64,000 bases of DNA from a virus. Where the stretch lies: positions 7,300 through 71,299 of the IMG/VR virus record IMGVR_UViG_3300032296_003403; one strand, given 5' to 3'. The first letter of the stretch is position 1. Each line of letters begins with the position of its first letter. Under the pieces are notes generated by a model. That model had not been told where the DNA came from, ran no database searches, and was given only the letters and a program-made list of their open reading frames with translations. Position numbers and translations under genes: made by a program. This document shows positions 1 to 64,000 of this stretch, piece after piece.

Positions 1-22
1 CTTATTCCTCCATATAGTGCCA

Positions 23-418
23 TTAATCTAGTTTTACTAAAGTATCTATTTTAGGGCTAGCTGCAACTATTCCAGGTATGTTATATATCCCAGCTTTTTT
101 ATCTGATTTTACCATTGCTTTTTTCAAAAATTCTAAATGTTTTTTAGGATCTTTGTTAGTTATAAACTTAACTTCTAAAGTGCTATATTCATAGTCCGTT
201 AAAGTTCTATTTATTTTATCCAATCTCTTATCTCCTCTAAGATCAACAATAGTAACAGTTTGAACTCCTCTTACTCTTTCTACTGCTTGAACTCTATTTA
301 TTTTCTTTTTAAACTTTACAAGAAAAACACAAGAATATGTATGAAAAGTTTTCTTTATAGATTCTTTATTTTTAAATCTATAATTTACATCTTCTAATAT
401 TATTTCTATTATTTTCAT
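23..418 (-). CDS. Hypothetical phage protein (N-terminal MKIIEIILE putative head-targeting motif)
   Basis: 131-aa ORF coupled to the upstream gene (TAATG overlap); no recognisable domain. Confidence 0.6.
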   Translation of the reverse strand: MKIIEIILEDVNYRFKNKESIKKTFHTYSCVFLVKFKKKINRVQAVERVRGVQTVTIVDLRGDKRLDKINRTLTDYEYSTLEVKFITNKDPKKHLEFLKKAMVKSDKKAGIYNIPGIVAASPKIDTLVKLD

Positions 419-1584
419 TACGCTATATAAATAGGCATAGGAAAATTAACAAAAGTTTCTCTCATCATAGAGGCCTCTTGTGATTTTTTCTCTAGTTGTT
501 TTTGCCTAGAAGTATCATCAAGAGTATTTCTTAACTGCTCTATTAAAGCTGTTTTTTCGGCATTAGCTTGATCTACCAGAGTTTGTCCATTTATAGTAAC
601 TTCTGCTCCTGGAACTGGTATCTGACTATACACTCCTCTTATATTTCCTAAAGTCTCTTTGCATATAGCTAGAGCATAATCATATATCCATTTTTTAAAT
701 ATGTCATTTATTTGACTATATACTATATTATTATATGGGACATTACTGATATTAGTAATAAGACCAGTATTTGGATCTCTTATGGCAGAGGATCTTTCTG
801 ATTTCTTTATATATGTAAAATATAAGTTTCTATCGAAAGTAGGTATAGGGAATATCCTCAATTTATTATTAATAAGTTCAAAACTATATCCTGATTTTCT
901 TATTTGATCATTAAATTCTATTGCTTGTATTTTTAGTACGTCAAAATATATTGGCATCAACATAAAGTTTATACCAGGAGAAAATTGCCCAAATCCAAAA
1001 GTTTCCATTAACGATTGAAGACCAGTACCAGTGCCTGCATATGGATCAAAATATCTTACTATTGCTGGAGGAGCCTCATAAAATATTCTTTTTATTTCTA
1101 TTCCATCTCCAGCAGATAAAGAAGCCGATGCACTAGCCCAAACATTCAAATCATAATACTGTTGACCGGATACTAATGGTAAAGATCCAGTGTAATAGTT
1201 TATATTTCCACCACTACCTACTTCACTTCCATAATCTGCAGCGATTCTAAATAAATTTGCAAAATTAGGTTGTATTAAAGAGTTGTTTAAAGCACTTCCA
1301 GTAGCACTTCCTTCAAGAGATAAGTAGTTTTCTCTTATTTTATACTCGTAAAGTTCTTTTCCATAGGCAGCTACAGCATCTTCTAATGCAGCATAAAAAT
1401 TTATATCCTGCAATTCTATTTCCATTATAGGATATCCTAACCTTCTCGCTGCAAATTTTACGAATTTTTGACCTTCCGATTGAAATTCGGGATCATTGTC
1501 AAAAAATCCAAACGGAGTATTACCAGATACTGGTAAAAGTGCTACCGAAGCGTCATAATACTGTATTTCAACTTGTCCGGCCAT
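418..1584 (-). CDS. Neck/head-completion protein, T4 gp13-like
   Basis: RRLGYPIMEIEL near the N-terminus; WIYDYALAICKETLG..R, IPVPGAEVTING and a C-terminal PMPIYI resemble T4-like neck proteins; lies next to the capsid gene. Confidence 0.7.
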   Translation of the reverse strand: MAGQVEIQYYDASVALLPVSGNTPFGFFDNDPEFQSEGQKFVKFAARRLGYPIMEIELQDINFYAALEDAVAAYGKELYEYKIRENYLSLEGSATGSALNNSLIQPNFANLFRIAADYGSEVGSGGNINYYTGSLPLVSGQQYYDLNVWASASASLSAGDGIEIKRIFYEAPPAIVRYFDPYAGTGTGLQSLMETFGFGQFSPGINFMLMPIYFDVLKIQAIEFNDQIRKSGYSFELINNKLRIFPIPTFDRNLYFTYIKKSERSSAIRDPNTGLITNISNVPYNNIVYSQINDIFKKWIYDYALAICKETLGNIRGVYSQIPVPGAEVTINGQTLVDQANAEKTALIEQLRNTLDDTSRQKQLEKKSQEASMMRETFVNFPMPIYIA

Positions 1585-1610
1585 TATAATTCATTATAAA
1601 TATAAATATC

Positions 1611-2300
1611 TTAACTTCTATATTGTTCAAATACAGAGAGTATAGGGCTTACTATTGGGTGTCTATGATTTGTTTGTAAGGTTATAATATTAAATCCATT
1701 TATATCTTTCATATGTTTACATATAAAATCAAATCCTGAATCCTTTTTATTTTTTAGGTCTATTTGTGCACTATCTCCGCATATAATAAGCTTAGATCCT
1801 AGACATAATCTACCTAAAATCAACTCTAATTGTGTCTCAGAACAGTTTTGAGCCTCATCAATTATAACTACACAGTTAGTGAAATTGAATCCTCTCAAAA
1901 ATCCTACAGGTATGATCTCAATACTACCTTCTAAAACTAATTTTTCTATCTTTTCTTTCCCTGAAAGTCTGAACATATTGTCGTAAACAGGGGCTGTGAA
2001 GGGAGCCATCTTTTCTTCTTTAGTTCCAGGTAGAAATCCTATCTGTTCTCCCGCAGTTATAGCTGGTCTAGCTATGATTATCTTCTCTACTTCCTTTTTA
2101 TACAGCATATCAAGTGCTATTTGTGCTGCTAAAAGGGATTTTCCGCTACCTGCTTTTCCCCTAATAACTGAAACATCACTTGATATTATTTTGTCTTTTG
2201 CTGCTTTTTGTTCTTCGTTTAAAGAAACGTTAAACTTGATTGGATTTTTAGGAATTCTTTTCTGTTTGAACACAGAATCTTTGTGATGATTTGAAGTCAT
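1611..2300 (-). CDS. phoH: PhoH family ATPase
   Basis: Walker A GKAGSGKS, ARPAI, IGFLPG, FLRGFNF, IIDEAQN, GDSAQIDL and NHRHPIV are the PhoH signature motifs. Confidence 0.95.
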   Translation of the reverse strand: MTSNHHKDSVFKQKRIPKNPIKFNVSLNEEQKAAKDKIISSDVSVIRGKAGSGKSLLAAQIALDMLYKKEVEKIIIARPAITAGEQIGFLPGTKEEKMAPFTAPVYDNMFRLSGKEKIEKLVLEGSIEIIPVGFLRGFNFTNCVVIIDEAQNCSETQLELILGRLCLGSKLIICGDSAQIDLKNKKDSGFDFICKHMKDINGFNIITLQTNHRHPIVSPILSVFEQYRS

Positions 2301-2332
2301 AAACTGTTTTATATAAATATTTTAAATTCAAT

Positions 2333-2358
2333 AAAAAAGCCGGGAAATAATCCCGGCT
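2333..2358 (-). terminator. Rho-independent terminator after the major capsid gene
   Basis: Minus strand AGCCGGGA-TTATT-TCCCGGCT hairpin followed by a T run, ~25 nt after the capsid stop codon. Confidence 0.85.
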
Positions 2359-2382
2359 AATTTATTTTGATCTATATTCAGA

Positions 2383-4020
2383 TTAGAATCCGTTGTTAAG
2401 ATCTGCAACATGCACTTTACCAAAGAATTCGGCACGAAGCATTTTCTTAGCGTACCTGGTCATCAGACCTTTTCTTGGAGTGAAAGTCTCAGGATCATAC
2501 AACAATGGAGTCATGATCAATGGAATATAAGGACAGAAGGCAGCGCCAGTCTCAAGGAATTGGCTACCTTTGTAAGCCAAGAGAATAGTGTTCTCGTTCA
2601 TGTATGGGTTAACATACACTTTGTAACGGCTATTCAATTGACCAGCCTTGTGAGAGCCCATTGCAAATTCTTCTTTGCTACCATCGGTATCTGCAGCATA
2701 TCCAGGGATAGACTCGATAATTGTGGCAACAGCAGGAGAACACATTACAACGTTAGCTTGACCACGAAGGGTTTTCTTATGGATAGTCCTAGCTACACTT
2801 TGGATCTTGGTTCCGAGAGTTGCGAACCAGCCACCTTGTGTATTGTAGTAACCACCAGAACCAGCATTTTGAACACTCCACACTCCAGTAGCCTTGTTGT
2901 AGAAGGTATTGGAAGCAGCGGACCAGTATTCAGTAGTGTTGGCGTTTTGGATCAACATGTCGATGATTTCGAGGTCGATCTCAAGAGAGATATATTCTGA
3001 CAGAGTAGAGGTCAACTCAGCTTCAGCGTCAAGAGACTGGTAAGCATTCAGGTCTTGGCTGAATTCAGGAGTCCACTTAGCTTTCAGTTTCCTTGTTTTA
3101 GCAACTACAGCCTCAGAACGAAGTTCTACATTGATCTCAGGGATTGAGTTAGAACCAGTCAAAGGAGCTGCGCTTGTGTCTTCAAAGTCACCACGGCTGT
3201 TGTCAGCAGGCTGCTTTTGATAGAACAAAGAACCAGAGCTAGAACCATAGTTCAGGTGAGAACCAGAACCAGAAACTACGAAGAAAATAACTCCAGTAGT
3301 AGAGTTATAAGAAGTGAACTCAGCGATAACATTAGACTCGCTAACACCGCTACCAGTTACCATGAAGCCACGTACACCGTTCAGATCAATACCAGTATAG
3401 CTAGATGCACTGATCGCTACTTTACGGAGTTGACCAGCAGCTTGAGATGCACTATACAGTGAGTTGAAGTTGATATCGGCTTGAGAAGCAGTTGTTACTG
3501 CAGCTGTGTAAGAACCAGAGTAAGTGTTGATAGAGTAGCCAAAACGACCAGCGCCGTAAAGACCACCAGAAGGATCAACATCTTTTACGTTGGTAGTACC
3601 GTACATGCTGTCACCAATAGCGAAACGGTTGTTACCTACAGTACCTGGCTCATTCTTACCATACTTAAATTCAAGGAAGAATACAAGACCAGCAGGAAGA
3701 GTCATTGGTTGAACACTAACGAATTCTTTTGAAGAAATGTCAGCAAAAATCTTACGAACAAGAGGAAGAGCTACGCCAGCCCATTGCTCACCGCTACCTA
3801 CAGTGAAAGAACCACCAGTACCAGTTTGAGATTGTTCAACTAAAAGTTGCTTAGCTTGATTTTCGAGGATGATAGCCATACGCTCTTTACCGTAGGCTTG
3901 CTTTTGAAGGTCAGCACCTTCCAAAAGACCAGTCTCACCCCATTTTTTTACTAACCTCTGAGCTTCGTTCATCATTGAAGCATAAGGGTTAGAACTTTCT
4001 AAGAGAGATTGTACGTTCAT
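2383..4020 (-). CDS. Major capsid protein, T4 gp23-like
   Basis: KWGETGLLEG, VSVQPMTLPAGLVFFL, AKTRKLKAKWTPEFSQDLNAY, EIDLEII, YIPL and PRKGLMTRYA are typical gp23 motifs; codon usage of a highly expressed gene. Confidence 0.97.
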   Translation of the reverse strand: MNVQSLLESSNPYASMMNEAQRLVKKWGETGLLEGADLQKQAYGKERMAIILENQAKQLLVEQSQTGTGGSFTVGSGEQWAGVALPLVRKIFADISSKEFVSVQPMTLPAGLVFFLEFKYGKNEPGTVGNNRFAIGDSMYGTTNVKDVDPSGGLYGAGRFGYSINTYSGSYTAAVTTASQADINFNSLYSASQAAGQLRKVAISASSYTGIDLNGVRGFMVTGSGVSESNVIAEFTSYNSTTGVIFFVVSGSGSHLNYGSSSGSLFYQKQPADNSRGDFEDTSAAPLTGSNSIPEINVELRSEAVVAKTRKLKAKWTPEFSQDLNAYQSLDAEAELTSTLSEYISLEIDLEIIDMLIQNANTTEYWSAASNTFYNKATGVWSVQNAGSGGYYNTQGGWFATLGTKIQSVARTIHKKTLRGQANVVMCSPAVATIIESIPGYAADTDGSKEEFAMGSHKAGQLNSRYKVYVNPYMNENTILLAYKGSQFLETGAAFCPYIPLIMTPLLYDPETFTPRKGLMTRYAKKMLRAEFFGKVHVADLNNGF

Positions 4021-4048
4021 TTTTTGTTTTTTTATTTTGTTTTACTTT

Positions 4049-5155
4049 TTACTTGATAATACCAGCGAGTTTCTGCCACCTGTTCACTTGTTTGTCAACG
4101 TCAGAAATTACGCTTTCAGTTATAACACGTTTAGTTGAGGTACCAGCGGCGCTAGAAGCAAATCCGATAGATTCTTTAAGACCAGTTTTTACGTTGTCAT
4201 TTTTAACACTAAAAGCGTGATCTAAAGATTCGTGTACAATTTTAGCTTCTTTTGCAGTTTCGGCTTTGTCGAAAGCGCTGATAACTTTGATTTTTTGTTG
4301 TTCAGATAAAGTGTACTTGCGGAGGATCTTGTTCAGATAAAGAAGTTTAGCGTTGATCAAGTTAGTTTCGTTAACTTTTTGAGCTAATTCTTCAGCTTGA
4401 CGCTTAATTTCTTGAACATCTTCTGTTTCTTCACCAAGACCTTTTGATTTAGCAGCTTGTTTTGCTATCCTCATAAGGATGTCTTGAGCTTTTTCAGGAA
4501 GAGCGCTAATAAGTTTATCAAGTACTACTGGACTTGATGCAAGACCTGCCATTCCTAGCAATACTTGTGCTAATTCAGTAGCTCCGCCTTCTTTTAGATC
4601 GGCAGATCCTTCTTCTTCTGGTTCAGCAGCTTCGTCAGCTTTTTCTTTGTCATCTTCTTCGTCCTTCATTTCAGCTAAGAGAGCGTTAATGTCGATTTCT
4701 TCGTCTACAGACTCTTCTTCCTCTTCTTCCTTTTCTTCGTCTTCTTCGTCTTCAACTTCTTTTTTCTCCATTACTTCCTTTCCTTTCTCTTCTTCACCTT
4801 TTTCCAACTCAGCTAAGATGGCGTCAAGATCAAAAGCTTCATCAGCTTCTTCTTCTTCTTTATGTCCGTAAGCTTCATGTTCGTCTTCTTCAGACTCTTT
4901 TTCAGCTTCTTCCATACCGTACCCTTCGTCGTCACCTTCTTCTTCATGCTTTTTCTCGTCCAGTTTAGCAGCTTCATCCTCGTCTTCTTCATATTTTTCT
5001 TCGAGGTCATCAGCTTCTTCAGCCAAACGTGCGGCAAGCATAGCCTTAACTTTCGAATCAAAAGCTTCGTTTAAACTTGCTTTTGCATTCTCAATAGCCA
5101 TTTTTTTGATAGCATCCGCATCAGCGATTGCATCTTTGAGCAAATTTGTGTTCAT
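4049..5155 (-). CDS. Prohead core/scaffold protein
   Basis: Very acidic and coiled-coil; lies between the head protease and capsid genes; ETNLINAKLLY and C-terminal RWQKLAGI; many (L/I/V)xE putative cleavage sites. Confidence 0.85.
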   Translation of the reverse strand: MNTNLLKDAIADADAIKKMAIENAKASLNEAFDSKVKAMLAARLAEEADDLEEKYEEDEDEAAKLDEKKHEEEGDDEGYGMEEAEKESEEDEHEAYGHKEEEEADEAFDLDAILAELEKGEEEKGKEVMEKKEVEDEEDEEKEEEEEESVDEEIDINALLAEMKDEEDDKEKADEAAEPEEEGSADLKEGGATELAQVLLGMAGLASSPVVLDKLISALPEKAQDILMRIAKQAAKSKGLGEETEDVQEIKRQAEELAQKVNETNLINAKLLYLNKILRKYTLSEQQKIKVISAFDKAETAKEAKIVHESLDHAFSVKNDNVKTGLKESIGFASSAAGTSTKRVITESVISDVDKQVNRWQKLAGIIK

Positions 5156-5322
5156 TTTTCCTTAAATTTTTTTTTGGATTTACGCCTATTAAAGAGGTGT
5201 AATAGATTTCTTTTTATTCAACTCTTTATAAGAAAAAGAGTATTAGGCGAATATGTCTACAATAAATATAACAAAAAATTAAAAAAATATAATTTATATT
5301 AAAAAAATATAAATATTTCTAA

Positions 5323-5931
5323 TTAACAATGACAAACTCCTGTATTATTGCATATAAGATCTTTAACTATATTGTCTATAGTTTTGAAGTTTTCAGTGTG
5401 TTGATACCCTTCTCTTAAACTTAAATTAGCTCCTTGAGTAGACTCAAAAGACACTAAATCAAAAGTTAAAAGCTTAAAATCATCATTAACAATTACTGTA
5501 CCGTCATGTGCTTCTTGCACACTTCCCATTCCTCTGGAACTTATTCCGACTGGAATTCCTCTCCGGAGTAATCCTGCAGCTATTCTTCCAGCTGGGAATT
5601 CATCTCCATCTAATATTTCTATATCGCCTTTAACATCATCTCCATCCCAGTAAATTCTTACTATATTATGAGATACGTTTTTAAGATTTACTACATTAGA
5701 ATCACTATGATCTAACTCACCTAAAGCACGATTATGCTTTACCATAGTATCATTGTAATTATCTATCTCTTGACGAAGTACTCCTTCAGGGTACACCCTA
5801 CCGTTCCTATTTTTTGCATTAGCCCTCTGTATAATAACATCCTTTATAATCATCTTATCCCCAGGCTTATATGCCTCTGTTAACTGGGACGGAGCTATGT
5901 TCAACTTAAAATATTCTGTAAGTACTTGCAT
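5323..5931 (-). CDS. Prohead maturation protease, T4 gp21-like
   Basis: NRNGRVYP, ALGELDH, VSHNI, GISSRGMGS and FDLV motifs. Confidence 0.95.
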   Translation of the reverse strand: MQVLTEYFKLNIAPSQLTEAYKPGDKMIIKDVIIQRANAKNRNGRVYPEGVLRQEIDNYNDTMVKHNRALGELDHSDSNVVNLKNVSHNIVRIYWDGDDVKGDIEILDGDEFPAGRIAAGLLRRGIPVGISSRGMGSVQEAHDGTVIVNDDFKLLTFDLVSFESTQGANLSLREGYQHTENFKTIDNIVKDLICNNTGVCHC

Positions 5932-5942
5932 CTTATATATAA

Positions 5943-8474
5943 TTATATGCTACTTTTTAAATCTTCATCACTAATACTCATAAACGCTTTTCTAAGTTCA
6001 GGGGATGCTTTTGAAGCATCTTTTCCGTATTCTTGAGATATTAGCTTTTCTATGTTCTTCTTAAGGGTGGGAGACTTTTGTATCTCTATATCTTTTTTGT
6101 TATAGCCAACAGCTAAATCTTCTATATTCTTGTATTTATTCTCTACGTCTCTCTTTGCTTGGTTATATAAAGAATCATATTTAGCATCTTCAGCTACTCT
6201 ACCACCTCTTGCAGTAAGAGAATTTGGATCGTATGGTTGATGTAATTGAGATCCTAAAGGAGTATCAGCCATGTCGTTTAAGTCATCAGGGCGAGCTATT
6301 TCTTGACCTTTAGGAGCGTATGAATTGAATATAGCAACTCCTTCATCTCCCAACTCATGAACAAGTTTACTTACAATAGCATGTTTTTCTGATCCATTAG
6401 CCCTTACGTATGGGTCTTCACTGTTTTGAAATCCCCATTCATACTTTTTCATATACTCCTCAAGACGCTTTTTTTTTACGTCTGGGCCTTGATATCCCCA
6501 ATACTGGCTTACTTCTGCTTCTTTGATTGCTTGTTGAACACGCTTACGAATATAGGCTTCTAACTTAGATTCTGCTACTGGGGCTGGGAATACTTTATCC
6601 AATAATTCTTTTAAAGGACTTTGTATATCATTTATTTTATGAACATTTCCTAGTTTATCATTAGGATCTGGGTTATAAATTCCTGTTACATTTCCTGATT
6701 TAGTGCTTGTAAACATTGCCTGAGATCCATTATCTAATGTAAGCACTAATTCTTTCTTGTCTTTATTAAAAGAAGCATTTTTTACTACTCCTTTAACTTC
6801 TGCTACGGAATCTGAATCGTTAGGATCTGATTCTATTTTAAAAGATACTGCTTTAGATACAGTTTCTTTCTTGTCTTTATCAGACAACTCTTCGTTTACT
6901 TTTACTCCTAAAGCAGGTAAAGCTGATTTTTGTACTGCTTTAAATTTATCTCCTAAAGAAGCAGCTTTTTCTTTTGTTTCTTTCCAATCATTACTACCAT
7001 GAACCATTTCTTTACTATCTGTATCTATTATATAGTACTTATAAGAAAGTTGAGATGGTTTTACGTCTACCATTTTAATGCCCATATTAACAGGCACTTT
7101 ATAAGATCTAGCGCCTTGTCCAGATACACTAGTACTAAAAGTTTTATACTTGATTCCGTCATCTTTCTTTTCTGGTTCTTTAGATGATGGATCGTACATT
7201 ATAGGATCTCCTTCTGGGGTTCTTCTTCCTATCAAAGTAAGTTTTCTTTCTTTTCCAGGAGGTACTAATATTTTTATAAATCCTTTTATGGATTGCATAC
7301 CTCTTCTAGGATCATCTACTGTTTTTTCAAATGGAATGTCTTGATTATAGACAAATTTGTCTGTTTTTATTAGATTCTTCAATCCTTTTCCAGACATTGC
7401 CCCATCTTTACTTTTTCCGTCTCCGTATTTTACAGATACTTTATAAGTTTCTTCGTCTTTTATTTGAGTATCTTCTCTCAAATAACTTTCTTTAATAGAT
7501 TCCATGTTATCGTAAGATGTTTGAATAATTTTATATAATCCAGGTTTTTTTTCTAATTTTTTTGCGACACTATAATCTATAACTGCTTTTCTTTCTAATT
7601 CATCTTTATTCATGTCAAATAATGACATCATGAATCTTTTTAATAAATCAGATAAAGTATCTTTAGCTTGTTTCTTTTCTTTTTCAGGAGTTGATGGAGT
7701 AGCTGTTATATCGTAGTTTTTGATGATTTGAGTAAACATCCTTTCTACTTTGTCGTCTAACATAAAAACAGCTGCTTGCTGTTTAGCTTTCTTTAAATTT
7801 TCAGGCTCTTCTTCTGGTGTATCTTTTTCCGGCTCAAATTCGTCGTCCGCTAAAAATCCTAAATCAATATCTATAGGATCTTCTTTTGCTTTAGTAGAAA
7901 CTACTTGTTTAGGAACTCTATACTTTTTCTTCTTTTCATCACTAAGAAAAGAACTTAAAGTAAATAAATCCAAAGGTCTTTTATCTAATCCATTTGCTAT
8001 ATCAGAAATAGGAACTAAAGAAAGTTTTATTTTATCTTTTTGTTCAGATGTTAGGCTTTTTACAACATCATCTGTCAAATATATAAAGTATGTATACTGT
8101 GCTCCTTTCCTAGCCCCGTAGAAAACTTTAGGAATAGTTATATAGTATACGTCTCTATAATGTTCGTTTTCTGAGGAGGGCTGTATTAGTGTGGAAACTT
8201 TAGGACTGAGTTTTACTTTTAAAGTATTATACTCTTCCTCTGTTATTTTTCTATATATAGAGTATGCTTTCTGAGTTACTCCCTTAGTTGTATTATTAAA
8301 TACTATCTCATGTACGGAACCATCTTTAAAAGATGATTTTAGAGCTTCTGGATTTACTTCTGGTCTAGGTCTTTTTTTACTAGACGGGGGTTCCATCTCA
8401 TCCCTAGTCCTTCTAGCCCTTTTTGGTTGCTCCTCTTCTTTAAAAAAATCATATATCTCTTTATGTAGAGCCAT
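5943..8474 (-). CDS. Large hypothetical head-region protein (possible protease-processed polyprotein)
   Basis: 843 aa, Lys/Glu-rich, with segments separated by LRE/VNE/IKE/VAE sites. Confidence 0.6.
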   Translation of the reverse strand: MALHKEIYDFFKEEEQPKRARRTRDEMEPPSSKKRPRPEVNPEALKSSFKDGSVHEIVFNNTTKGVTQKAYSIYRKITEEEYNTLKVKLSPKVSTLIQPSSENEHYRDVYYITIPKVFYGARKGAQYTYFIYLTDDVVKSLTSEQKDKIKLSLVPISDIANGLDKRPLDLFTLSSFLSDEKKKKYRVPKQVVSTKAKEDPIDIDLGFLADDEFEPEKDTPEEEPENLKKAKQQAAVFMLDDKVERMFTQIIKNYDITATPSTPEKEKKQAKDTLSDLLKRFMMSLFDMNKDELERKAVIDYSVAKKLEKKPGLYKIIQTSYDNMESIKESYLREDTQIKDEETYKVSVKYGDGKSKDGAMSGKGLKNLIKTDKFVYNQDIPFEKTVDDPRRGMQSIKGFIKILVPPGKERKLTLIGRRTPEGDPIMYDPSSKEPEKKDDGIKYKTFSTSVSGQGARSYKVPVNMGIKMVDVKPSQLSYKYYIIDTDSKEMVHGSNDWKETKEKAASLGDKFKAVQKSALPALGVKVNEELSDKDKKETVSKAVSFKIESDPNDSDSVAEVKGVVKNASFNKDKKELVLTLDNGSQAMFTSTKSGNVTGIYNPDPNDKLGNVHKINDIQSPLKELLDKVFPAPVAESKLEAYIRKRVQQAIKEAEVSQYWGYQGPDVKKKRLEEYMKKYEWGFQNSEDPYVRANGSEKHAIVSKLVHELGDEGVAIFNSYAPKGQEIARPDDLNDMADTPLGSQLHQPYDPNSLTARGGRVAEDAKYDSLYNQAKRDVENKYKNIEDLAVGYNKKDIEIQKSPTLKKNIEKLISQEYGKDASKASPELRKAFMSISDEDLKSSI

Positions 8475-8476
8475 TC

Positions 8477-9013
8477 TTATTTTTTCTTAGGAGCTTTTTT
8501 CTTTGGAGCATTTTTCATCTGATTATCCTTGTCCTTGAAGTTCTTCTTTTTAACTTCTACCGGAAGATCAGCTCTGTTCTTCTTTTTAGCTTTATACTCA
8601 ATCATATCCAAACGAGTATAATAGTTTGGATCTTCAGCCAAATGATCTAAAGCTATCTCTTTTGCTTTGTCTATATCATCCGTGTGTTCTAACTCATGCT
8701 TCCAACCTTTAGTGAACTCATGATAGTTAACTTGATCAGGAGTTAATTTATCTCCTTTTCCGCCTTTTATCTTCTGCTTAGCCCCTTCATGTAAGGCTTT
8801 AAAAGCACTAAAAAAGTTAAATCCTTGTTTAACTTCTGCTTTCTGTGCATCCCAGATATGTCCCTTACCTTTGAGTTTTGATACTGTGTCTTCATATGAC
8901 ATAGTACTAGTCAAAGAATCTTGGTAAGCAGGATTCCTTCTTACATGCCAAAGAAAATCAGATTTGGACATTTCTTCTTTTATCACCTTCTGATAGAGTT
9001 GCTGTGTTGTCAT
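8477..9013 (-). CDS. DUF5661-like protein (ELEH...ALDHL.E.P.YY motif)
   Basis: GWKHELEHTDDIDKAKEIALDHLAEDPNYYTRL; likely ATG at 9013 (MTTQQ) rather than the upstream TTG. Confidence 0.65.
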   Translation of the reverse strand: MTTQQLYQKVIKEEMSKSDFLWHVRRNPAYQDSLTSTMSYEDTVSKLKGKGHIWDAQKAEVKQGFNFFSAFKALHEGAKQKIKGGKGDKLTPDQVNYHEFTKGWKHELEHTDDIDKAKEIALDHLAEDPNYYTRLDMIEYKAKKKNRADLPVEVKKKNFKDKDNQMKNAPKKKAPKKK

Positions 9014-9014
9014 T

Positions 9015-9272
9015 TTATAGTTCCTTTTTAAAAAGTCTTTTATACTCAGAGGCAAGATCTATAGATTCTGCCCATTTTCCTATTTTTTTGGTATCAAGTA
9101 TACCTTTTTTTCTTTTTGCTTTAGTTCCACCAGCACCACCAAATGAGTACTTAGTAGCAACTCCTTCACCGTCTCCAGCATTTACATGTCCTTGATCAGC
9201 AGCAGGCGCTCCACCTCCAGTAGTGGACATTTCTTCTACTTTACTTTTTGATATTTTCGAGTTCTTTTTCAA
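9015..9272 (-). CDS. Small Gly-rich hypothetical head protein (EEMSTTG motif)
   Basis: Fills the gap between two genes; start uncertain (TTG at 9272 or internal ATG). Confidence 0.55.
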   Translation of the reverse strand: MKKNSKISKSKVEEMSTTGGGAPAADQGHVNAGDGEGVATKYSFGGAGGTKAKRKKGILDTKKIGKWAESIDLASEYKRLFKKEL

Positions 9273-10089
9273 GTTGATAGAAATATAAAAGATTTTCTAA
9301 TTCTAAATCTGTAACTTGTCTTCCTGTTGGTATAGGCTTTATGATATTTATAACCTCTTCAAGTTTAACTTTTCTTACTGTATCGTTTATATTTTTAGTA
9401 AGCTTGTTCAATTTTAATTTGAGCCTATCGTACTCTTCGTTAACGTATTCCTTAAATGTTTCAGGAGTTGATATGTCGCTTATGTATCTTTTCAAAAGCT
9501 TTTTCTGGCTTTCATTAAGATCAGCATATTTTTCATTGAATTTTTGGATCATTAACTTATATACCAAAGCCTTAGTTCCTTTATCATAAGAAGCAAATTC
9601 CGTGATAAGAGGATCCACTTCCTTGTTTTTAAATCCGTCACAGATGTCTTCCATTATGGAAAACTTATATTTTATCTCAGATTCCGGATCTACTTTGTCA
9701 CTTTGGCTGATTTCAAACAGCATATAAACAGACGCCAAAGTTTTATAGTTTTCTATCTTAGTTTTAAAGAACTCTTCTAGATTATAGTTTTCTTTAATTT
9801 GAGATATTAAATCATATTTCTGCCTACTTAAAGCATTTTTATTAATCTTTTTATAAGCTTGCAAAGCTGTGTCAATCACTAGATTTGCTTTGGCTTCTGA
9901 AAGATTTTTATTAGCTAACAATGCTTTATAAATACGATATTCTTTGGCAATAAGAGTATTGTTGAAATTCTTCTTAAGAATATCTACGGCCTTAGACTCT
10001 TTGTTATTTAAAGTATCTGTTGTAATCTGTCTTACTAACAGTTCAAATAAGAGTCCCGTGTTTCGAAGTTTATTATGTTTAAGCTTCAT
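9241..10089 (-). CDS. Conserved hypothetical head-assembly-region protein
   Basis: 282 aa, MKLKHNKLRNTGLLFELLVRQIT start, directly downstream of the portal gene. Confidence 0.7.
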   Translation of the reverse strand: MKLKHNKLRNTGLLFELLVRQITTDTLNNKESKAVDILKKNFNNTLIAKEYRIYKALLANKNLSEAKANLVIDTALQAYKKINKNALSRQKYDLISQIKENYNLEEFFKTKIENYKTLASVYMLFEISQSDKVDPESEIKYKFSIMEDICDGFKNKEVDPLITEFASYDKGTKALVYKLMIQKFNEKYADLNESQKKLLKRYISDISTPETFKEYVNEEYDRLKLKLNKLTKNINDTVRKVKLEEVINIIKPIPTGRQVTDLELENLLYFYQLEKELENIKK

Positions 10090-10115
10090 TTTATGTTGAT
10101 CTTCTATAAATATTA

Positions 10116-11969
10116 CTAAATATCCTGATTAAGTATGTTATTCTCATCTAAAAGCTTAGATTCTTCTTGTTTTTCTTCAAAAAGTACTATTGGCTTCTTT
10201 CTTTTCGATGCCAGCTTGCCTAAAGAGTTCTCTAACTGAAAGGCACTTATCTTGTCTTTCCTAGTTTTATCGAACGGACTTTCTGGTTTCATATCCTTGC
10301 TTCCTAGAGGATCCCTTCCAAATGCAGATTTATCTGTCTTGAAAATTGATGCCTTTTCTTTAGGCCTTCCTACAGGATTCTTATCCAACTCATCGTACCC
10401 GTCAGGAACATCTGCACCTGGTTTCTCATCATTGCTGGAGTATACGGATGCTAAATCATGCGGGGTACCGTAAGATTCTCCGGAAAGTGCAGGATCATTT
10501 CCTTCATTTTCGATTTGATTGTATCTAAACAACCTCTTAACATCTTCAACTATGAGGTCTCTTTCTTGGTTAAGTTGATCTTCAGACATTTGGAATATCT
10601 TATCTCCTATCCAATCACTAGAGAATATCTTCTTATCCATTATATCCCCTGCAAGAGCTACCTTTTCTTTCAATAAGGCTATTTTCTCTTGTTCGTAAAT
10701 TATAGAAGGATTATTAAGTTCTAAACTAAAATTAAGAAGATCAGCATCTTCAAACCCTTGTACATACAAATGTATTATGGCTATCTTCTCTAATTCACTT
10801 ATTATTATCCTTTGAATTCTTTCTACAGTTCTGCTAAATCTTACGTCTAATGCACTTATAGTAGACTTTCCGTTAAGTTCGTCAGAGTAGTTTAAAAAGG
10901 CTTTAGGAACTTTCAAAGAACCCAACATCAAGTCTCTAAGGAACTCCACGTCTTCTATACCAGCATAATCTAATCCTTTTGTAGTATCTATTTTGGTAGT
11001 GTTATCACCAGGACGTACTGGAATATAAAAATCCTCCAGCATGTTCTGTACGTTAAACTTAAGATTGTAATCCCCTGTCTGCTGATCTAAAAACGGAGTT
11101 TTCTTCATTCCATTAATAGTCTGCTGAACAAAAGCATTTACTTCATTTGGAGGGATATTACCTACGTTTATATAGAAAACACGCTTTTCTGGGGCTCTCA
11201 TTATTCTATGAAGGAGCATAGCATCCATCATTAGAATATACTGTTTGAAATACTTCCTTGCTGGTTCTACATAAGATCTACCAAAAGGTAAGTAGTTGGT
11301 ATCTGTAAGAAGCCTGAAATGGGCTATCTCAAAGTTTTCAAAAGATTCTTTATTTTTAGTTGCAGTAGTTCCACCAGCCACTGCTACCGGATCATATATA
11401 AATTTAATGTAAGATGGGTTGTTTGGGTCTTGTCCTTCTTCTCTAATCATATCATATACGGAAAGAGGTCTTACATTGTATATACCGTACTTTTCTGCTA
11501 TATCCAACTTCAAGAAAAAATCTCCATACTTACACATAGACCTAATCCACATAGGCAGATTAAATTCTATGTTTAATATTTGATAGAAAAGATTGTACAA
11601 AATTTTCTGTATGTTTTCATTGCTACTTCTAATTTTTAAAACTTCATTAGTTTCTCCTTTTAACGTAGCTTCTTCTGACAATATATCCAATACAGAAGAT
11701 ATCAGACCATCGGTATCCATAGCCTCATAATCTGCATACAGCTGTAATCTTAAAGTTTGATAGTTTAAGGTAGGATTAAATTGCATTCTTTGACCTGCCT
11801 TATGGAGACGAGTAAATCTATCCACTAAGCTATTTGTCTGAAGCTGGCCAAAAGACTGTATCCTTTCTACATCGGCTACTTTCAATTGTTTTCCACCTAC
11901 GTTTCTAATTACAACGTCGGTTGAAAATAAGCGTTTTAGCCTGGGAAATAACGAACGATCTACTGGCAT
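10116..11969 (-). CDS. Portal vertex protein, T4 gp20-like
   Basis: MDAMLLHRIMRAPEKRVFYINVGNIP, MLEDFYIPVR, IEDVEFLRD..LGSLKVPK and DVRFSRTVERIQ. Confidence 0.95.
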   Translation of the reverse strand: MPVDRSLFPRLKRLFSTDVVIRNVGGKQLKVADVERIQSFGQLQTNSLVDRFTRLHKAGQRMQFNPTLNYQTLRLQLYADYEAMDTDGLISSVLDILSEEATLKGETNEVLKIRSSNENIQKILYNLFYQILNIEFNLPMWIRSMCKYGDFFLKLDIAEKYGIYNVRPLSVYDMIREEGQDPNNPSYIKFIYDPVAVAGGTTATKNKESFENFEIAHFRLLTDTNYLPFGRSYVEPARKYFKQYILMMDAMLLHRIMRAPEKRVFYINVGNIPPNEVNAFVQQTINGMKKTPFLDQQTGDYNLKFNVQNMLEDFYIPVRPGDNTTKIDTTKGLDYAGIEDVEFLRDLMLGSLKVPKAFLNYSDELNGKSTISALDVRFSRTVERIQRIIISELEKIAIIHLYVQGFEDADLLNFSLELNNPSIIYEQEKIALLKEKVALAGDIMDKKIFSSDWIGDKIFQMSEDQLNQERDLIVEDVKRLFRYNQIENEGNDPALSGESYGTPHDLASVYSSNDEKPGADVPDGYDELDKNPVGRPKEKASIFKTDKSAFGRDPLGSKDMKPESPFDKTRKDKISAFQLENSLGKLASKRKKPIVLFEEKQEESKLLDENNILNQDI

Positions 11970-12010
11970 TTATTTAAATTTACAGTTTTAATATATATAA
12001 ATATTGATTT

Positions 12011-13591
12011 TTACCTTATTAACCAGCTTATATCCTCTTGTTGACCATTGACATTCAACTGATAAGGATTCTGGAAGTTATTAGAGGTTGGGTTTTTAGT
12101 GTTGTTGTAACTAGTACCTCTAGATATATTGTTAATTAAAGCCCTCTGCAAGTCTATTCCTCTAGATCTGTACTCCACAGCACTGTCTCTAAGATATAAT
12201 CCTATAGCGTAGGCCATAACACAATCATCATGATATCCAGTTTGAGCTATTGGTTTTCCATTTTTCCATACAAATGTAGACATTTCTGATGACAATCTCC
12301 TGGAATTCAATGATATACTGTGATCTCTCACGTATTGTTTAAATGATAACAGAACTTCAGGCCTTGTTTTGGTAGAAGTTGTGAATCCAGGAGTCATTTT
12401 ACTAGTATCGTAATCGTAAAATTTATTAATATACTGTGATACATTTGTAGTATCTCCTTTAGGAGAATAGTATATGTTATTGTAATTAAGCTCTAGAACA
12501 TCGGAAACTGTTGCATGTCCTAATCCTGTATTTTCAACTACCAAAAGAGCTGAGTTGTACTCGGTGGCTATAGAAACTCCAAATTTAGATAAGGATTTAG
12601 TGTCCATATCTCCTTTATACTCTGCTACTTGAGACCCTGTAAATACATCTATAACTTGAATTACTGAGGAGTCAGATCCATCCCCTTTAGCGGTATCTAT
12701 AATAACCATGTAAGATCTTTCAAGAATGGGATATTCCCAAATCCAGTAATCTTTTTTAGGACCCCTCATTTCTATAGGATCCTTAGTTCTTTCAGAATAG
12801 TACTCCAAATCTTCAGATTCAAAATAGGTGTCTCCAGAAGATATAAAACTACAGTCACATTCTTGTGCTGCAAATCTTTTTCCTAGTTCTTTATCTTGGT
12901 CTTCTCTCCATTTTTTATCTCTAAGAGGATGGACGTTCCAAGGAAGTCTAACAGGTACAAAATTATTCTCTTCCGTTTCAGCTCCAACCCATTGTTGATG
13001 AAACCATTGTCCAACACCATTAGGAGTTGAAAGTACTATAGCTCTACCACCTGTAGCTAATGTTTGTTGAGCTGATCCCCATAGATCTTCTGCGTTTTCT
13101 ATAAAAGCAGCCTCATCTAATATAAGAACATTGGCTGTATATCCCCTGGCACTCTCAGAAGCTCCAGAAGCGGCTTTTATCTTAGATCCATTTTCCAGTA
13201 TTAGACTTAATTTATTATCTTCAATAGAAGGAACTCTTAACCAGCTGGGCAGTTGGGAATATGCAAACCTGACTTTATCAACAATATTCCTAGCTTTTTC
13301 TTGAGTAGGAGCTAAAGCTAATATTGATTGATCTTTCTTAAAAATCATTAACCACAGAGCATATGCTGCTGTTAAAGTGGTTATACCTAATTGCCTGGAT
13401 TTTAAGATGAGAATCCTATCATGTTTATTTAAAAGAAACAACAGCTTTTCTTGAAAAAGATAAGGGCTAAATAGCATTCTGCCCTCTGAAGTCTGTATAT
13501 AAACAAATTTTTTAAGGAAGTATATAGGATCTCCGGCACACTTCAAATACTCCTCACGAATTATCTCTTTTAATGATTTCTCACTTGACAT
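12011..13591 (-). CDS. Terminase large subunit, T4 gp17-like
   Basis: LKSRQLGITT (Walker A), ILDEAAF (Walker B), LSTPNG, QECDCSF, nuclease DTAKGDGSDSS and HDDCVMAYAI. Confidence 0.97.
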   Translation of the reverse strand: MSSEKSLKEIIREEYLKCAGDPIYFLKKFVYIQTSEGRMLFSPYLFQEKLLFLLNKHDRILILKSRQLGITTLTAAYALWLMIFKKDQSILALAPTQEKARNIVDKVRFAYSQLPSWLRVPSIEDNKLSLILENGSKIKAASGASESARGYTANVLILDEAAFIENAEDLWGSAQQTLATGGRAIVLSTPNGVGQWFHQQWVGAETEENNFVPVRLPWNVHPLRDKKWREDQDKELGKRFAAQECDCSFISSGDTYFESEDLEYYSERTKDPIEMRGPKKDYWIWEYPILERSYMVIIDTAKGDGSDSSVIQVIDVFTGSQVAEYKGDMDTKSLSKFGVSIATEYNSALLVVENTGLGHATVSDVLELNYNNIYYSPKGDTTNVSQYINKFYDYDTSKMTPGFTTSTKTRPEVLLSFKQYVRDHSISLNSRRLSSEMSTFVWKNGKPIAQTGYHDDCVMAYAIGLYLRDSAVEYRSRGIDLQRALINNISRGTSYNNTKNPTSNNFQNPYQLNVNGQQEDISWLIR

Positions 13592-13592
13592 A

Positions 13593-14012
13593 TTACTTCA
13601 TAATCAAAAAGCCTAATGATAACGCCAAAAGTCCTATTAAAGTCTTTTTTTGTAACTTTTGCTTTTTTAATTCTTTGTTTAATGTATTAATTCTTGAGTT
13701 GTAGACATCTTCTTTTTGATTCTGTATTTTAACTATGCCCTGATATGATTCTATTTGTTTATCTTTATAAGAGATTATAGAATCTTTATATATTTTTTGA
13801 CTCTTTAAAGTATCTATATTTTCTAATAAAAGAATTCGCTCTTGTTTAAGAGCGTCAGAATATACTAAATCTTTTACTACTTTTTTAGCTACTTCTTTAT
13901 GGAGCCTCAGAGTATCAGTATTTGGTACTGTCTGATTCTTTATAACGACTTGCGAAAAAGCTTTCAAGTTCATCAATATCGTAGCTATCAATAGAAAGTA
14001 AATGTACTTCAT
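13593..14012 (-). CDS. Secreted coiled-coil protein with C-terminal TM (spanin-like partner)
   Basis: Signal peptide ending AFS|Q, coiled coil, C-terminal hydrophobic helix; overlaps the upstream gene in another frame. Confidence 0.55.
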   Translation of the reverse strand: MKYIYFLLIATILMNLKAFSQVVIKNQTVPNTDTLRLHKEVAKKVVKDLVYSDALKQERILLLENIDTLKSQKIYKDSIISYKDKQIESYQGIVKIQNQKEDVYNSRINTLNKELKKQKLQKKTLIGLLALSLGFLIMK

Positions 14013-14259
14013 ACTCCTTATATAATTTTTTAATTTTATTTTGATTCTCTTCTAGTTTTACTTCTGCTCTATTAACTCTATCCACAAATATATCAACTTT
14101 TTCTTTAAAAGCAATTATTGAGTCTTCTTTAAGTTGTATCTGTGTATTTAAACTATCTATTTTACTTTTATAATCTAATTCACGTTTTTTAATTGATCTG
14201 TCAAGAAATATGATTATTCCAGCAGCTATAAAAACAATAAGAACTAAAAGTTTTTTCAT
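13915..14259 (-). CDS. Putative inner-membrane spanin (N-terminal TM plus coiled coil)
   Basis: MKKLLVLIVFIAAGIIIFL followed by a long coiled coil; ATG at 14259. Confidence 0.55.
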   Translation of the reverse strand: MKKLLVLIVFIAAGIIIFLDRSIKKRELDYKSKIDSLNTQIQLKEDSIIAFKEKVDIFVDRVNRAEVKLEENQNKIKKLYKEYEVHLLSIDSYDIDELESFFASRYKESDSTKY

Positions 14260-14260
14260 A

Positions 14261-14695
14261 TTATTTAATTGAATCTTCCCAAAACCTGAACAAAATATTT
14301 CCTCTAAGATACGCATCTTTTTCCATTTCTAACAAATGTTTATCTTTTTCTGCGTATCTAGGATCGGACAATGACTGTATATGGGATATATCGAATTTAC
14401 CAGATAAATTTTGATTATGGTGTATCAACTCATGTGAAAAACTCCTTAAAACATCTTTTATATGTCTTCCGGCTACAAAAAGAGTTATTGAGCTTTCTTC
14501 TGGATTATAAAAAGCAGTTTTGCCAAAGGGATCAGTTGCATACTCTTGGCTATTAGATATTATAACTCTAGGATATGGCATTATTTGAACTCCTGAATTT
14601 TGTATCCATTCAGCAAGATTAAGCAAATAAGGGACTATATTATGTCCAGAAACTACTGCTTGTTGATTTATATTTTGATATTTAGTTAAATCCAT
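14261..14695 (-). CDS. Putative zinc metallopeptidase (HExxH)
   Basis: RHIKDVLRSFSHELIHHNQ with a downstream E (MEKDAY). Confidence 0.7.
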   Translation of the reverse strand: MDLTKYQNINQQAVVSGHNIVPYLLNLAEWIQNSGVQIMPYPRVIISNSQEYATDPFGKTAFYNPEESSITLFVAGRHIKDVLRSFSHELIHHNQNLSGKFDISHIQSLSDPRYAEKDKHLLEMEKDAYLRGNILFRFWEDSIK

Positions 14696-15231
14696 TAGGC
14701 TTCTGGTTCTGGGGTTTCTTCTTCTGGAGGAGCTTCTCCTTCTGGCGGGGTTTCCCCTCCTTCTGCTGGTACTGGTTCTTCTTCAGGGGATGGTTCTTTA
14801 GTTATAGCATTATTTTTCAATAGTATATTTATCTGATCTAAAGCTTGTTCAAATTCAGATTTATTTACTATATCGTATTTTTTACCATTTGCTATTACTT
14901 GAAATAAATCAGAATCTTGAAAATCCTCCTTATATCTTAATTCTAGAGGGCTTGGATTATATTTTAAATCAAAAAAATTACCATTAGGAATTATAACTCT
15001 AAAAGTAGTAGGTTTATAAGCTATACATCTTATGTCTGATACGATTTCTCTAAGTTGTTCTACAGCCTTGTCATTCTTTTTATTTTGAGTTGTCAAAAGT
15101 TTTATTAAAGTATTAGTCACTTTTGGAGATTTTTTTATTATTTTCTCCAAATTTGACTCATTCTCTATCTGAGTTATTTCGACTTCGTATAGAACTTTGT
15201 TTCTAAATATTTCGTAAAATCTAGGCTTCAT
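14695..15231 (-). CDS. Hypothetical protein with acidic Pro/Glu tail
   Basis: 178-aa ORF in operon; AYKPTTFRV motif. Confidence 0.6.
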   Translation of the reverse strand: MKPRFYEIFRNKVLYEVEITQIENESNLEKIIKKSPKVTNTLIKLLTTQNKKNDKAVEQLREIVSDIRCIAYKPTTFRVIIPNGNFFDLKYNPSPLELRYKEDFQDSDLFQVIANGKKYDIVNKSEFEQALDQINILLKNNAITKEPSPEEEPVPAEGGETPPEGEAPPEEETPEPEA

Positions 15232-15244
15232 TATTTATAAATAT

Positions 15245-15529
15245 CTAATTATCTTTAGATTGCTTCTTTTTAGGTTCAGATCCTTTCTTAGGCTCCCACC
15301 AATTGGTACAATATTCATTTGGATCGTATGGTATAGAGTCAGTTCCAGCCCATTTTTGATAATACTCATTTATACAATGATACTCTTCACTATTATCTTT
15401 ATGAACCCACCATTTGCAATTTGCACAACAAGATCCTCCATATGGAACTTTTAAACCAGCCTTATGGTTTTCCGGTACTTCGTATGGCCCTCCGCCATAT
15501 TCTTCCATTAATTTTAAAAAACTTATCAT
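15245..15529 (-). CDS. Small Cys-rich protein with HiPIP-like Cys spacing
   Basis: CANC-x13-C-x21-CTNWW. Confidence 0.5.
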   Translation of the reverse strand: MISFLKLMEEYGGGPYEVPENHKAGLKVPYGGSCCANCKWWVHKDNSEEYHCINEYYQKWAGTDSIPYDPNEYCTNWWEPKKGSEPKKKQSKDN

Positions 15530-16140
15530 ATTTTTAAATAGTTGTTTAGTACTCCTCCTATTGCAGATAACTCTAATTCTAAATCAATTACTTGTTTGTC
15601 ATCCAGCTCTTTTTTCTTAGTACAGTAGTCTATACCAACAATTCCCACAAATTCATCTTTTATAGTATATAAAGGAAAAAGATACGTACTTTTTACATTA
15701 GCCCCAGGAATTACAGAAGTAAAGCCTTCAAATTGCCTGTTTTCTAATGATGTATCAGGTATTGATAGTACCTTTCCCTTATACAAAGTATTAATAGCAG
15801 AACTAAATAAGCTTACAGGTATATTTTGAAATTGATTCTGGCAAGGTACTATCCCGGTAGAAGTTATTTCATATACAATACTAAATTTTTGTATAGACTT
15901 TCCAGTAGGGTAAAAAGTTCCTCCATTATGAAACTGTGCAAGCCAAACTCTATCCGCAGAAGAACAATTTTTTATGTTTTCTAGTTTAGAATTTACTGTT
16001 TCGTTAACTTCTATAGACTCTGATAATGGGTCTTTTTTCTTAGGAGAAGTCCATAAATTAACATAATGAACTGCTATTGGACCTATTATAGAAGTTGTTA
16101 CAGCAGTTATTAAAGCTATCACAATTTCAGCATTCATCAT
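15526..16140 (-). CDS. Putative holin, T4 gpT-like (single N-terminal TM plus GAF-like domain)
   Basis: N-terminal TM; ADRVWLAQFHNGG, KFSIVYE and VGIVGIDY GAF-like core. Confidence 0.6.
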   Translation of the reverse strand: MMNAEIVIALITAVTTSIIGPIAVHYVNLWTSPKKKDPLSESIEVNETVNSKLENIKNCSSADRVWLAQFHNGGTFYPTGKSIQKFSIVYEITSTGIVPCQNQFQNIPVSLFSSAINTLYKGKVLSIPDTSLENRQFEGFTSVIPGANVKSTYLFPLYTIKDEFVGIVGIDYCTKKKELDDKQVIDLELELSAIGGVLNNYLKI

Positions 16141-16421
16141 TTCTTTTTCTTTCCTTTTTTAGCCCTAGCCCATAATTTAGCGTCAGCCTTTCTAGCACCG
16201 CCTTTACCTGTAGCAAAACTATTAACTCTGCCCATAGCCCACTGATGTTGGGGCACTCCCGGTCTATGACCTCCTTTCCAAGCAGCTAAACCTTTACGAT
16301 ACACTGCTTTTAATATTGATTTAGATATTCCAGTAGATTTAGCTTTTTTTTCTAATGCTTTTTCTACGTTTGCACTCATAGCCTCTTGTAAAGCTTCTAT
16401 TAAAATATCTTTAAGTTTCAT
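16137..16421 (-). CDS. DUF5824-like basic protein
   Basis: ILKAVYRKGLAAWKGGHRPG..QHQWAMGRVNSF. Confidence 0.65.
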   Translation of the reverse strand: MKLKDILIEALQEAMSANVEKALEKKAKSTGISKSILKAVYRKGLAAWKGGHRPGVPQHQWAMGRVNSFATGKGGARKADAKLWARAKKGKKKK

Positions 16422-16690
16422 TTTCCAAATTTTTTATGAAATGCTTTTGTTGCTGCTGAAACTTTTGTTTTATACTTTTTTTTCTTGCCTTTATCTGCAT
16501 AATCAGCTTTCCATTTACCATATGCTGATGGATCGTCTGATTTTAACTTGCTTACTCTTTCTATCTCATCTTTCATATCAGCCTTATCCTTTGTGAGATA
16601 CTTTCCAGGTACTTTTTTACCTGACTTAGTTCTCTCAGCTTTAGGTTTAGCCTCTAATAAAATATGTTTTAAAGCATCTATGAGTTTCAC
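16418..16690 (-). CDS. Small basic hypothetical protein
   Basis: Coupled ORF; VPGKYL and WKADY. Confidence 0.6.
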   Translation of the reverse strand: MKLIDALKHILLEAKPKAERTKSGKKVPGKYLTKDKADMKDEIERVSKLKSDDPSAYGKWKADYADKGKKKKYKTKVSAATKAFHKKFGK

Positions 16691-17592
16691 TATTCAGCAG
16701 ATTTTATAGCTTGTGCAGTTGCTATGGCATATTGTTTTGGTCCCATTTTAGCTTTACCCCCACCTTTCATAGCCATTGCTTTTATTATATCTTCTTTCTT
16801 AGACTTTTCAGCTTTTGTGAGTTTTTTTTCATCTACAGGATTAATCATGGCTTCCTCTTCATCATCTTCTTCCTCTTCCTCGTGTCCTCCTAATTCATGG
16901 AATCCTTGAGCTGCTTGATCTATAAAGTTTTCTGCATTAGTTATGTGATCTTGTATCCATCCTGGGATATCTCTCTCATCATCTCCTAATTTATTCATTA
17001 AATCTGCGCAAGACTGCATTATGGACTTCAAGCTATTTTGGGCCATGGATACTTCGTGGTCTTCCCCTTCGGTAACTGCCCCACTGTTTTTACCCTCAAT
17101 GAAATCCTCTAGCTTATCAATAGGATATTGTTTAGGGCTTACAGTATGCTTAAGGTAGTATTGTACAATTCTTTTTTTCTGATCAGTATTGGGGTATTTT
17201 TTAAAGGCTTCATAAAAAGCAGGGATATTTCCAAAAAGACTTTTAGTTAATAGATATCCTGTTGCTGTTTTTGCTGACAAAACTATAAATTCATATAAGG
17301 CTTCCCAATTCTTTGGATCAGTAAGAATAGACTGTAAATCCTCATTTACATTTTCTTTCTTGATATTCTTCCACATGGCTGCAGCGGCTACTTTCTCACC
17401 TTTTTCTTTTGATCCGTATTCCTTAGCGGCTTTTGAAGCAATTTTTTCAAATCCCTTGCCTTTTTTACCTATATCTTTACCTGCTTTAGCTTTTTTTGCT
17501 ACATCAGATTTTTGTTTTTTAGTTAAACCAGCAGATGGTTTTTTCTTTTTTGCCTCAAGAAGAGACTCTTTAAACATTTCAAACAGGTTCAT
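16690..17592 (-). CDS. Multi-segment hypothetical head protein
   Basis: Basic KVAAAAMWK segment, EDHEVSMAQ..IPGWIQDHIT segment, and a basic C-terminal YAIATAQA segment. Confidence 0.6.
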   Translation of the reverse strand: MNLFEMFKESLLEAKKKKPSAGLTKKQKSDVAKKAKAGKDIGKKGKGFEKIASKAAKEYGSKEKGEKVAAAAMWKNIKKENVNEDLQSILTDPKNWEALYEFIVLSAKTATGYLLTKSLFGNIPAFYEAFKKYPNTDQKKRIVQYYLKHTVSPKQYPIDKLEDFIEGKNSGAVTEGEDHEVSMAQNSLKSIMQSCADLMNKLGDDERDIPGWIQDHITNAENFIDQAAQGFHELGGHEEEEEDDEEEAMINPVDEKKLTKAEKSKKEDIIKAMAMKGGGKAKMGPKQYAIATAQAIKSAE

Positions 17593-17618
17593 TTTAATTC
17601 GTTTATAGATATAAATAG

Positions 17619-18197
17619 TTAATTTTCTAACCTTTCTTTCATTTCTTTAAGCTCCTCTTTCCATTTTTCGACCATTTTATCCTTATCTATACCACCTTCC
17701 CACTCTTCCACATCTCCTTGTTCAGTTACATAGGTTTCTTTTACATTAGACCTTACAAATTCTTCTATAAACTGTTCCGCTTCCTCTATATGGGTTATTA
17801 TGTTTTTAGTAATCATATTTTTCTTATACTCCTCATATTTTCCTTCCATTTTAAGCCTGCTTTCCATTACAACTACGCAATTAAAACACATACCGTGTAA
17901 AGGGTACATTTTTTTATCTAAAGCGTTTTTTGTCGGTTGTGAACATTTGGGACAGAGTAAAGGAATTCTAGTTAGCTTTTTAATCCTATCTAGTTTAGTT
18001 ACGGTTTGTTTTATACCGTCTTTTATAGTCCAGGTTTTATCCCCCTCTTCCCAAACATCACCTTCTACGTGATCTTCTGTTTGTTTTTCATACCCTACTT
18101 GTACGCCTGTAGAATCTCCGTATTTCTTAGTAATAATGTTCCTGAGGCGTTGTACGTCCCTTTCCCTAAACTCTTTCTTTAATTTTGTTTCTGACAT
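17619..18197 (-). CDS. Hypothetical protein with zinc ribbon
   Basis: EGDVWEE..KTWTIKDGIKQ; CPKC...CFNC. Confidence 0.65.
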   Translation of the reverse strand: MSETKLKKEFRERDVQRLRNIITKKYGDSTGVQVGYEKQTEDHVEGDVWEEGDKTWTIKDGIKQTVTKLDRIKKLTRIPLLCPKCSQPTKNALDKKMYPLHGMCFNCVVVMESRLKMEGKYEEYKKNMITKNIITHIEEAEQFIEEFVRSNVKETYVTEQGDVEEWEGGIDKDKMVEKWKEELKEMKERLEN

Positions 18198-18212
18198 AAC
18201 TATAGTTTTATT

Positions 18213-18647
18213 TTATAATTCTTTAAATTTTTCCGGTTCAAATAGAATGACTTCTATTCCTCTTTTTATTCCATCGTATCCTTTAGATTTTAGATATTCT
18301 ACATCTCCGTAACCGGATCCTTGGGTTACTGGAAATGAATATCCTGATTCTTTTGATGCTTTTTCCGCCTTATCTTTTAGTTCTTTGGATTTTTCTGGAG
18401 AATCTAGTTTATACAGGTTAGCTCCAGTTATATCTATCTTATAAACATTTTTACCTCTGAATTTATTGTCTCTTAGATTATCCTCAGCTCCTTTTCCAGT
18501 ATAAAAATAAACTCCTGGATAATACCCTGAAGGGGTTGAATTAGATTTTCTATCTTTCCAATGGTAGTCACTGACTCTTATTGCTATGTTGTCATCGACT
18601 ATTTCACTCAATACAGAGTTTTTTAATATATCGATAAACTTTATCAT
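18213..18647 (-). CDS. ADP-ribosyltransferase-fold (ART-PolyVal-like) protein
   Basis: GVYFYT, VYKIDI, LKSKGYDGI and EVILFEP pattern. Confidence 0.45.
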   Translation of the reverse strand: MIKFIDILKNSVLSEIVDDNIAIRVSDYHWKDRKSNSTPSGYYPGVYFYTGKGAEDNLRDNKFRGKNVYKIDITGANLYKLDSPEKSKELKDKAEKASKESGYSFPVTQGSGYGDVEYLKSKGYDGIKRGIEVILFEPEKFKEL

Positions 18648-18907
18648 AGTTTTTTTATTCTTATTTTTAAATCACCTGTTCCTTTTATAGCCCTATGCCA
18701 CTCTCCCATTGGTATATAAATCTGCCCTTCTATTTTAATAGGAAGTTCCCCGTCTTTCTGAAAAAACCAATCGGTAGGTTCTATGGGCTCAATTATTCTG
18801 TCCTCCCTGTCTCTATGCCACCTTAATTCCCCAGAGTCTACGTCTGCTTTAAACACCCTTTCGTACCAACCTTCATTATATAACTCAGTATAGGGTCTGT
18901 TTTCCAT
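18644..18907 (-). CDS. Small cupin-fold protein
   Basis: ELRWHRDREDR and IPMGEWHRAIKGTGDL. Confidence 0.7.
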   Translation of the reverse strand: MENRPYTELYNEGWYERVFKADVDSGELRWHRDREDRIIEPIEPTDWFFQKDGELPIKIEGQIYIPMGEWHRAIKGTGDLKIRIKKL

Positions 18908-18913
18908 TTTACT

Positions 18914-19291
18914 TTATTCTATGCTATATTTAGATTTTATGTACTTTTCTACTTCTTCTGGATCATAAGAAAGCAGTCCTCCTATTTCTCTGGTCTCTTC
19001 TGGTGTGGCTTTGTAGCTAAGGTACCCTCCGTACTTATTTGCTATTTTTTCTAACCTCTCTACTTTTTTTTCACTCCCCGGTCTATAAACTATATAAAGA
19101 CCTTGAGGATTCTTTTCTACTTTCTTTATTAAGAGCCCTTCTTTTTCTATCTTATCTCTTAAAAAAGAATAGTGATTTCCTAGAACTCCTACATCTCTTC
19201 TACGATCTATAACAGTTTGAAGAGAGTCTTCATCATCATAGGCTTCTTCTGGCTTTATGTATTCCAATAATATGTTTACAAGCTTTACCAT
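18914..19291 (-). CDS. Hypothetical protein
   Basis: Coupled ORF; starts MVKLVNILLE. Confidence 0.6.
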   Translation of the reverse strand: MVKLVNILLEYIKPEEAYDDEDSLQTVIDRRRDVGVLGNHYSFLRDKIEKEGLLIKKVEKNPQGLYIVYRPGSEKKVERLEKIANKYGGYLSYKATPEETREIGGLLSYDPEEVEKYIKSKYSIE

Positions 19292-19884
19292 TACCAGTAT
19301 CCTGTAAAACTTGATTTTAATCCTAACATTGAAGCATATCTAGGGAGCCTGCAAGCCCAATATCCTGCACTAGTTCTGTCTTTATTCTGTGCGCACTTAT
19401 GTCTAGCTGCAAAAGATTTACGTGCCTTAGGATCATTTATTTTAGCCTTTAAGCCACTTGTATCTCCAAAAGAAACTTTCTTAATACCTCCACCTGGTTT
19501 ACGTACATATACGTAGAATTTTTTTGATCCTCCACGCTTAGGTTTATTTAATGCAGGTTGTTTTTTCTTTGCCTTTGCTTCTAATATCTGCTCTTCGCTC
19601 ATAGGAAAATCAAGAGGAACTTTAATACCTTCATAATAGCCAAACTCACCAAGATCTGTATTTTTCATTAGCTTTTCTTCCTCTTCGCTTAATATGATCT
19701 CTCCTTTTCTATAAAGCTCTCTAGCTTCTCTAAACAGCTCAAAGTACTTACTTGAAAATGGACGATATATATTTTCAGTAAGAGGCCTTTCATTTTTTAT
19801 ATGGTATGACAGACCTTCAGAAATAGTAGATTGTCCACAATTACAATCTTCAGTAATTTCTTTTAAAAAACTAGTCAACTTCAT
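19291..19884 (-). CDS. Two-domain hypothetical protein with a basic RKSFAARHKC..AGYWAC domain
   Basis: KKFYVYV, KKVSFGD and RKSFAARHKC motifs are common in large phage head regions. Confidence 0.6.
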   Translation of the reverse strand: MKLTSFLKEITEDCNCGQSTISEGLSYHIKNERPLTENIYRPFSSKYFELFREARELYRKGEIILSEEEEKLMKNTDLGEFGYYEGIKVPLDFPMSEEQILEAKAKKKQPALNKPKRGGSKKFYVYVRKPGGGIKKVSFGDTSGLKAKINDPKARKSFAARHKCAQNKDRTSAGYWACRLPRYASMLGLKSSFTGYW

Positions 19885-20255
19885 TATTGTAGATTTATAA
19901 GTTTATATTTAGTACTTTGTATTAAAGATTCTATCTCATCGTATTGATTTTGCAAATAAGTATCTTGAGGAAGATTTGGTTTTATAGATTCCATAAATCT
20001 ACACAATCCTTCAAAATACATCGTATACGCTCCGTCCTCTCTTAAAGTTCCAGTCATTTTATACCCTTGTAAGATACCGTACTTTCCTTGATAAGATTCT
20101 ACTAACTCATCTACAAGAGGTACTATACCTTCATAGTAATCTTGAAGAGCTTTATGTGCTTGTCCTGACCCTACACCTTTTGTCTGCCAATGGTAGATAT
20201 GTGCCTGATTTCGACTTTGTAATAAGGTTCCTACTAGTATACTTAAGGGATTCAT
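19884..20255 (-). CDS. Ferritin/Dps-like four-helix protein (DUF5856-like)
   Basis: AHIYHWQT, AHKALQDYYE, DELVESYQGKYG and DEI..LIQSTKYKL. Confidence 0.8.
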   Translation of the reverse strand: MNPLSILVGTLLQSRNQAHIYHWQTKGVGSGQAHKALQDYYEGIVPLVDELVESYQGKYGILQGYKMTGTLREDGAYTMYFEGLCRFMESIKPNLPQDTYLQNQYDEIESLIQSTKYKLINLQ

Positions 20256-20256
20256 A

Positions 20257-20889
20257 TTAATTATTTTCTTCTGCTACTGGGTTAAATACATTTTTCCAAA
20301 AACCATCATTAAACATCTCTTGATATTGTTGCTTATAATTTTTTAATAATGGAGATTTGTCTACCAAAGGTTCATCATGAGATTTCTCGTTCATTATTGA
20401 CAAATACTCATTAACCTGTTCGTCGCTAAAGTCATCTGGCAACTCTTCTTTTGCAGCTTGTACATCATTATTCTGGGCTGCTTGTTGTAAAGCTGCGGAT
20501 GATTTATAAAACTGAGATGGGACAAGTTGCATTCCGTAGTAAGGAAATCTTGAAAACTTAGCCTGTAATTTCTTATTTCTGGCTGATTTTTCGTCTAAAG
20601 CTATATAAGCAGGGTTTTGAGGTTTTACTTCAAAAATAGAATACACTTCTGATAAAGGGCCTTTTTCTTTGGCTTTTATTATAGTAGCTTGTGGGGAAAA
20701 GCTTGATTTAATAAGTACTTCCCACATTCTAGCTTTCTGGTCTTGTGTTATGGGACCGTTAGTTTTTCCTATTACGACATTTACATGACCTACTTCTGGC
20801 CTAGTTAAAAGCCAGTGTAAAGCATTTAAATGCATTTTTGTTGGAGGGGCGAACTCTCCAGGATAGTAGCATGGATACTGTTCTTGCAT
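20257..20889 (-). CDS. Cytidylyltransferase-like (HIGH-fold) protein, degenerate
   Basis: YPGEFAPPTKMH corresponds to the FxPPxxGH motif with Gly replaced by Met. Confidence 0.5.
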   Translation of the reverse strand: MQEQYPCYYPGEFAPPTKMHLNALHWLLTRPEVGHVNVVIGKTNGPITQDQKARMWEVLIKSSFSPQATIIKAKEKGPLSEVYSIFEVKPQNPAYIALDEKSARNKKLQAKFSRFPYYGMQLVPSQFYKSSAALQQAAQNNDVQAAKEELPDDFSDEQVNEYLSIMNEKSHDEPLVDKSPLLKNYKQQYQEMFNDGFWKNVFNPVAEENN

Positions 20890-20919
20890 ATTTATTCGAT
20901 ACTACTATAAATATCGAAT

Positions 20920-21468
20920 TTATCCATTAATCATGGTCTGCTTATAGGTAGACGTAGATGACTTGGCGGGAGGAAAAAGTTGCACATTCTCGTAAAATTC
21001 GGAAGTGTCTGGGTCTACAATATTCATTATGGTGGATTCTTTCATACTTTTTAGGAAAGACTCCCTCTCTTTCATTTTCATTTTTACCAGTTCCAATTCC
21101 TTATTCAACTTATTCCATATAGGATCCCCACAAGACTCATAATCAAATTTGGTAGCAGCTTCGTATAGCTCAAATTTAACCCCATGTTTTGTATTGTAGG
21201 TCTTTCCATCATCTGAATTTTTCTCTATTTCTTCTCTTACTAGATCCACAAAAGTATTCTTACCGTTATCATCTGTTAATTCTTTTAACTGTTTTCCAGT
21301 TTCTTCAACAAACTTAAGCATAACAGCTACATCCACTGCGGACATATTACCATCCATAATAGAGGAATAAATGTTAGTAGCAGCTCTAGTAACCCCTTTC
21401 TTAGTTATATCAGGGGTTTGGTACTGTGTTTGGTCTAATTTGATTAAAAAATTCGTATTATTTTCCAT
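20920..21468 (-). CDS. Conserved hypothetical protein
   Basis: KFDYESCGDPIW, KERESFLK and PPAKSST; co-transcribed with the primase. Confidence 0.65.
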   Translation of the reverse strand: MENNTNFLIKLDQTQYQTPDITKKGVTRAATNIYSSIMDGNMSAVDVAVMLKFVEETGKQLKELTDDNGKNTFVDLVREEIEKNSDDGKTYNTKHGVKFELYEAATKFDYESCGDPIWNKLNKELELVKMKMKERESFLKSMKESTIMNIVDPDTSEFYENVQLFPPAKSSTSTYKQTMING

Positions 21469-22409
21469 TATATCATCATTTTATATTTGAGTAATCTATC
21501 AGAAGTTAGAGGCTGGACTTTCTGTATTAATGATAAAAATGCTTCAAATCCCATGGAAGATGGGTCTTTATCTTGCATTTCTACCAGGAATACCTTTTTA
21601 CCTAAAGATATTAAGGTTTCACAGTGTTTTAAAGCCATAGCTATAGCATCATTGTCTAGTGCTATATATACCTTTTGTATCCTAGATTCCACTAGCTTTT
21701 TCATCAGCTTAGGGGTAATTGATTTCCCTAAAAGAGGAATAGCATTTCTCTTTATAGCCAACATATCAAATCCCCCTTCACACAAAACTACTGGTATATC
21801 CCAATTTATATACATCTCAAATGGTATAATATCTCTAGAAGCTTGTGGGTATTTATACTTAAGTTTTACTTCTGGGTCAAAGGATCTGCCTACAAAAAAA
21901 TTTATTTTCCCTGCGGAGTCGAAGGATGGCATTATTATCCTTTCAGCATAAGGACCCTCCTCACAATACCCTATTTGGTATTTTATAATATCTTGTTCGG
22001 TTACTCCCCTCTTTTTTAAATATAACATTGCATGCTTAGCCAAAATATCGCTTTTTTTAGCATCCAATAAGAACTTATATTCTACAGGTAAAACTCCAGT
22101 AAATTCTGCTGTATCTTGATCTTCTCTATCAGACCTTACTATTATTCCGGACAGGTCTTTTAGGTAGTTAGATGTTACCCCTATCTTTCTAAAAAGAGAC
22201 CTTATAGTTCTTCCTTTATTTCCACAAACCCAGCAAGCCCACCTATTATTACCTTCAGAATCGGTAACAATGTCTATTTCTAGTTTCTTTTTTACAGTTC
22301 CATAAGTAGGACAATCTGGAAAGGGACAATGATATTTCCTGTTTGTTTTGGTAGCTTTTTCCCCATACCCTAAAACCTGATCTATGAGTCCTGAAAGAAT
22401 ATTCTCCAT
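21468..22409 (-). CDS. DNA primase (DnaG-type, zinc-binding plus TOPRIM)
   Basis: CPFPDC...CWVC zinc finger, YLKKRG, RIIMP, FVGR, LCEGGFD and LDNDA. Confidence 0.9.
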   Translation of the reverse strand: MENILSGLIDQVLGYGEKATKTNRKYHCPFPDCPTYGTVKKKLEIDIVTDSEGNNRWACWVCGNKGRTIRSLFRKIGVTSNYLKDLSGIIVRSDREDQDTAEFTGVLPVEYKFLLDAKKSDILAKHAMLYLKKRGVTEQDIIKYQIGYCEEGPYAERIIMPSFDSAGKINFFVGRSFDPEVKLKYKYPQASRDIIPFEMYINWDIPVVLCEGGFDMLAIKRNAIPLLGKSITPKLMKKLVESRIQKVYIALDNDAIAMALKHCETLISLGKKVFLVEMQDKDPSSMGFEAFLSLIQKVQPLTSDRLLKYKMMI

Positions 22410-22413
22410 TTCT

Positions 22414-22421
22414 CAAAGATA
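22414..22421 (-). promoter_or_regulatory. Bacteroidota-type -7 promoter element (TATCTTTG) just upstream of the primase
   Basis: Exact TAnnTTTG 4 nt before the ATG, suggesting a near-leaderless transcript. Confidence 0.55.
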
Positions 22422-22428
22422 TGTATTA

Positions 22429-22863
22429 TTAAACGTCTTTTCTAAAAAATTTTCCTAAAATATTATCGTTCCAGCAATTCTCGCTTTCCAGACATCCTTC
22501 TAATATTTGATATCTAAACTCCTGGTAAGTCATTTGTTTTTTATGAAAACAAACATGAAGTATCTCTCTTGTAAAACCTTCTTTGCCTACTTGCTTTATA
22601 TCCTCTTTAAGAAGTGGATTAGACCCATAATAAGATTTCCAATCACTTTCGGAAACTACTAGCTTTTTAGTAGGTTTTTTACCTTTCCCGGTGTGTTCTA
22701 GCAGTTCTTTTTTAGTTAAAGGTTTTTTCCTTTCAGAATATAAATTTTTTCTCCCCACATAGAACTTTCCGTCTGATATTCTAATTACTTTATATATAAA
22801 ACCTTGTGTATTTTCTGGGAGATCTGATATTTCGTTTATAACTTTTCCTTTGTACAACCACAT
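22429..22863 (-). CDS. GIY-YIG family nuclease-like protein
   Basis: GFIYKV...KFYVGRK, ESDWKSYYGS, FTREIL and NDNILGKF. Confidence 0.75.
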   Translation of the reverse strand: MWLYKGKVINEISDLPENTQGFIYKVIRISDGKFYVGRKNLYSERKKPLTKKELLEHTGKGKKPTKKLVVSESDWKSYYGSNPLLKEDIKQVGKEGFTREILHVCFHKKQMTYQEFRYQILEGCLESENCWNDNILGKFFRKDV

Positions 22864-22864
22864 A

Positions 22865-23164
22865 TTATATGTCCATTCTTATTAGGAAATTTGTATCTGT
22901 ATTTGGAGAAATTGGTACTGGTTGTGAAAACTTAGCTACCATAAGCAAATCGTTAGAATCATTATAGAAACCAACCATTGTTGCATAAGGTGAGAAACTA
23001 GATCCACTAGCAAAAGCCAACATATTTTCTTCACTACCGCATGTTAATATACTGGGATTGTATGTGTACCCCATTTCATAATCTTTGATCGTGCATTTTA
23101 TAACACGTTCCATGATCATGTGATTATTAGTAAAATTTAACTTAAAATCTTGATATTGTACCAT
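22865..23164 (-). CDS. Tail/baseplate structural domain (isolated C-terminal module)
   Basis: YNPS...PYATMVGFYNDSNDLLMVAKFSQP matches the C-terminus of 34710..35780 (TNPS...TTIGLYNDANELLAVAKLSKP). Confidence 0.7.
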   Translation of the reverse strand: MVQYQDFKLNFTNNHMIMERVIKCTIKDYEMGYTYNPSILTCGSEENMLAFASGSSFSPYATMVGFYNDSNDLLMVAKFSQPVPISPNTDTNFLIRMDI

Positions 23165-23174
23165 CTATTTTCTT

Positions 23175-23933
23175 TTAACAAACTTGAGAGTCAGAACATA
23201 CATACCAAGTATATATCAAATCTCCTCCTGCTACTGGGGTTCCATTTATAGCTGTAATAGTAGCACTGAACCTTCCATTAGAGAAGTTAGACCCGATATT
23301 TTTAGTATTGTATTTTAAAAGTAGGTCTTTATATCCGGAAGCTGGTATTGTTATATTTGTGGTGTCACTATCAGTTAAATAATAAGGCAGGCTTCCTACT
23401 CCTATAGTAGCGCTTACGTCTGCTATTAAAGTTCCTATGGTAGGAATGGACGCAGGTAAGTTTGTATTATACAATCCGCCATACAAACAAACAGAAGTTC
23501 CGCTTGTAGTACTGCTTATATATTGGAATGCATTTAGAGTCAATTGAACAACAGTTCCTGCTGGGCCTACTAATCTGGTCCAAACTCTGCCTCCCTGACC
23601 ACAAACATTGCTATATCCTCCATAGTTTGAATCAAACCCTACAGGAACCGGAGTAGCTGTTGGAGTAAGCGTTGGGGTAGCAGTAGGACCAACAGTAGGA
23701 GTAGGAGTAGGAGTAGGAGTAGGTAAAAATATATCAATACTATTAGTACAAACTCCTTGAGAAGCTACTGTTATTTTTGTTGAGTTTACATCTGTATTTA
23801 CTGAATAACCAGATAAAAGTTGAGCCCTAGTAACCCCAGTGGCTATAGTACCTATAACATCATCTGATATAGTAAAAGGCCCTGTTGTAGTGCCTATAGT
23901 GCTTACTGTTACTGTTACTGATCTTGTTGGCAT
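23175..23933 (-). CDS. Putative virion appendage protein with PT-repeat linker
   Basis: N-terminal GPF..TGVTR.QL.SGY domain, PT repeat, beta-rich C-domain. Confidence 0.65.
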   Translation of the reverse strand: MPTRSVTVTVSTIGTTTGPFTISDDVIGTIATGVTRAQLLSGYSVNTDVNSTKITVASQGVCTNSIDIFLPTPTPTPTPTVGPTATPTLTPTATPVPVGFDSNYGGYSNVCGQGGRVWTRLVGPAGTVVQLTLNAFQYISSTTSGTSVCLYGGLYNTNLPASIPTIGTLIADVSATIGVGSLPYYLTDSDTTNITIPASGYKDLLLKYNTKNIGSNFSNGRFSATITAINGTPVAGGDLIYTWYVCSDSQVC

Positions 23934-23934
23934 A

Positions 23935-24702
23935 TTATCCTTCGAATATTTCTATTTTTACAGAATCGCTACTTATTATATCTACAGCTAAGAAGTAGAA
24001 ATTAATCGTAGCTCCTAGATTGAAATTTATAGTTTGTCTAACACTTCCATTTACAGAAAGTATCACCGATCCTCCATCAGTAGCTATAGCGGATGGAGTT
24101 GTCTTTCTTACTTGGTATACAACAGATGTTGGAGTAGGTCCTGTAGAAACAAAAGAATCATTCCTTCCATATACTATGTTTCCTACTGAAGCAGCTCCTA
24201 TAGTGTCTATAGTTGCTCCTGGAGAGCTATTCCTTATCTCAAAATAGCTAGAAATAAATGCGCCATTTAATACTACCTGGGCTCTATTTCTAGCTGTTGA
24301 ATTAGTAGGTGTAGGAGTTGGAGTATAGGTCGGAGTTGGAGTAATTGTAGGCGTAGCGGTAGGAGTTTGAGTAGGCGGAGGAGGGGGAATATTTATAGTA
24401 ACAGACCCTCCAGAAAGTTGACAATCCACTATAGTAGGAGTTGGAGTAACAGTAGGAGTCGGAGTAACAGTAGGAGTAGGTGTAGGGGTAGATAGATAGT
24501 ATATTTGACTATTTTGACAGTCAGCGTCTGTATTATATACTATTATAGATGTCGCAGAACTAGGGACACCACTTACCACATACCCATTAATTAAAGTATT
24601 TCTACTTATGTTTGTAGCTAATTCAGTTCCTACTGAAATAGAATCATAGTAAATATTAAAAGGTCCTGTGGCGTCCCCTGTTATTTTGACAGTTAATATC
24701 AT
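23935..24702 (-). CDS. Putative virion appendage protein with PT-repeat linkers
   Basis: Same N-terminal domain (GPF..TNISRNTLINGY) and two PT tracts. Confidence 0.65.
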   Translation of the reverse strand: MILTVKITGDATGPFNIYYDSISVGTELATNISRNTLINGYVVSGVPSSATSIIVYNTDADCQNSQIYYLSTPTPTPTVTPTPTVTPTPTIVDCQLSGGSVTINIPPPPPTQTPTATPTITPTPTYTPTPTPTNSTARNRAQVVLNGAFISSYFEIRNSSPGATIDTIGAASVGNIVYGRNDSFVSTGPTPTSVVYQVRKTTPSAIATDGGSVILSVNGSVRQTINFNLGATINFYFLAVDIISSDSVKIEIFEG

Positions 24703-24703
24703 A

Positions 24704-25789
24704 TTATATAAATATGTTTTTAGATACTTTTGTCAAGGCAGAGGCCACTACTTGATGCATATCATAATATTTGTAATCTGCTAATCTACCTCCAAATATG
24801 TATTTATCCTCTTTATCCATCATATTTCTGTATTTTTGATACATCTCATTATTAATATTATCATTTATAGGATAATAAGGCTCTCCTGAGGACTCTGGGT
24901 ATTCGAAAGTAACTATTGTGTTTTTTTGTTTCCCGAATTCAAAATGTTTATGTTCTACTACCCTAGTAAAAGGAACGCTTTCATCTGTATAGTTTACACA
25001 AGCAACTCCTTGATAATCTGGCACATTCATACTAACCGTCTCAAATCTGAGACTCCTGTAGTCTAATTTTCCGTGTACATAAGAATAAAACCTGTCTACA
25101 GGCCCCGTATATATTACTTTTCTAGCTATGTTATCAAAATAATCCTTATAATCAAAATAATCAGTCTTTAATTTTACTTCTATTCCGTTTAGTAAATTTT
25201 CAAACATTTTAGTGTACCCTCCTATTGGGATACCGGAATAAGTATCCTCGTAGTAATTATCTTCAAAAGAAAGTCTTATTGGTAATCTTCTTATTATGCT
25301 AGAAGGTAAATCTTTTGGATCTCTTTTCCATTGTTTTTTTGTATAACCTTTAACAAACATATTATACAATTCTGGGCCTACTTGAGACAATATCCACTCT
25401 TCTAGGTTTTTTGGATTAGGGATGTCTACTTTTACATCTTCAATTTTTCTAATGGCATCTTCTGGGGTGGTTACTCCATATACTTGGTATAAGGTCATTA
25501 AATTTATAGGAAAAGAATATATTTTTCCTTTATAATTTACTTTAGGCCTGTAAGTAAAATTATTAAATGTTACAAAACGATTGACGTACTCCCATACTTT
25601 TTTATCTGATGTGTGGAATATGTGAGGACCGTATTTATGAACATTTATACCGTCTATATTTTCCGTATAACAATTTCCTCCTATATGATCTCTTTTTTCT
25701 AAAACTAGACACTTGTGCCCAGAATCAGTCAATTCCCTAGCACAAATAGAACCAAAAATACCAGAACCCACAATTACAAAATCGTACAT
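24704..25789 (-). CDS. glf: UDP-galactopyranose mutase
   Basis: IVGSGIFG, HIGGNCY, HKYGPHIFHT, GYTKKQW, YTGPVD, TRVVEHKHF, PYYP and GGRLADYKYYDMHQV. Confidence 0.97.
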   Translation of the reverse strand: MYDFVIVGSGIFGSICARELTDSGHKCLVLEKRDHIGGNCYTENIDGINVHKYGPHIFHTSDKKVWEYVNRFVTFNNFTYRPKVNYKGKIYSFPINLMTLYQVYGVTTPEDAIRKIEDVKVDIPNPKNLEEWILSQVGPELYNMFVKGYTKKQWKRDPKDLPSSIIRRLPIRLSFEDNYYEDTYSGIPIGGYTKMFENLLNGIEVKLKTDYFDYKDYFDNIARKVIYTGPVDRFYSYVHGKLDYRSLRFETVSMNVPDYQGVACVNYTDESVPFTRVVEHKHFEFGKQKNTIVTFEYPESSGEPYYPINDNINNEMYQKYRNMMDKEDKYIFGGRLADYKYYDMHQVVASALTKVSKNIFI

Positions 25790-25795
25790 GTTTTT

Positions 25796-26587
25796 TTATT
25801 GTTGGTAAAACTCCAATTGTTTTTTTACAAAAACTTTCTCTTCTTCTGTCGGATAGTAATAAGGTTTCCAACAATGTACTATTGCTGAATCCCTCTGGAA
25901 GGACTCTAGTTCTTGCATGGTGCCCAACCATGCCTTCCTATCGGCAAGAGACTCTACATTAGGATTTACGTATTGGGATAACTCTCTCCAACTTCCAACT
26001 GTAAACTTTGAATACAAAAACAAAAAGGTAAGAGCAGAATCAGTCCATTCGGAAGGTTTTGGATCAACAGCCATATTGTCTATAAAATTCCAATCTAAAT
26101 CTTTTACATTATTGTAAGCTTCTATAAATTTTAGTCTGTTAAAAAAAGATCCTCCACATCCATAAGCTCCTCTAACTTTAGTATCTAAATACTCATACAA
26201 CTTTTCATTCCAACCTCTTCCTCCTATGCCTGATAAATCAAAAGGAGGTTCTTCTTTAATTTCCCTTTTAACCCAAACATCATCTTCAAAATTTACAACC
26301 CAATCAACATTAGATAAAGTAGTTAAACAAGATTCATATACCCTATCTAACCATCCCTTAATAGTTTCAACATCAAAAGCTGGTCTTCCACTATTTGGAT
26401 CATTTCTACCATTAACTTTTGTTCTTTTGTATTCACAGTTAAACTTTTTTGCAACTGGCTCTAAAATAGTAGAATTATCTTCATAAAAAGCTACTGGGGC
26501 TTCCGGATAAAACTTTCTAAATTGTTCTAACGCATGGTAACAAGCTTCTATTCTATATCCTGACTGGTAATATAATCCTAATTTCAT
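25796..26587 (-). CDS. Putative GT-A glycosyltransferase
   Basis: FRKFYPEA, FEDDVW (DxD-like), CGGSFF, WTD and IVH; located in the glycosylation cluster. Confidence 0.6.
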   Translation of the reverse strand: MKLGLYYQSGYRIEACYHALEQFRKFYPEAPVAFYEDNSTILEPVAKKFNCEYKRTKVNGRNDPNSGRPAFDVETIKGWLDRVYESCLTTLSNVDWVVNFEDDVWVKREIKEEPPFDLSGIGGRGWNEKLYEYLDTKVRGAYGCGGSFFNRLKFIEAYNNVKDLDWNFIDNMAVDPKPSEWTDSALTFLFLYSKFTVGSWRELSQYVNPNVESLADRKAWLGTMQELESFQRDSAIVHCWKPYYYPTEEEKVFVKKQLEFYQQ

Positions 26588-26588
26588 A

Positions 26589-28496
26589 TTATAGTATTTC
26601 TAATATTCCTGTACCTGACCAATGACCCACGTGAGATATGTCTGTCTTTCTTCCCTCCAGAGAATTGAAGAAGTTTCTCATTTCATCATTCAATTTTATA
26701 TCATCATACAATATATAACCTTTGTACCCCAGTTTTATTATATGATTAGTTATTATTTTTTCATCTTCCCCATTATGAGTTATATCTATAAAAATAAATT
26801 TTGAATACTTAATAAGACTTTCGTATTTAGGGTTTAATATATTGTCCGTATAAAATAAAACATTAGAAGGAGTTGACACCAAATCTAATTTATTTACAAT
26901 ATCAAAACTATGAACTCTATTTTTAGAGTTATAAGACAAAGCTAACGCAGATAACCCAGAAAAGGATCCTATATCGAGAATGTCAGAATTTATATATTTT
27001 GTAGAAAAATAGGCTAACAATCTGTAGTGTTCTACTCCTGGTCTATCTAGAAAATGATTTTTTTCATTTTGGTGTTTAATTAAAGGGACACATTTTGAAA
27101 CATCTAAACTATTGATTTCTTCATATTTAAAATTTTGTTTAGAATCTTCTTCTAAAAAATTTTTAAAAAGTATTTTATCTAAATAAGATTTAACATATAA
27201 ATTGTAGGGATCAATATTAGAACTGTTTTTTCCATTATTATCTACGGATCCATAACGCTGTCCGGCTGGTCCTGGATACACTGAATACTTATTCTCTAAT
27301 GCTAAAAGTAATATATCTATGGCAACACCGTCTGCTTTGTAAAAATTTAATATTCTATCATAAGATCTCTTATTTACAATATATGCATGGGCTCCTAATA
27401 AATTTTCTACCTTCATCAAAAAAGGACGTTCTAAAAAAATGCTATCTTGATGAATTGTCCCTCCCAAATATAAAACATCCCAATCCTTAATTTTTTTTAT
27501 TTCATTAATACAGTTGTTTATAAAATAAAATGGATCTTGAAAATTAACAGGTAAAAAAGTAATATCGTCTTCTAATATGAGAATTCTATCTAAATCTAGT
27601 TCTTTAGCTTTTTTTATAGCCTCTAAATGAGACAGTGTTATAGCATTATTATTCCTCCTATAATCATCAGATCCATAAGAAAAAGTAAGAGAATCTGTCC
27701 CTTTAAAAGCAGATACCCTCTCAGACATTTCATACAGTCCCCATTTTTTTAGTTCTTCTATAGTGTCTTCATTCCTGTCTGTTCTAGAATCTAGATTTAT
27801 ATAATAAATTTTATCAATAAAATCTTTAATTTCTATAAAATTTATAATTTCTTCGGCTTTTTCTACAAAGTAGCTAGAGTTAACTCCGGAAAGAGATCCA
27901 AAATTGTGATACACAAGATCTTCATAAGTTGTGCCGGGTCCATACATTTCACCTTCCCTTAAAGTCCACAACTTTTCTTTGCTAGATTTAAACTTTATAA
28001 ATTCTACAGAATATCCATTCTCTCTACATAAATGCGTTAATTCCTGAGCTACATCCCCTCTAGGGGTGGCTTCAAAACTGGGCTCTCCTAAAATATTATA
28101 AAACTCTTTAGAAATGCAGAAACAAGATGGAGCAGCAAACGGGCCTTTAGTAATATCCTCTGATATATGGCTAGTTATTTGTTCGGGTCCTAGTATAGCA
28201 TTTTTATTATATATTCTTTCTAATATTTTATGTATAAAATCTTTGCGTAGTGGTATAGAATCGATATCAAAAAAAATAAAATAATCTACATCTTCTGTTC
28301 TGGCTATAAAATTAAGAAAGTTACTGTGCCCTGGATACCCTTCATTTGGCCACTCTATTTGGTTTATATTGATATTGAATTTTTCAAAAACTTTTTTTTG
28401 GTAATCTACAAACTCTCGTTTTACACTACTATAGTGCATTGAGTATATTCCTATTTTTAATACTTTATTATCCCAATCTATATAGTTATAAACCAT
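26589..28496 (-). CDS. Three-domain fusion: GT-A glycosyltransferase + GT25 + SAM methyltransferase
   Basis: FFDIDSIPL and RGDVA; YYINLDSRTDR, SHL, ILILEDD and AHAYIV (GT25); ILDIGSFSGLSA, FIDITH and YDDI (class I MTase). Confidence 0.8.
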   Translation of the reverse strand: MVYNYIDWDNKVLKIGIYSMHYSSVKREFVDYQKKVFEKFNININQIEWPNEGYPGHSNFLNFIARTEDVDYFIFFDIDSIPLRKDFIHKILERIYNKNAILGPEQITSHISEDITKGPFAAPSCFCISKEFYNILGEPSFEATPRGDVAQELTHLCRENGYSVEFIKFKSSKEKLWTLREGEMYGPGTTYEDLVYHNFGSLSGVNSSYFVEKAEEIINFIEIKDFIDKIYYINLDSRTDRNEDTIEELKKWGLYEMSERVSAFKGTDSLTFSYGSDDYRRNNNAITLSHLEAIKKAKELDLDRILILEDDITFLPVNFQDPFYFINNCINEIKKIKDWDVLYLGGTIHQDSIFLERPFLMKVENLLGAHAYIVNKRSYDRILNFYKADGVAIDILLLALENKYSVYPGPAGQRYGSVDNNGKNSSNIDPYNLYVKSYLDKILFKNFLEEDSKQNFKYEEINSLDVSKCVPLIKHQNEKNHFLDRPGVEHYRLLAYFSTKYINSDILDIGSFSGLSALALSYNSKNRVHSFDIVNKLDLVSTPSNVLFYTDNILNPKYESLIKYSKFIFIDITHNGEDEKIITNHIIKLGYKGYILYDDIKLNDEMRNFFNSLEGRKTDISHVGHWSGTGILEIL

Positions 28497-28497
28497 C

Positions 28498-29676
28498 TTA
28501 TATTAGTTCATTTATAAAATCAACCCACATAACTCCTATTTTATTATAATTAAAATTGTCTATAATATATCTAGTTCCTTTTGATCTTAATTCTTCTTTT
28601 ATCTTAGGATTATCTTCTAAGTACCTTACCTTTTCTAATATTTTATAAACATTATTTTTAAATATTCCATCTAGATCTTTTGACAAAGGTTCAGATTGCA
28701 TTTTTATTGGATCCGAATTTTCTGGAAAATCTATCCACACACAATGACCTTCGAAATTCTCAGGCAGGGCTCCCAAAGGATACGTAATAGGAATAGCTCC
28801 TAATGCTATAGCTTCAGCAACAACACAAGAAAAAGTGTCTTTATGAACATCCTGATAAGGGGTATAAAGAGGATATATAAAATATTCGCTCTCGGCTAAA
28901 TTTGTAAATAGTGTTTTTTTATCTACTCCATTATGAAGATAAAAAAATCGATCTTGATGAGCATGGGTAGCCATTAAATAATCAAAAGCATGAAACTCCG
29001 AATCTGGGTAGTTTAATTGTCTTACTGTTTCTACAGCTACGTCTCCCCCTCTAGCCCAAGCAGCGTGAAAAATAAACTTGTGGGGTTTTTTAACTGGCTT
29101 TGTTTCTAAAACTTCATTTATAATATCATGCATTATTGGATTTGGTATCAAAGTTGTTTTTACTTTGCTATACCTATTTATAGCTCTATCAACAGTGTTC
29201 TGATTCATTTTCTTTTCCCACTTTGATATATTCACAAATCCTATAGACAAATCATTTTTTTCTGCATATTCTATTAATTGATCTATTCCGTATACCCACT
29301 GCATGTGATTCCAATAAATTACCGTTTTAGTAACTTTTATAGGAAGAGAGTTATACTTATCAAACCATAAACTATTAATTAATATGTCAAAAGTTTTATT
29401 TTCTATTCCATCAAAATTAAAATTAGTGTAATATACCCCCCTAACTTTATTTCCAGGATTAAAAACTATCCCTTTTTCTTCGTATGTTTTTTTTAATTGT
29501 GGCTCTAATTCATCGTGTGCAAACACAACTTCATGTCCCATAGATGACAAATACTCGGCTACCAGTACCGAACTTGTATCTGTTCCAGATGCCCCTCCAT
29601 TCCCATACCTTATGTTATAACCATTTAAATAATTGCTTCTCCTACTATTACCTACTACTGTAAAAACTATTCTCAT
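28498..29676 (-). CDS. GT-B (GT4-like) glycosyltransferase
   Basis: GASGTD, GHEV, IPNP, FIYP...DTFSCVVAEAIALG.IP....GALPE. Confidence 0.75.
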   Translation of the reverse strand: MRIVFTVVGNSRRSNYLNGYNIRYGNGGASGTDTSSVLVAEYLSSMGHEVVFAHDELEPQLKKTYEEKGIVFNPGNKVRGVYYTNFNFDGIENKTFDILINSLWFDKYNSLPIKVTKTVIYWNHMQWVYGIDQLIEYAEKNDLSIGFVNISKWEKKMNQNTVDRAINRYSKVKTTLIPNPIMHDIINEVLETKPVKKPHKFIFHAAWARGGDVAVETVRQLNYPDSEFHAFDYLMATHAHQDRFFYLHNGVDKKTLFTNLAESEYFIYPLYTPYQDVHKDTFSCVVAEAIALGAIPITYPLGALPENFEGHCVWIDFPENSDPIKMQSEPLSKDLDGIFKNNVYKILEKVRYLEDNPKIKEELRSKGTRYIIDNFNYNKIGVMWVDFINELI

Positions 29677-29677
29677 T

Positions 29678-30937
29678 TTATATCATTTTTTCGTATGGGG
29701 CACTCCATGTTTTATCCTCATCAAAAAGATACATTACTATTTTAGCAGGTTTGTCTATTGTCTCTATTGATATTGTATACTTATTTAGATCAAAATTTAC
29801 ATAACTAGGCTCTCTTTCTATAGTAAAATCTTTTCTATATAATTCGACTCCTGATCTAGTCTGTACTCCTAATGTTAAAAACTTAGGCTTTTCAAATTCA
29901 AATTTTTTAAAGAACTCTGTATCCCATTCTAAATTTAAATTATACTTTGTAGTTATAAATTGATTTTCCCAATCAACAGGATTTGGCGGTTCTTTAACTT
30001 TTAAAGTATAGTCTTGTATTCTGCAATTTTTAAAATCAAATCCTCCATATACTTCATAATCATGTAAAGTTCTCACATCTCCTAACCCATATATGCCCAT
30101 ATCTATTCCATGATTTTCTTGACCAAATAACTGTCTGGTTTTGTTCCTGGCATATACATCCCTTTCGCCTGAGGTCTTTTTAGTTGGGCTTTCAGTTCCA
30201 TGATCTTCCCAATGTTTCTTGCGATAGTTTCTAGTATACTCATGCCACATTACTAGTCTATATGGACTATAAAAATCATATCCTTTAGTGAATGCTCTTA
30301 CACTCAAAGTAGTTTCCTCAGTATAGCCTCCAAAATAAATGTCAGGATCATATGGAACTTCGTTTACAAAATTACCTTCCGTAAAATAAAAGTGACCGCT
30401 TATTGTTCTAGCTTTTATAACCCTAGTTCTATCTTTATAATCTTGAATGTACCAAGGCATACTCATTAATAATCTGTCTGCTGAGAACTCATACTGGGAC
30501 ATTAGACTCGGAGTATTTTCGTATTTGCATGAACACTCTTGAGGATTAAATGGAGTACAATAAGTAGTTATTACAGGTTTTTCTGATGTTTCTAAAGCCT
30601 GATTATAATCTTCAAGAAGTATTTCATCCCAATTTTCTACAAATCTATGATGGCTATCTATTTGTAATGTATACTTTTCCCCTTCATATAAACTGTTAGT
30701 AACATTTCTAGCCCACCCTAATCCTTGACTTTCGGAATAGTGATACTTTTTCACTCTAAAATTTGGTAAATGATCAAAAGTGTCTGTTTTTTCAGATTCA
30801 TCATATTGCCAACAAATTCCAAAAGTAAGCCTATCTGGATACTTGGCTTTTTCTATCATGTCGTTCACGGTGGGCAACAACTCCGGATCTCTATAACTTG
30901 CTATCTGAACAAAAACTTTATTATTTTCTAAGCTCAT
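29678..30937 (-). CDS. GT60-like polypeptide/hydroxyproline O-GlcNAc transferase (Pfam GlcNAc family)
   Basis: VFVQIASYRDPEL, GICWQ, SQGLGWAR, LQIDSHHRF..NWD, SGHFYF, VPYDP.IYF.G.EE and RAFTKGYD. Confidence 0.85.
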   Translation of the reverse strand: MSLENNKVFVQIASYRDPELLPTVNDMIEKAKYPDRLTFGICWQYDESEKTDTFDHLPNFRVKKYHYSESQGLGWARNVTNSLYEGEKYTLQIDSHHRFVENWDEILLEDYNQALETSEKPVITTYCTPFNPQECSCKYENTPSLMSQYEFSADRLLMSMPWYIQDYKDRTRVIKARTISGHFYFTEGNFVNEVPYDPDIYFGGYTEETTLSVRAFTKGYDFYSPYRLVMWHEYTRNYRKKHWEDHGTESPTKKTSGERDVYARNKTRQLFGQENHGIDMGIYGLGDVRTLHDYEVYGGFDFKNCRIQDYTLKVKEPPNPVDWENQFITTKYNLNLEWDTEFFKKFEFEKPKFLTLGVQTRSGVELYRKDFTIEREPSYVNFDLNKYTISIETIDKPAKIVMYLFDEDKTWSAPYEKMI

Positions 30938-30950
30938 ATACTACTTTTTA

Positions 30951-30958
30951 CAAAGCTA
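30951..30958 (-). promoter_or_regulatory. Bacteroidota-type -7 element (TAGCTTTG) heading the glycosyltransferase operon
   Basis: TAnnTTTG 13 nt upstream of the ATG at 30937. Confidence 0.5.
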
Positions 30959-31001
30959 AAAAACTTTTTTTGTATAATAAAACTAATTATTTATTGTTTA
31001 A

Positions 31002-33347
31002 TTATGGAGGAGTACAAAGTGTTCCAGGAGTTGTAGAAAGTGTCCATGTGCTTTGTGAAACTGCGGTCTGGTCATTTCCTGGGCCTGTCAATATGTAGAT
31101 GGCCTGGGTTTCCTGGATACATATAGGATCGCTTGGTGTGGTAGTGCCTCTTGCTATAGTAGTAGTGCCAGTACCGCCACAAGCCTTATACTGGAAGTAT
31201 ACATTACCATCATTTGAAGCATCGATGTTTGCTTGATCTGCTGTAGCTACCCATAAATAACAAACAGGAGTCTCTGTTGGTGTAGGTGTAGGAGTGCTAG
31301 TAGGTTCAGGAGTAGGTGTAGGAGTGTTAGTAGGTTCAGGAGTTGAGGTAGGAGTAGATGTTGGAGTAGGGGTAGGTGTTGCTGTAGGTACTGGTGTACA
31401 ATCGCCAGCTCCCATACAAGAAGTTCCTAAGTAGGTCTTAATTACTATATCAGATCCTCCCGAACATGAACTAGGTGATGCACCTGTATATGTTCCAAGT
31501 ATACTATTTCCTGTATTCGCCTGTATACATATTACAGATGTTTCTCCTCCTGAGCCTGCTGGTCCTAAATTAGTGAAAGTTGCAGTACCATCTCTGTAAA
31601 TGTAAGATACACACAAATAATCAGTACTTGAACTATTAGTTATTTGCCAACAATCACCTGGTGTTGGAGTGGGAGTAACGGTGGGGTCAGGGGTTACAGT
31701 TGGAGTTGAGGTAGGAGTAGATGTCGGGGTAGCAGTAGGAGTTGCTGTTGGAGTAGGAGTTGGGACACATCCTCCACAAGGGGTGTTACCTTTATTCCAA
31801 GTAATACAATCTACATTTGTATTGTCACAAACAGTATCATTTGTATAAACAGATCCATCTTGGGCACAAGTTATATAGGTAGTGTTGCCATTCCCAGAAC
31901 AAATTATACTTGTGTTATTTCCAGCACAATCAGTATAGTATACAGTTTTACTTATTGAATAATAGTTTGTTACTTCATATTGATAACAACAAAGTGGAGT
32001 AGGAGTAGGAGTACTAGTAGGTGTTTCAGTCGGAGTATTAGTTGGAGTAGGAGTAGGAGTATCTGTTGGAGTAGGAGTTATAGTAGGTGTATTTGTAGGA
32101 GTGTTAGTTGGAGTAGGTGTTGGAGTTTCAGTAGGAGTATTAGTTGGCGTAGGTGTAGCTGTTGGAGGTTCAGGAGTAGGGGTGTTAGTAGCAGTAGGAG
32201 TTGCTGTTGGAGTAGGAGTATCTGTTGGAGTAGGAGTTATAGTAGGTGTAGCTGTTGGAGGTTCAGGAGTAGGAGTCGGTGTTTCAGTTGGTGTATTAGT
32301 TGGCGTAGATGTAGGAGTAGGTGTAGCAGTATCTGTTGGAGTAGGAGTCGGTGTTTCAGTTGGAGTATTTGTAGGAGTATTTGTAGGAGTATTAGTTGGA
32401 GTAGGAGTAGGAGTATCTGTTGGAGTTGAAGTTGGAGTAGGGGTACTAGTAGGCTCAGGAGTTGGAGTTAAAGTCGGAGTTGGTGTTGGTGTTGGAGAAT
32501 CTCCACAAGTTCCAGGACTTACAGAAGAACAAACACTTACTGATTGAACTACTCCATTAGAATCTATCAGTACAGAATACCCATTTCCTAAAGATCCAAC
32601 TCTAGTAATTCTATGATAATCATTTAGACCCCCCTGTAAAGTATTTCCAGAAGTGTCTGAGTATAATTGTTTGCCTACTAACTCATTAGGACCATCAACT
32701 AAAGCATATGCAAAAACTCCTACAGTTACTGTAGAATCGCACGCTTCACCGCAAGTTCCAAACCCAGCCGCTGACACTAAATAAGCATAGTACACAGGAG
32801 TGGCGGTTGGTGTGGCTGTTGGAGTGTTAGTAGGTGTAGGGGTGCTAGTTGGAGTAGAAGTAGGAGTATTTGTAGGAGTATTAGTTGGAGTGGATGTAGG
32901 AGTATTAGTTGGAGTTGAAGTTGGTGTATTAGTAGGGGTAGGAGTACTGGTTGGCGTATTAGTTGGGGTAGGTGTAGGAGTCTCTGTTGGAGTAGGAGTT
33001 GGCGTATCAGTTGGCATTACAAAAGGAGCAGTGGGGGTAGGCGTAGAGGTAGGAGTGTTGGTAGGCGTAGCCGTAGGAGTTGGTGTTACAGTAGGAGTAG
33101 GAGTAGGAGTGTGAGTTGGAGTTATAGCACACGGAACAGATATATTAACATATTCCGCACAATCATCTGTAGATAACACTTTTACATACAAAGTAGTATC
33201 TGGCACACTGGTTACATATCCAGACACTAGCTGAGATCTAGTAACCCCTGTCTCAAACGGAGTTACTAAGTCAGTATCTAAATACAGATCAAAAGGACCT
33301 GCGTTAGCGGCTACTGAAGTTAGTGTTATTTTTATATACTGTGCCAA
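31002..33347 (-). CDS. Mucin-like Pro/Thr-repeat virion protein with Cys-rich domains
   Basis: TTG start; shared [16 protein letters not shown]-domain; four long PT tracts alternating with small Cys-rich domains. Confidence 0.8.
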
Positions 33348-33408
33348 TTTTTATATGCCGTCTTTTTATAAATACTTTTTAATATGCAAATATACTTTTT
33401 TTATTTAA

Positions 33409-34692
33409 TTAACAAGGCGCCCCTGTACATCCACAATCTAAATATTCTATGTAACTTCCACAACTTCCATCAGCTCTTATTATATACCTCTGCCCTCCTA
33501 ATCCATAGCATGGATTTCCGCTATCACAATTTGCTGTTGCGTTACAAAGAACATCACTTAATTGTGTTCCATAAGCAGGACATGGAGTAGGTGTCGGAGT
33601 ACTAGTAGGAGTTGGAGTCACCGTAGGAGTAGATGTTGGAGTAGGTGTTGGAGTAGAAGTAGGGGTAGGTGTTACTGTTGGAGTAGAAGTAGGGGTAGGT
33701 GTTGCTGTTGGAGTAGGCGTTACTGTGGGAGTAGGTGTAGGTGTTGGTTCTAAAACACATTCTATTGTTCCTACTAACGGTTCACAATTAATTTTAACAT
33801 CAATTTCAAAGTTACAAGGAGGAAGAATAACTGATATTTTGATTTTTGCATAGTTAGATTCTAAACTACACAAGCTAGAACTGCTATATGTAGAGAACTT
33901 ATAATATGTTTCATAGGTTGATATGGCAGATCCAGAAAAAGCAACTGTTCCGTCTCCCACAGCAGAAAAAAATGAAGAATCAGATCCAGATATTATTATG
34001 GAACCAGTTAAAGCAGTCCAACCTCTTGTATTGTCATTTAAAAGAGGATTGAATAGATATGGTACTTGAGACCGCCTTATTACATATGTATCATCTTTTG
34101 CAAAAGGAGGTAAAGGAAAAATATTTTGGTAATCGGGATTAGTTACAATAACTAGTCCGTGTTCATAAAAAATATTACCTACTAAAGTATCTGGGGATGT
34201 TAAAGTATCGTAAACATTTCCTTTTCCATCATCTTGAAGATTATAAAAAGAAGTGGATATGTTAAAAGACAGTTTTTTAACAGATTGTCCGTAAACTTCT
34301 TTTGATATAGATAATACTTTTATCTCTGCATTAGATCCTGTAGGGAATTCTTTTACCATATACCCCACAGGAGTATAATCAACATACGAAGAAGATGCCC
34401 TATATACAGAGGCATCTGCATAGAATATAGATTCCAGATTTAAACTATTATCTAGCAGAGATCCGGAAAACTCTTGATAATAAAGGTGATTTATGGAATT
34501 AAATACGAATCTGTCATATTCATTGTTTGTTTTGACATCATTATAGCTGTCAAATAAACTTGAAGTCTTTACTCCATTAAATACTCTGATTCCGTAAGAA
34601 CTTAGATCACAAACGCTTATACCCCACTCCTTATTAGCGATGTAAGGAGTGCTAACTACATCTGACTTATATAAACGTTTGTATGCTGACAT
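33409..34692 (-). CDS. Tail/baseplate structural protein N-terminal part plus Ig-like/PT-repeat/Cys-rich extension
   Basis: SINHLYY, LQDDGKGN, VGNIFYEHGLVIVT, then PFAKDD Ig-like start, a PT tract and a Cys-rich tip. Confidence 0.7.
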   Translation of the reverse strand: MSAYKRLYKSDVVSTPYIANKEWGISVCDLSSYGIRVFNGVKTSSLFDSYNDVKTNNEYDRFVFNSINHLYYQEFSGSLLDNSLNLESIFYADASVYRASSSYVDYTPVGYMVKEFPTGSNAEIKVLSISKEVYGQSVKKLSFNISTSFYNLQDDGKGNVYDTLTSPDTLVGNIFYEHGLVIVTNPDYQNIFPLPPFAKDDTYVIRRSQVPYLFNPLLNDNTRGWTALTGSIIISGSDSSFFSAVGDGTVAFSGSAISTYETYYKFSTYSSSSLCSLESNYAKIKISVILPPCNFEIDVKINCEPLVGTIECVLEPTPTPTPTVTPTPTATPTPTSTPTVTPTPTSTPTPTPTSTPTVTPTPTSTPTPTPCPAYGTQLSDVLCNATANCDSGNPCYGLGGQRYIIRADGSCGSYIEYLDCGCTGAPC

Positions 34693-34709
34693 ATGTAGTC
34701 ATGGAGAAT

Positions 34710-35780
34710 TTAAAATTCTAACTTGACTCTACATGTTATCTGCTTAGTAAAATCTTTTGGAAGAGGTTTACTCAATTTAGCAACAGCTAAAAGTTCGTTA
34801 GCATCATTATATAGTCCTATAGTTGTTGGAAATACTTGAGGGCTGTCTATAAGGACAGGGTATAGTATGTTACCGTTATTATCAATTATAGAAGGATTAG
34901 TTGTATAATTAAGCTGGGAGCTCTTAGCATTTACGAAGAAATACCTAGCAGAAATTGTTTCTTGACTATTAGCTTTAAATGATTGTCCGTTATTTATTAA
35001 CTTAAACAATCTATCAGTATTTAAATTATATGGAGAAGAATAAGAGCTAGCAGCAGTTTCATCTACTGTCATACCTATACCTCCATTAGCATAAGAAAGA
35101 GACAAAGCTCTTGGATTGAGAATATAAACTCCCATATCTGGAAGGAATATGCCGTAGCTTCCGCTATTTGTTTGGATTGCTGTGCTGTTATAACTATTCC
35201 CGTTTGATCCACTAACTATATAATAAAACCTATTACCTGCAACATAGTTAGTTGTGGTGGAATCTTTGCTATTATCAGTTAAATACAAGTAATCAGAGCC
35301 ATTTCTCAGGGTCAAGTTCCAGGTACCAGCATTTATTTTTTCTTTGTACCTAGATCTATTAACACTTACTACCATTATGTCCCTAGAATACCCAGCTGTT
35401 GCCCCTGCTATTGGTGCGCAAGAAGATCCAACATTGGCGCTTCCTCCAAAATTAAAAACAGCCGATTCATCCCCGTATACCAAATTCCTATACTGTCCAT
35501 AAATGTCTCTAGTAGGAGACTTCTCATTTACTAATGAATTAAAAAGTGCAGACCCACTTCCGGATATGTGTCCATATGCCAAAGAATATTGAACCTCGGA
35601 ACCACTAGTTCCTAATGGAAGGTTATACACACTCAAATAGTACTTACCACTTACGCTGGCTTGTTGAGTACTAGAAGTAAAAGAAGAAGTTAAATTATAC
35701 ACATTTGATGTAAATAGCCCAGCTGTTATACTATCCGAGCTTATTACGCTATCATCTTCCTGAAATGCTATATAGGACAT
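34710..35780 (-). CDS. Tail/baseplate structural protein
   Basis: SPTRDIYGQYRNL, RSRYKEK..GTWNLTL, YGIFLPDMG and TTIGLYNDANELLAVAKLSKP. Confidence 0.7.
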   Translation of the reverse strand: MSYIAFQEDDSVISSDSITAGLFTSNVYNLTSSFTSSTQQASVSGKYYLSVYNLPLGTSGSEVQYSLAYGHISGSGSALFNSLVNEKSPTRDIYGQYRNLVYGDESAVFNFGGSANVGSSCAPIAGATAGYSRDIMVVSVNRSRYKEKINAGTWNLTLRNGSDYLYLTDNSKDSTTTNYVAGNRFYYIVSGSNGNSYNSTAIQTNSGSYGIFLPDMGVYILNPRALSLSYANGGIGMTVDETAASSYSSPYNLNTDRLFKLINNGQSFKANSQETISARYFFVNAKSSQLNYTTNPSIIDNNGNILYPVLIDSPQVFPTTIGLYNDANELLAVAKLSKPLPKDFTKQITCRVKLEF

Positions 35781-35783
35781 TTT

Positions 35784-36443
35784 TTATTTATTTTTAGTCA
35801 CTGTTAATGGTATGCTAATCCTAGCTCCTGAATCTCTTCCTGTTACGGTAACTGTAGTTGTAAGACTAGTTAAGGTGCTTCCGAATAGGGTATCTATAGT
35901 AGTACCTACAAGAGTAAAGGATGTTCCGATAGCTGTTTTACTAATCTGAGTACCTGTAGTTGTATTCAAATCTGAAATGCCTAAATTGGTCGTGTCTATT
36001 CCTATTCCAGTAAATGTAGACAACAATCTAGCATCCCCTACGGTAACCACATATCCACTAGGCTCGAATGTTGAGACAGCCCCCAAATAGTTTAAGGTTT
36101 GAGGAGTTATAACTAAAGAAGCAGCTTGCTTCAAAGTTATACTACTGTATCCAACATTGATAACTGGTAGCTTACTTGTACCCCTAGGGAGAGTAACCAG
36201 CTTGTATTTCATTATCTGAGTCTCGTCTGGAAAAGCCTCAAGCAAAGGCATATTTTCTATGGCTTCTCCGTAAAAAGCAGACCCAGAAGGGTGTTCTGGG
36301 TTATACAAAGTATAATCTACTTCATCGTCAGCCAAAGCAAATTGCGTAATTCTAAAAGATCCGTCATTTCTAGCCAAAAGTTCCCTTCCTTTTTTAGTAA
36401 GGATGGCATCTACAGTTACTATGACATTGTTTAAATATCCCAT
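35784..36443 (-). CDS. Tail/baseplate structural protein
   Basis: MGYL, VDAILTKKGRELLA, ITQFALADDEVDYTLY and MKYKLVTLP. Confidence 0.7.
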   Translation of the reverse strand: MGYLNNVIVTVDAILTKKGRELLARNDGSFRITQFALADDEVDYTLYNPEHPSGSAFYGEAIENMPLLEAFPDETQIMKYKLVTLPRGTSKLPVINVGYSSITLKQAASLVITPQTLNYLGAVSTFEPSGYVVTVGDARLLSTFTGIGIDTTNLGISDLNTTTGTQISKTAIGTSFTLVGTTIDTLFGSTLTSLTTTVTVTGRDSGARISIPLTVTKNK

Positions 36444-36487
36444 TTTCCTAATTTGTATATATAAATATTGTAATTTACTCTTTTATA

Positions 36488-38590
36488 CTATCCCACAACT
36501 AATACCTTAGAAAGGACTGTATCCTTCAATGGTGCCATTATATTACCTATATCTTTACGAATACTTTCCTCCAAATTAAAAGGCAAAACTACTGCATTTG
36601 AAGTCATTCCTTCTCTTTTTTTGAAATTAATCATCACACACGTTTCATCCGGAGTTTTTCTAAAAAAAGCAAAATTAGCACTAGAAATAGCATTTGGGAC
36701 AAACTCTTTATCTAACACTATTTGAAGGGGCCTTAAAACACTAAAATTGTTTCCTATTTGCTGAATTACTGGCTCTATTATTTCTAGTATGTAATAGTAA
36801 TCTGCGTTTACAGTAAAAAATTTAGTAAACCTTACTATATCATACTTTTTAAACTCAAAAGGATAATCTACAAAGCTATATAAATTAGCAATAGAATCTG
36901 GATTTTTTACATCTTGGGGCTCAAATATAACATTTTTATACAATAAAGAAGCGGAGTCGCTGAAAGTAATTGTTCTATTATCTGGCTCAGCTATAAAAAA
37001 GTCAGGATTTTGAGGTATAGTTACGTTACTTACCAAAGTAGTATTTGAGTTATTCAAATCAAAAACTTCAAAATAACTTTTAGAATCATCTCCAGAAGGA
37101 ACTTCAAAATAGATATTATCACTTCTTCTAAACAATGTAGTTACTTCTGCTAGATAGAACTTTAATCTTAATTTATCGTTTAAATTTAATTTTATTTTTT
37201 TATTTAAAAGTTGACATCTTCCCTCAAAATATTCGCTTATAAACCTTCCGTTTACTGTACCACTTATTGTATCTGCTGAGAAATATATAAAACTCTTACT
37301 TTCGTTTACTAACGCCCTAGTAGTGCCTGTAGCTTGTCTTCCTCCATTTGCTATTGGTATGTTGGTAGCAACAAAATTAGTATAGCCATAAGGGACTGGG
37401 CTTGATGAGTTTGTATAATCTAAATAATCCCAAGTAGAAGTTCCTGCTTTTTGGACTTCCAAAATTGCAACTATTTTTATTATAGAAGGTCCCTTTTCTT
37501 CCCCTCTTTCCCCAGGAGTTTCTGCATTTCTAGCCTTTATTTTTATCGGGATATCAACATTTACAGAATAGTCAGACAATCTAGGAGCTTGTACATAGGT
37601 ATACTTCTCCGAACTATTTTGAACAACCTGAAGTTTTCCTGTCATATCATTAGTTTGATACCCTCCTGCGCCTGCTGAAGTATCGCTAGGTAAAAAATAA
37701 TCGATAGTGAAAAAAGAAGGATTATCAGCAGTGTCATGAGCTCCTATATAACGGAATTGATTTAAATAGTCTTTATACTCAACATTCAAATATTCATATA
37801 AAGGTATTTGAGTATAAGGCCAGTTAACACTTTGAGCTATTGATAAAGATAAAGGCCCTGTCTGGTTTGTACCATTTACAGTAAATATTGTATCAGCTGA
37901 AGGGGTGCTACTAAATGCTGTGTTTGTATCTCCTATAGTTTTCCACACTATTGAGTTTGGACTTACAGCTCTCACTCCTAATCTATTAGTCGTGGTTGTT
38001 ACTGGATTTATGTAACTAAAATACATTGTTTCTCCGAGTTCCCTATATGCGAGGGGGGAATAGCTAAATCCGCCTTCAAATATAATCTTCTCACCGTCTA
38101 AAGTAGATTGGTTAGTTGGATTATACTTGTCCATTAAGGAGATAGTCACCTTATCTCCTTTTTTAAACATATTTTGTACTTCGAAAATATTATTATTAGC
38201 CGAGGATAACTCGGTTATTGACCCAGACTTGTCTATTAAAAATTTTATATTAACTACTGATTTGTCGTAAAAATTTAAATTTTTTTTGTTTATGTTATTA
38301 GAGAAAGCAAATTTTGATACGTTATAATCTACAGCTGCTGTTTTTCCGTAAGATGTATCTCCTTCTGTATAAAAATTATATTTAGCGCTAACTGTTTTAC
38401 ACCCATCATATCTTGGCAATGTATATCTAGGATCACTATAATTTTCGTCTAATAACTGGACAGGCTCTAATACTCCTGATTGATTGGGAGTTATTTTTTT
38501 GTATATATTTGATATAGCCGCCCCTGATACATTATTTAATAACGTATTGTAATCACTATGTTCAAAAGCATTTAAATCTATAGAAGTCAT
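36488..38590 (-). CDS. Large structural (baseplate/fibre) protein
   Basis: 700 aa, Asn/Thr/Ser-rich, within the baseplate operon. Confidence 0.6.
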   Translation of the reverse strand: MTSIDLNAFEHSDYNTLLNNVSGAAISNIYKKITPNQSGVLEPVQLLDENYSDPRYTLPRYDGCKTVSAKYNFYTEGDTSYGKTAAVDYNVSKFAFSNNINKKNLNFYDKSVVNIKFLIDKSGSITELSSANNNIFEVQNMFKKGDKVTISLMDKYNPTNQSTLDGEKIIFEGGFSYSPLAYRELGETMYFSYINPVTTTTNRLGVRAVSPNSIVWKTIGDTNTAFSSTPSADTIFTVNGTNQTGPLSLSIAQSVNWPYTQIPLYEYLNVEYKDYLNQFRYIGAHDTADNPSFFTIDYFLPSDTSAGAGGYQTNDMTGKLQVVQNSSEKYTYVQAPRLSDYSVNVDIPIKIKARNAETPGERGEEKGPSIIKIVAILEVQKAGTSTWDYLDYTNSSSPVPYGYTNFVATNIPIANGGRQATGTTRALVNESKSFIYFSADTISGTVNGRFISEYFEGRCQLLNKKIKLNLNDKLRLKFYLAEVTTLFRRSDNIYFEVPSGDDSKSYFEVFDLNNSNTTLVSNVTIPQNPDFFIAEPDNRTITFSDSASLLYKNVIFEPQDVKNPDSIANLYSFVDYPFEFKKYDIVRFTKFFTVNADYYYILEIIEPVIQQIGNNFSVLRPLQIVLDKEFVPNAISSANFAFFRKTPDETCVMINFKKREGMTSNAVVLPFNLEESIRKDIGNIMAPLKDTVLSKVLVVG

Positions 38591-41500
38591 AGATAAGGGT
38601 TTCTATTTTTTGTTTCAAATTGTTTGTGTACGTTTATTGAAGACCCAGAAAGCTCTCCTAAGAAGAAATCTTTTCCGTCTTCATATCCACTAATATATAT
38701 ACTACTTCCCTCTATTTCTCCAGATTTTACATAACCTTCTAAATTATTATAATTTTCTGTCAGGCCAGTATACGCTCTTTTTGCCTTAGGCCTCTCTATC
38801 ATAGGAGATTTTATAGTTAGACCTGTCTGTAAACTACTTCTAGCAGGTACATAATCCTTTATCATCTTGAATAAAGAATTATCGAAGAACTTTATGAGTC
38901 TTATATAATCATTTAAATCGTATCTTTCAAAATACTTTTTATAGTATTCTTCATTAAATTCTACAAGATCTGGATACTCATCTTTATAATCGTCTCTCGG
39001 ATCTCCTATATATCTATCTACGTCTATAGAATTACCATACTCCGATATGATGTCTTTATTTACTTCATTTGCAGGAGAAAAAGACACATCTATAAAATGT
39101 ACATCTTTAGTTAGATAATTTTCTGTTTCATCTTCTAACTTCAAGAAAGGAGATAAAACACTTCCAGTTATATCATTATCAACTATTCTTACTTTTTGAT
39201 TTACAGGTATAGAATATACCATGTTAGGAGAGTCTGTTACATACTCCTCATCATTTTGTACATAATTAATTTGATTAGGGAAGTTTACAAAACTAGCTGA
39301 CTTTATGAAAGATCCTGATATACTCAGCCTTTCTTTATAATTAGGTTGAATAGAATATACAGAAGAAGTTAAAGTGTGATTATAGTATAATAAATCATTT
39401 CCTAAAGGAAATCTAGCAGATAAATCAGTGTAGGCGGAGCTACTATAATTTCCTCTATAAGACTCAGGATTTAATACATGATAATTAAACACAGATTCTG
39501 ATAGAGGGGCTGTCCAATATCTAAGTTCTTGAAAATAAGCTAATCCACTAGCTCCTCCCAAATAAAAACTCTGAGTTACTTTATTCCAGGAAGCATTGAA
39601 GGAAGAAGATATGGACCCGCTTAAATATATACTAGAGGAAGCTTGGTGTCCTATTCTAGTTCCTATTTTATTTTTTACATATAGATCATAGTACTGGATT
39701 TGATCATTTGTAATCACATCATAATGATTCCTTCTCCTAACCATGACATTCCACCAATACGTATCACCTTCTGACCCTGTCATGAATATGGGTAAAGATA
39801 CTCTAGCTTCTTTATATCCAGAAGACCCCTTTAAATAGAATTTTAAAACACTATATGGGAATCCTTTAGATGTATCAGGATATAAATCTGAATCTAAATT
39901 GACACTTAAAGGTCCAGTAGATAAAGTAAAGAATAATTTTGATGTTTTATCATAAGTTCCTTTTATTGGCTTAAATCTAAACTCAAAAGTGTCAGGAACA
40001 TAATCAGTTACCGATCCTGTAGGATAATCATACCTTGCTCCCCAATAAGTTTTAACATAAGATCCTGATGCGTTCAAAGCATAGGAAAATCTCTGGTAAG
40101 TATATTCTACGTTAGAGTTACTTTTATCTGAGCCCCCGAATTCATTTACTGATAATATAGTATCTGGTATACCAAAAGTTGTTATTAAGGATTTTAACCC
40201 TCTTGCTGTTCCTTTTGATTTTAATAAATGGGGAATATTGTGGTATATTCTTTTAAGAAGTTCTTTCTGTATGTCTTGGCCTGGGGTACTAAATTGAGAA
40301 GCTGTTACTAGGGTATCTAAAGAAGATCCTGTTGGTATAAAACTTCCAGAAACAGTACTTCCTATCAAATACTCAAATATATTCTCATTGCTCTTTGAGT
40401 TATATAATTTAACACCTAAAGACCTTAGAGCATAATAAACCAAATCTTTTGATATGCCCTTATATAAATTGTTCTTATTCTTATATAAATCAGTTATAGA
40501 TTTTATGAATATCCATATATTATCAAAATGCTGACCCACCATGTTTAAAAACAAGGTATATCCATCATTTACAGTATCCATTGATATATACTCAGGAACT
40601 ATATAAGATAGGTTGTCCTGATTTTCTAAATCATATAAAGAGGCTGTAGCTAGTTGTCCTCCATATAAAAGATTCGATTCATTATCACTTCCTAACCAAG
40701 TTCTAGCTTCAGTAGAATTAACAGAATATAATGAATATGGTTTTACTGAATTTGACTTAGGCCAAGCTGCTGATTCTGATGTGAAATACAAATAATATTC
40801 GTACCCATCAAAATTTTTGATTATAGTATCTATGCTTCCCTGCAGAGAAGATATGCTAGCACTAGAATTAAAAGAAGTATTGTAGTTAGTTGTTGATTTT
40901 ATAGAGGATATGTCAGAATTATACTGCTCTATAAGATTTAACTTATATGTAAAGTTTAACAACCTCTCTTTAGCTGATGAAAAATGTATAAAATCAGAAT
41001 AATCGGAATAATCTACATTTATGTAAATTCCCTTTCTATTTAAAAGATTTATTAATTCTTGATAAGATCCAGACGACTTGTTAGATAACAGACCTGATAT
41101 ATTAAGATAATCAGAAGGTTTTATAGAATTGTCATCAATTTCTAAATCAAAATTAGCACTCTTTAGAAACGGAGTCTTATTTTCTATAGGAGTTGGAGCT
41201 ATCTCTATTTCATAAACAACAGCTTCTGATAGCTCTTCTACTATCCAAAAACTAGATTTTAAATCAAACTCAGCAGGTAATGGCTGATATAACTTAAAAA
41301 GTATAGAATAAGGATCCGTATTTTGATCCAATGCTATATTAACTGCATTTATAAGTTTATTGTCCCCAAAATTTAAAAGAAAATCTTTAAAGTAAGAAGA
41401 TGTTTCTATCTCATACAAGAAATTTATAACACCTTCTTGTATACTAAGATTTGATATATCATTTGTAGATACTCTTATTTCCTTTCTATCAGCTGATATT

Positions 41501-41853
41501 TCTTTTATAAAAAATATCTTTTGATTTATATCTACAACCTTCTTTCTGAAGATATTAAATTGTACTTTGTATACGCCAAAAGTAAAACCTAAATTTTCTA
41601 ATATCTGTTCTGGAAAAAATTCTAACTCTTCGGTATATGTTTCAGAAGATCCTTGTAAGTCTCCAGGTACTTTATAATCAGTGTAGTTGTAGTTTGAAGA
41701 TAGTAGTACATCATTTTTAGTGTACAAGTGATACTCTACATAATCTTCTTTTAACCCAAATTGCCTAATATAGTCCCTAGAAGCGATTAAAGAATCGTCT
41801 ATAACATCATATTTATCTAACTTTGATTCTATTCTGTTTACGGAGACTACCAT
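38587..41853 (-). CDS. Large baseplate wedge-like protein with LamG-like segment
   Basis: FIHFSSAKERL.NF, MVGQHFD, RIYHNIPHLLKSKGT, EFGG and FQELRYW. Confidence 0.65.
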   Translation of the reverse strand: MVVSVNRIESKLDKYDVIDDSLIASRDYIRQFGLKEDYVEYHLYTKNDVLLSSNYNYTDYKVPGDLQGSSETYTEELEFFPEQILENLGFTFGVYKVQFNIFRKKVVDINQKIFFIKEISADRKEIRVSTNDISNLSIQEGVINFLYEIETSSYFKDFLLNFGDNKLINAVNIALDQNTDPYSILFKLYQPLPAEFDLKSSFWIVEELSEAVVYEIEIAPTPIENKTPFLKSANFDLEIDDNSIKPSDYLNISGLLSNKSSGSYQELINLLNRKGIYINVDYSDYSDFIHFSSAKERLLNFTYKLNLIEQYNSDISSIKSTTNYNTSFNSSASISSLQGSIDTIIKNFDGYEYYLYFTSESAAWPKSNSVKPYSLYSVNSTEARTWLGSDNESNLLYGGQLATASLYDLENQDNLSYIVPEYISMDTVNDGYTLFLNMVGQHFDNIWIFIKSITDLYKNKNNLYKGISKDLVYYALRSLGVKLYNSKSNENIFEYLIGSTVSGSFIPTGSSLDTLVTASQFSTPGQDIQKELLKRIYHNIPHLLKSKGTARGLKSLITTFGIPDTILSVNEFGGSDKSNSNVEYTYQRFSYALNASGSYVKTYWGARYDYPTGSVTDYVPDTFEFRFKPIKGTYDKTSKLFFTLSTGPLSVNLDSDLYPDTSKGFPYSVLKFYLKGSSGYKEARVSLPIFMTGSEGDTYWWNVMVRRRNHYDVITNDQIQYYDLYVKNKIGTRIGHQASSSIYLSGSISSSFNASWNKVTQSFYLGGASGLAYFQELRYWTAPLSESVFNYHVLNPESYRGNYSSSAYTDLSARFPLGNDLLYYNHTLTSSVYSIQPNYKERLSISGSFIKSASFVNFPNQINYVQNDEEYVTDSPNMVYSIPVNQKVRIVDNDITGSVLSPFLKLEDETENYLTKDVHFIDVSFSPANEVNKDIISEYGNSIDVDRYIGDPRDDYKDEYPDLVEFNEEYYKKYFERYDLNDYIRLIKFFDNSLFKMIKDYVPARSSLQTGLTIKSPMIERPKAKRAYTGLTENYNNLEGYVKSGEIEGSSIYISGYEDGKDFFLGELSGSSINVHKQFETKNRNPYL

Positions 41854-42188
41854 TATTTGCTTGTATTTGTTAGTATCAGTATTTGACTTTTTAATACTAC
41901 GTTTTCTTCTCTTAAGTTAGCTATTTCTTCTCTTAAATCTTCTAAATTTAATCCTAAATAATCAGCACTTTTTTCTACTAAAGATAGGTGAGAGTTCTCT
42001 GATCCACTTGGGGGAATATCATAGAATAAACTTTCATAGTCTGAAAAAAAAGTTTCTAAAGTGGGAGACCTTTCAGTATCAGCGGTATCTCCATCTTTAG
42101 GAACTAGTTGACTAAAAGACACGTCAACAACATTAGTAAACGTATTCTTTCCATATATCTTTCTTACTATGTTTACTGGTTCAGCCAT
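41853..42188 (-). CDS. Hypothetical structural protein with C-terminal coiled coil
   Basis: FF..YESLFYDIP..G..NSH; operon context. Confidence 0.6.
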   Translation of the reverse strand: MAEPVNIVRKIYGKNTFTNVVDVSFSQLVPKDGDTADTERSPTLETFFSDYESLFYDIPPSGSENSHLSLVEKSADYLGLNLEDLREEIANLREENVVLKSQILILTNTSK

Positions 42189-43285
42189 TATTCTTTTACT
42201 TTAAAAAAGTATTGATCATCGAATATTAAAGTAGATCCGCTTATTACAGTTTTTATTAATATCTTATAATATCTTTCCGGCTCTAATCCATACATATAAA
42301 CATCAAAGTAATTACCTGTTAAATCAGCACTTATTTTTGTATAGTTATCGTCAAAATCTACTATTGTCATGTCTGACTTTACATCTTTTATTGAGTAATA
42401 AGAGGATGAAGGTAAATATTTTTGAGTGGTATATATAGAAGAGGTAGCGTATGTCCTAACAGGGAATTGATCTCTTACATTCAATCTAAATCTGTGTACT
42501 TCATACTGATTAAACTCTCCTTTATTATTAGACAAAGATACTCTAATATCTGCAGAACCAACAGGAGAATAAGTAGATCCTGATATTGAATATGCAGAAT
42601 CGTCCCACTTAAATTCCATTACTGGAGGATACACAGTATTTGTATCTCTTCCAAAGTAATTTAATAAAAAGTTATAGGCTTCATTAAACTCTAAAGAACC
42701 GGATAACTTAAGTAAAAATCCGTTATTAGGGAGTGATCCAGATAAGTAAGAAACAACTGCTGGGGTTACATTTATGTCCAAATCTTTATCATTGTAAACC
42801 CCATAACTTTTTAAGAACTCAAAACCAGTGTACCATGTACCTCCACCAGGATTCTGAGATGTATAGGAACCAGTAGACCCATTAAAATTAGTTAAAAGCC
42901 ATGGCCTAGTTTTACCAGATCCCATGTACTTCCAACTAGCACCATCTGTTGGAATTGGCTCATCTCCGAATCTACCAGTTCCCATATCCCAGCTACCAGA
43001 AACACACAAGGCTTGTACTGTGTAATCTGTGGGCAATCCTGTAGAATTGGCTAAGTATAATTTTATACTTGCACTATAAGAAGAGCTTTTTATATATTTA
43101 GTCAATACATCAGACATATCTGCATCAGCAAACTTTATCAATATTCTTGCTGCTGTTGATTGTGATGTATAATTTAAACTAATATTTTTAGAAAGCTCTA
43201 ATATAGGATCCAACCCTGAGTTTAGAGTTTCGTAGTCAGAGTACAGGGTCGTATCTTTTTCAGCAAATATTTTATATACTGCCAT
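42188..43285 (-). CDS. Structural protein (DNRLRE-like domain)
   Basis: KDTTLYS, NSG.D.ILE, SWDMGTG, NNGFLLK and TNTVYPP. Confidence 0.6.
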   Translation of the reverse strand: MAVYKIFAEKDTTLYSDYETLNSGLDPILELSKNISLNYTSQSTAARILIKFADADMSDVLTKYIKSSSYSASIKLYLANSTGLPTDYTVQALCVSGSWDMGTGRFGDEPIPTDGASWKYMGSGKTRPWLLTNFNGSTGSYTSQNPGGGTWYTGFEFLKSYGVYNDKDLDINVTPAVVSYLSGSLPNNGFLLKLSGSLEFNEAYNFLLNYFGRDTNTVYPPVMEFKWDDSAYSISGSTYSPVGSADIRVSLSNNKGEFNQYEVHRFRLNVRDQFPVRTYATSSIYTTQKYLPSSSYYSIKDVKSDMTIVDFDDNYTKISADLTGNYFDVYMYGLEPERYYKILIKTVISGSTLIFDDQYFFKVKE

Positions 43286-43288
43286 TTT

Positions 43289-43909
43289 TTATTTTTGAAG
43301 TAAGCTGTAATATTCTTTAAAATGCTTTATACGATCAGGAAGACCTATAGTCCCACCGTTAACACGTTTAGTGATAGCAGTAACATCAGCATCTGTTGCT
43401 CCTTTATCAGCTAAAGCATTTAAACCGTTTTTATTCCAGAACCATGCAGCACTTATTAAAGGATACTTAGTTGCTACTAGATCTGGGTTAGCTATTATAT
43501 CATCTTCAACTGTAGCATCAAATGCTTTATAGTTGTCTTTACCGGTCAGCTGGATATATCCCCTTCCTTTAAATTTGAACCCTTCTTTTGAGGCCTCGTC
43601 AGCATTTCCCATTCTTGAAGCATACACTCTTGATCCAATTTTCTCTTGGTTTCTAGCATACTGTTCTGCTAACTTTAAACTAGGCTTTCCATCAGCTCCT
43701 TTAAAGTACTTAGGAAATATACTCAACAATCCTTGTGCTGAATAATTCAAATTCTCAGTCACTAATTTAAATCCACCACTTTCATGGCCTGCTTGAGCTA
43801 AAAAATGCCCTAATCTTAATGCAGTATTTAACTGGTATTTTGCTATTGTGTCTGGGAGTTGGGCAATTACTGAATCTGGGATGTGTCCTTTTAGGTTTTC
43901 TATTTTCAT
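43289..43909 (-). CDS. Glycoside hydrolase family 19 endolysin
   Basis: HFLAQAGHESGGF, ENLNYS, FKGRGYIQLTGKDNY, SAAWFW and TKRVNGG..GL.DR. Confidence 0.93.
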   Translation of the reverse strand: MKIENLKGHIPDSVIAQLPDTIAKYQLNTALRLGHFLAQAGHESGGFKLVTENLNYSAQGLLSIFPKYFKGADGKPSLKLAEQYARNQEKIGSRVYASRMGNADEASKEGFKFKGRGYIQLTGKDNYKAFDATVEDDIIANPDLVATKYPLISAAWFWNKNGLNALADKGATDADVTAITKRVNGGTIGLPDRIKHFKEYYSLLQK

Positions 43910-43919
43910 ATGAATTCTT

Positions 43920-45815
43920 TTAATATGTTACTACTCTTCCGTATATATCCGTATCTGGATATCTTACTTCAAAAATTGAGGGATCTAAACTTGGATATAT
44001 TACTCCGTTTTTAGTAGCCCCTTTTATATCGTAACCATACTTAGAATATCCATTAACTTCTCCATACTTATTGACTACTTCTACTTTTATTACACTTTGT
44101 ACACCTCTTACGTTTCCGCAGCTTATTACGTTGTACAGTTCGGACAATATTATTGGTTGGTTTATTTGCCATTTATCTATATTAAAATAATCTTTTACTG
44201 CATTTAAACAATCATTCAAAACTTCTCTGCTATTATAGGCAGGTAAAACAACTATGTCAAAATTTATACCTATATTAATGTAAAAAGCGTTTTTAATATT
44301 TATTGCATCTGTCAGTATTTTATACTGCATTAAATAATTTTTCAGATTCTCTTTTACTCCAAGAGACGCTTCTGTCAATCTTTTATTTGCGTCATAGGAC
44401 AGAACGTAAAAACTTAATGCTAATGGATTACTGCTTATAAAATCTTGAGGTTTATCTTCTACATTTAAAGAAAGATCTTGTGTTATATAAGCTTTAGATA
44501 CAGTACCGAATTTAGGCGGCATGCTTAAAGCTCTTATGATATGATCTTCTTTAGTTACATTTCTTAGTTGAGCTGGGAAAGAAGCTAAAGTCCTAAGTCT
44601 CAGATCTTCTAAACTATCTCCGTCTCCTCCTCCTGAGGAAGGTTGATCATTATTGAAAGTAACGCTTCTTTGTATGTATCCTAGTAAAGATGAGTTTAAA
44701 GAAGTAGGAGTTAATGATACAGGAGTTGTTATAATATCATATATCTGAGATACATCATTTGATGGTACATTAGTTGCTGCGCCACCTCCAACAGTATATC
44801 TAACAGTTAATATAGTATTACTTGGAGCTAATCCGTAATCTTTTGTGTAAGTAAAATTAGAAGGATCAAAAGCCGTGTATATTTTAGATAGAGAATCCAC
44901 GACACCTATCCCAACGTTGTCTGGGTTAGGGATTATCTCTTCATCTGCATCTCCTACTATTCCGGCGCCGAACTCTAATACAAGTTGATTATCTTCGTTA
45001 TACCTTGTTACAAATCTTCTGCTTACTTTCTTAGGTTTTAACAAATAAGGAGTTGTATCACTATATTGAGATAAGAACGGATCATTAAGCTCATTATTTT
45101 TTACTTCTAAGAAAACAGTATTTTGTGCTAAGTAAGGAACTTCGTACCATTTATTACCATCACTATCTATAACATCTAAAATCTGTATAACATTGTTCTC
45201 AGGTAATACTACACTATCGAATTTTATCGGAGATCCAAAATTAAAATTTTGAGTTTTTATAGTACCAGCTGCTGCTTTTACTTTCTTTTTTAAAAGATAA
45301 TACTCCGGTTGATTTGTAGTATTGTTAATCTGATAAACACTTATATCAGTAGGATCATACGAAGAAGAGAAACTGAAATCTACGGAATCCTGGCATATAA
45401 ACAATGTATCACTATTGCTTAAAGATTTTATCTTTGCCTCTTTCTCTATTATCAAAGAGTAGTTATAGTCGGGAGCGGCAACTCCTCCACTTATAACAGC
45501 TGGTAGTTGTTGATACACATTTAGCTCTACTAATGCTGTGCTTGTTACTTTAGGTCTGTATCCTAAAGTGTAAGCAAGTGACATCAAATTTTGCTTATCC
45601 TGTGCAAACAGTAAAAAGTTCTCTTGAGTTTGTTTATCTATATAAAATGAAAGAACATCTCCTACATAAGAAGCCATTTCAATAAACATATTACCAGGAG
45701 TAGCTTCCGTAAAGTCATTATACACTTCTGGGAAGTAGCTTCTGGCATAATCTATTAAGGCTTCCTTAAAGCTTGTAAAATCTTTATTTATATATTTAAT
45801 GTCTTTTTGTGTCAT
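43920..45815 (-). CDS. Baseplate wedge subunit, T4 gp6-like
   Basis: YINKDF, FIEMASYVGDVLSFYID, LGYRPK, EFGAG, GGGDGDS and QLRNVTKED. Confidence 0.88.
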   Translation of the reverse strand: MTQKDIKYINKDFTSFKEALIDYARSYFPEVYNDFTEATPGNMFIEMASYVGDVLSFYIDKQTQENFLLFAQDKQNLMSLAYTLGYRPKVTSTALVELNVYQQLPAVISGGVAAPDYNYSLIIEKEAKIKSLSNSDTLFICQDSVDFSFSSSYDPTDISVYQINNTTNQPEYYLLKKKVKAAAGTIKTQNFNFGSPIKFDSVVLPENNVIQILDVIDSDGNKWYEVPYLAQNTVFLEVKNNELNDPFLSQYSDTTPYLLKPKKVSRRFVTRYNEDNQLVLEFGAGIVGDADEEIIPNPDNVGIGVVDSLSKIYTAFDPSNFTYTKDYGLAPSNTILTVRYTVGGGAATNVPSNDVSQIYDIITTPVSLTPTSLNSSLLGYIQRSVTFNNDQPSSGGGDGDSLEDLRLRTLASFPAQLRNVTKEDHIIRALSMPPKFGTVSKAYITQDLSLNVEDKPQDFISSNPLALSFYVLSYDANKRLTEASLGVKENLKNYLMQYKILTDAINIKNAFYINIGINFDIVVLPAYNSREVLNDCLNAVKDYFNIDKWQINQPIILSELYNVISCGNVRGVQSVIKVEVVNKYGEVNGYSKYGYDIKGATKNGVIYPSLDPSIFEVRYPDTDIYGRVVTY

Positions 45816-46213
45816 TAGGTTATCTGTATTAATATTGAATCCGCATCATTTTTCAAGGAGTAATCTAATTTTATATTAAGTAGATTCCTATCGGCATCTG
45901 GCATGAAATCTAAGTTGTTTACAGTAATCATTGGAAAATAAATACCTAAATTATCCAATAATACGTCCTTAGCGATGGTAAAATCAGATTGTTGATCAAA
46001 CAGTAACCTTCTTAAGTCAGCACCAAACTCAGGATTAAAAGGCCTTTCTCCTTTGTTTGTAAGCATATAATTTATCAAATTGCTTTTTACCTGATCTTTT
46101 GTGGTGTAGTTTATGACAAAAATAGAATATGGACTAAATGGAAGTCTCAAACCCAACCCTTTGTTAGGGTTTCTTGTACTACTATCTATTTTATATTCTA
46201 TTCTTTTTCTCAT
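45815..46213 (-). CDS. Baseplate wedge subunit, T4 gp25-like
   Basis: NLINYMLTNKGERPFNPEFGADL..LLF. Confidence 0.88.
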   Translation of the reverse strand: MRKRIEYKIDSSTRNPNKGLGLRLPFSPYSIFVINYTTKDQVKSNLINYMLTNKGERPFNPEFGADLRRLLFDQQSDFTIAKDVLLDNLGIYFPMITVNNLDFMPDADRNLLNIKLDYSLKNDADSILIQIT

Positions 46214-46214
46214 T

Positions 46215-46601
46215 CTATCCTATCTTTTCTCTAAACTCTTTCCAAGCTATTGAATCTTTCTTTATAAATGGAATAGGCGCATCTATGTTTGGAAGAGAAC
46301 CATTAATAGAAACTTCCATAGCAGCTTCGCTACTCATTCTAGGAAGAGGGGAAGACTTTTTAAAATCTGAACCTACTGCCTCCCTAAGCTTGGTTCTATA
46401 TTCTTCTGGATTTACGCTTGGTTGGTGATTATTAAGATTGTTCTCCCTGGCTTCTTTTATTGATTTTGCTATGAGGGTTTTTACCTCTTTTAAATCTTTT
46501 TTAAAAGATGACTCTAGTTCTTCTTTTACAGCTTCCTTTACAGCCGATCTAACAGCTTCTTTTATAAGCTCTTTGAATAAAATTAATTGATCTTGTGTCA
46601 T
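46215..46601 (-). CDS. Hypothetical protein
   Basis: LIKEAVRSAVKEAV helical N-terminus; late motif upstream. Confidence 0.6.
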   Translation of the reverse strand: MTQDQLILFKELIKEAVRSAVKEAVKEELESSFKKDLKEVKTLIAKSIKEARENNLNNHQPSVNPEEYRTKLREAVGSDFKKSSPLPRMSSEAAMEVSINGSLPNIDAPIPFIKKDSIAWKEFREKIG

Positions 46602-46626
46602 ATTAATAAATATTTAGTTACACATT

Positions 46627-47688
46627 TTATATTTGGGAATTAATTATAGCCTTTATTTCTTCAAACAACTGATCAGGAGTAGAAAAATAGCTAGGGGCTG
46701 TCTGTGCTTTTATTAAACCAGAAAACTCATCATAAGCTCTTCCTATGAGCTGTTTTTCGTCATACTTTTCTACTTTTAATATATACGTATTAAAGTTATT
46801 ATCTATAAACTGTTGAGAATCAGTATCTAAGTTCTGATCTGGGTCAATATTCCTATAATTTAATAAATCTTGTGCCAGTAAAATTTCAGCTGCGTCTTGG
46901 TCTATGAAATTCCCTTTGGTAGATTCGTTTTCTATTTTAACAGATACCTGTAAGGCCCTAAACCTTTCAGATAGTTTAAATAAGGATCTCTTATTAGATA
47001 ACAAAGTTTTTTCTAATACTTTTAAATACTCTCCCACTACTTGTTTTGTAAAAACTATTTTTATAGATTGTTTGAAAACTTTAAAAATTGGGCCTGTGGC
47101 TGGGTTAGCTATAAGCAGTGTTTCTTGTACATCTAGTAAAGCCTTATAAACTTCAATAGCAGTTTTTATAGCGATCAAAGTGTTTATTAAATTATTAAGT
47201 ATTACTATAGTATTTCTTATAGAATTTATCTTTAATTCTACTTTTGTCTTTATTTTAATTGCATCATTAATATTTTCTTGGGTTGCTGTAATAACCAAGT
47301 TATTTCCTTGTAGAGAAACTCTGCCTTTTGAGTCTGCCTTCTTTAATATATCTGTTACTAGTCCATCTATTTTACTTTCTATGATTACAAACAAACTATT
47401 TACTCTAAACAGCACATTTTTTATAGCAGCCCCAAAAGGATCTTTTACGGCTGAAGACACCGTATCTTTAATTCCTTCTATAGATTTTTTAGGATTTATT
47501 AAAGGTTCTTTAGACTCCTCAGAAGCCCCTTGAAATATATTAGGATTTAATTTTCCTTTTGATAAATCTTTTATGCCAATTGATGCATCTTTTATGCCAG
47601 AAGATAGTTTATCTTTTGTAGAAGATAATTTATCTTTTATGCCAGAAGTTAATTTATCTTTTGATATATTTTTTATACTTAGAGCCAT
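46627..47688 (-). CDS. Hypothetical helical protein (baseplate region)
   Basis: 353 aa with short N-terminal SSGIKD repeats. Confidence 0.55.
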   Translation of the reverse strand: MALSIKNISKDKLTSGIKDKLSSTKDKLSSGIKDASIGIKDLSKGKLNPNIFQGASEESKEPLINPKKSIEGIKDTVSSAVKDPFGAAIKNVLFRVNSLFVIIESKIDGLVTDILKKADSKGRVSLQGNNLVITATQENINDAIKIKTKVELKINSIRNTIVILNNLINTLIAIKTAIEVYKALLDVQETLLIANPATGPIFKVFKQSIKIVFTKQVVGEYLKVLEKTLLSNKRSLFKLSERFRALQVSVKIENESTKGNFIDQDAAEILLAQDLLNYRNIDPDQNLDTDSQQFIDNNFNTYILKVEKYDEKQLIGRAYDEFSGLIKAQTAPSYFSTPDQLFEEIKAIINSQI

Positions 47689-48173
47689 TATAAAGTTTTT
47701 GATACGGTAGATTTAATCGGAGAATCTTCTCCTAAATACTGGTTTTTTATAGCATCTAAAGTCTTTTTAAGTTTGTCAGAAGCTATAGATATGTCTGGAA
47801 TTGTAGATACTCCTAAACCAAGTGCGGTAGCTGTTTTCACTTCTTGTGAAAAATTAGATAAAGCCAGTAAGATTCTGTTTAAACAATCTACTGTAGAATC
47901 TCCTTTAGCTACTGATTCATTTTTTGCTACTACTCCGTTTTGTACATTAGAATCTATTCCTAACTGTATTCTAGGGGAATTTACTATAAAAATATACTTT
48001 TCATCTTTCGATCCTACAGGACCTACGTCAAAATGTATGGATTCCACAGCAGACGCCCCTACCGTTTTTTTAGAAAGTATAAAAACAGAATCATCTTTAC
48101 TGTTAAGTATTAACCTATCAGAATTTAAGATTACAGTGTCTTTATCGTATTTATTAAAATCTGTAAATGACAT
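47688..48173 (-). CDS. Baseplate spike beta-helix/C-terminal module (gp5-like)
   Basis: ILNSDRLILNS, NSPRIQLG, VAKGD and KS.VSKT. Confidence 0.55.
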   Translation of the reverse strand: MSFTDFNKYDKDTVILNSDRLILNSKDDSVFILSKKTVGASAVESIHFDVGPVGSKDEKYIFIVNSPRIQLGIDSNVQNGVVAKNESVAKGDSTVDCLNRILLALSNFSQEVKTATALGLGVSTIPDISIASDKLKKTLDAIKNQYLGEDSPIKSTVSKTL

Positions 48174-49858
48174 TATCTGTTATATAAAGAGTCAATCATA
48201 TTTTTAAAAGATCTAATAGAGATAGGATAACCTCCATTTATAGCAGGATTAGCTTTTCCTATAGTAACAGCCCTTTGCCAACTTTTCTCAGTCCCTAATA
48301 TAAAAGAATCCCCGTATTTTGGATCCAATCTTCCATTTTTTACTATTAAAGGATAGAAAATTAATCCATAAAGAGCATACCTATCGGCTCCAAAAACTCT
48401 ATTACCCTGTGACTTAAAATACTGTTCTACTAGATCTATTTGATCAAAATTGTATTTTGATTTTAAACCTGGGGTTAACACAGCTGGTACATCTAAAATA
48501 TCAGCCAGAGTTTTTAATTCAGGGTATTTTTTTCTTAATCCATCAAATGCTGCGTCTGTAAATTGTATTAGTCCTACTGCTTTTGCTTTGCCATTTTTAG
48601 CCAAAAAAGCCCTTTCCCATTTTCCAGCACTTTCAAAAGCCATGAAAACTAATAGATCTGCTAAATTTAATTTAAAGGGAATAGCAACTTTTTTATTTAA
48701 CTTGTCTATAAACCCTTTTTTTTCTGTGGTGTAAGATGCTACTATTCTTGTAAAATCTGTTCCTCTATTTTTATGGATTTTCAAATACGTTTTTGTAGCA
48801 GCCGTCTCTTCTAGTTTTATATCACTAGCTGTTATTACCAAATTAGAAGTTTCTGCTGTGCCTAAAGAAGATGGGACATCTTCAATTTGTACATTTATTT
48901 GCATTAAATCTTCCCTCTCTGGCAGATCTTCTTCATCCTCTTGTTTTTTATTTGTATTTGGTGGAGGCTCAGGAACTTTTACAGGAATGCTTCCAGTAAC
49001 AGGAGTATCTTTAGGTACTGGAGCACTATCGACTTGCTGTAATGATTGGGATGGGGGAGCCTGTATTTTTGGATCCGTTACTACTACATTTTGTTTTTGA
49101 GGTATTGTATATTTTTGATTGTATGAATCAAAGTTAGTAGAAGCAGCTTGGAATCCTATGTTGTGGCCAGACATCATAACAAAGGATGATCCATCTTTGT
49201 TAATATCTTCAAACCTTACTTCCTTAGATCCAGACACCACTGCTGGATTGTGGGATAGTATGAATATTGGACTTGACTTAGTGTTTGTCCAAGGAGTTTT
49301 GAAACCTAATGTGTTAGCTCCCATCCTTATACTAGTGCCTCTTCTACTTTCAATAGATATATCTCCAGGAGCTTTTACTAATCTTTTTATATCTCCTTTT
49401 GAATCATAGATCCCTGTTACAGATTTCTCATTTGGGTTTATCTTAAAGAAAGAAGAATCTGGTAAAGCGTTCTGTTCAGTAGCATTAAATACAGAGATAA
49501 TATCTGTATAATAATAAGCAGGCTCGTAGTTTCCTAGATTATTTTGAGCTTTCTTTGTTATTAAAGTTTTAATTATAACAGTCTCATTTATTAAAGGGAA
49601 ATGGGTAATGTTACTGTGTAAAGGCCTCGCTATTAGGGGATCACTATTAGGATCATTAAAATTTATAAAAGGTAAAAATTCTATAGCTCCTATATTTTTC
49701 CAACCGCCTAGTTTATTAAACTTTTCTTCATTACTATTATCAAGAAGAACATAAGTTACCCTTGCTATAAAATAACTACTTTGTCCTGGAATACCGGATG
49801 CTACTGTAGTTCCAAGAGCTTGCTTTAAAGCGAATGATATAGTATTCGGTCCTGTCAT
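48173..49858 (-). CDS. Baseplate hub/gp5-like protein with C-terminal lytic transglycosylase (SLT-like) domain
   Basis: PLINETV and GDISIESRRGTSIRMG N-module; C-terminal LVFMAFESAG...AVGLIQFT...QIDLVEQYF. Confidence 0.65.
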   Translation of the reverse strand: MTGPNTISFALKQALGTTVASGIPGQSSYFIARVTYVLLDNSNEEKFNKLGGWKNIGAIEFLPFINFNDPNSDPLIARPLHSNITHFPLINETVIIKTLITKKAQNNLGNYEPAYYYTDIISVFNATEQNALPDSSFFKINPNEKSVTGIYDSKGDIKRLVKAPGDISIESRRGTSIRMGANTLGFKTPWTNTKSSPIFILSHNPAVVSGSKEVRFEDINKDGSSFVMMSGHNIGFQAASTNFDSYNQKYTIPQKQNVVVTDPKIQAPPSQSLQQVDSAPVPKDTPVTGSIPVKVPEPPPNTNKKQEDEEDLPEREDLMQINVQIEDVPSSLGTAETSNLVITASDIKLEETAATKTYLKIHKNRGTDFTRIVASYTTEKKGFIDKLNKKVAIPFKLNLADLLVFMAFESAGKWERAFLAKNGKAKAVGLIQFTDAAFDGLRKKYPELKTLADILDVPAVLTPGLKSKYNFDQIDLVEQYFKSQGNRVFGADRYALYGLIFYPLIVKNGRLDPKYGDSFILGTEKSWQRAVTIGKANPAINGGYPISIRSFKNMIDSLYNR

Positions 49859-50226
49859 TATGCTTCAGGCATATTTTGGCTAGTCAAAGCTTTTTTCTCA
49901 GCTACGGACTCTTGAGCTAATTTTAATAACTCTTCTTTTTCACTTTCGGGAAGTAAGAAATCTCCCGTCTCTTTTCCTCTAGTCATAGCTTTTTGAACTA
50001 TAGCTAACATCTTTATCAGCACATCATCGTTCTTTAAATTCAGATCCATGTAACTAGCTATCAAAGGTACCATCATAACAGCATCCCCTGTATTTTGTAT
50101 CAGGTCTCTAAGCTGTTCAATCATATCAGTGATCTGCTTTTCCTTGTTGCTAGACCTATCGTAAACCTCCTTTAATAGATCGGAAAACTTTTTTTTACCG
50201 AAAACTACTTGATCAAAATCTGACAT
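49858..50226 (-). CDS. Conserved hypothetical protein
   Basis: VPLIASYMD..LKNDD.LIKM.AIVQ; late motif upstream. Confidence 0.6.
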   Translation of the reverse strand: MSDFDQVVFGKKKFSDLLKEVYDRSSNKEKQITDMIEQLRDLIQNTGDAVMMVPLIASYMDLNLKNDDVLIKMLAIVQKAMTRGKETGDFLLPESEKEELLKLAQESVAEKKALTSQNMPEA

Positions 50227-50237
50227 ATTTATCCTTT

Positions 50238-51017
50238 TTAATAAATATGATTTTCGTCGGTTTCTAACTCTCCCTCCATGTATATAACGTTTAATTGCGT
50301 TTTATAGACGGATTTAAGCGTTTTTATGACTTTTGTTACGTTTGATGTGTTTTGTCCTGTTATCTCCCTTACGTAGAGGTAAAAATGCTGTTTATTGAAA
50401 ACTTCAAGGTTTTCTCTCCTCTTAAAGATTTGAAGCACTGCGTATGCTATAGATTTGTCAGCTTCGAGAGAAAATAAGGATTCTATGTTCTCATCAACAT
50501 ACTTTACATAAGAATCTATGAATTGAGACAACTCAACGTTATCTCCCTCCCTTACTATCTCTGTATACACTTTCTTATCATCATCAACCTCTTCAATAGC
50601 CCCTCTTATTTTCATTTGTTTATAATTATTTTCATTATAAACTATAAGATACCTTTTTGCTATGGTACCAAAATATGAGAAGGCTTTTCCTTTTTCTGGA
50701 TTGTAATGATGGAGTTTGTCCAATAAAAAAGCCACGACCTCGTGTTTCAGATCTTCTACATTTGTCATTTCAGTGTAGTAGAACTTAAAGGTGTGGATTA
50801 TAAACTCAGCTAATTTATGAAAACTATAATCTATCTTCTCATTAAATAATCTATTTCTTTCTACAGGATCCTCTGATTTTAGATATGCTACTATCGCATC
50901 TTCAGTATCCTTTGTGAAGTACTCTCTAGATTTTTTTCTTCTTCTCTTTCTAAGCTTTCCTGATTTCGTATAAAGTTCCGGGTCTAATTCTTCCCTCTCT
51001 TTCTTTTTCCTCGGCAT
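50238..51017 (-). CDS. Putative late sigma factor, T4 gp55-like
   Basis: YFTKDTEDAI, EDLKHEVV and YNPEKGKAFSYFGTIAKRYLI (sigma region-2-like, cf. gp55 NPFAYFT). Confidence 0.65.
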   Translation of the reverse strand: MPRKKKEREELDPELYTKSGKLRKRRRKKSREYFTKDTEDAIVAYLKSEDPVERNRLFNEKIDYSFHKLAEFIIHTFKFYYTEMTNVEDLKHEVVAFLLDKLHHYNPEKGKAFSYFGTIAKRYLIVYNENNYKQMKIRGAIEEVDDDKKVYTEIVREGDNVELSQFIDSYVKYVDENIESLFSLEADKSIAYAVLQIFKRRENLEVFNKQHFYLYVREITGQNTSNVTKVIKTLKSVYKTQLNVIYMEGELETDENHIY

Positions 51018-51060
51018 TAAAAATAGTTATAATATTATTTAATGTCATAACCTTTATTTT

Positions 51061-51339
51061 TTAGTTTAAATAATTTTTTGTGTAACCGTCTATTGTTATA
51101 ATAATTTCTTTTAATTTCTTAAAGAAGAAACCAACTTCATCATCAGATTCAAAAGCCTGCATAGTGTCCAGCTTTTCTAATTCTCTGTAAGATTGCTCGC
51201 TGACCTCTTTTAATTTTTTAATAAACTCATCTTTTAGAAGTATGTCTGCTTCATACTTCTCAACTTTGTTTAATAAATTAACTATTACAAATATAGAAAC
51301 TACTAATAAAATTAATGAAAAAATTAGAATTGTCAACAT
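51061..51339 (-). CDS. Small membrane-anchored protein
   Basis: N-terminal TM; FESDDEVGFFF. Confidence 0.65.
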   Translation of the reverse strand: MLTILIFSLILLVVSIFVIVNLLNKVEKYEADILLKDEFIKKLKEVSEQSYRELEKLDTMQAFESDDEVGFFFKKLKEIIITIDGYTKNYLN

Positions 51340-51356
51340 ATTTACTCAATATTATT

Positions 51357-51977
51357 TTATTCTGTCTTAGAAGCTATCAAATCCGCCTGATGCAGCACAT
51401 ACGGGAGATCAGTCTTCAAAGCATAATCTTCACTGTAAGATATAAAGTAAGCCTTGTTAGAATCTTCATATAATCCATCATGCAGCTTTATACCTAAATA
51501 CTCTTTCTCAGACATTTTAATGCCTCTAGATTGCAAAACCATCAATGACCTCTCCGCTACCTTCATGTACTGAATAGATGGATTTATAACGTATTTCTGG
51601 CCTTTCTTAAGCATCCACTGTTCCTCACAGGGAACATAATAATCCTGATCCTCAGTACCTATTTTCCCTAAATCATGACATATAGCAGAGAAGTACATTT
51701 CTTCTGGGGTAAAATCAAGATCCTTTCCTTTCATCTTCTTCCAAGCATCTGAAACTAGTCCAACTGCCTTTATAACATTCAGAACATGTAACACATATCC
51801 TCCTGGAAAACAATTATGATAGCTTACTTTCATTGATGCAGGAGCAGTTACGATCCTACTATACCAATCTTCATGTAAACCTAGAAGTTGCTCTTTCCTT
51901 CCCCCAGTAATTTTAGTTTCAATAACTTTTGCAAGAACTTCATAGTTCTCAGATAACTGAGTTGCATTTAATTCCAT
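51357..51977 (-). CDS. HD-domain phosphohydrolase
   Basis: APAS, HNCFPGGYVLHV, CHDLGKIG, IKLHDG and LHQAD. Confidence 0.88.
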   Translation of the reverse strand: MELNATQLSENYEVLAKVIETKITGGRKEQLLGLHEDWYSRIVTAPASMKVSYHNCFPGGYVLHVLNVIKAVGLVSDAWKKMKGKDLDFTPEEMYFSAICHDLGKIGTEDQDYYVPCEEQWMLKKGQKYVINPSIQYMKVAERSLMVLQSRGIKMSEKEYLGIKLHDGLYEDSNKAYFISYSEDYALKTDLPYVLHQADLIASKTE

Positions 51978-51995
51978 AACCTTTATTTTAAAAAA

Positions 51996-52196
51996 TTAAA
52001 GGCCTCTATAGGGCCTGTCTAAATTGTTTCCTTGTTCGCTTTGTACTATGCTCTCTAATTGATCAAGCATTTCCTCTAAATTATCAAATTGATTTTCAAG
52101 AGCATCTGTATCACACCTATATGCGCTTGATTTTATGTTTACAAGATAGTTTTTAATTTGGTCTATCCTGTTTAATACGTTATCTTTGTTAATCAT
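51996..52196 (-). CDS. Small hypothetical protein
   Basis: 66-aa helical ORF with upstream TATTTATA motif. Confidence 0.5.
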   Translation of the reverse strand: MINKDNVLNRIDQIKNYLVNIKSSAYRCDTDALENQFDNLEEMLDQLESIVQSEQGNNLDRPYRGL

Positions 52197-52261
52197 GCTT
52201 ACTTATTTACTTTATATTATATATAAATATATACTAATAGTATATTATATATTTATTAGTA

Positions 52262-52319
52262 GCGCGGGCACCGCGACCGTGCTAGCCCCGTCAACGGGGA
52301 CTATATATAATGCTAGCGC
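52262..52319. other. GC-rich multi-hairpin element in an AT-rich divergent intergenic region
   Basis: CGCGG/CCGCG, CCCCG-TCAA-CGGGG and GCTAGC/GCTAGC stems. Confidence 0.55.
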
Positions 52320-52323
52320 ATTA

Positions 52324-52355
52324 CAAATGTATGTAGATATAAAATACCAACCAAA
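52324..52355 (-). promoter_or_regulatory. Canonical Bacteroidota sigma promoter (-33 TTTG, -7 TACATTTG)
   Basis: Minus strand TTTG-N20-TACATTTG matches the TTTG/TAnnTTTG consensus and spacing. Confidence 0.7.
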
Positions 52356-52378
52356 TTTTTTATTAAAAATTTATACAC

Positions 52379-52936
52379 ATGTTAATAGATTTTTCTAAAT
52401 TAGAAAAGACAGATATAAAAAAACCTTCATATAAGAAGAAAAAATCAGCTAAAAATATAGTTTCTAATGGTAATTTGACTTCCAAAGATATAATAAAATC
52501 TCTGAGATTGAGGTTTATAAACCATAAATATATTATAAATAATGCTTATATTTTTGAATGGGAGAGTGATTTTTTCTCAGTATCTGAGAGTGGTTACGTT
52601 TATGAAATAGAAATTAAGGTTACTAGAGGAGATTTTAAGGATGATTTCAATAAAACTTCTAAACATATGCTACTATCAGAGTCAAAAGACACTAAAAATA
52701 ACATAAAAAGACCAAATAAATTCTTCTATGCAGCTCCAAAAGGGCTGTTAAATACTATAGAAATTCCAGAATATGCAGGATTAATTGAAGTGGAATCTAT
52801 CTCAGAATTAAAAATAACTAAAGAAGCTCCTTTTTTACACAGAGAAAATTCCCTAAATTTGCTAAAAGATGTACTTTTAGATAAATTTTATTACAGATAC
52901 AGAGATTTTATACTAAAAGAAGAGGAAAATTTTTAA
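52379..52936 (+). CDS. PD-(D/E)xK nuclease-like protein (MmcB-like)
   Basis: WESDFF..SESGYVYEIEIKVTRGDFKDDF, PNKFFYAAP and IPEYAGLI. Confidence 0.7.
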   Translation: MLIDFSKLEKTDIKKPSYKKKKSAKNIVSNGNLTSKDIIKSLRLRFINHKYIINNAYIFEWESDFFSVSESGYVYEIEIKVTRGDFKDDFNKTSKHMLLSESKDTKNNIKRPNKFFYAAPKGLLNTIEIPEYAGLIEVESISELKITKEAPFLHRENSLNLLKDVLLDKFYYRYRDFILKEEENF

Positions 52937-52944
52937 AAAAAATT

Positions 52945-53217
52945 ATGGAAAATACTAGAATTTTTATAGAAAATTTAGAGAAATTAGTAGAAGAAGCTGA
53001 TGAATGTACTCTTTCTAACTTCACATATGATCTTTTTGACTGCTTTTATTTCGATATTGTAGCAGAAAAAGATAAAATACCTGCTAAAAACTTAATAGAA
53101 GGATATATTTCAGAGATAGTAAACTCTCTAGAAATAATGAATCCCGAGCTAGAAGAGGACATTAGAATGCTAAATAAAGCCCTAACAGAGCTAGAGCTTT
53201 ATCTAGAATCTATTTAG
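52945..53217 (+). CDS. Acidic hypothetical protein
   Basis: 90-aa ORF following the nuclease gene. Confidence 0.55.
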   Translation: MENTRIFIENLEKLVEEADECTLSNFTYDLFDCFYFDIVAEKDKIPAKNLIEGYISEIVNSLEIMNPELEEDIRMLNKALTELELYLESI

Positions 53218-53963
53218 AATACTGGAATCCCTTTATCTAATATAAGGAGCCTCATTCTAAATTTGTAAGTTTTGGTAGGGAATGAAGCCCCTATACTCAT
53301 TAACCAAGTAAAGTATATAGGACTATTCAATGTTGGATTTAGATCTATAGTAAAAGGAGCAGCTTGAGCTACATACAAAGTTCCTCCGTCCATTATTTCT
53401 GTAGGAGTGTTTGATATAGCCCCAGCAGACATTACTTTAAAATCTTTACCCCCAGGATTGTATGTACCAGCTTGACTATTATACATTAAATCAGATATAT
53501 ATTGTCCGCTTGTAGCTGATCCTCCGTCTGTTTGAAACGCTACTCCTAAAGAAACGTATGATACGGTAGGACCGTTAGTATTGTTATCATATGCTGGGAA
53601 ATCAGAGCCAGTGAAATTAGTATACACCTCATAATGAGTTATCTCAGCGTTTCTCCACAGGCTTTTAAATGTCGCATATTTTGCGGACGGAGCAGAAGCT
53701 GTTGGATACAATACCAACTTTCCTCCGTCTAAACCAGCTCCGAATACAGATGCTGTAAAAGGAGTTCCTACACCTGCAAAAAATGATCTACTTCCTGATT
53801 CATGATTTATTATCATGTCATCAAAATCTATTGCATAGGTAATTCCTGGTGAGCTAACATACCCACTTAAAACAGTTACAGATCCTGAAACTAAAGTCAC
53901 TGATCCTGTTTCTATTGTTATGGATCCTGTTAGATTTAAAGATCCTGATAGTTGAAGTCCCAT
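53214..53963 (-). CDS. Putative virion fibre/decoration protein (SGS/TGS repeats)
   Basis: LSGSLNLTGSITIETGSV N-terminal repeats. Confidence 0.55.
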   Translation of the reverse strand: MGLQLSGSLNLTGSITIETGSVTLVSGSVTVLSGYVSSPGITYAIDFDDMIINHESGSRSFFAGVGTPFTASVFGAGLDGGKLVLYPTASAPSAKYATFKSLWRNAEITHYEVYTNFTGSDFPAYDNNTNGPTVSYVSLGVAFQTDGGSATSGQYISDLMYNSQAGTYNPGGKDFKVMSAGAISNTPTEIMDGGTLYVAQAAPFTIDLNPTLNSPIYFTWLMSIGASFPTKTYKFRMRLLILDKGIPVF

Positions 53964-53985
53964 TTATTTAAATATTATAGTTTTA

Positions 53986-54687
53986 TTAGGTTATTCTTAT
54001 TAAAACAAAGTTTCCATTTCTATAGAGACCTCCTACAGGAACTCCATTTGCTGCAGCTTCGGTATCATCAGCAAAATTCAGGCTTTCAGAAACCTTAGTT
54101 AGAATAACAAAACCATTTTGTGTAAACGATCCTGTTACTGCAAGACTACCTGTTATTACAGCACTCCCTGAATAAGGGAATATTACAAATTCACCGGATT
54201 TAGCAGGCAGATAATAATTGTAATAAGTTGATCCCCAATTACTGCCTGTCATAATAAGTCCAGTACCTACCCCATTACTTATAGCTAAATATGGACCGAA
54301 AGGATTATTGTAGCCTATTCTTGCATAAGTTAAACTGTTGCCACTTTCAGCACTTATATAAGCATTATTATTATTTGTGTAATCTCTTGCTATTATTGAA
54401 CTATCATATGCAAAAAATCCTGAATAGCCTGCTTCTGGATAAGCTGTGATTGATCCACTTACCGACAAAGACCCAGTTTGTGAAATGGAACCAGAAACTA
54501 ATAAGGATCCTGTAACAACAGTAGGCCCTAAAGATCCTGTCTGATAACTTTTTAGGAATGATCCTGTCTGCTCTTGAGTTATAAAAGATCCTGTATTTGT
54601 TGATAGACCATATAGGTAATCTAAGTTACCGTCTCCTTCCTCAAATGTTAATGGAGTTCCTTTTACTAATCTTTTTACTAATGCCAT
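53986..54687 (-). CDS. Putative virion fibre protein
   Basis: R.VKGTPLTFEEGDGN N-motif, TGSL repeats, C-terminal FADDTEAAANGVPVGGLYRNG. Confidence 0.6.
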   Translation of the reverse strand: MALVKRLVKGTPLTFEEGDGNLDYLYGLSTNTGSFITQEQTGSFLKSYQTGSLGPTVVTGSLLVSGSISQTGSLSVSGSITAYPEAGYSGFFAYDSSIIARDYTNNNNAYISAESGNSLTYARIGYNNPFGPYLAISNGVGTGLIMTGSNWGSTYYNYYLPAKSGEFVIFPYSGSAVITGSLAVTGSFTQNGFVILTKVSESLNFADDTEAAANGVPVGGLYRNGNFVLIRIT

Positions 54688-54705
54688 TTTATTCTATATT
54701 ATTTT

Positions 54706-55578
54706 TTATGATTCACCAAAATAACCTTCGTCATGGTAACCAAGATTTGTATCATCACCATAGTAGTAATCATCTACTGTTCCACAGAAAACAAGGTTTC
54801 CTGAAACCACATTTACGTTAATTGTAGCCGCAAAAACTTTTCCTTGAGTGCTAATGTTTAAGAACTTAGCAGGATTAGCTCTACCACATCTAGAAGTAAA
54901 GTCTCCTGTAAACATGCCTCTTCCGAATACCACATCAGCTTCAGTAACATAATCTTCTACTGTAACCCAAAGATTATCCCCTTCAGTAACTTTAATTTCG
55001 CCTCTTCTACCTATATAGAAAACACCTCCACTATGATATTGAAGTTCCCAATCTGTTATAAATGTTTTCCAGGTAACTCCTTCGTCTATGCTATAGTAAA
55101 TATTAATTCTGCCTGTAGAAGCTTCTTTTCTTTGGAGAGCTATTTGCAGTTCATAAGTTGCCGGACCAGCAACAACATTTGAATCAGAGTTAGGAGGGAT
55201 CACAGAAGACAAAGAACCTCCAGCGTTAGTAGTTCTTCTATCGCTAGTTATATTTCCACTGCCCCCTGTTGATACTTGAGGATAAGTAGAGAATATTCCT
55301 GAACTGTTAAATTCAAAAGGCCTATAGAAAGATCCTTTCCTAGAAATATCAGGAACTGGTAGTTTAATACTAGCATTTGGATTAGAGTACAAAGAAGTTT
55401 TCTTGCCTAAATCTTGTCTAACTAACTCTTCCTTCTTGTAAAAATTAGAAGTTTTCTTGTCTAAAGGATCTTGTTTGACAACTTGGCCTGTAGTAAGTGT
55501 TGTACTCTTACTCTCCAAACTCTCTTTCTTCTTTGCTTCGTCCTTATATAAGAAAGATTTTAAATCCTCTAAAGCCAT
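54706..55578 (-). CDS. Hypothetical (probably virion) protein
   Basis: 290 aa; Asp-box YSIDEGVTWK; late motif upstream. Confidence 0.55.
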   Translation of the reverse strand: MALEDLKSFLYKDEAKKKESLESKSTTLTTGQVVKQDPLDKKTSNFYKKEELVRQDLGKKTSLYSNPNASIKLPVPDISRKGSFYRPFEFNSSGIFSTYPQVSTGGSGNITSDRRTTNAGGSLSSVIPPNSDSNVVAGPATYELQIALQRKEASTGRINIYYSIDEGVTWKTFITDWELQYHSGGVFYIGRRGEIKVTEGDNLWVTVEDYVTEADVVFGRGMFTGDFTSRCGRANPAKFLNISTQGKVFAATINVNVVSGNLVFCGTVDDYYYGDDTNLGYHDEGYFGES

Positions 55579-55641
55579 TGTGGTCTATTTGTATATAAAT
55601 AGATAAATTAATTGAAAAATTAAATATTTATAGAAAAAGTC

Positions 55642-55776
55642 ATGGCAGCAAAAAAAGGATCAGGTTCAAAGGAAGCAGTAAAAATCACTTTCGGTAAAAG
55701 AAAATTAGGCGCAGCAAAAAAATCATACAATAAACACACTCCAAGGCCAAAGGCATACAGAGGTCAAGGAAGATAA
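55642..55776 (+). CDS. Small basic protein ending in YRGQGR (absent from ORF track)
   Basis: MAAKKGSGSKEAVKITFGKRKLGAAKKSYNKHTPRPKAYRGQGR; TATTTATA motif 9 nt upstream. Confidence 0.75.
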   Translation: MAAKKGSGSKEAVKITFGKRKLGAAKKSYNKHTPRPKAYRGQGR

Positions 55777-55786
55777 AAATAAAGAC

Positions 55787-55963
55787 ATGGACACAATAGG
55801 ATTAATTATCGTAGGAGGGCTCGTTGTACTCTCAATAGTTGCTATAATCTCCCTTGCTTTTGATAAGAAAAAGAAAGACGATGTAAAAGGAGGCAGCAGC
55901 AGTGGCGGAGGAGTATCTCCATCTAATCCAAGCTCTAGCTCTAACGAAGAGTCCTTAAACTAA
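55787..55963 (+). CDS. Small single-TM protein (absent from ORF track)
   Basis: MDTIGLIIVGGLVVLSIVAIISLAFDKKKK followed by a Gly/Ser tail. Confidence 0.65.
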   Translation: MDTIGLIIVGGLVVLSIVAIISLAFDKKKKDDVKGGSSSGGGVSPSNPSSSSNEESLN

Positions 55964-55979
55964 AAGAGACCTAGTATTT

Positions 55980-56252
55980 CTAGGCCTCTCCTTTAACAGC
56001 ATCTCTTAGATCCGAGAGCTGATTTTGCATTTTCAGTACTTTGTTCATCAGATCAGAAATCTGATCATATGCCTTTTCATCATCCTCATACTTTGTCTCT
56101 AGCTTAGAGATCGCCTTATAGGCTCTCTCCATATCAGCTTCAAGTTTATCAACAACAGCAGGTTGATTCAAAAGATCATCCACAGTAACAGACAAGAATC
56201 TGTTAGTCAGAAGTTCTAATACCTTCTCACTATTTTGAATATCCGGATTCAA
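55980..56252 (-). CDS. Hypothetical helical protein
   Basis: TTG start directly after the upstream stop. Confidence 0.55.
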   Translation of the reverse strand: MNPDIQNSEKVLELLTNRFLSVTVDDLLNQPAVVDKLEADMERAYKAISKLETKYEDDEKAYDQISDLMNKVLKMQNQLSDLRDAVKGEA

Positions 56253-56253
56253 A

Positions 56254-56631
56254 TTACTTTCTATTAATTCTATTGAAAGCTTCTTTCAGATCAGGAAGAT
56301 TCATTTTTTCAGCATCGTCAGCTGATACATCAGGAGTTTCAGAATCTTTACCAGCTTTAACACCAGCGATTCTCTCAAGGTTAGCCATGATGCTATTCCA
56401 ACCGCTCTTATCTTCAATTCCCTTCATAGAAGGTTCGTTAGCTAAAATCTCTTTAATCAAATCAAGGATAGCAAGCGCTAAATCTTTTTGATTAGCAATA
56501 CTAGCGTTGATCCTAGCAAGGATAGCATCAGGGAGATTGTATTTAGCTCCATCATACTCTTCTTTTACAGTGCCAGCTATGTTAGCAGCAATTTCCGAAA
56601 TTCTCTTTTTAAATTCTTGTTCGTTTCTCAT
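56254..56631 (-). CDS. Hypothetical protein
   Basis: 125 aa; late motif upstream; C-terminal LKEAFNRI. Confidence 0.6.
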   Translation of the reverse strand: MRNEQEFKKRISEIAANIAGTVKEEYDGAKYNLPDAILARINASIANQKDLALAILDLIKEILANEPSMKGIEDKSGWNSIMANLERIAGVKAGKDSETPDVSADDAEKMNLPDLKEAFNRINRK

Positions 56632-56662
56632 TATTGTCTATTATATACTATAAATATTAATT

Positions 56663-57277
56663 TTATCTTGATCTAGAGAGGTTAAACCTAGAAACTCTTT
56701 TCTCAGCATCGTCTTTGTTATAAACAGATGGTTCTTCAGGATAATCAAAAATGGGATGGCTCCCATTTATGGGAATATCTCCTCCATATAATATGCCGGA
56801 GGACTTAGGGCCTTTGTTAGGGACATATCCAGATACTGACTTCGCTTCCCTGTCCATTATAGCATTATATATCCTCTGCCTCTTGGTAGAGTCAGCAGTA
56901 TCAGGCTTATTTTCTTCCTTGCCTATAATCCCTTTCCAGAATACATACTCTGGTTTGTATTCCTTAATAAAATCCTTCAAAGCCTCAATAACAGTAGCAA
57001 GAATCTTCCCAAAGTTCTCACCTCCAACCTCAGTATCCCCTGTTGTGTTAGCTTGTACAGGGAAGAAAGTAAGCTCAGTAGCCCAGTTATGCTTCTGGTC
57101 CTGCTGTTTATTCCTGCCAGCCCACTTAGAGGTAAACCTAACATAATACTTTCTTTTGGTATCCGTCTCAAAGTTATAGTCTACGTAGTTGTCAAACTTC
57201 CCTTCTTTATTCTCCTTCGGAGCCTCAAGAGTATAGGAAGCAGTAGCAATCTCTTTAAGAAGCAAAATAAATCTCAT
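56663..57277 (-). CDS. Hypothetical protein, paralogue of 57274..57882
   Basis: KILATV...FIKEYKPEYVFWKG...RQRIY. Confidence 0.65.
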   Translation of the reverse strand: MRFILLLKEIATASYTLEAPKENKEGKFDNYVDYNFETDTKRKYYVRFTSKWAGRNKQQDQKHNWATELTFFPVQANTTGDTEVGGENFGKILATVIEALKDFIKEYKPEYVFWKGIIGKEENKPDTADSTKRQRIYNAIMDREAKSVSGYVPNKGPKSSGILYGGDIPINGSHPIFDYPEEPSVYNKDDAEKRVSRFNLSRSR

Positions 57278-57882
57278 TTTACAGGGTAATTAAAAATTTT
57301 ATGATGGCCAGGAACTGGCAGCTCCTTATTATAAAAAATATCCATGTTATAACCAGACCTGTTATAATCATAGTCTGGAAAATCCTTAGCCATCTTAGAA
57401 AGAATCCTATCGTATATCCTATCCCTGATAGTAGTAGCTTTAACTACATCTGCTTTCCTATCCGGATCAGACAAAGCAGCCATCTCCTTACCGGAGAGAG
57501 ATCCGGAATAGGTAAGAAACTCCGGTTTAAACTCCTCTATAAAAGCCCTAACAGCCTTAGCAACAGTGTACAGGATGGCAATAGCATCCTTCTCCCCAGT
57601 TTCAGAATACTTGTCGTCAGACCCAAAAAAAGCATATAACTCCTCATCATCTTCTCCCCTGACCTTATCAAAGCTTACAGTAGTTTCCCACTTGTGGTCA
57701 GAAGCCCCGGAAAGAAACTCAGATTCAAATACAACTTCATAGTCTACACCAGCTCCGCTGGTAAAAAAATACTTAACCTCATTTTTTCTAGGGGCAGACT
57801 TAACAATCTTAGCAGGACTGAGATCATAGGTAGTTTCTCCTATTTCCTTTAACATTTCAAATAAAATACTAGTAAATCTCAT
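57274..57882 (-). CDS. Hypothetical protein, paralogue of 56663..57277
   Basis: TGEKDAIAILYTV...FIEEFKPEFLTYSG...RDRIY. Confidence 0.65.
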   Translation of the reverse strand: MRFTSILFEMLKEIGETTYDLSPAKIVKSAPRKNEVKYFFTSGAGVDYEVVFESEFLSGASDHKWETTVSFDKVRGEDDEELYAFFGSDDKYSETGEKDAIAILYTVAKAVRAFIEEFKPEFLTYSGSLSGKEMAALSDPDRKADVVKATTIRDRIYDRILSKMAKDFPDYDYNRSGYNMDIFYNKELPVPGHHKIFNYPVK

Positions 57883-58358
57883 CTGTGCTCATTATCTGGT
57901 TTAGAGGAATTTTTAGATGGGGCCTGGCTTCTCTCCAAAGGCTTAGGACCTGACGGAGGAGAAAAAGACCTAACACCTCCAGGTACATGCGTACCTCTTG
58001 GCCCAGGCGGCAAAGGCCTTGGTGGATCATAGCTCTTCTTATTATCACTTCTAGGCGCAACATACCCAGTCCTAGGCCTAGTAATAGGACGAACAGGCAC
58101 AATCACTCTAGGAGGCGTATAGAACCTCCTAGACCCCCAGAAGGGATCATAAAAAAACGGGTCATAGTACATATAAGGCCTAAACATAAAATCAGAGTAG
58201 TCACTCTGATGATGGTACCTATCTACACTATCGTAAAACTTCTGAACTACCTTAGTAGTATTACCAGTGGCCGAGTCAGTGACATAGGTCTCTACTATAC
58301 GGATCGGAGTTGAACACCCGTACAACAGAACGAACAAGAGTAAGTACAGTATTCTCAT
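57879..58358 (-). CDS. Lipoprotein with Tyr/Pro/Arg-rich disordered tail
   Basis: MRILYLLLFVLLYGC lipobox. Confidence 0.65.
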   Translation of the reverse strand: MRILYLLLFVLLYGCSTPIRIVETYVTDSATGNTTKVVQKFYDSVDRYHHQSDYSDFMFRPYMYYDPFFYDPFWGSRRFYTPPRVIVPVRPITRPRTGYVAPRSDNKKSYDPPRPLPPGPRGTHVPGGVRSFSPPSGPKPLERSQAPSKNSSKPDNEHR

Positions 58359-58364
58359 TATAAG

Positions 58365-58493
58365 CTATTTTAAGCCCAATACAGCCTCTTCGGCCTTCTT
58401 AATGATAGAATGGTTAGCCTGGATCCTTCTAGCGTGTTTTAGGCCGTTTCTACGTGATTTCATAGGCCTTGGTTTGGGAGATGCTTTTGCCAT
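58365..58493 (-). CDS. Small basic protein (absent from ORF track)
   Basis: MAKASPKPRPMKSRRNGLKHARRIQANHSIIKKAEEAVLGLK fills the gap in operon orientation. Confidence 0.6.
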   Translation of the reverse strand: MAKASPKPRPMKSRRNGLKHARRIQANHSIIKKAEEAVLGLK

Positions 58494-58509
58494 TGTAAAT
58501 TTATTATAA

Positions 58510-58908
58510 TTATTTGTATTTATCTGTAACGTTTTTTATAGCTATTTTAATTGTAGTCTTTCCTGCTCTTTTAGCAAGTTCTACTCTATGATGTCCATCA
58601 AGTAAATATATTTTACCTTGATATTCTATAGCCACAGGAAATTTAGTATCATATTCATTTTTAGGAGTGTCCTTCTCTATATAATCTCCATATTTTTTTA
58701 ATTTATCTTCACTAGGAGTTTCTGTATAGATTATATCTGATATTTTGACATCTTTTATGCTTTTTGAAAAAAAACTAGGCTCCCATGGATCTGATGGGTC
58801 TTTTTTAAAATAGTTCCAATTACCAATTCGTTGTAAAATTTGTTGTTCTTCTTGTGCTATCCATTGAGGAGATTGAGCTTCTTTTAATAATATATCAATA
58901 AGCTTCAT
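58510..58908 (-). CDS. ParB/Srx N-terminal-domain protein
   Basis: PVAIEYQGKIYLLDGHHRVELAKRAG..TI; likely start MKLIDILLKE at 58908; no HTH. Confidence 0.8.
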   Translation of the reverse strand: MKLIDILLKEAQSPQWIAQEEQQILQRIGNWNYFKKDPSDPWEPSFFSKSIKDVKISDIIYTETPSEDKLKKYGDYIEKDTPKNEYDTKFPVAIEYQGKIYLLDGHHRVELAKRAGKTTIKIAIKNVTDKYK

Positions 58909-58984
58909 TTTTTCCGGAAAAATTTTTTTGCGTATATACATAAATATCGACAAAAAGTATGTAGGAAAAACCGGATGAAAAATA

Positions 58985-59129
58985 GGGGGGGGGGAGGCTT
59001 CCGAGTTTGGACGTGTTTTACTTCCGAGTTTGGCTATTGTGCACATTTAAGGAAAATCATTGTGCATGTTTAAGGGTTGTGGATGAGGCAACTTAGGGGG
59101 TGACTTGAGGGGTTACTTAGGGGGGGGGG
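58985..59129. repeat. G-rich tract with short direct repeats at the strand switch
   Basis: G10 at 58985 and 59120; CTTCCGAGTTTGG x2; ATTGTGCAYRTTTAAGG x2; ACTT(A/GA)GGGG x3. Confidence 0.75.
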
Positions 59130-59209
59130 TGTATATATTTTTTATATATTAGAGTTTATGGATTTTTGGAGGTCGATAGGAAGACGCACCTGCCGGATCC
59201 CCCCAGACG

Positions 59210-59382
59210 TTAACATTTCCTTAACTACTAATATTCGTATCTTTGTATGGTAAGGGGGAAGGGATCGCACCCCACCCCTTAACAGGTCTTTAACATTTGA
59301 TATTTGTATCTTTGTTGGGTAGTCAGGCAGTTCTGACGGAAGGTCTTAACAAGCCTTTAACAAATGATATTCGTATCTTTGT
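59210..59382 (+). promoter_or_regulatory. Three tandem early promoters: TTAACA-N5-TTAAC(A/T)-N11-TATCTTTG
   Basis: Copies at 59210, 59279 and 59346 with identical internal spacing; TATCTTTG is the Bacteroidota -7 element. Confidence 0.8.
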
Positions 59383-59420
59383 GGGGTCGGGAAGTTAAAT
59401 CTGAACGGCTCTTGTATATG

Positions 59421-59437
59421 GTTCTTTGACATATTGG
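59421..59437 (+). promoter_or_regulatory. boxA-like antitermination element GTTCTTTGACATATTGG
   Basis: Resembles rrn boxA (TGCTCTTTAACA; variant GTTCTTTGACAT); lies between the promoters and the first gene. Confidence 0.55.
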
Positions 59438-59483
59438 GTGAGTGTTGGGGTTGCAATCTAATCACAAAAATCAATTTTGTAAA

Positions 59484-60011
59484 ATGAAAGCAACACTAAA
59501 CATCAGAAACGCAGGTGAGATCACTATCAACCCATACGACTTTGAAGTAGAGGGTAAAGATCTCGCCCAGTCAGTAGGTAAGGCATTGTACGAAGCACAC
59601 ATGAAATTGAGTGGTAACAAGCAATGGGACGCTCCCGTTGTGTCCATCAATGGAGTGGAGCTGACCAATGCACAAGTTCAGGCAGTCCGTGCTTCCTTCA
59701 TCAACTTCCAATTGAAATTTGGTTTGGTAAGGGAAAACGTACTCGCACAACTTGCCTTCACGTCTGAAGAAGCGGGAGTATCTTACATCCGTCACACAGA
59801 CAGGAATGGCATCTTCGAGAAGCAAAAATCCTTCACTGCACAGCAGATTGCTGCACAGGCAAAGGAGCAGCTTCGTCTGACAAGGTTCGTCACTTCCCTT
59901 GTAGTAGAGGACGCGAAAGCATCCGTATATCCTCCAGAAGTGGCAAAGGCAATGGAACTCAAGGCAGAGGCTGCAAAGCAGAAACGTATCGCTGCCAAGG
60001 CTTCCAAGTAA
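59484..60011 (+). CDS. First early protein, hypothetical
   Basis: ATG at 59484 after an A-rich leader; codon usage of a highly expressed gene. Confidence 0.75.
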   Translation: MKATLNIRNAGEITINPYDFEVEGKDLAQSVGKALYEAHMKLSGNKQWDAPVVSINGVELTNAQVQAVRASFINFQLKFGLVRENVLAQLAFTSEEAGVSYIRHTDRNGIFEKQKSFTAQQIAAQAKEQLRLTRFVTSLVVEDAKASVYPPEVAKAMELKAEAAKQKRIAAKASK

Positions 60012-60043
60012 ACCCGTAACCCCGCACTCCCCATTATGTCATC

Positions 60044-60945
60044 TCCCTTCACTGGCGAAGCGGTTCGATTCCGCAAAGGGAACTCTGTGGACAGCTTGCA
60101 CTTTAAATAGTGTAGGCACACCAAACACCTACTCGAATGCGTAGTAGGTCTATGCCTGGGTAGGATGCAGGCAGGTAGTAAGCCGTAGCCCTCACGTGGG
60201 AGGGACGCAATCAAACAATCTCATCCGACATATGTCTTATGCGAGGCGTCTGATGTATCTGTGTGGAGCTGCGTGATTAGATTCATGTAGCCCTGTGAAA
60301 GGTCAGGTAGGTAAAGCCAGCCACGTGTGATTAACTGTAGGTGTACGCACTTACATAGTCGGGAAACCTAACCGCTAAGGAACGGAGGGTGGAACGCACA
60401 CGGTCGAGGTGAGGTGAGGGACTTGACTAAGTAGACCGCATGGATGGACTCTGAAAGGTACGGGAGTCTATCAGTTGATGTGATGAGTGTATGTGATTAA
60501 ATTCATGCACACAAGTCTATCCCGAAGCATAAGTCCGTCAATCCCTGGGCTAGGTGGCTCCTAGACTCGTGAAACAAGTCCTGTAACTTTCACACGCTTT
60601 TAAGGACTAAGGGGGTAAAGCGTAAAAACATCCCGTCACTGCTTGCATACGTGGATCGTGTTAAGCGGGTCCGTAAAGTGTACAGCAATGTACATCCTCC
60701 GCTGATATGTCGCACAATAATAATAGAGGCTATATAAAGGAAAAAATACTACCGAGAGAAATGTCTGTTCTCGGTTATACTTGTCTTGATGTGAATGAAA
60801 AGGCAGTTGACATTCCTTTACGAATATTTCTGAGAGATCAGATGGGAATTCAAAAACTGACTGGTATTGGTACTCCCTTGCAGAAATGTAAGAGGATCGC
60901 CCTTGTGGTACACTTCGGTGTAGGATCGACGCCCGACGGTCAGCA
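60044..60945 (+). ncRNA. Candidate large structured non-coding RNA
   Basis: Raised GC, no credible ORF, many stems capped by GCAA/GAGA/GAAA/UUCG/UACG loops, long-range helix 60226-33/60705-12; boundaries approximate. Confidence 0.7.
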
Positions 60946-61029
60946 ATTTATGGAGATTCGTGGGTTTTCCTGCGTGTTTCCCAAATTTTGAGTTTAGTTG
61001 AGATTTTTATCTCAATTGAAATATATATT

Positions 61030-61045
61030 TGTTCCACGTGAAACA
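61030..61045. promoter_or_regulatory. parS centromere-like site TGTTCCACGTGAAACA
   Basis: Exact match to the bacterial chromosomal parS consensus TGTTNCACGTGAAACA, in non-coding DNA. Confidence 0.8.
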
Positions 61046-61229
61046 TTTTTAGAGAGAAACGGAAAACGCAGGTGCGTCTCTCTCCCCCCACAAGCGTCGG
61101 GGTTTCATTTCCCACTCATTACCCCCTTCCATTCATTTGGTTGGGGGTTTTGTCTTATAGTGGTAGTTTGTGGGACTTTGTGGTAAATTATGTCAATGCT
61201 ATTTCTTTACAAATAAAATAACATACAAA

Positions 61230-61676
61230 GTGAAACACTCCAACACTCTTATCCCATCTATCGGTACAGACTTTCAAGAAGTATTTGAGTACGTTACTTC
61301 GGTTGCTACTCCTATCTGTCTCTACACCTATGAGACTTGTAATGCTAATTATAACGATGATGGTCTCTATGTAGAGAGTCGTGATACTGGTACTGATGGG
61401 TATAGGATGATGGATAAGGAGGTTACTTCTCTCTATGGTCATAATAAGATGGATAATAAGATTACTCTGAAATATGAGATTTATAAGTGGGATGATGATG
61501 ATAATGAGTATACTGTTCCTGTCTATATTACTTATTGGGATGGTCGTATTAGTATTAGTAGTACGGTTTTCTTTTTTAGGGAGGTTACTGGGTATAACTC
61601 TTATAGAGTCGTCCACTTTGTATATGAGGATGGGGAAGGTGCTAAATGGTATAGAGATCAATCAATCGGAGAATAA
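61230..61676 (+). CDS. Early hypothetical protein
   Basis: Likely GTG start at 61230 after an A-rich leader. Confidence 0.55.
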   Translation: MKHSNTLIPSIGTDFQEVFEYVTSVATPICLYTYETCNANYNDDGLYVESRDTGTDGYRMMDKEVTSLYGHNKMDNKITLKYEIYKWDDDDNEYTVPVYITYWDGRISISSTVFFFREVTGYNSYRVVHFVYEDGEGAKWYRDQSIGE

Positions 61677-61704
61677 TCAATCACAATAAAAACAAAAGGT
61701 TATG
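61662..61704 (+). repeat. Inter-gene repeat copy 1 (TCAATCGGAGAATAATCAATCAC...AAAGGTTATG)
   Basis: 22/23 identical to 61984-62006. Confidence 0.75.
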
Positions 61705-61998
61705 TCAAACACTCCTAAAGTTGTTGGTAGAATAGATCTTTCTACTCATGAGATTACCTATGCTGATCTATCTCATTTGAATAGTATTGGTATTAGGAAG
61801 GTCTTTAATCATGGTATTAATGATCTTGGTCTTACTGATAGAACTATTATCTGTAATGATTATACGGTTTGGGATTATTGTGAAGAGGATGGCTTATACG
61901 AGAAGCGTAGGGAGAAGCATGTTTCTCCTTGGGATGAAGATGTTTCTTACTATGGTAGGTATGGTACAGAGGACTTTGAATGGTCAATCGGGGAATAA
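61702..61998 (+). CDS. Early hypothetical protein
   Basis: PKVVGRIDL N-terminus; shared leader motif. Confidence 0.6.
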   Translation: MSNTPKVVGRIDLSTHEITYADLSHLNSIGIRKVFNHGINDLGLTDRTIICNDYTVWDYCEEDGLYEKRREKHVSPWDEDVSYYGRYGTEDFEWSIGE

Positions 61999-62025
61999 TC
62001 AATCACCATTTAAATAAAGGTTATG
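61984..62025 (+). repeat. Inter-gene repeat copy 2
   Basis: TCAATCGGGGAATAATCAATCAC...AAAGGTTATG. Confidence 0.75.
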
Positions 62026-62388
62026 GATCACAAATTAGATGTTATTGAGTATGTTGAACGCTTTATCGCTAAACAAAACTCTCTTTACTCTCAAAGTTAT
62101 AAGCTGTATGATCCTCCTGTTTGGGAGTATCTTGTTAAGTCAGAGGTGAAAGCTTATTTACCAAAAGATACTACTCCTGAAATGATTTTTATCTACTTTA
62201 CTGTTTGTAATGGTATTGAGGGTGAGATGTACAAGAGATATTATCAATTGGTAACGGGATGTTTTGGAATTGAGATATATTATCAGGATGAGAATGTTAT
62301 TCCTATTAACCACAATTTTCCACTCTCGGATGTAAAGTTTAAGTTTACCAATTGGTGTAAACATATGCTTAAAAAGTTAGGTAATTAA
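62023..62388 (+). CDS. Early hypothetical protein
   Basis: 121-aa ORF with leader motif. Confidence 0.6.
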   Translation: MDHKLDVIEYVERFIAKQNSLYSQSYKLYDPPVWEYLVKSEVKAYLPKDTTPEMIFIYFTVCNGIEGEMYKRYYQLVTGCFGIEIYYQDENVIPINHNFPLSDVKFKFTNWCKHMLKKLGN

Positions 62389-62424
62389 TTATTCATCTAT
62401 CAATCACAATAAAAAATCAAGATC

Positions 62425-62775
62425 ATGAAAGTTGTTATCAATGATTGTTATGGAGGCTTTGGTCTATCAGACAAGGCAGATAGTATTATGGATGAAAGAT
62501 CTCCTTTCTATAAGGAACACGGATGGCTTTTTATAGATAGAAGCGATCCTATCCTTGTATCAGTAGTTGAGGAGTTGGGTAGAGAAGCAGATGGGTTTGC
62601 TTCCGAGTTAAGGATAGTAGATATTCCAGATGGTTTGGAGTATATGATTCAGGAGTACGATGGTATGGAAAATCTACTTACATATGTGTCGGTGAGTATG
62701 GAGGAGTTAAAGAGTGGGTTGAGTGAAGAGAAGTTATCTCTGTTGCAGTACACAAGGAACATCAAAATCAAATAA
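62425..62775 (+). CDS. Conserved phage hypothetical protein (KVVIN.CYGGFGLS family)
   Basis: MKVVINDCYGGFGLS, RSDPILV.VVEELG and IQEYDGME. Confidence 0.75.
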   Translation: MKVVINDCYGGFGLSDKADSIMDERSPFYKEHGWLFIDRSDPILVSVVEELGREADGFASELRIVDIPDGLEYMIQEYDGMENLLTYVSVSMEELKSGLSEEKLSLLQYTRNIKIK

Positions 62776-62796
62776 TCACCCAGTAAAATTAAGTTT

Positions 62797-63069
62797 ATGA
62801 GTAAGTTTACAGCAGTAAGTACTGAATACAACAATGGGTTCACCATGACATTCTCAAATGGTTGGACTATCAGTGTTCAGTTTGGCAAAGCTAACTATTG
62901 TAATAGAGATAAGGAGGAAAACTTTGCATATACCGCAGAGATAGCTGCGTGGGATAAGGATGGTAAGTGGTATGAGTTTGAACATGATATTGTGAAAGGA
63001 TATTGTGATGCAGATGAGGTAGTTGATTGGATAGTTGAGATATCTTGTTTACAGAATTGTATTTCCTAA
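62797..63069 (+). CDS. Conserved phage hypothetical protein
   Basis: GFTMTFSNGWTISVQFG..NYC and AEIAAW. Confidence 0.7.
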   Translation: MSKFTAVSTEYNNGFTMTFSNGWTISVQFGKANYCNRDKEENFAYTAEIAAWDKDGKWYEFEHDIVKGYCDADEVVDWIVEISCLQNCIS

Positions 63070-63086
63070 CCAATAAATAAAATAAG

Positions 63087-63389
63087 ATGAAGTACATTCT
63101 TCAAACCTTAGCGGTCAGCATTATTATGCTGTTTATGTATCCCAGATTCGTATTGTATCGTCTATGGCATGCTAGGAAGCATCAGGATCACGATGAGATC
63201 ATAGCTGACTATAGAGAGATGGTTTGGTCTACTGTGTATAGAACTACTGGGTACAGAATGACTAGACCTCAGACAATGACATGGATAAAGATTGCCTTAG
63301 TCATTGTTGTAGTAGGTAGTATTGTATTGTTTACTATCAATTCCATCTATTGGGATTGGAATCCTAATCCATCAATCACCATTAAATAA
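63087..63389 (+). CDS. Early membrane protein
   Basis: Two hydrophobic segments. Confidence 0.6.
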   Translation: MKYILQTLAVSIIMLFMYPRFVLYRLWHARKHQDHDEIIADYREMVWSTVYRTTGYRMTRPQTMTWIKIALVIVVVGSIVLFTINSIYWDWNPNPSITIK

Positions 63390-63394
63390 AGTTT

Positions 63395-63700
63395 ATGAAA
63401 AAGAAAGCACAACGCCTAGTAAATGGCCTCTTCATCCTCTCCGCTATTCCTCTGCTAACTTCCTTTGGTATTCTTATCTCCGCAGCAGCAGGATATAGAT
63501 GGACTTCAGACCTTGCCTTTGTTTTACCTTTGTTCTTAGGGACTTCTATCTTCTTTGTAGCAATGTACATTGATGCTAAGCATGAAGATACCCATGGTAT
63601 AGACTTCTATATCAGTAACCGTAAGGTTAGGATGAGATCGGCTATCACTGGATGTCTCTTGTCTGTTGTTATGAGTATTGCATCTTTATTTATCATCTAA
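63395..63700 (+). CDS. Early membrane protein (3 TM)
   Basis: Three hydrophobic helices; leader motif. Confidence 0.65.
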   Translation: MKKKAQRLVNGLFILSAIPLLTSFGILISAAAGYRWTSDLAFVLPLFLGTSIFFVAMYIDAKHEDTHGIDFYISNRKVRMRSAITGCLLSVVMSIASLFII

Positions 63701-63711
63701 CAATAAAAGTT

Positions 63712-63837
63712 ATGATTACTCTAATGATTCTAACCAATTTCAAAGGATCCACTTCAGATTGGATCAAAGCTACTGTTAGTTGTCTGCTATTGGATTCTAC
63801 CTATATGATACCTATCATTAGGCATTACATTAGTTAA
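63712..63837 (+). CDS. Small hypothetical protein
   Basis: ATG after an ACAATAAAAGTT leader. Confidence 0.45.
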   Translation: MITLMILTNFKGSTSDWIKATVSCLLLDSTYMIPIIRHYIS

Positions 63838-63863
63838 TAGTTTTTTGGTTTTGTTAGCAGGAC

Positions 63864-63900
63864 CTCCCGGTATTTCTATATCAGGGAGCTTTTATTTTAT
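63864..63900 (+). terminator. Putative intrinsic terminator
   Basis: CTCCC-GGTAT..ATATC-A-GGGAG hairpin followed by a T-rich run. Confidence 0.55.
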
Positions 63901-63932
63901 TCTTTATTTCTTAACCTTAACCCCCTTTTAAA

Positions 63933-64000
63933 ATGAAAAAGGTATCTATCATTTGCTTCGCTGTTGTAACAGCTGCCTTGTTGTTTTCTTCCTGTGCTAC
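63933..64000 (+). CDS. Lipoprotein, truncated by the window end
   Basis: MKKVSIICFAVVTAALLFSSCA lipobox. Confidence 0.6.
   Translation, partial: MKKVSIICFAVVTAALLFSSCA

Follow-up and report, generated by a model that had tools for sequence, protein, structure and literature searches.

An orphan host-type parS site in a freshwater myovirus and its possible use as a loading site for host ParB

The question raised by this locus is what a perfect copy of a bacterial centromere site, parS, does in the non-coding DNA of a phage. The window, i.e. the whole stretch of 64,000 nucleotides that was analysed, comprises bases 7300–71299 of a 71,299-base record (G000) with an estimated completeness of 42%. 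The sequence TGTTCCACGTGAAACA at 61030–61045 (+ strand) matches the parS consensus TGTTNCACGTGAAACA at 15 of the 15 fixed positions. Judged from its sequence and that of its relatives, it is a genuine parS of the host's type, an orphan and not a chance match. The use that we favour, with a probability of roughly 40%, is that of an orphan loading site for host ParB, by which unpackaged phage genomes would be partitioned or positioned.

The phage is a myovirus with a genome of roughly 165 kb, of which ~55% lies outside both the record and its relative G001 (90 kb, estimated 51% complete, portal 90% identical). From position 1 to ~58 kb the - strand carries the genes of the portal, large terminase, major head and baseplate-wedge proteins, and beyond ~58 kb transcription switches to small ORFs of the + strand. 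The T4-like portal, terminase and baseplate suggest a virulent life style. The closest cultured relative is the Flavobacterium phage vB_FspM_immuto (160 kb, portal 56% identical); by blastn, 59000–63000 matches none of 50,697 cultured phage records. An SD-like leader is found in just 7 of 71 ORFs, the remaining ones having A-rich leaders, and contigs closely related to the stretch come from freshwater metagenomes of several studies. The Bacteroidota host guessed originally is backed by the kinship with immuto, the few SD-like leaders, the TAtcTTTG boxes described below and the freshwater contigs, and was presumably a freshwater bacterium of the Flavobacteriales type. Contigs from other runs (X2, X4 and X7) span the place of parS with 1–4 differences per piece, which are unplaced relative to the 16-mer. 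Related contigs of 72–86 kb occur in other runs, and one of 88 kb is seen in a protein cluster. No RNA run is among the sequencing runs listed for the related contigs.

The site and its immediate surroundings show the following features (window coordinates).

60918–60944, + strand: 27-nt block identical in G001, GTGTAGGATCGACGCCCGACGGTCAGC, which abuts parS in G001; by exact search it occurs in G001 alone among viral contigs and in none of 185,579 prokaryote genomes.
60969–60981, unstranded: left arm of an imperfect inverted repeat, CCTGCGTGTTTCC, in a segment (~85 nt) absent from G001.
61024–61031, + strand: TAnnTTTG-like box, TATATTTG, sharing its last two bases with the start of parS; the G001 counterpart, TATAATTG, shows one mismatch.
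61029–61047, unstranded: 19-nt identity island with G001, TTGTTCCACGTGAAACATT, i.e. parS with 1–2 nt on either side.
61030–61045, unstranded: perfect chromosomal-type parS, TGTTCCACGTGAAACA, a near-palindrome with the half-sites TGTTCCAC and TGTTTCAC.
61058–61071, unstranded: conserved 14-nt block, AACGGAAAACGCAG, 12 nt downstream of parS and holding the right arm of the inverted repeat.
61058–61228: further conserved block between parS and the small rightward ORFs.
61230–61676, + strand: first ORF of the rightward small-ORF cluster, with the start probably at GTG 61230 and no homologue in G001.

Read on the - strand, the 16-mer shows one mismatch to the consensus, and it is the sole match with two or fewer mismatches in the whole 71,299-base record. 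The number of perfect matches expected per window is 1.4e-4 (both strands, base composition of the window), with the caveat that across ~250,000 windows tens of chance matches are still expected. The significance of the site therefore rests on its conservation and context, and not on this value alone. Only two frames, of 55 and 62 aa, overlap 61030–61045, and the homologous 1.6 kb of G001 holds no ORF of 60 aa or more. The original prediction of a perfect parS in non-coding DNA, very unlikely to have arisen by chance, is thus confirmed in all these respects, with conservation and context added to the expected number. The imperfect inverted repeat that it placed around the site is present as well (CCTGCGTGTTTCC at 60969–60981 and GGAAAACGCAGG at 61061–72, with a 1-nt bulge). 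Its left arm lies inside the ~85-nt segment missing from G001, so that the repeat is not a conserved feature and, by this alignment, is not counted as part of the parS element.

Conservation was assessed by a portal scan of IMG/VR, which gave at least 599 relatives, the best 80 of which were kept. Among these 80, four are close (88–90% identity) and the others show ≤63%. Of the close ones, only G001 covers the parS region; G002 ends ~2 kb before it, and G003 likewise fails to reach it. The 16-mer is identical in G001 (16/16) and lies at the syntenic place, in the most variable part of both genomes: the ORFs neighbouring parS are 26–43% identical, and the rightward small ORFs downstream of it have no counterpart in G001. 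Globally aligned, the 1.23-kb non-coding stretch is 67% identical between the two phages, with only four identity runs of at least 16 nt, one of them the 19-nt island at parS, and 44 of 1216 16-mers fully conserved (3.6%). An exact search with two conserved flanking blocks found G001 alone among viral contigs, and nothing in prokaryote genomes.

In the distant relatives (G004, G005, G056–G060 and immuto) no parS with one or fewer mismatches was found (0/8), G005 and immuto being complete genomes; a single match with two mismatches in immuto is taken as chance. The absence from 8/8 distant relatives indicates a recent, clade-restricted acquisition that is not essential to this phage type. As far as these alignments tell, parS is conserved in a narrow clade and not family-wide. 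Conservation in relatives, on which the original prediction was made to depend, is seen in G001, with its identical 16-mer, and fails (at ≤1 mismatch) in the eight distant genomes.

For comparison with the putative host lineage, Bacteroidota genomes were retrieved with a 16S probe motif and five were tested for parS. Four of the five (all four Flavobacteriales) contain clear parS sites, typically two that are ~1.9 kb apart, and the fifth, a Bacteroidaceae MAG, contains a single match with one mismatch only. In an even sample of the order, exact TGTTYCACGTGRAACA occurs in 60 of 121 Flavobacteriales genomes, as against 0/121 for the reversed control. Those with parS mostly have 1–3 sites per genome, usually as a pair ~1.9 kb apart on either side of mnmG/gidA, the exact variant of the phage is common among them, and both half-sites of the phage parS are in use in Flavobacteriales centromeres. 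In the two genomes that were opened, the parS sites flank mnmG/gidA, between ybeY and a methyltransferase gene, and one Flavobacterium has about a dozen copies around mnmG/gidA. One canonical ParB (TIGR00180) is present in 5/5 genomes checked, and in the three whose coordinates refer to a single contig it is distant from the parS sites. For a mouse gut consortium of 12 genomes, Bacteroides caecimuris among them, PMC10197239 reports ParABS homologues and consensus-like parS in every genome. Phage and host sites have the 16-mer alone in common, with no similarity of the flanks, and an exact search of 185,579 prokaryote genomes did not find the adjacent conserved 24-nt phage block; the phage parS is thus not a recent piece of host DNA.

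A ParB encoded by the phage was looked for with the ParB_N family (PF02195), which is not found in G000, G001, G004, G005 or immuto; G000 and G001 together cover about 96 kb free of it. The ParA-type family PF13614 is not found in G000–G003. No parA or parB adjoins parS, the neighbouring ORFs being without such families. The earlier statement that the window contains no complete ParAB system is borne out for the record, in which neither PF02195 nor PF13614 has a match, and parS is an orphan in the phage DNA at hand, with ~55% of the genome unseen. Phages commonly encode proteins with a ParB fold, mostly fused to other domains (PMC12704722), and one small protein with a ParB/Srx fold is encoded near the site.

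58510–58908, - strand: small ParB/Srx-fold protein, 132 aa in its called form, with the motif LLDGHHRVELAKRAG, 2.1 kb from parS.

The model of this protein (pLDDT 82) is matched best in Foldseek by sulfiredoxin and the N-domains of Noc and ParB (E 2e-4 to 3e-3), with KorB structures also among the matches. It contains no HTH, and its Pfam ParBc_2 match is under the cut-off. The ORF of G001 at the same position is without the DGHHR domain, though parS is kept there. As a reader of parS the protein was rejected on these grounds (no HTH, weak family match, absence from the parS-bearing G001), and it is not linked to the site because it lacks an HTH and is not conserved in G001. A metagenome scan with a ParB/Srx-like alignment gave 14 loci, none with parS (≤3 mismatches) and the best of them, L212, not syntenic. 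Protein scans of viral contigs with this ORF and with the ORF at 59484–60011 found no relatives.

To the left of parS, between the strand switch and the site, the following features are present.

59036–59152, unstranded: block at the strand switch, where GC skew has its minimum, with direct repeats, G-runs and an AT-rich palindrome; 83–94% conserved in G001.
59201–59388, + strand: three tandem repeats of 67–69 nt, each with TTAAC repeats and a TAtcTTTG box; the same architecture is found in G001.
59484–60011, + strand: first rightward ORF, 175 aa, of no family; its positional counterpart in G001 has an unrelated sequence.
60012–60950, + strand: non-coding region of ~0.9 kb in which conserved islands occur and base pairs show compensatory changes.
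60045–60082, + strand: tRNA-like minihelix with an acceptor-like stem and a T-arm (GCGG-TTCGATT-CCGC).

The block at 59036–59152 resembles a replication origin and may act as one. parS is separated by 1.9 kb from this iteron/AT-rich block, which lies at the strand switch and the cumulative GC-skew minimum, skew and direction of transcription switching together; DnaA boxes are not in excess and occur at chance level. The tandem repeats at 59201–59388 are probably early promoters, and their TAtcTTTG fits TAnnTTTG, which we take to be the -7 promoter box of Bacteroidota. The ORF at 59484–60011 has no usable match in the ESM Atlas.

The ~0.9-kb non-coding region is probably a structured RNA transcribed rightwards towards parS. 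Within 60575–60830, 11 of 41 predicted pairs are kept via changes on both sides, and the fold of the region has a z value of -1.8 for the + strand and +0.25 for the - strand. The core of the minihelix is identical in G001 and six other viral contigs, while its outer stem covaries; ARAGORN calls no tRNA there. No Rfam family reaches the gathering score (four chance-level matches at E ≤10). The 27-nt block at 60918–60944 is probably the 3' part of this structured RNA region.

At the site itself, the TATATTTG box at 61024–61031 may, from its sequence, be a promoter element, and no -33 TTTG is found at the usual spacing from it. The full -33/-7 Bacteroidota promoter pattern gives nine matches against 4.4 expected, none at parS, and the scan for sigma-70 promoters and terminators is at chance level. 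Three of the four CACGTG hexamers of the window lie within 60193–61040, the other two there having no parS-like flanks. A perfect 12-nt inverted repeat (59182–59193 and 61068–61079) is read as chance and is not conserved in G001. The early-region location, with parS between the tandem promoter-like repeats and the small + strand ORFs, is plausible, and the site appears to belong to a conserved, probably transcribed regulatory module that is perhaps origin-proximal.

Beyond this clade, an exact scan of IMG/VR found perfect parS in at least 119 stretches, and a complete scan with the reversed control pattern found 20, so that parS is in excess by a factor of 6 or more; IMG/VR may include non-viral elements, and its records of low completeness carry little information. 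Of the 158 sites in the 119 loci listed, 115 have T at the free position, 38 have C, 3 have G and 2 have A, so the bases are natural parS variants and not a random mix. Two to five sites are held by 24 of the 119 listed loci, and 96 of the 158 sites are not fully inside ORFs of at least 100 aa, though such ORFs span 81% of the bases. ParB_N was searched for in the first 100 of the 119 listed records; it is absent in 96, and the four matches are divided into two above and two below the Pfam cut-off. When the parS records with ≥90% completeness are considered, ParB_N occurs in 2 of 26 and not in the other 24, complete genomes of 55–169 kb included. Several parS records are of 15–19 kb with inverted terminal repeats and are suspected to be phi29-like or tectivirus-like; others are the complete genomes of 55–169 kb. 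These results suggest that orphan host-type parS is common in viral genomes of many sizes. The genes flanking parS in five other large viral contigs show no common theme save AAA_5 ATPases in two.

Partition or positioning by host ParB would proceed as follows. The 16-mer would be a cis-acting parS that copies the centromere of a Flavobacteriales-type host, at which ParB-CTP clamps would load and from which they would slide over the flanking early and ori-like region. As no phage ParB with a parS-reading HTH exists in the DNA at hand, it is the ParB of the host that would load. Unpackaged phage genomes would then be treated like the host origin region, being positioned by host ParA and passed to both daughter cells, which would be of benefit where infection is held up or yields no progeny, for example in a carrier or pseudolysogenic state. 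ParB binding, ParB spreading and the partition role are each put forward as predictions from the sequence, and not as observations. The interpretation first offered, that the phage recruits host ParB (and SMC) to position, coat, protect or segregate its genome, is supported in part, by an orphan host-type site of the Bacteroidota type that is retained in G001; the site is missing from 8/8 distant relatives. Against partition counts the presence of a single parS, as compared with five in phi29 and usually two or more in host centromeres, and so does the fact that G001 is the sole informative close relative among the best 80 of at least 599. The build of this uncultured phage, which suggests a virulent life style and not a carrier state, the absence of parS from the eight distant relatives and the ~55% of the genome that is unseen count against it as well. 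In addition, parS is probably within a strongly transcribed early unit, and transcription could sweep ParB clamps off.

The same sequence evidence is compatible with a loading of host ParB that serves manipulation of the host or phage regulation and not partition, which we regard as somewhat unlikely. Acting as a decoy, hundreds of replicated phage copies would titrate ParB off the host centromere and disturb segregation, division or ParA-linked control; with 1–3 parS sites per host genome, a replicating phage would easily outnumber them. Alternatively, sliding ParB clamps might repress or insulate the flanking early promoters, as is known for the clamps of KorB and P1 ParB. The virulent-type gene set fits a role in lytic growth, and the place of parS, between putative early promoters and early ORFs and overlapping the TAnnTTTG-like box, agrees with such regulation, but the box is imperfect in G001. 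parS might also recruit condensin onto the phage DNA; loading of SMC by ParB is, however, uncertain in the phylum, since Bacteroides, according to a heading in PMC10197239, rely on still unidentified SMC complexes. It is quite unlikely that parS serves a partition system of the phage's own, as in a phage-plasmid, with parA and parB in the unseen ~55% of the genome. The sequenced parts, 42% in G000 and 51% in G001, are mostly the same structural half, and ParB_N is present in 2 of the 100 listed parS records above the Pfam cut-off and in 2 more below it. Known parS sites adjoin parAB, however, and no such genes are found here within 3–6 kb on one side and 60–84 kb on the other; the complete relatives G005 and immuto are without ParB_N, as are 24 of the 26 near-complete listed parS genomes. 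Moreover, the ParBs of plasmids and phages usually read a private parS, avoiding incompatibility with the chromosome, whereas the phage site is identical to the host type.

The palindrome could instead be the operator of another DNA-binding protein, or a promoter or RNA element, with its identity to parS coincidental. The overlap with the TAnnTTTG-like box, the position among several conserved non-coding islands beside a structured RNA, the clustering of three of the four CACGTG hexamers of the window within 60193–61040 and the ~20 chance matches of the reversed control in IMG/VR all agree with this. Nevertheless, it would need a 15/15 match to an unrelated consensus that is also the centromere of the putative host lineage; the remaining two CACGTG sites have no parS-like flanks, and conservation ends at the edges of parS, which makes such an origin distinctly improbable. 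We consider it most improbable that the 16-mer has no function and arose by chance or as neutral host DNA, for which the very many windows scanned, the 20 chance stretches of the reversed control and the absence from 8/8 distant relatives could be quoted. The 16-mer is perfect in G001 within DNA of 67% identity, in which 3.6% of 16-mers are conserved; its flanks are unlike host parS flanks, and none of 185,579 prokaryote genomes contains the conserved block beside it. The site is also non-coding and of the C variant, C and T together making up 153 of the 158 listed viral sites.

In a wider and tentative reading, a clade of large freshwater Flavobacterium-type myoviruses would carry one host centromere, and the host ParABS would position and inherit their unpackaged genomes. 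'Virulent' phages would thereby gain a lysogeny-free persistence in dividing, non-sporulating cells. How lytic phages persist in growing host populations without lysogeny, in carrier states or by pseudolysogeny, is still to be explained, above all in Bacteroidota with their abundant phages, and a host-type centromere on a phage offers a concrete, testable mechanism of such persistence. The wider proposal, that the borrowing of host centromeres is a widespread and largely unrecognised phage strategy of which this phage is the first Bacteroidota case, is tentative and on the whole doubtful. The IMG/VR survey fits it (at least 119 stretches against 20 in the control; 96 of 100 listed records and 24 of 26 near-complete ones without ParB_N). 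Were such borrowing common, phi29 would stand as a single instance of a general strategy, and the parS type would offer a sequence clue for host prediction.

The closest likeness in sequence is to the chromosomal ParABS of Flavobacteriales, which uses the same 16 bp, including the C/T half-site variants, in an intergenic position with AT-rich flanks, as in the phage. Unlike that centromere, whose neighbours are ybeY, mnmG and the methyltransferase gene and whose flanks are not homologous to those of the phage, the phage site is single, on a virus, and beside phage promoters and a structured RNA. The closest likeness in use is to phi29, which has five parS sites and whose genome is helped into its place in the prespore by host Spo0J, as summarised in PMC2731898 from Meijer et al. 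2005. According to this summary, phi29 carries a host-type parS without a ParB of its own, and a chromosome-segregation protein of the host acts on its genome. Like the present phage, it is lytic by classification or build. phi29 is, however, a protein-primed podovirus of 19 kb whose Firmicute host forms spores, and its five sites serve to trap the genome in the spore, whereas the present phage is a ~165-kb myovirus whose Bacteroidota-type host does not sporulate and whose one site is in a conserved non-coding early/ori-like region. With such differences in host and site, the pay-off must differ. The present case is thus new with respect to phi29 in its phage type, in the phylum of its host and the lack of sporulation there, and in having one site only; the use of the host protein is already known from phi29, as far as that summary goes. 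In the main texts searched, with subscription literature partly covered, no host-type parS was found described in phages besides phi29, nor, with the same coverage, any report for Bacteroidota phages or a general survey.

P1 ParAB-parS, N15 SopAB and the parABS of extrachromosomal mycobacteriophages are self-encoded partition systems of phage-plasmids. They resemble the partition proposed here in that a centromere on the phage genome provides for episomal inheritance. They differ in that ParA and ParB of their own are encoded beside a private parS, whereas this phage has no ParB_N or ParA in the 71–90 kb available, and its site is the host's own consensus. KorB of RK2 and BisD of ICEclc are ParB-fold CTP clamps that act as regulators: they load at a 16-bp palindrome, slide and act on distant promoters, a possible mode of action also in the promoter-rich region of the phage. 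In these two systems the clamp is encoded by the mobile element, whereas in the phage it would be that of the host.

Perfect parS sites of the host type are at least six-fold more common in IMG/VR than the reversed control. In the 119 stretches listed with such a site (loci L002-L120) the sites are mostly intergenic and often clustered, with up to five per locus. Among the matches listed, 96 of 100 parS-bearing records lack a ParB_N (PF02195) gene; these ParB_N-free records include complete genomes of 55-169 kb, and several others are 15-19 kb long and bear inverted terminal repeats. An AAA_5 ATPase adjoins the parS sites in two large records (L030 and L076). In the distant relative L009 (IMGVR_UViG_3300002301_000483), with identities of 29% for the terminase and 36% for the portal, a C-variant of parS lies at positions 6641-6656, where the terminase gene has its 3' end. 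A ParB_N match is present in this record.

In Flavobacteriales, the inferred host type of the phage, the genomes considered are G061, G062, G063, G064 and G111. The parS sites are found on both sides of mnmG/gidA, bounded by ybeY and a methyltransferase gene (loci L348-L350). The usual layout is two sites ~1.9 kb apart. About a dozen copies occur in one Flavobacterium. The parB gene is remote from parS, at more than 0.8 Mb in all three genomes with single-contig coordinates.

The features of the window considered here are the following.

58510-58908, - strand: small protein (about 132 aa) with a predicted ParB/Srx fold
59201-59388, + strand: three tandem repeats of 67-69 nt, upstream of the first rightward ORF
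60012-60950, + strand: non-coding region of ~0.9 kb with short islands of perfect conservation
60045-60082, + strand: tRNA-like minihelix, also present at L211 and L352-L357
59484, 61702, 62023, 62425, 62797 and 63395, + strand: ORFs with an (A/C)AATCAC leader

The family of the small ParB/Srx-fold protein is characterized by an invariant LLDGHHRVELAKRAG motif and a helical extension at the N-terminus. Its metagenome homologues show 58-75% identity, and two of them (266 and 298 aa) have C-terminal extensions.

The non-coding region resembles a large structured RNA without an entry in Rfam. Between the window phage and G001, the only close relative covering the parS region, two-sided changes within 60575-60830 preserve 11 of the 41 predicted base pairs; in one compensated hairpin, ACCGAGA...TCTCGGT of one phage is replaced by ATCGGGA...TCCCGAT in the other. 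The 94-aa ORF located within this region (60707-60991) is probably not a real gene. The minihelix has an 'acceptor' stem of 5-7 bp and a T-arm, GCGG-TTCGATT-CCGC, with ACTGGCGAA as the linker. Its 21-nt core shows no differences among the window, G001, and six further, otherwise unrelated IMG/VR contigs, and the outer stem covaries in every contig compared (CCCTT/AAGGG, CCCGGT/ACCGGG, GGGAG/CTCCC, CCCCG/CGGGG, GGGG/CCCC, and CTCCG/CGGAG). ARAGORN finds no tRNA at the motif, and no Rfam family matches the minihelix. In phages it may mimic a tRNA or serve as a signal for RNA processing.

Each unit of the tandem repeats contains two TTAAC(A) boxes and one TAtcTTTG box, and a comparable array in G001 (L210, about 7930-8110) is built of GTTTAACA boxes; both arrays probably represent early promoters in a stack, in which the site for a regulator recurs. 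SD-like sequences precede just 7 of the 71 ORFs of the window. The (A/C)AATCAC leader motif is common to the small rightward ORFs, 15-25 nt upstream of the ATG. Ahead of many structural ORFs of the - strand (A)TATTTATA is found instead, reminiscent of a T4-type late promoter.
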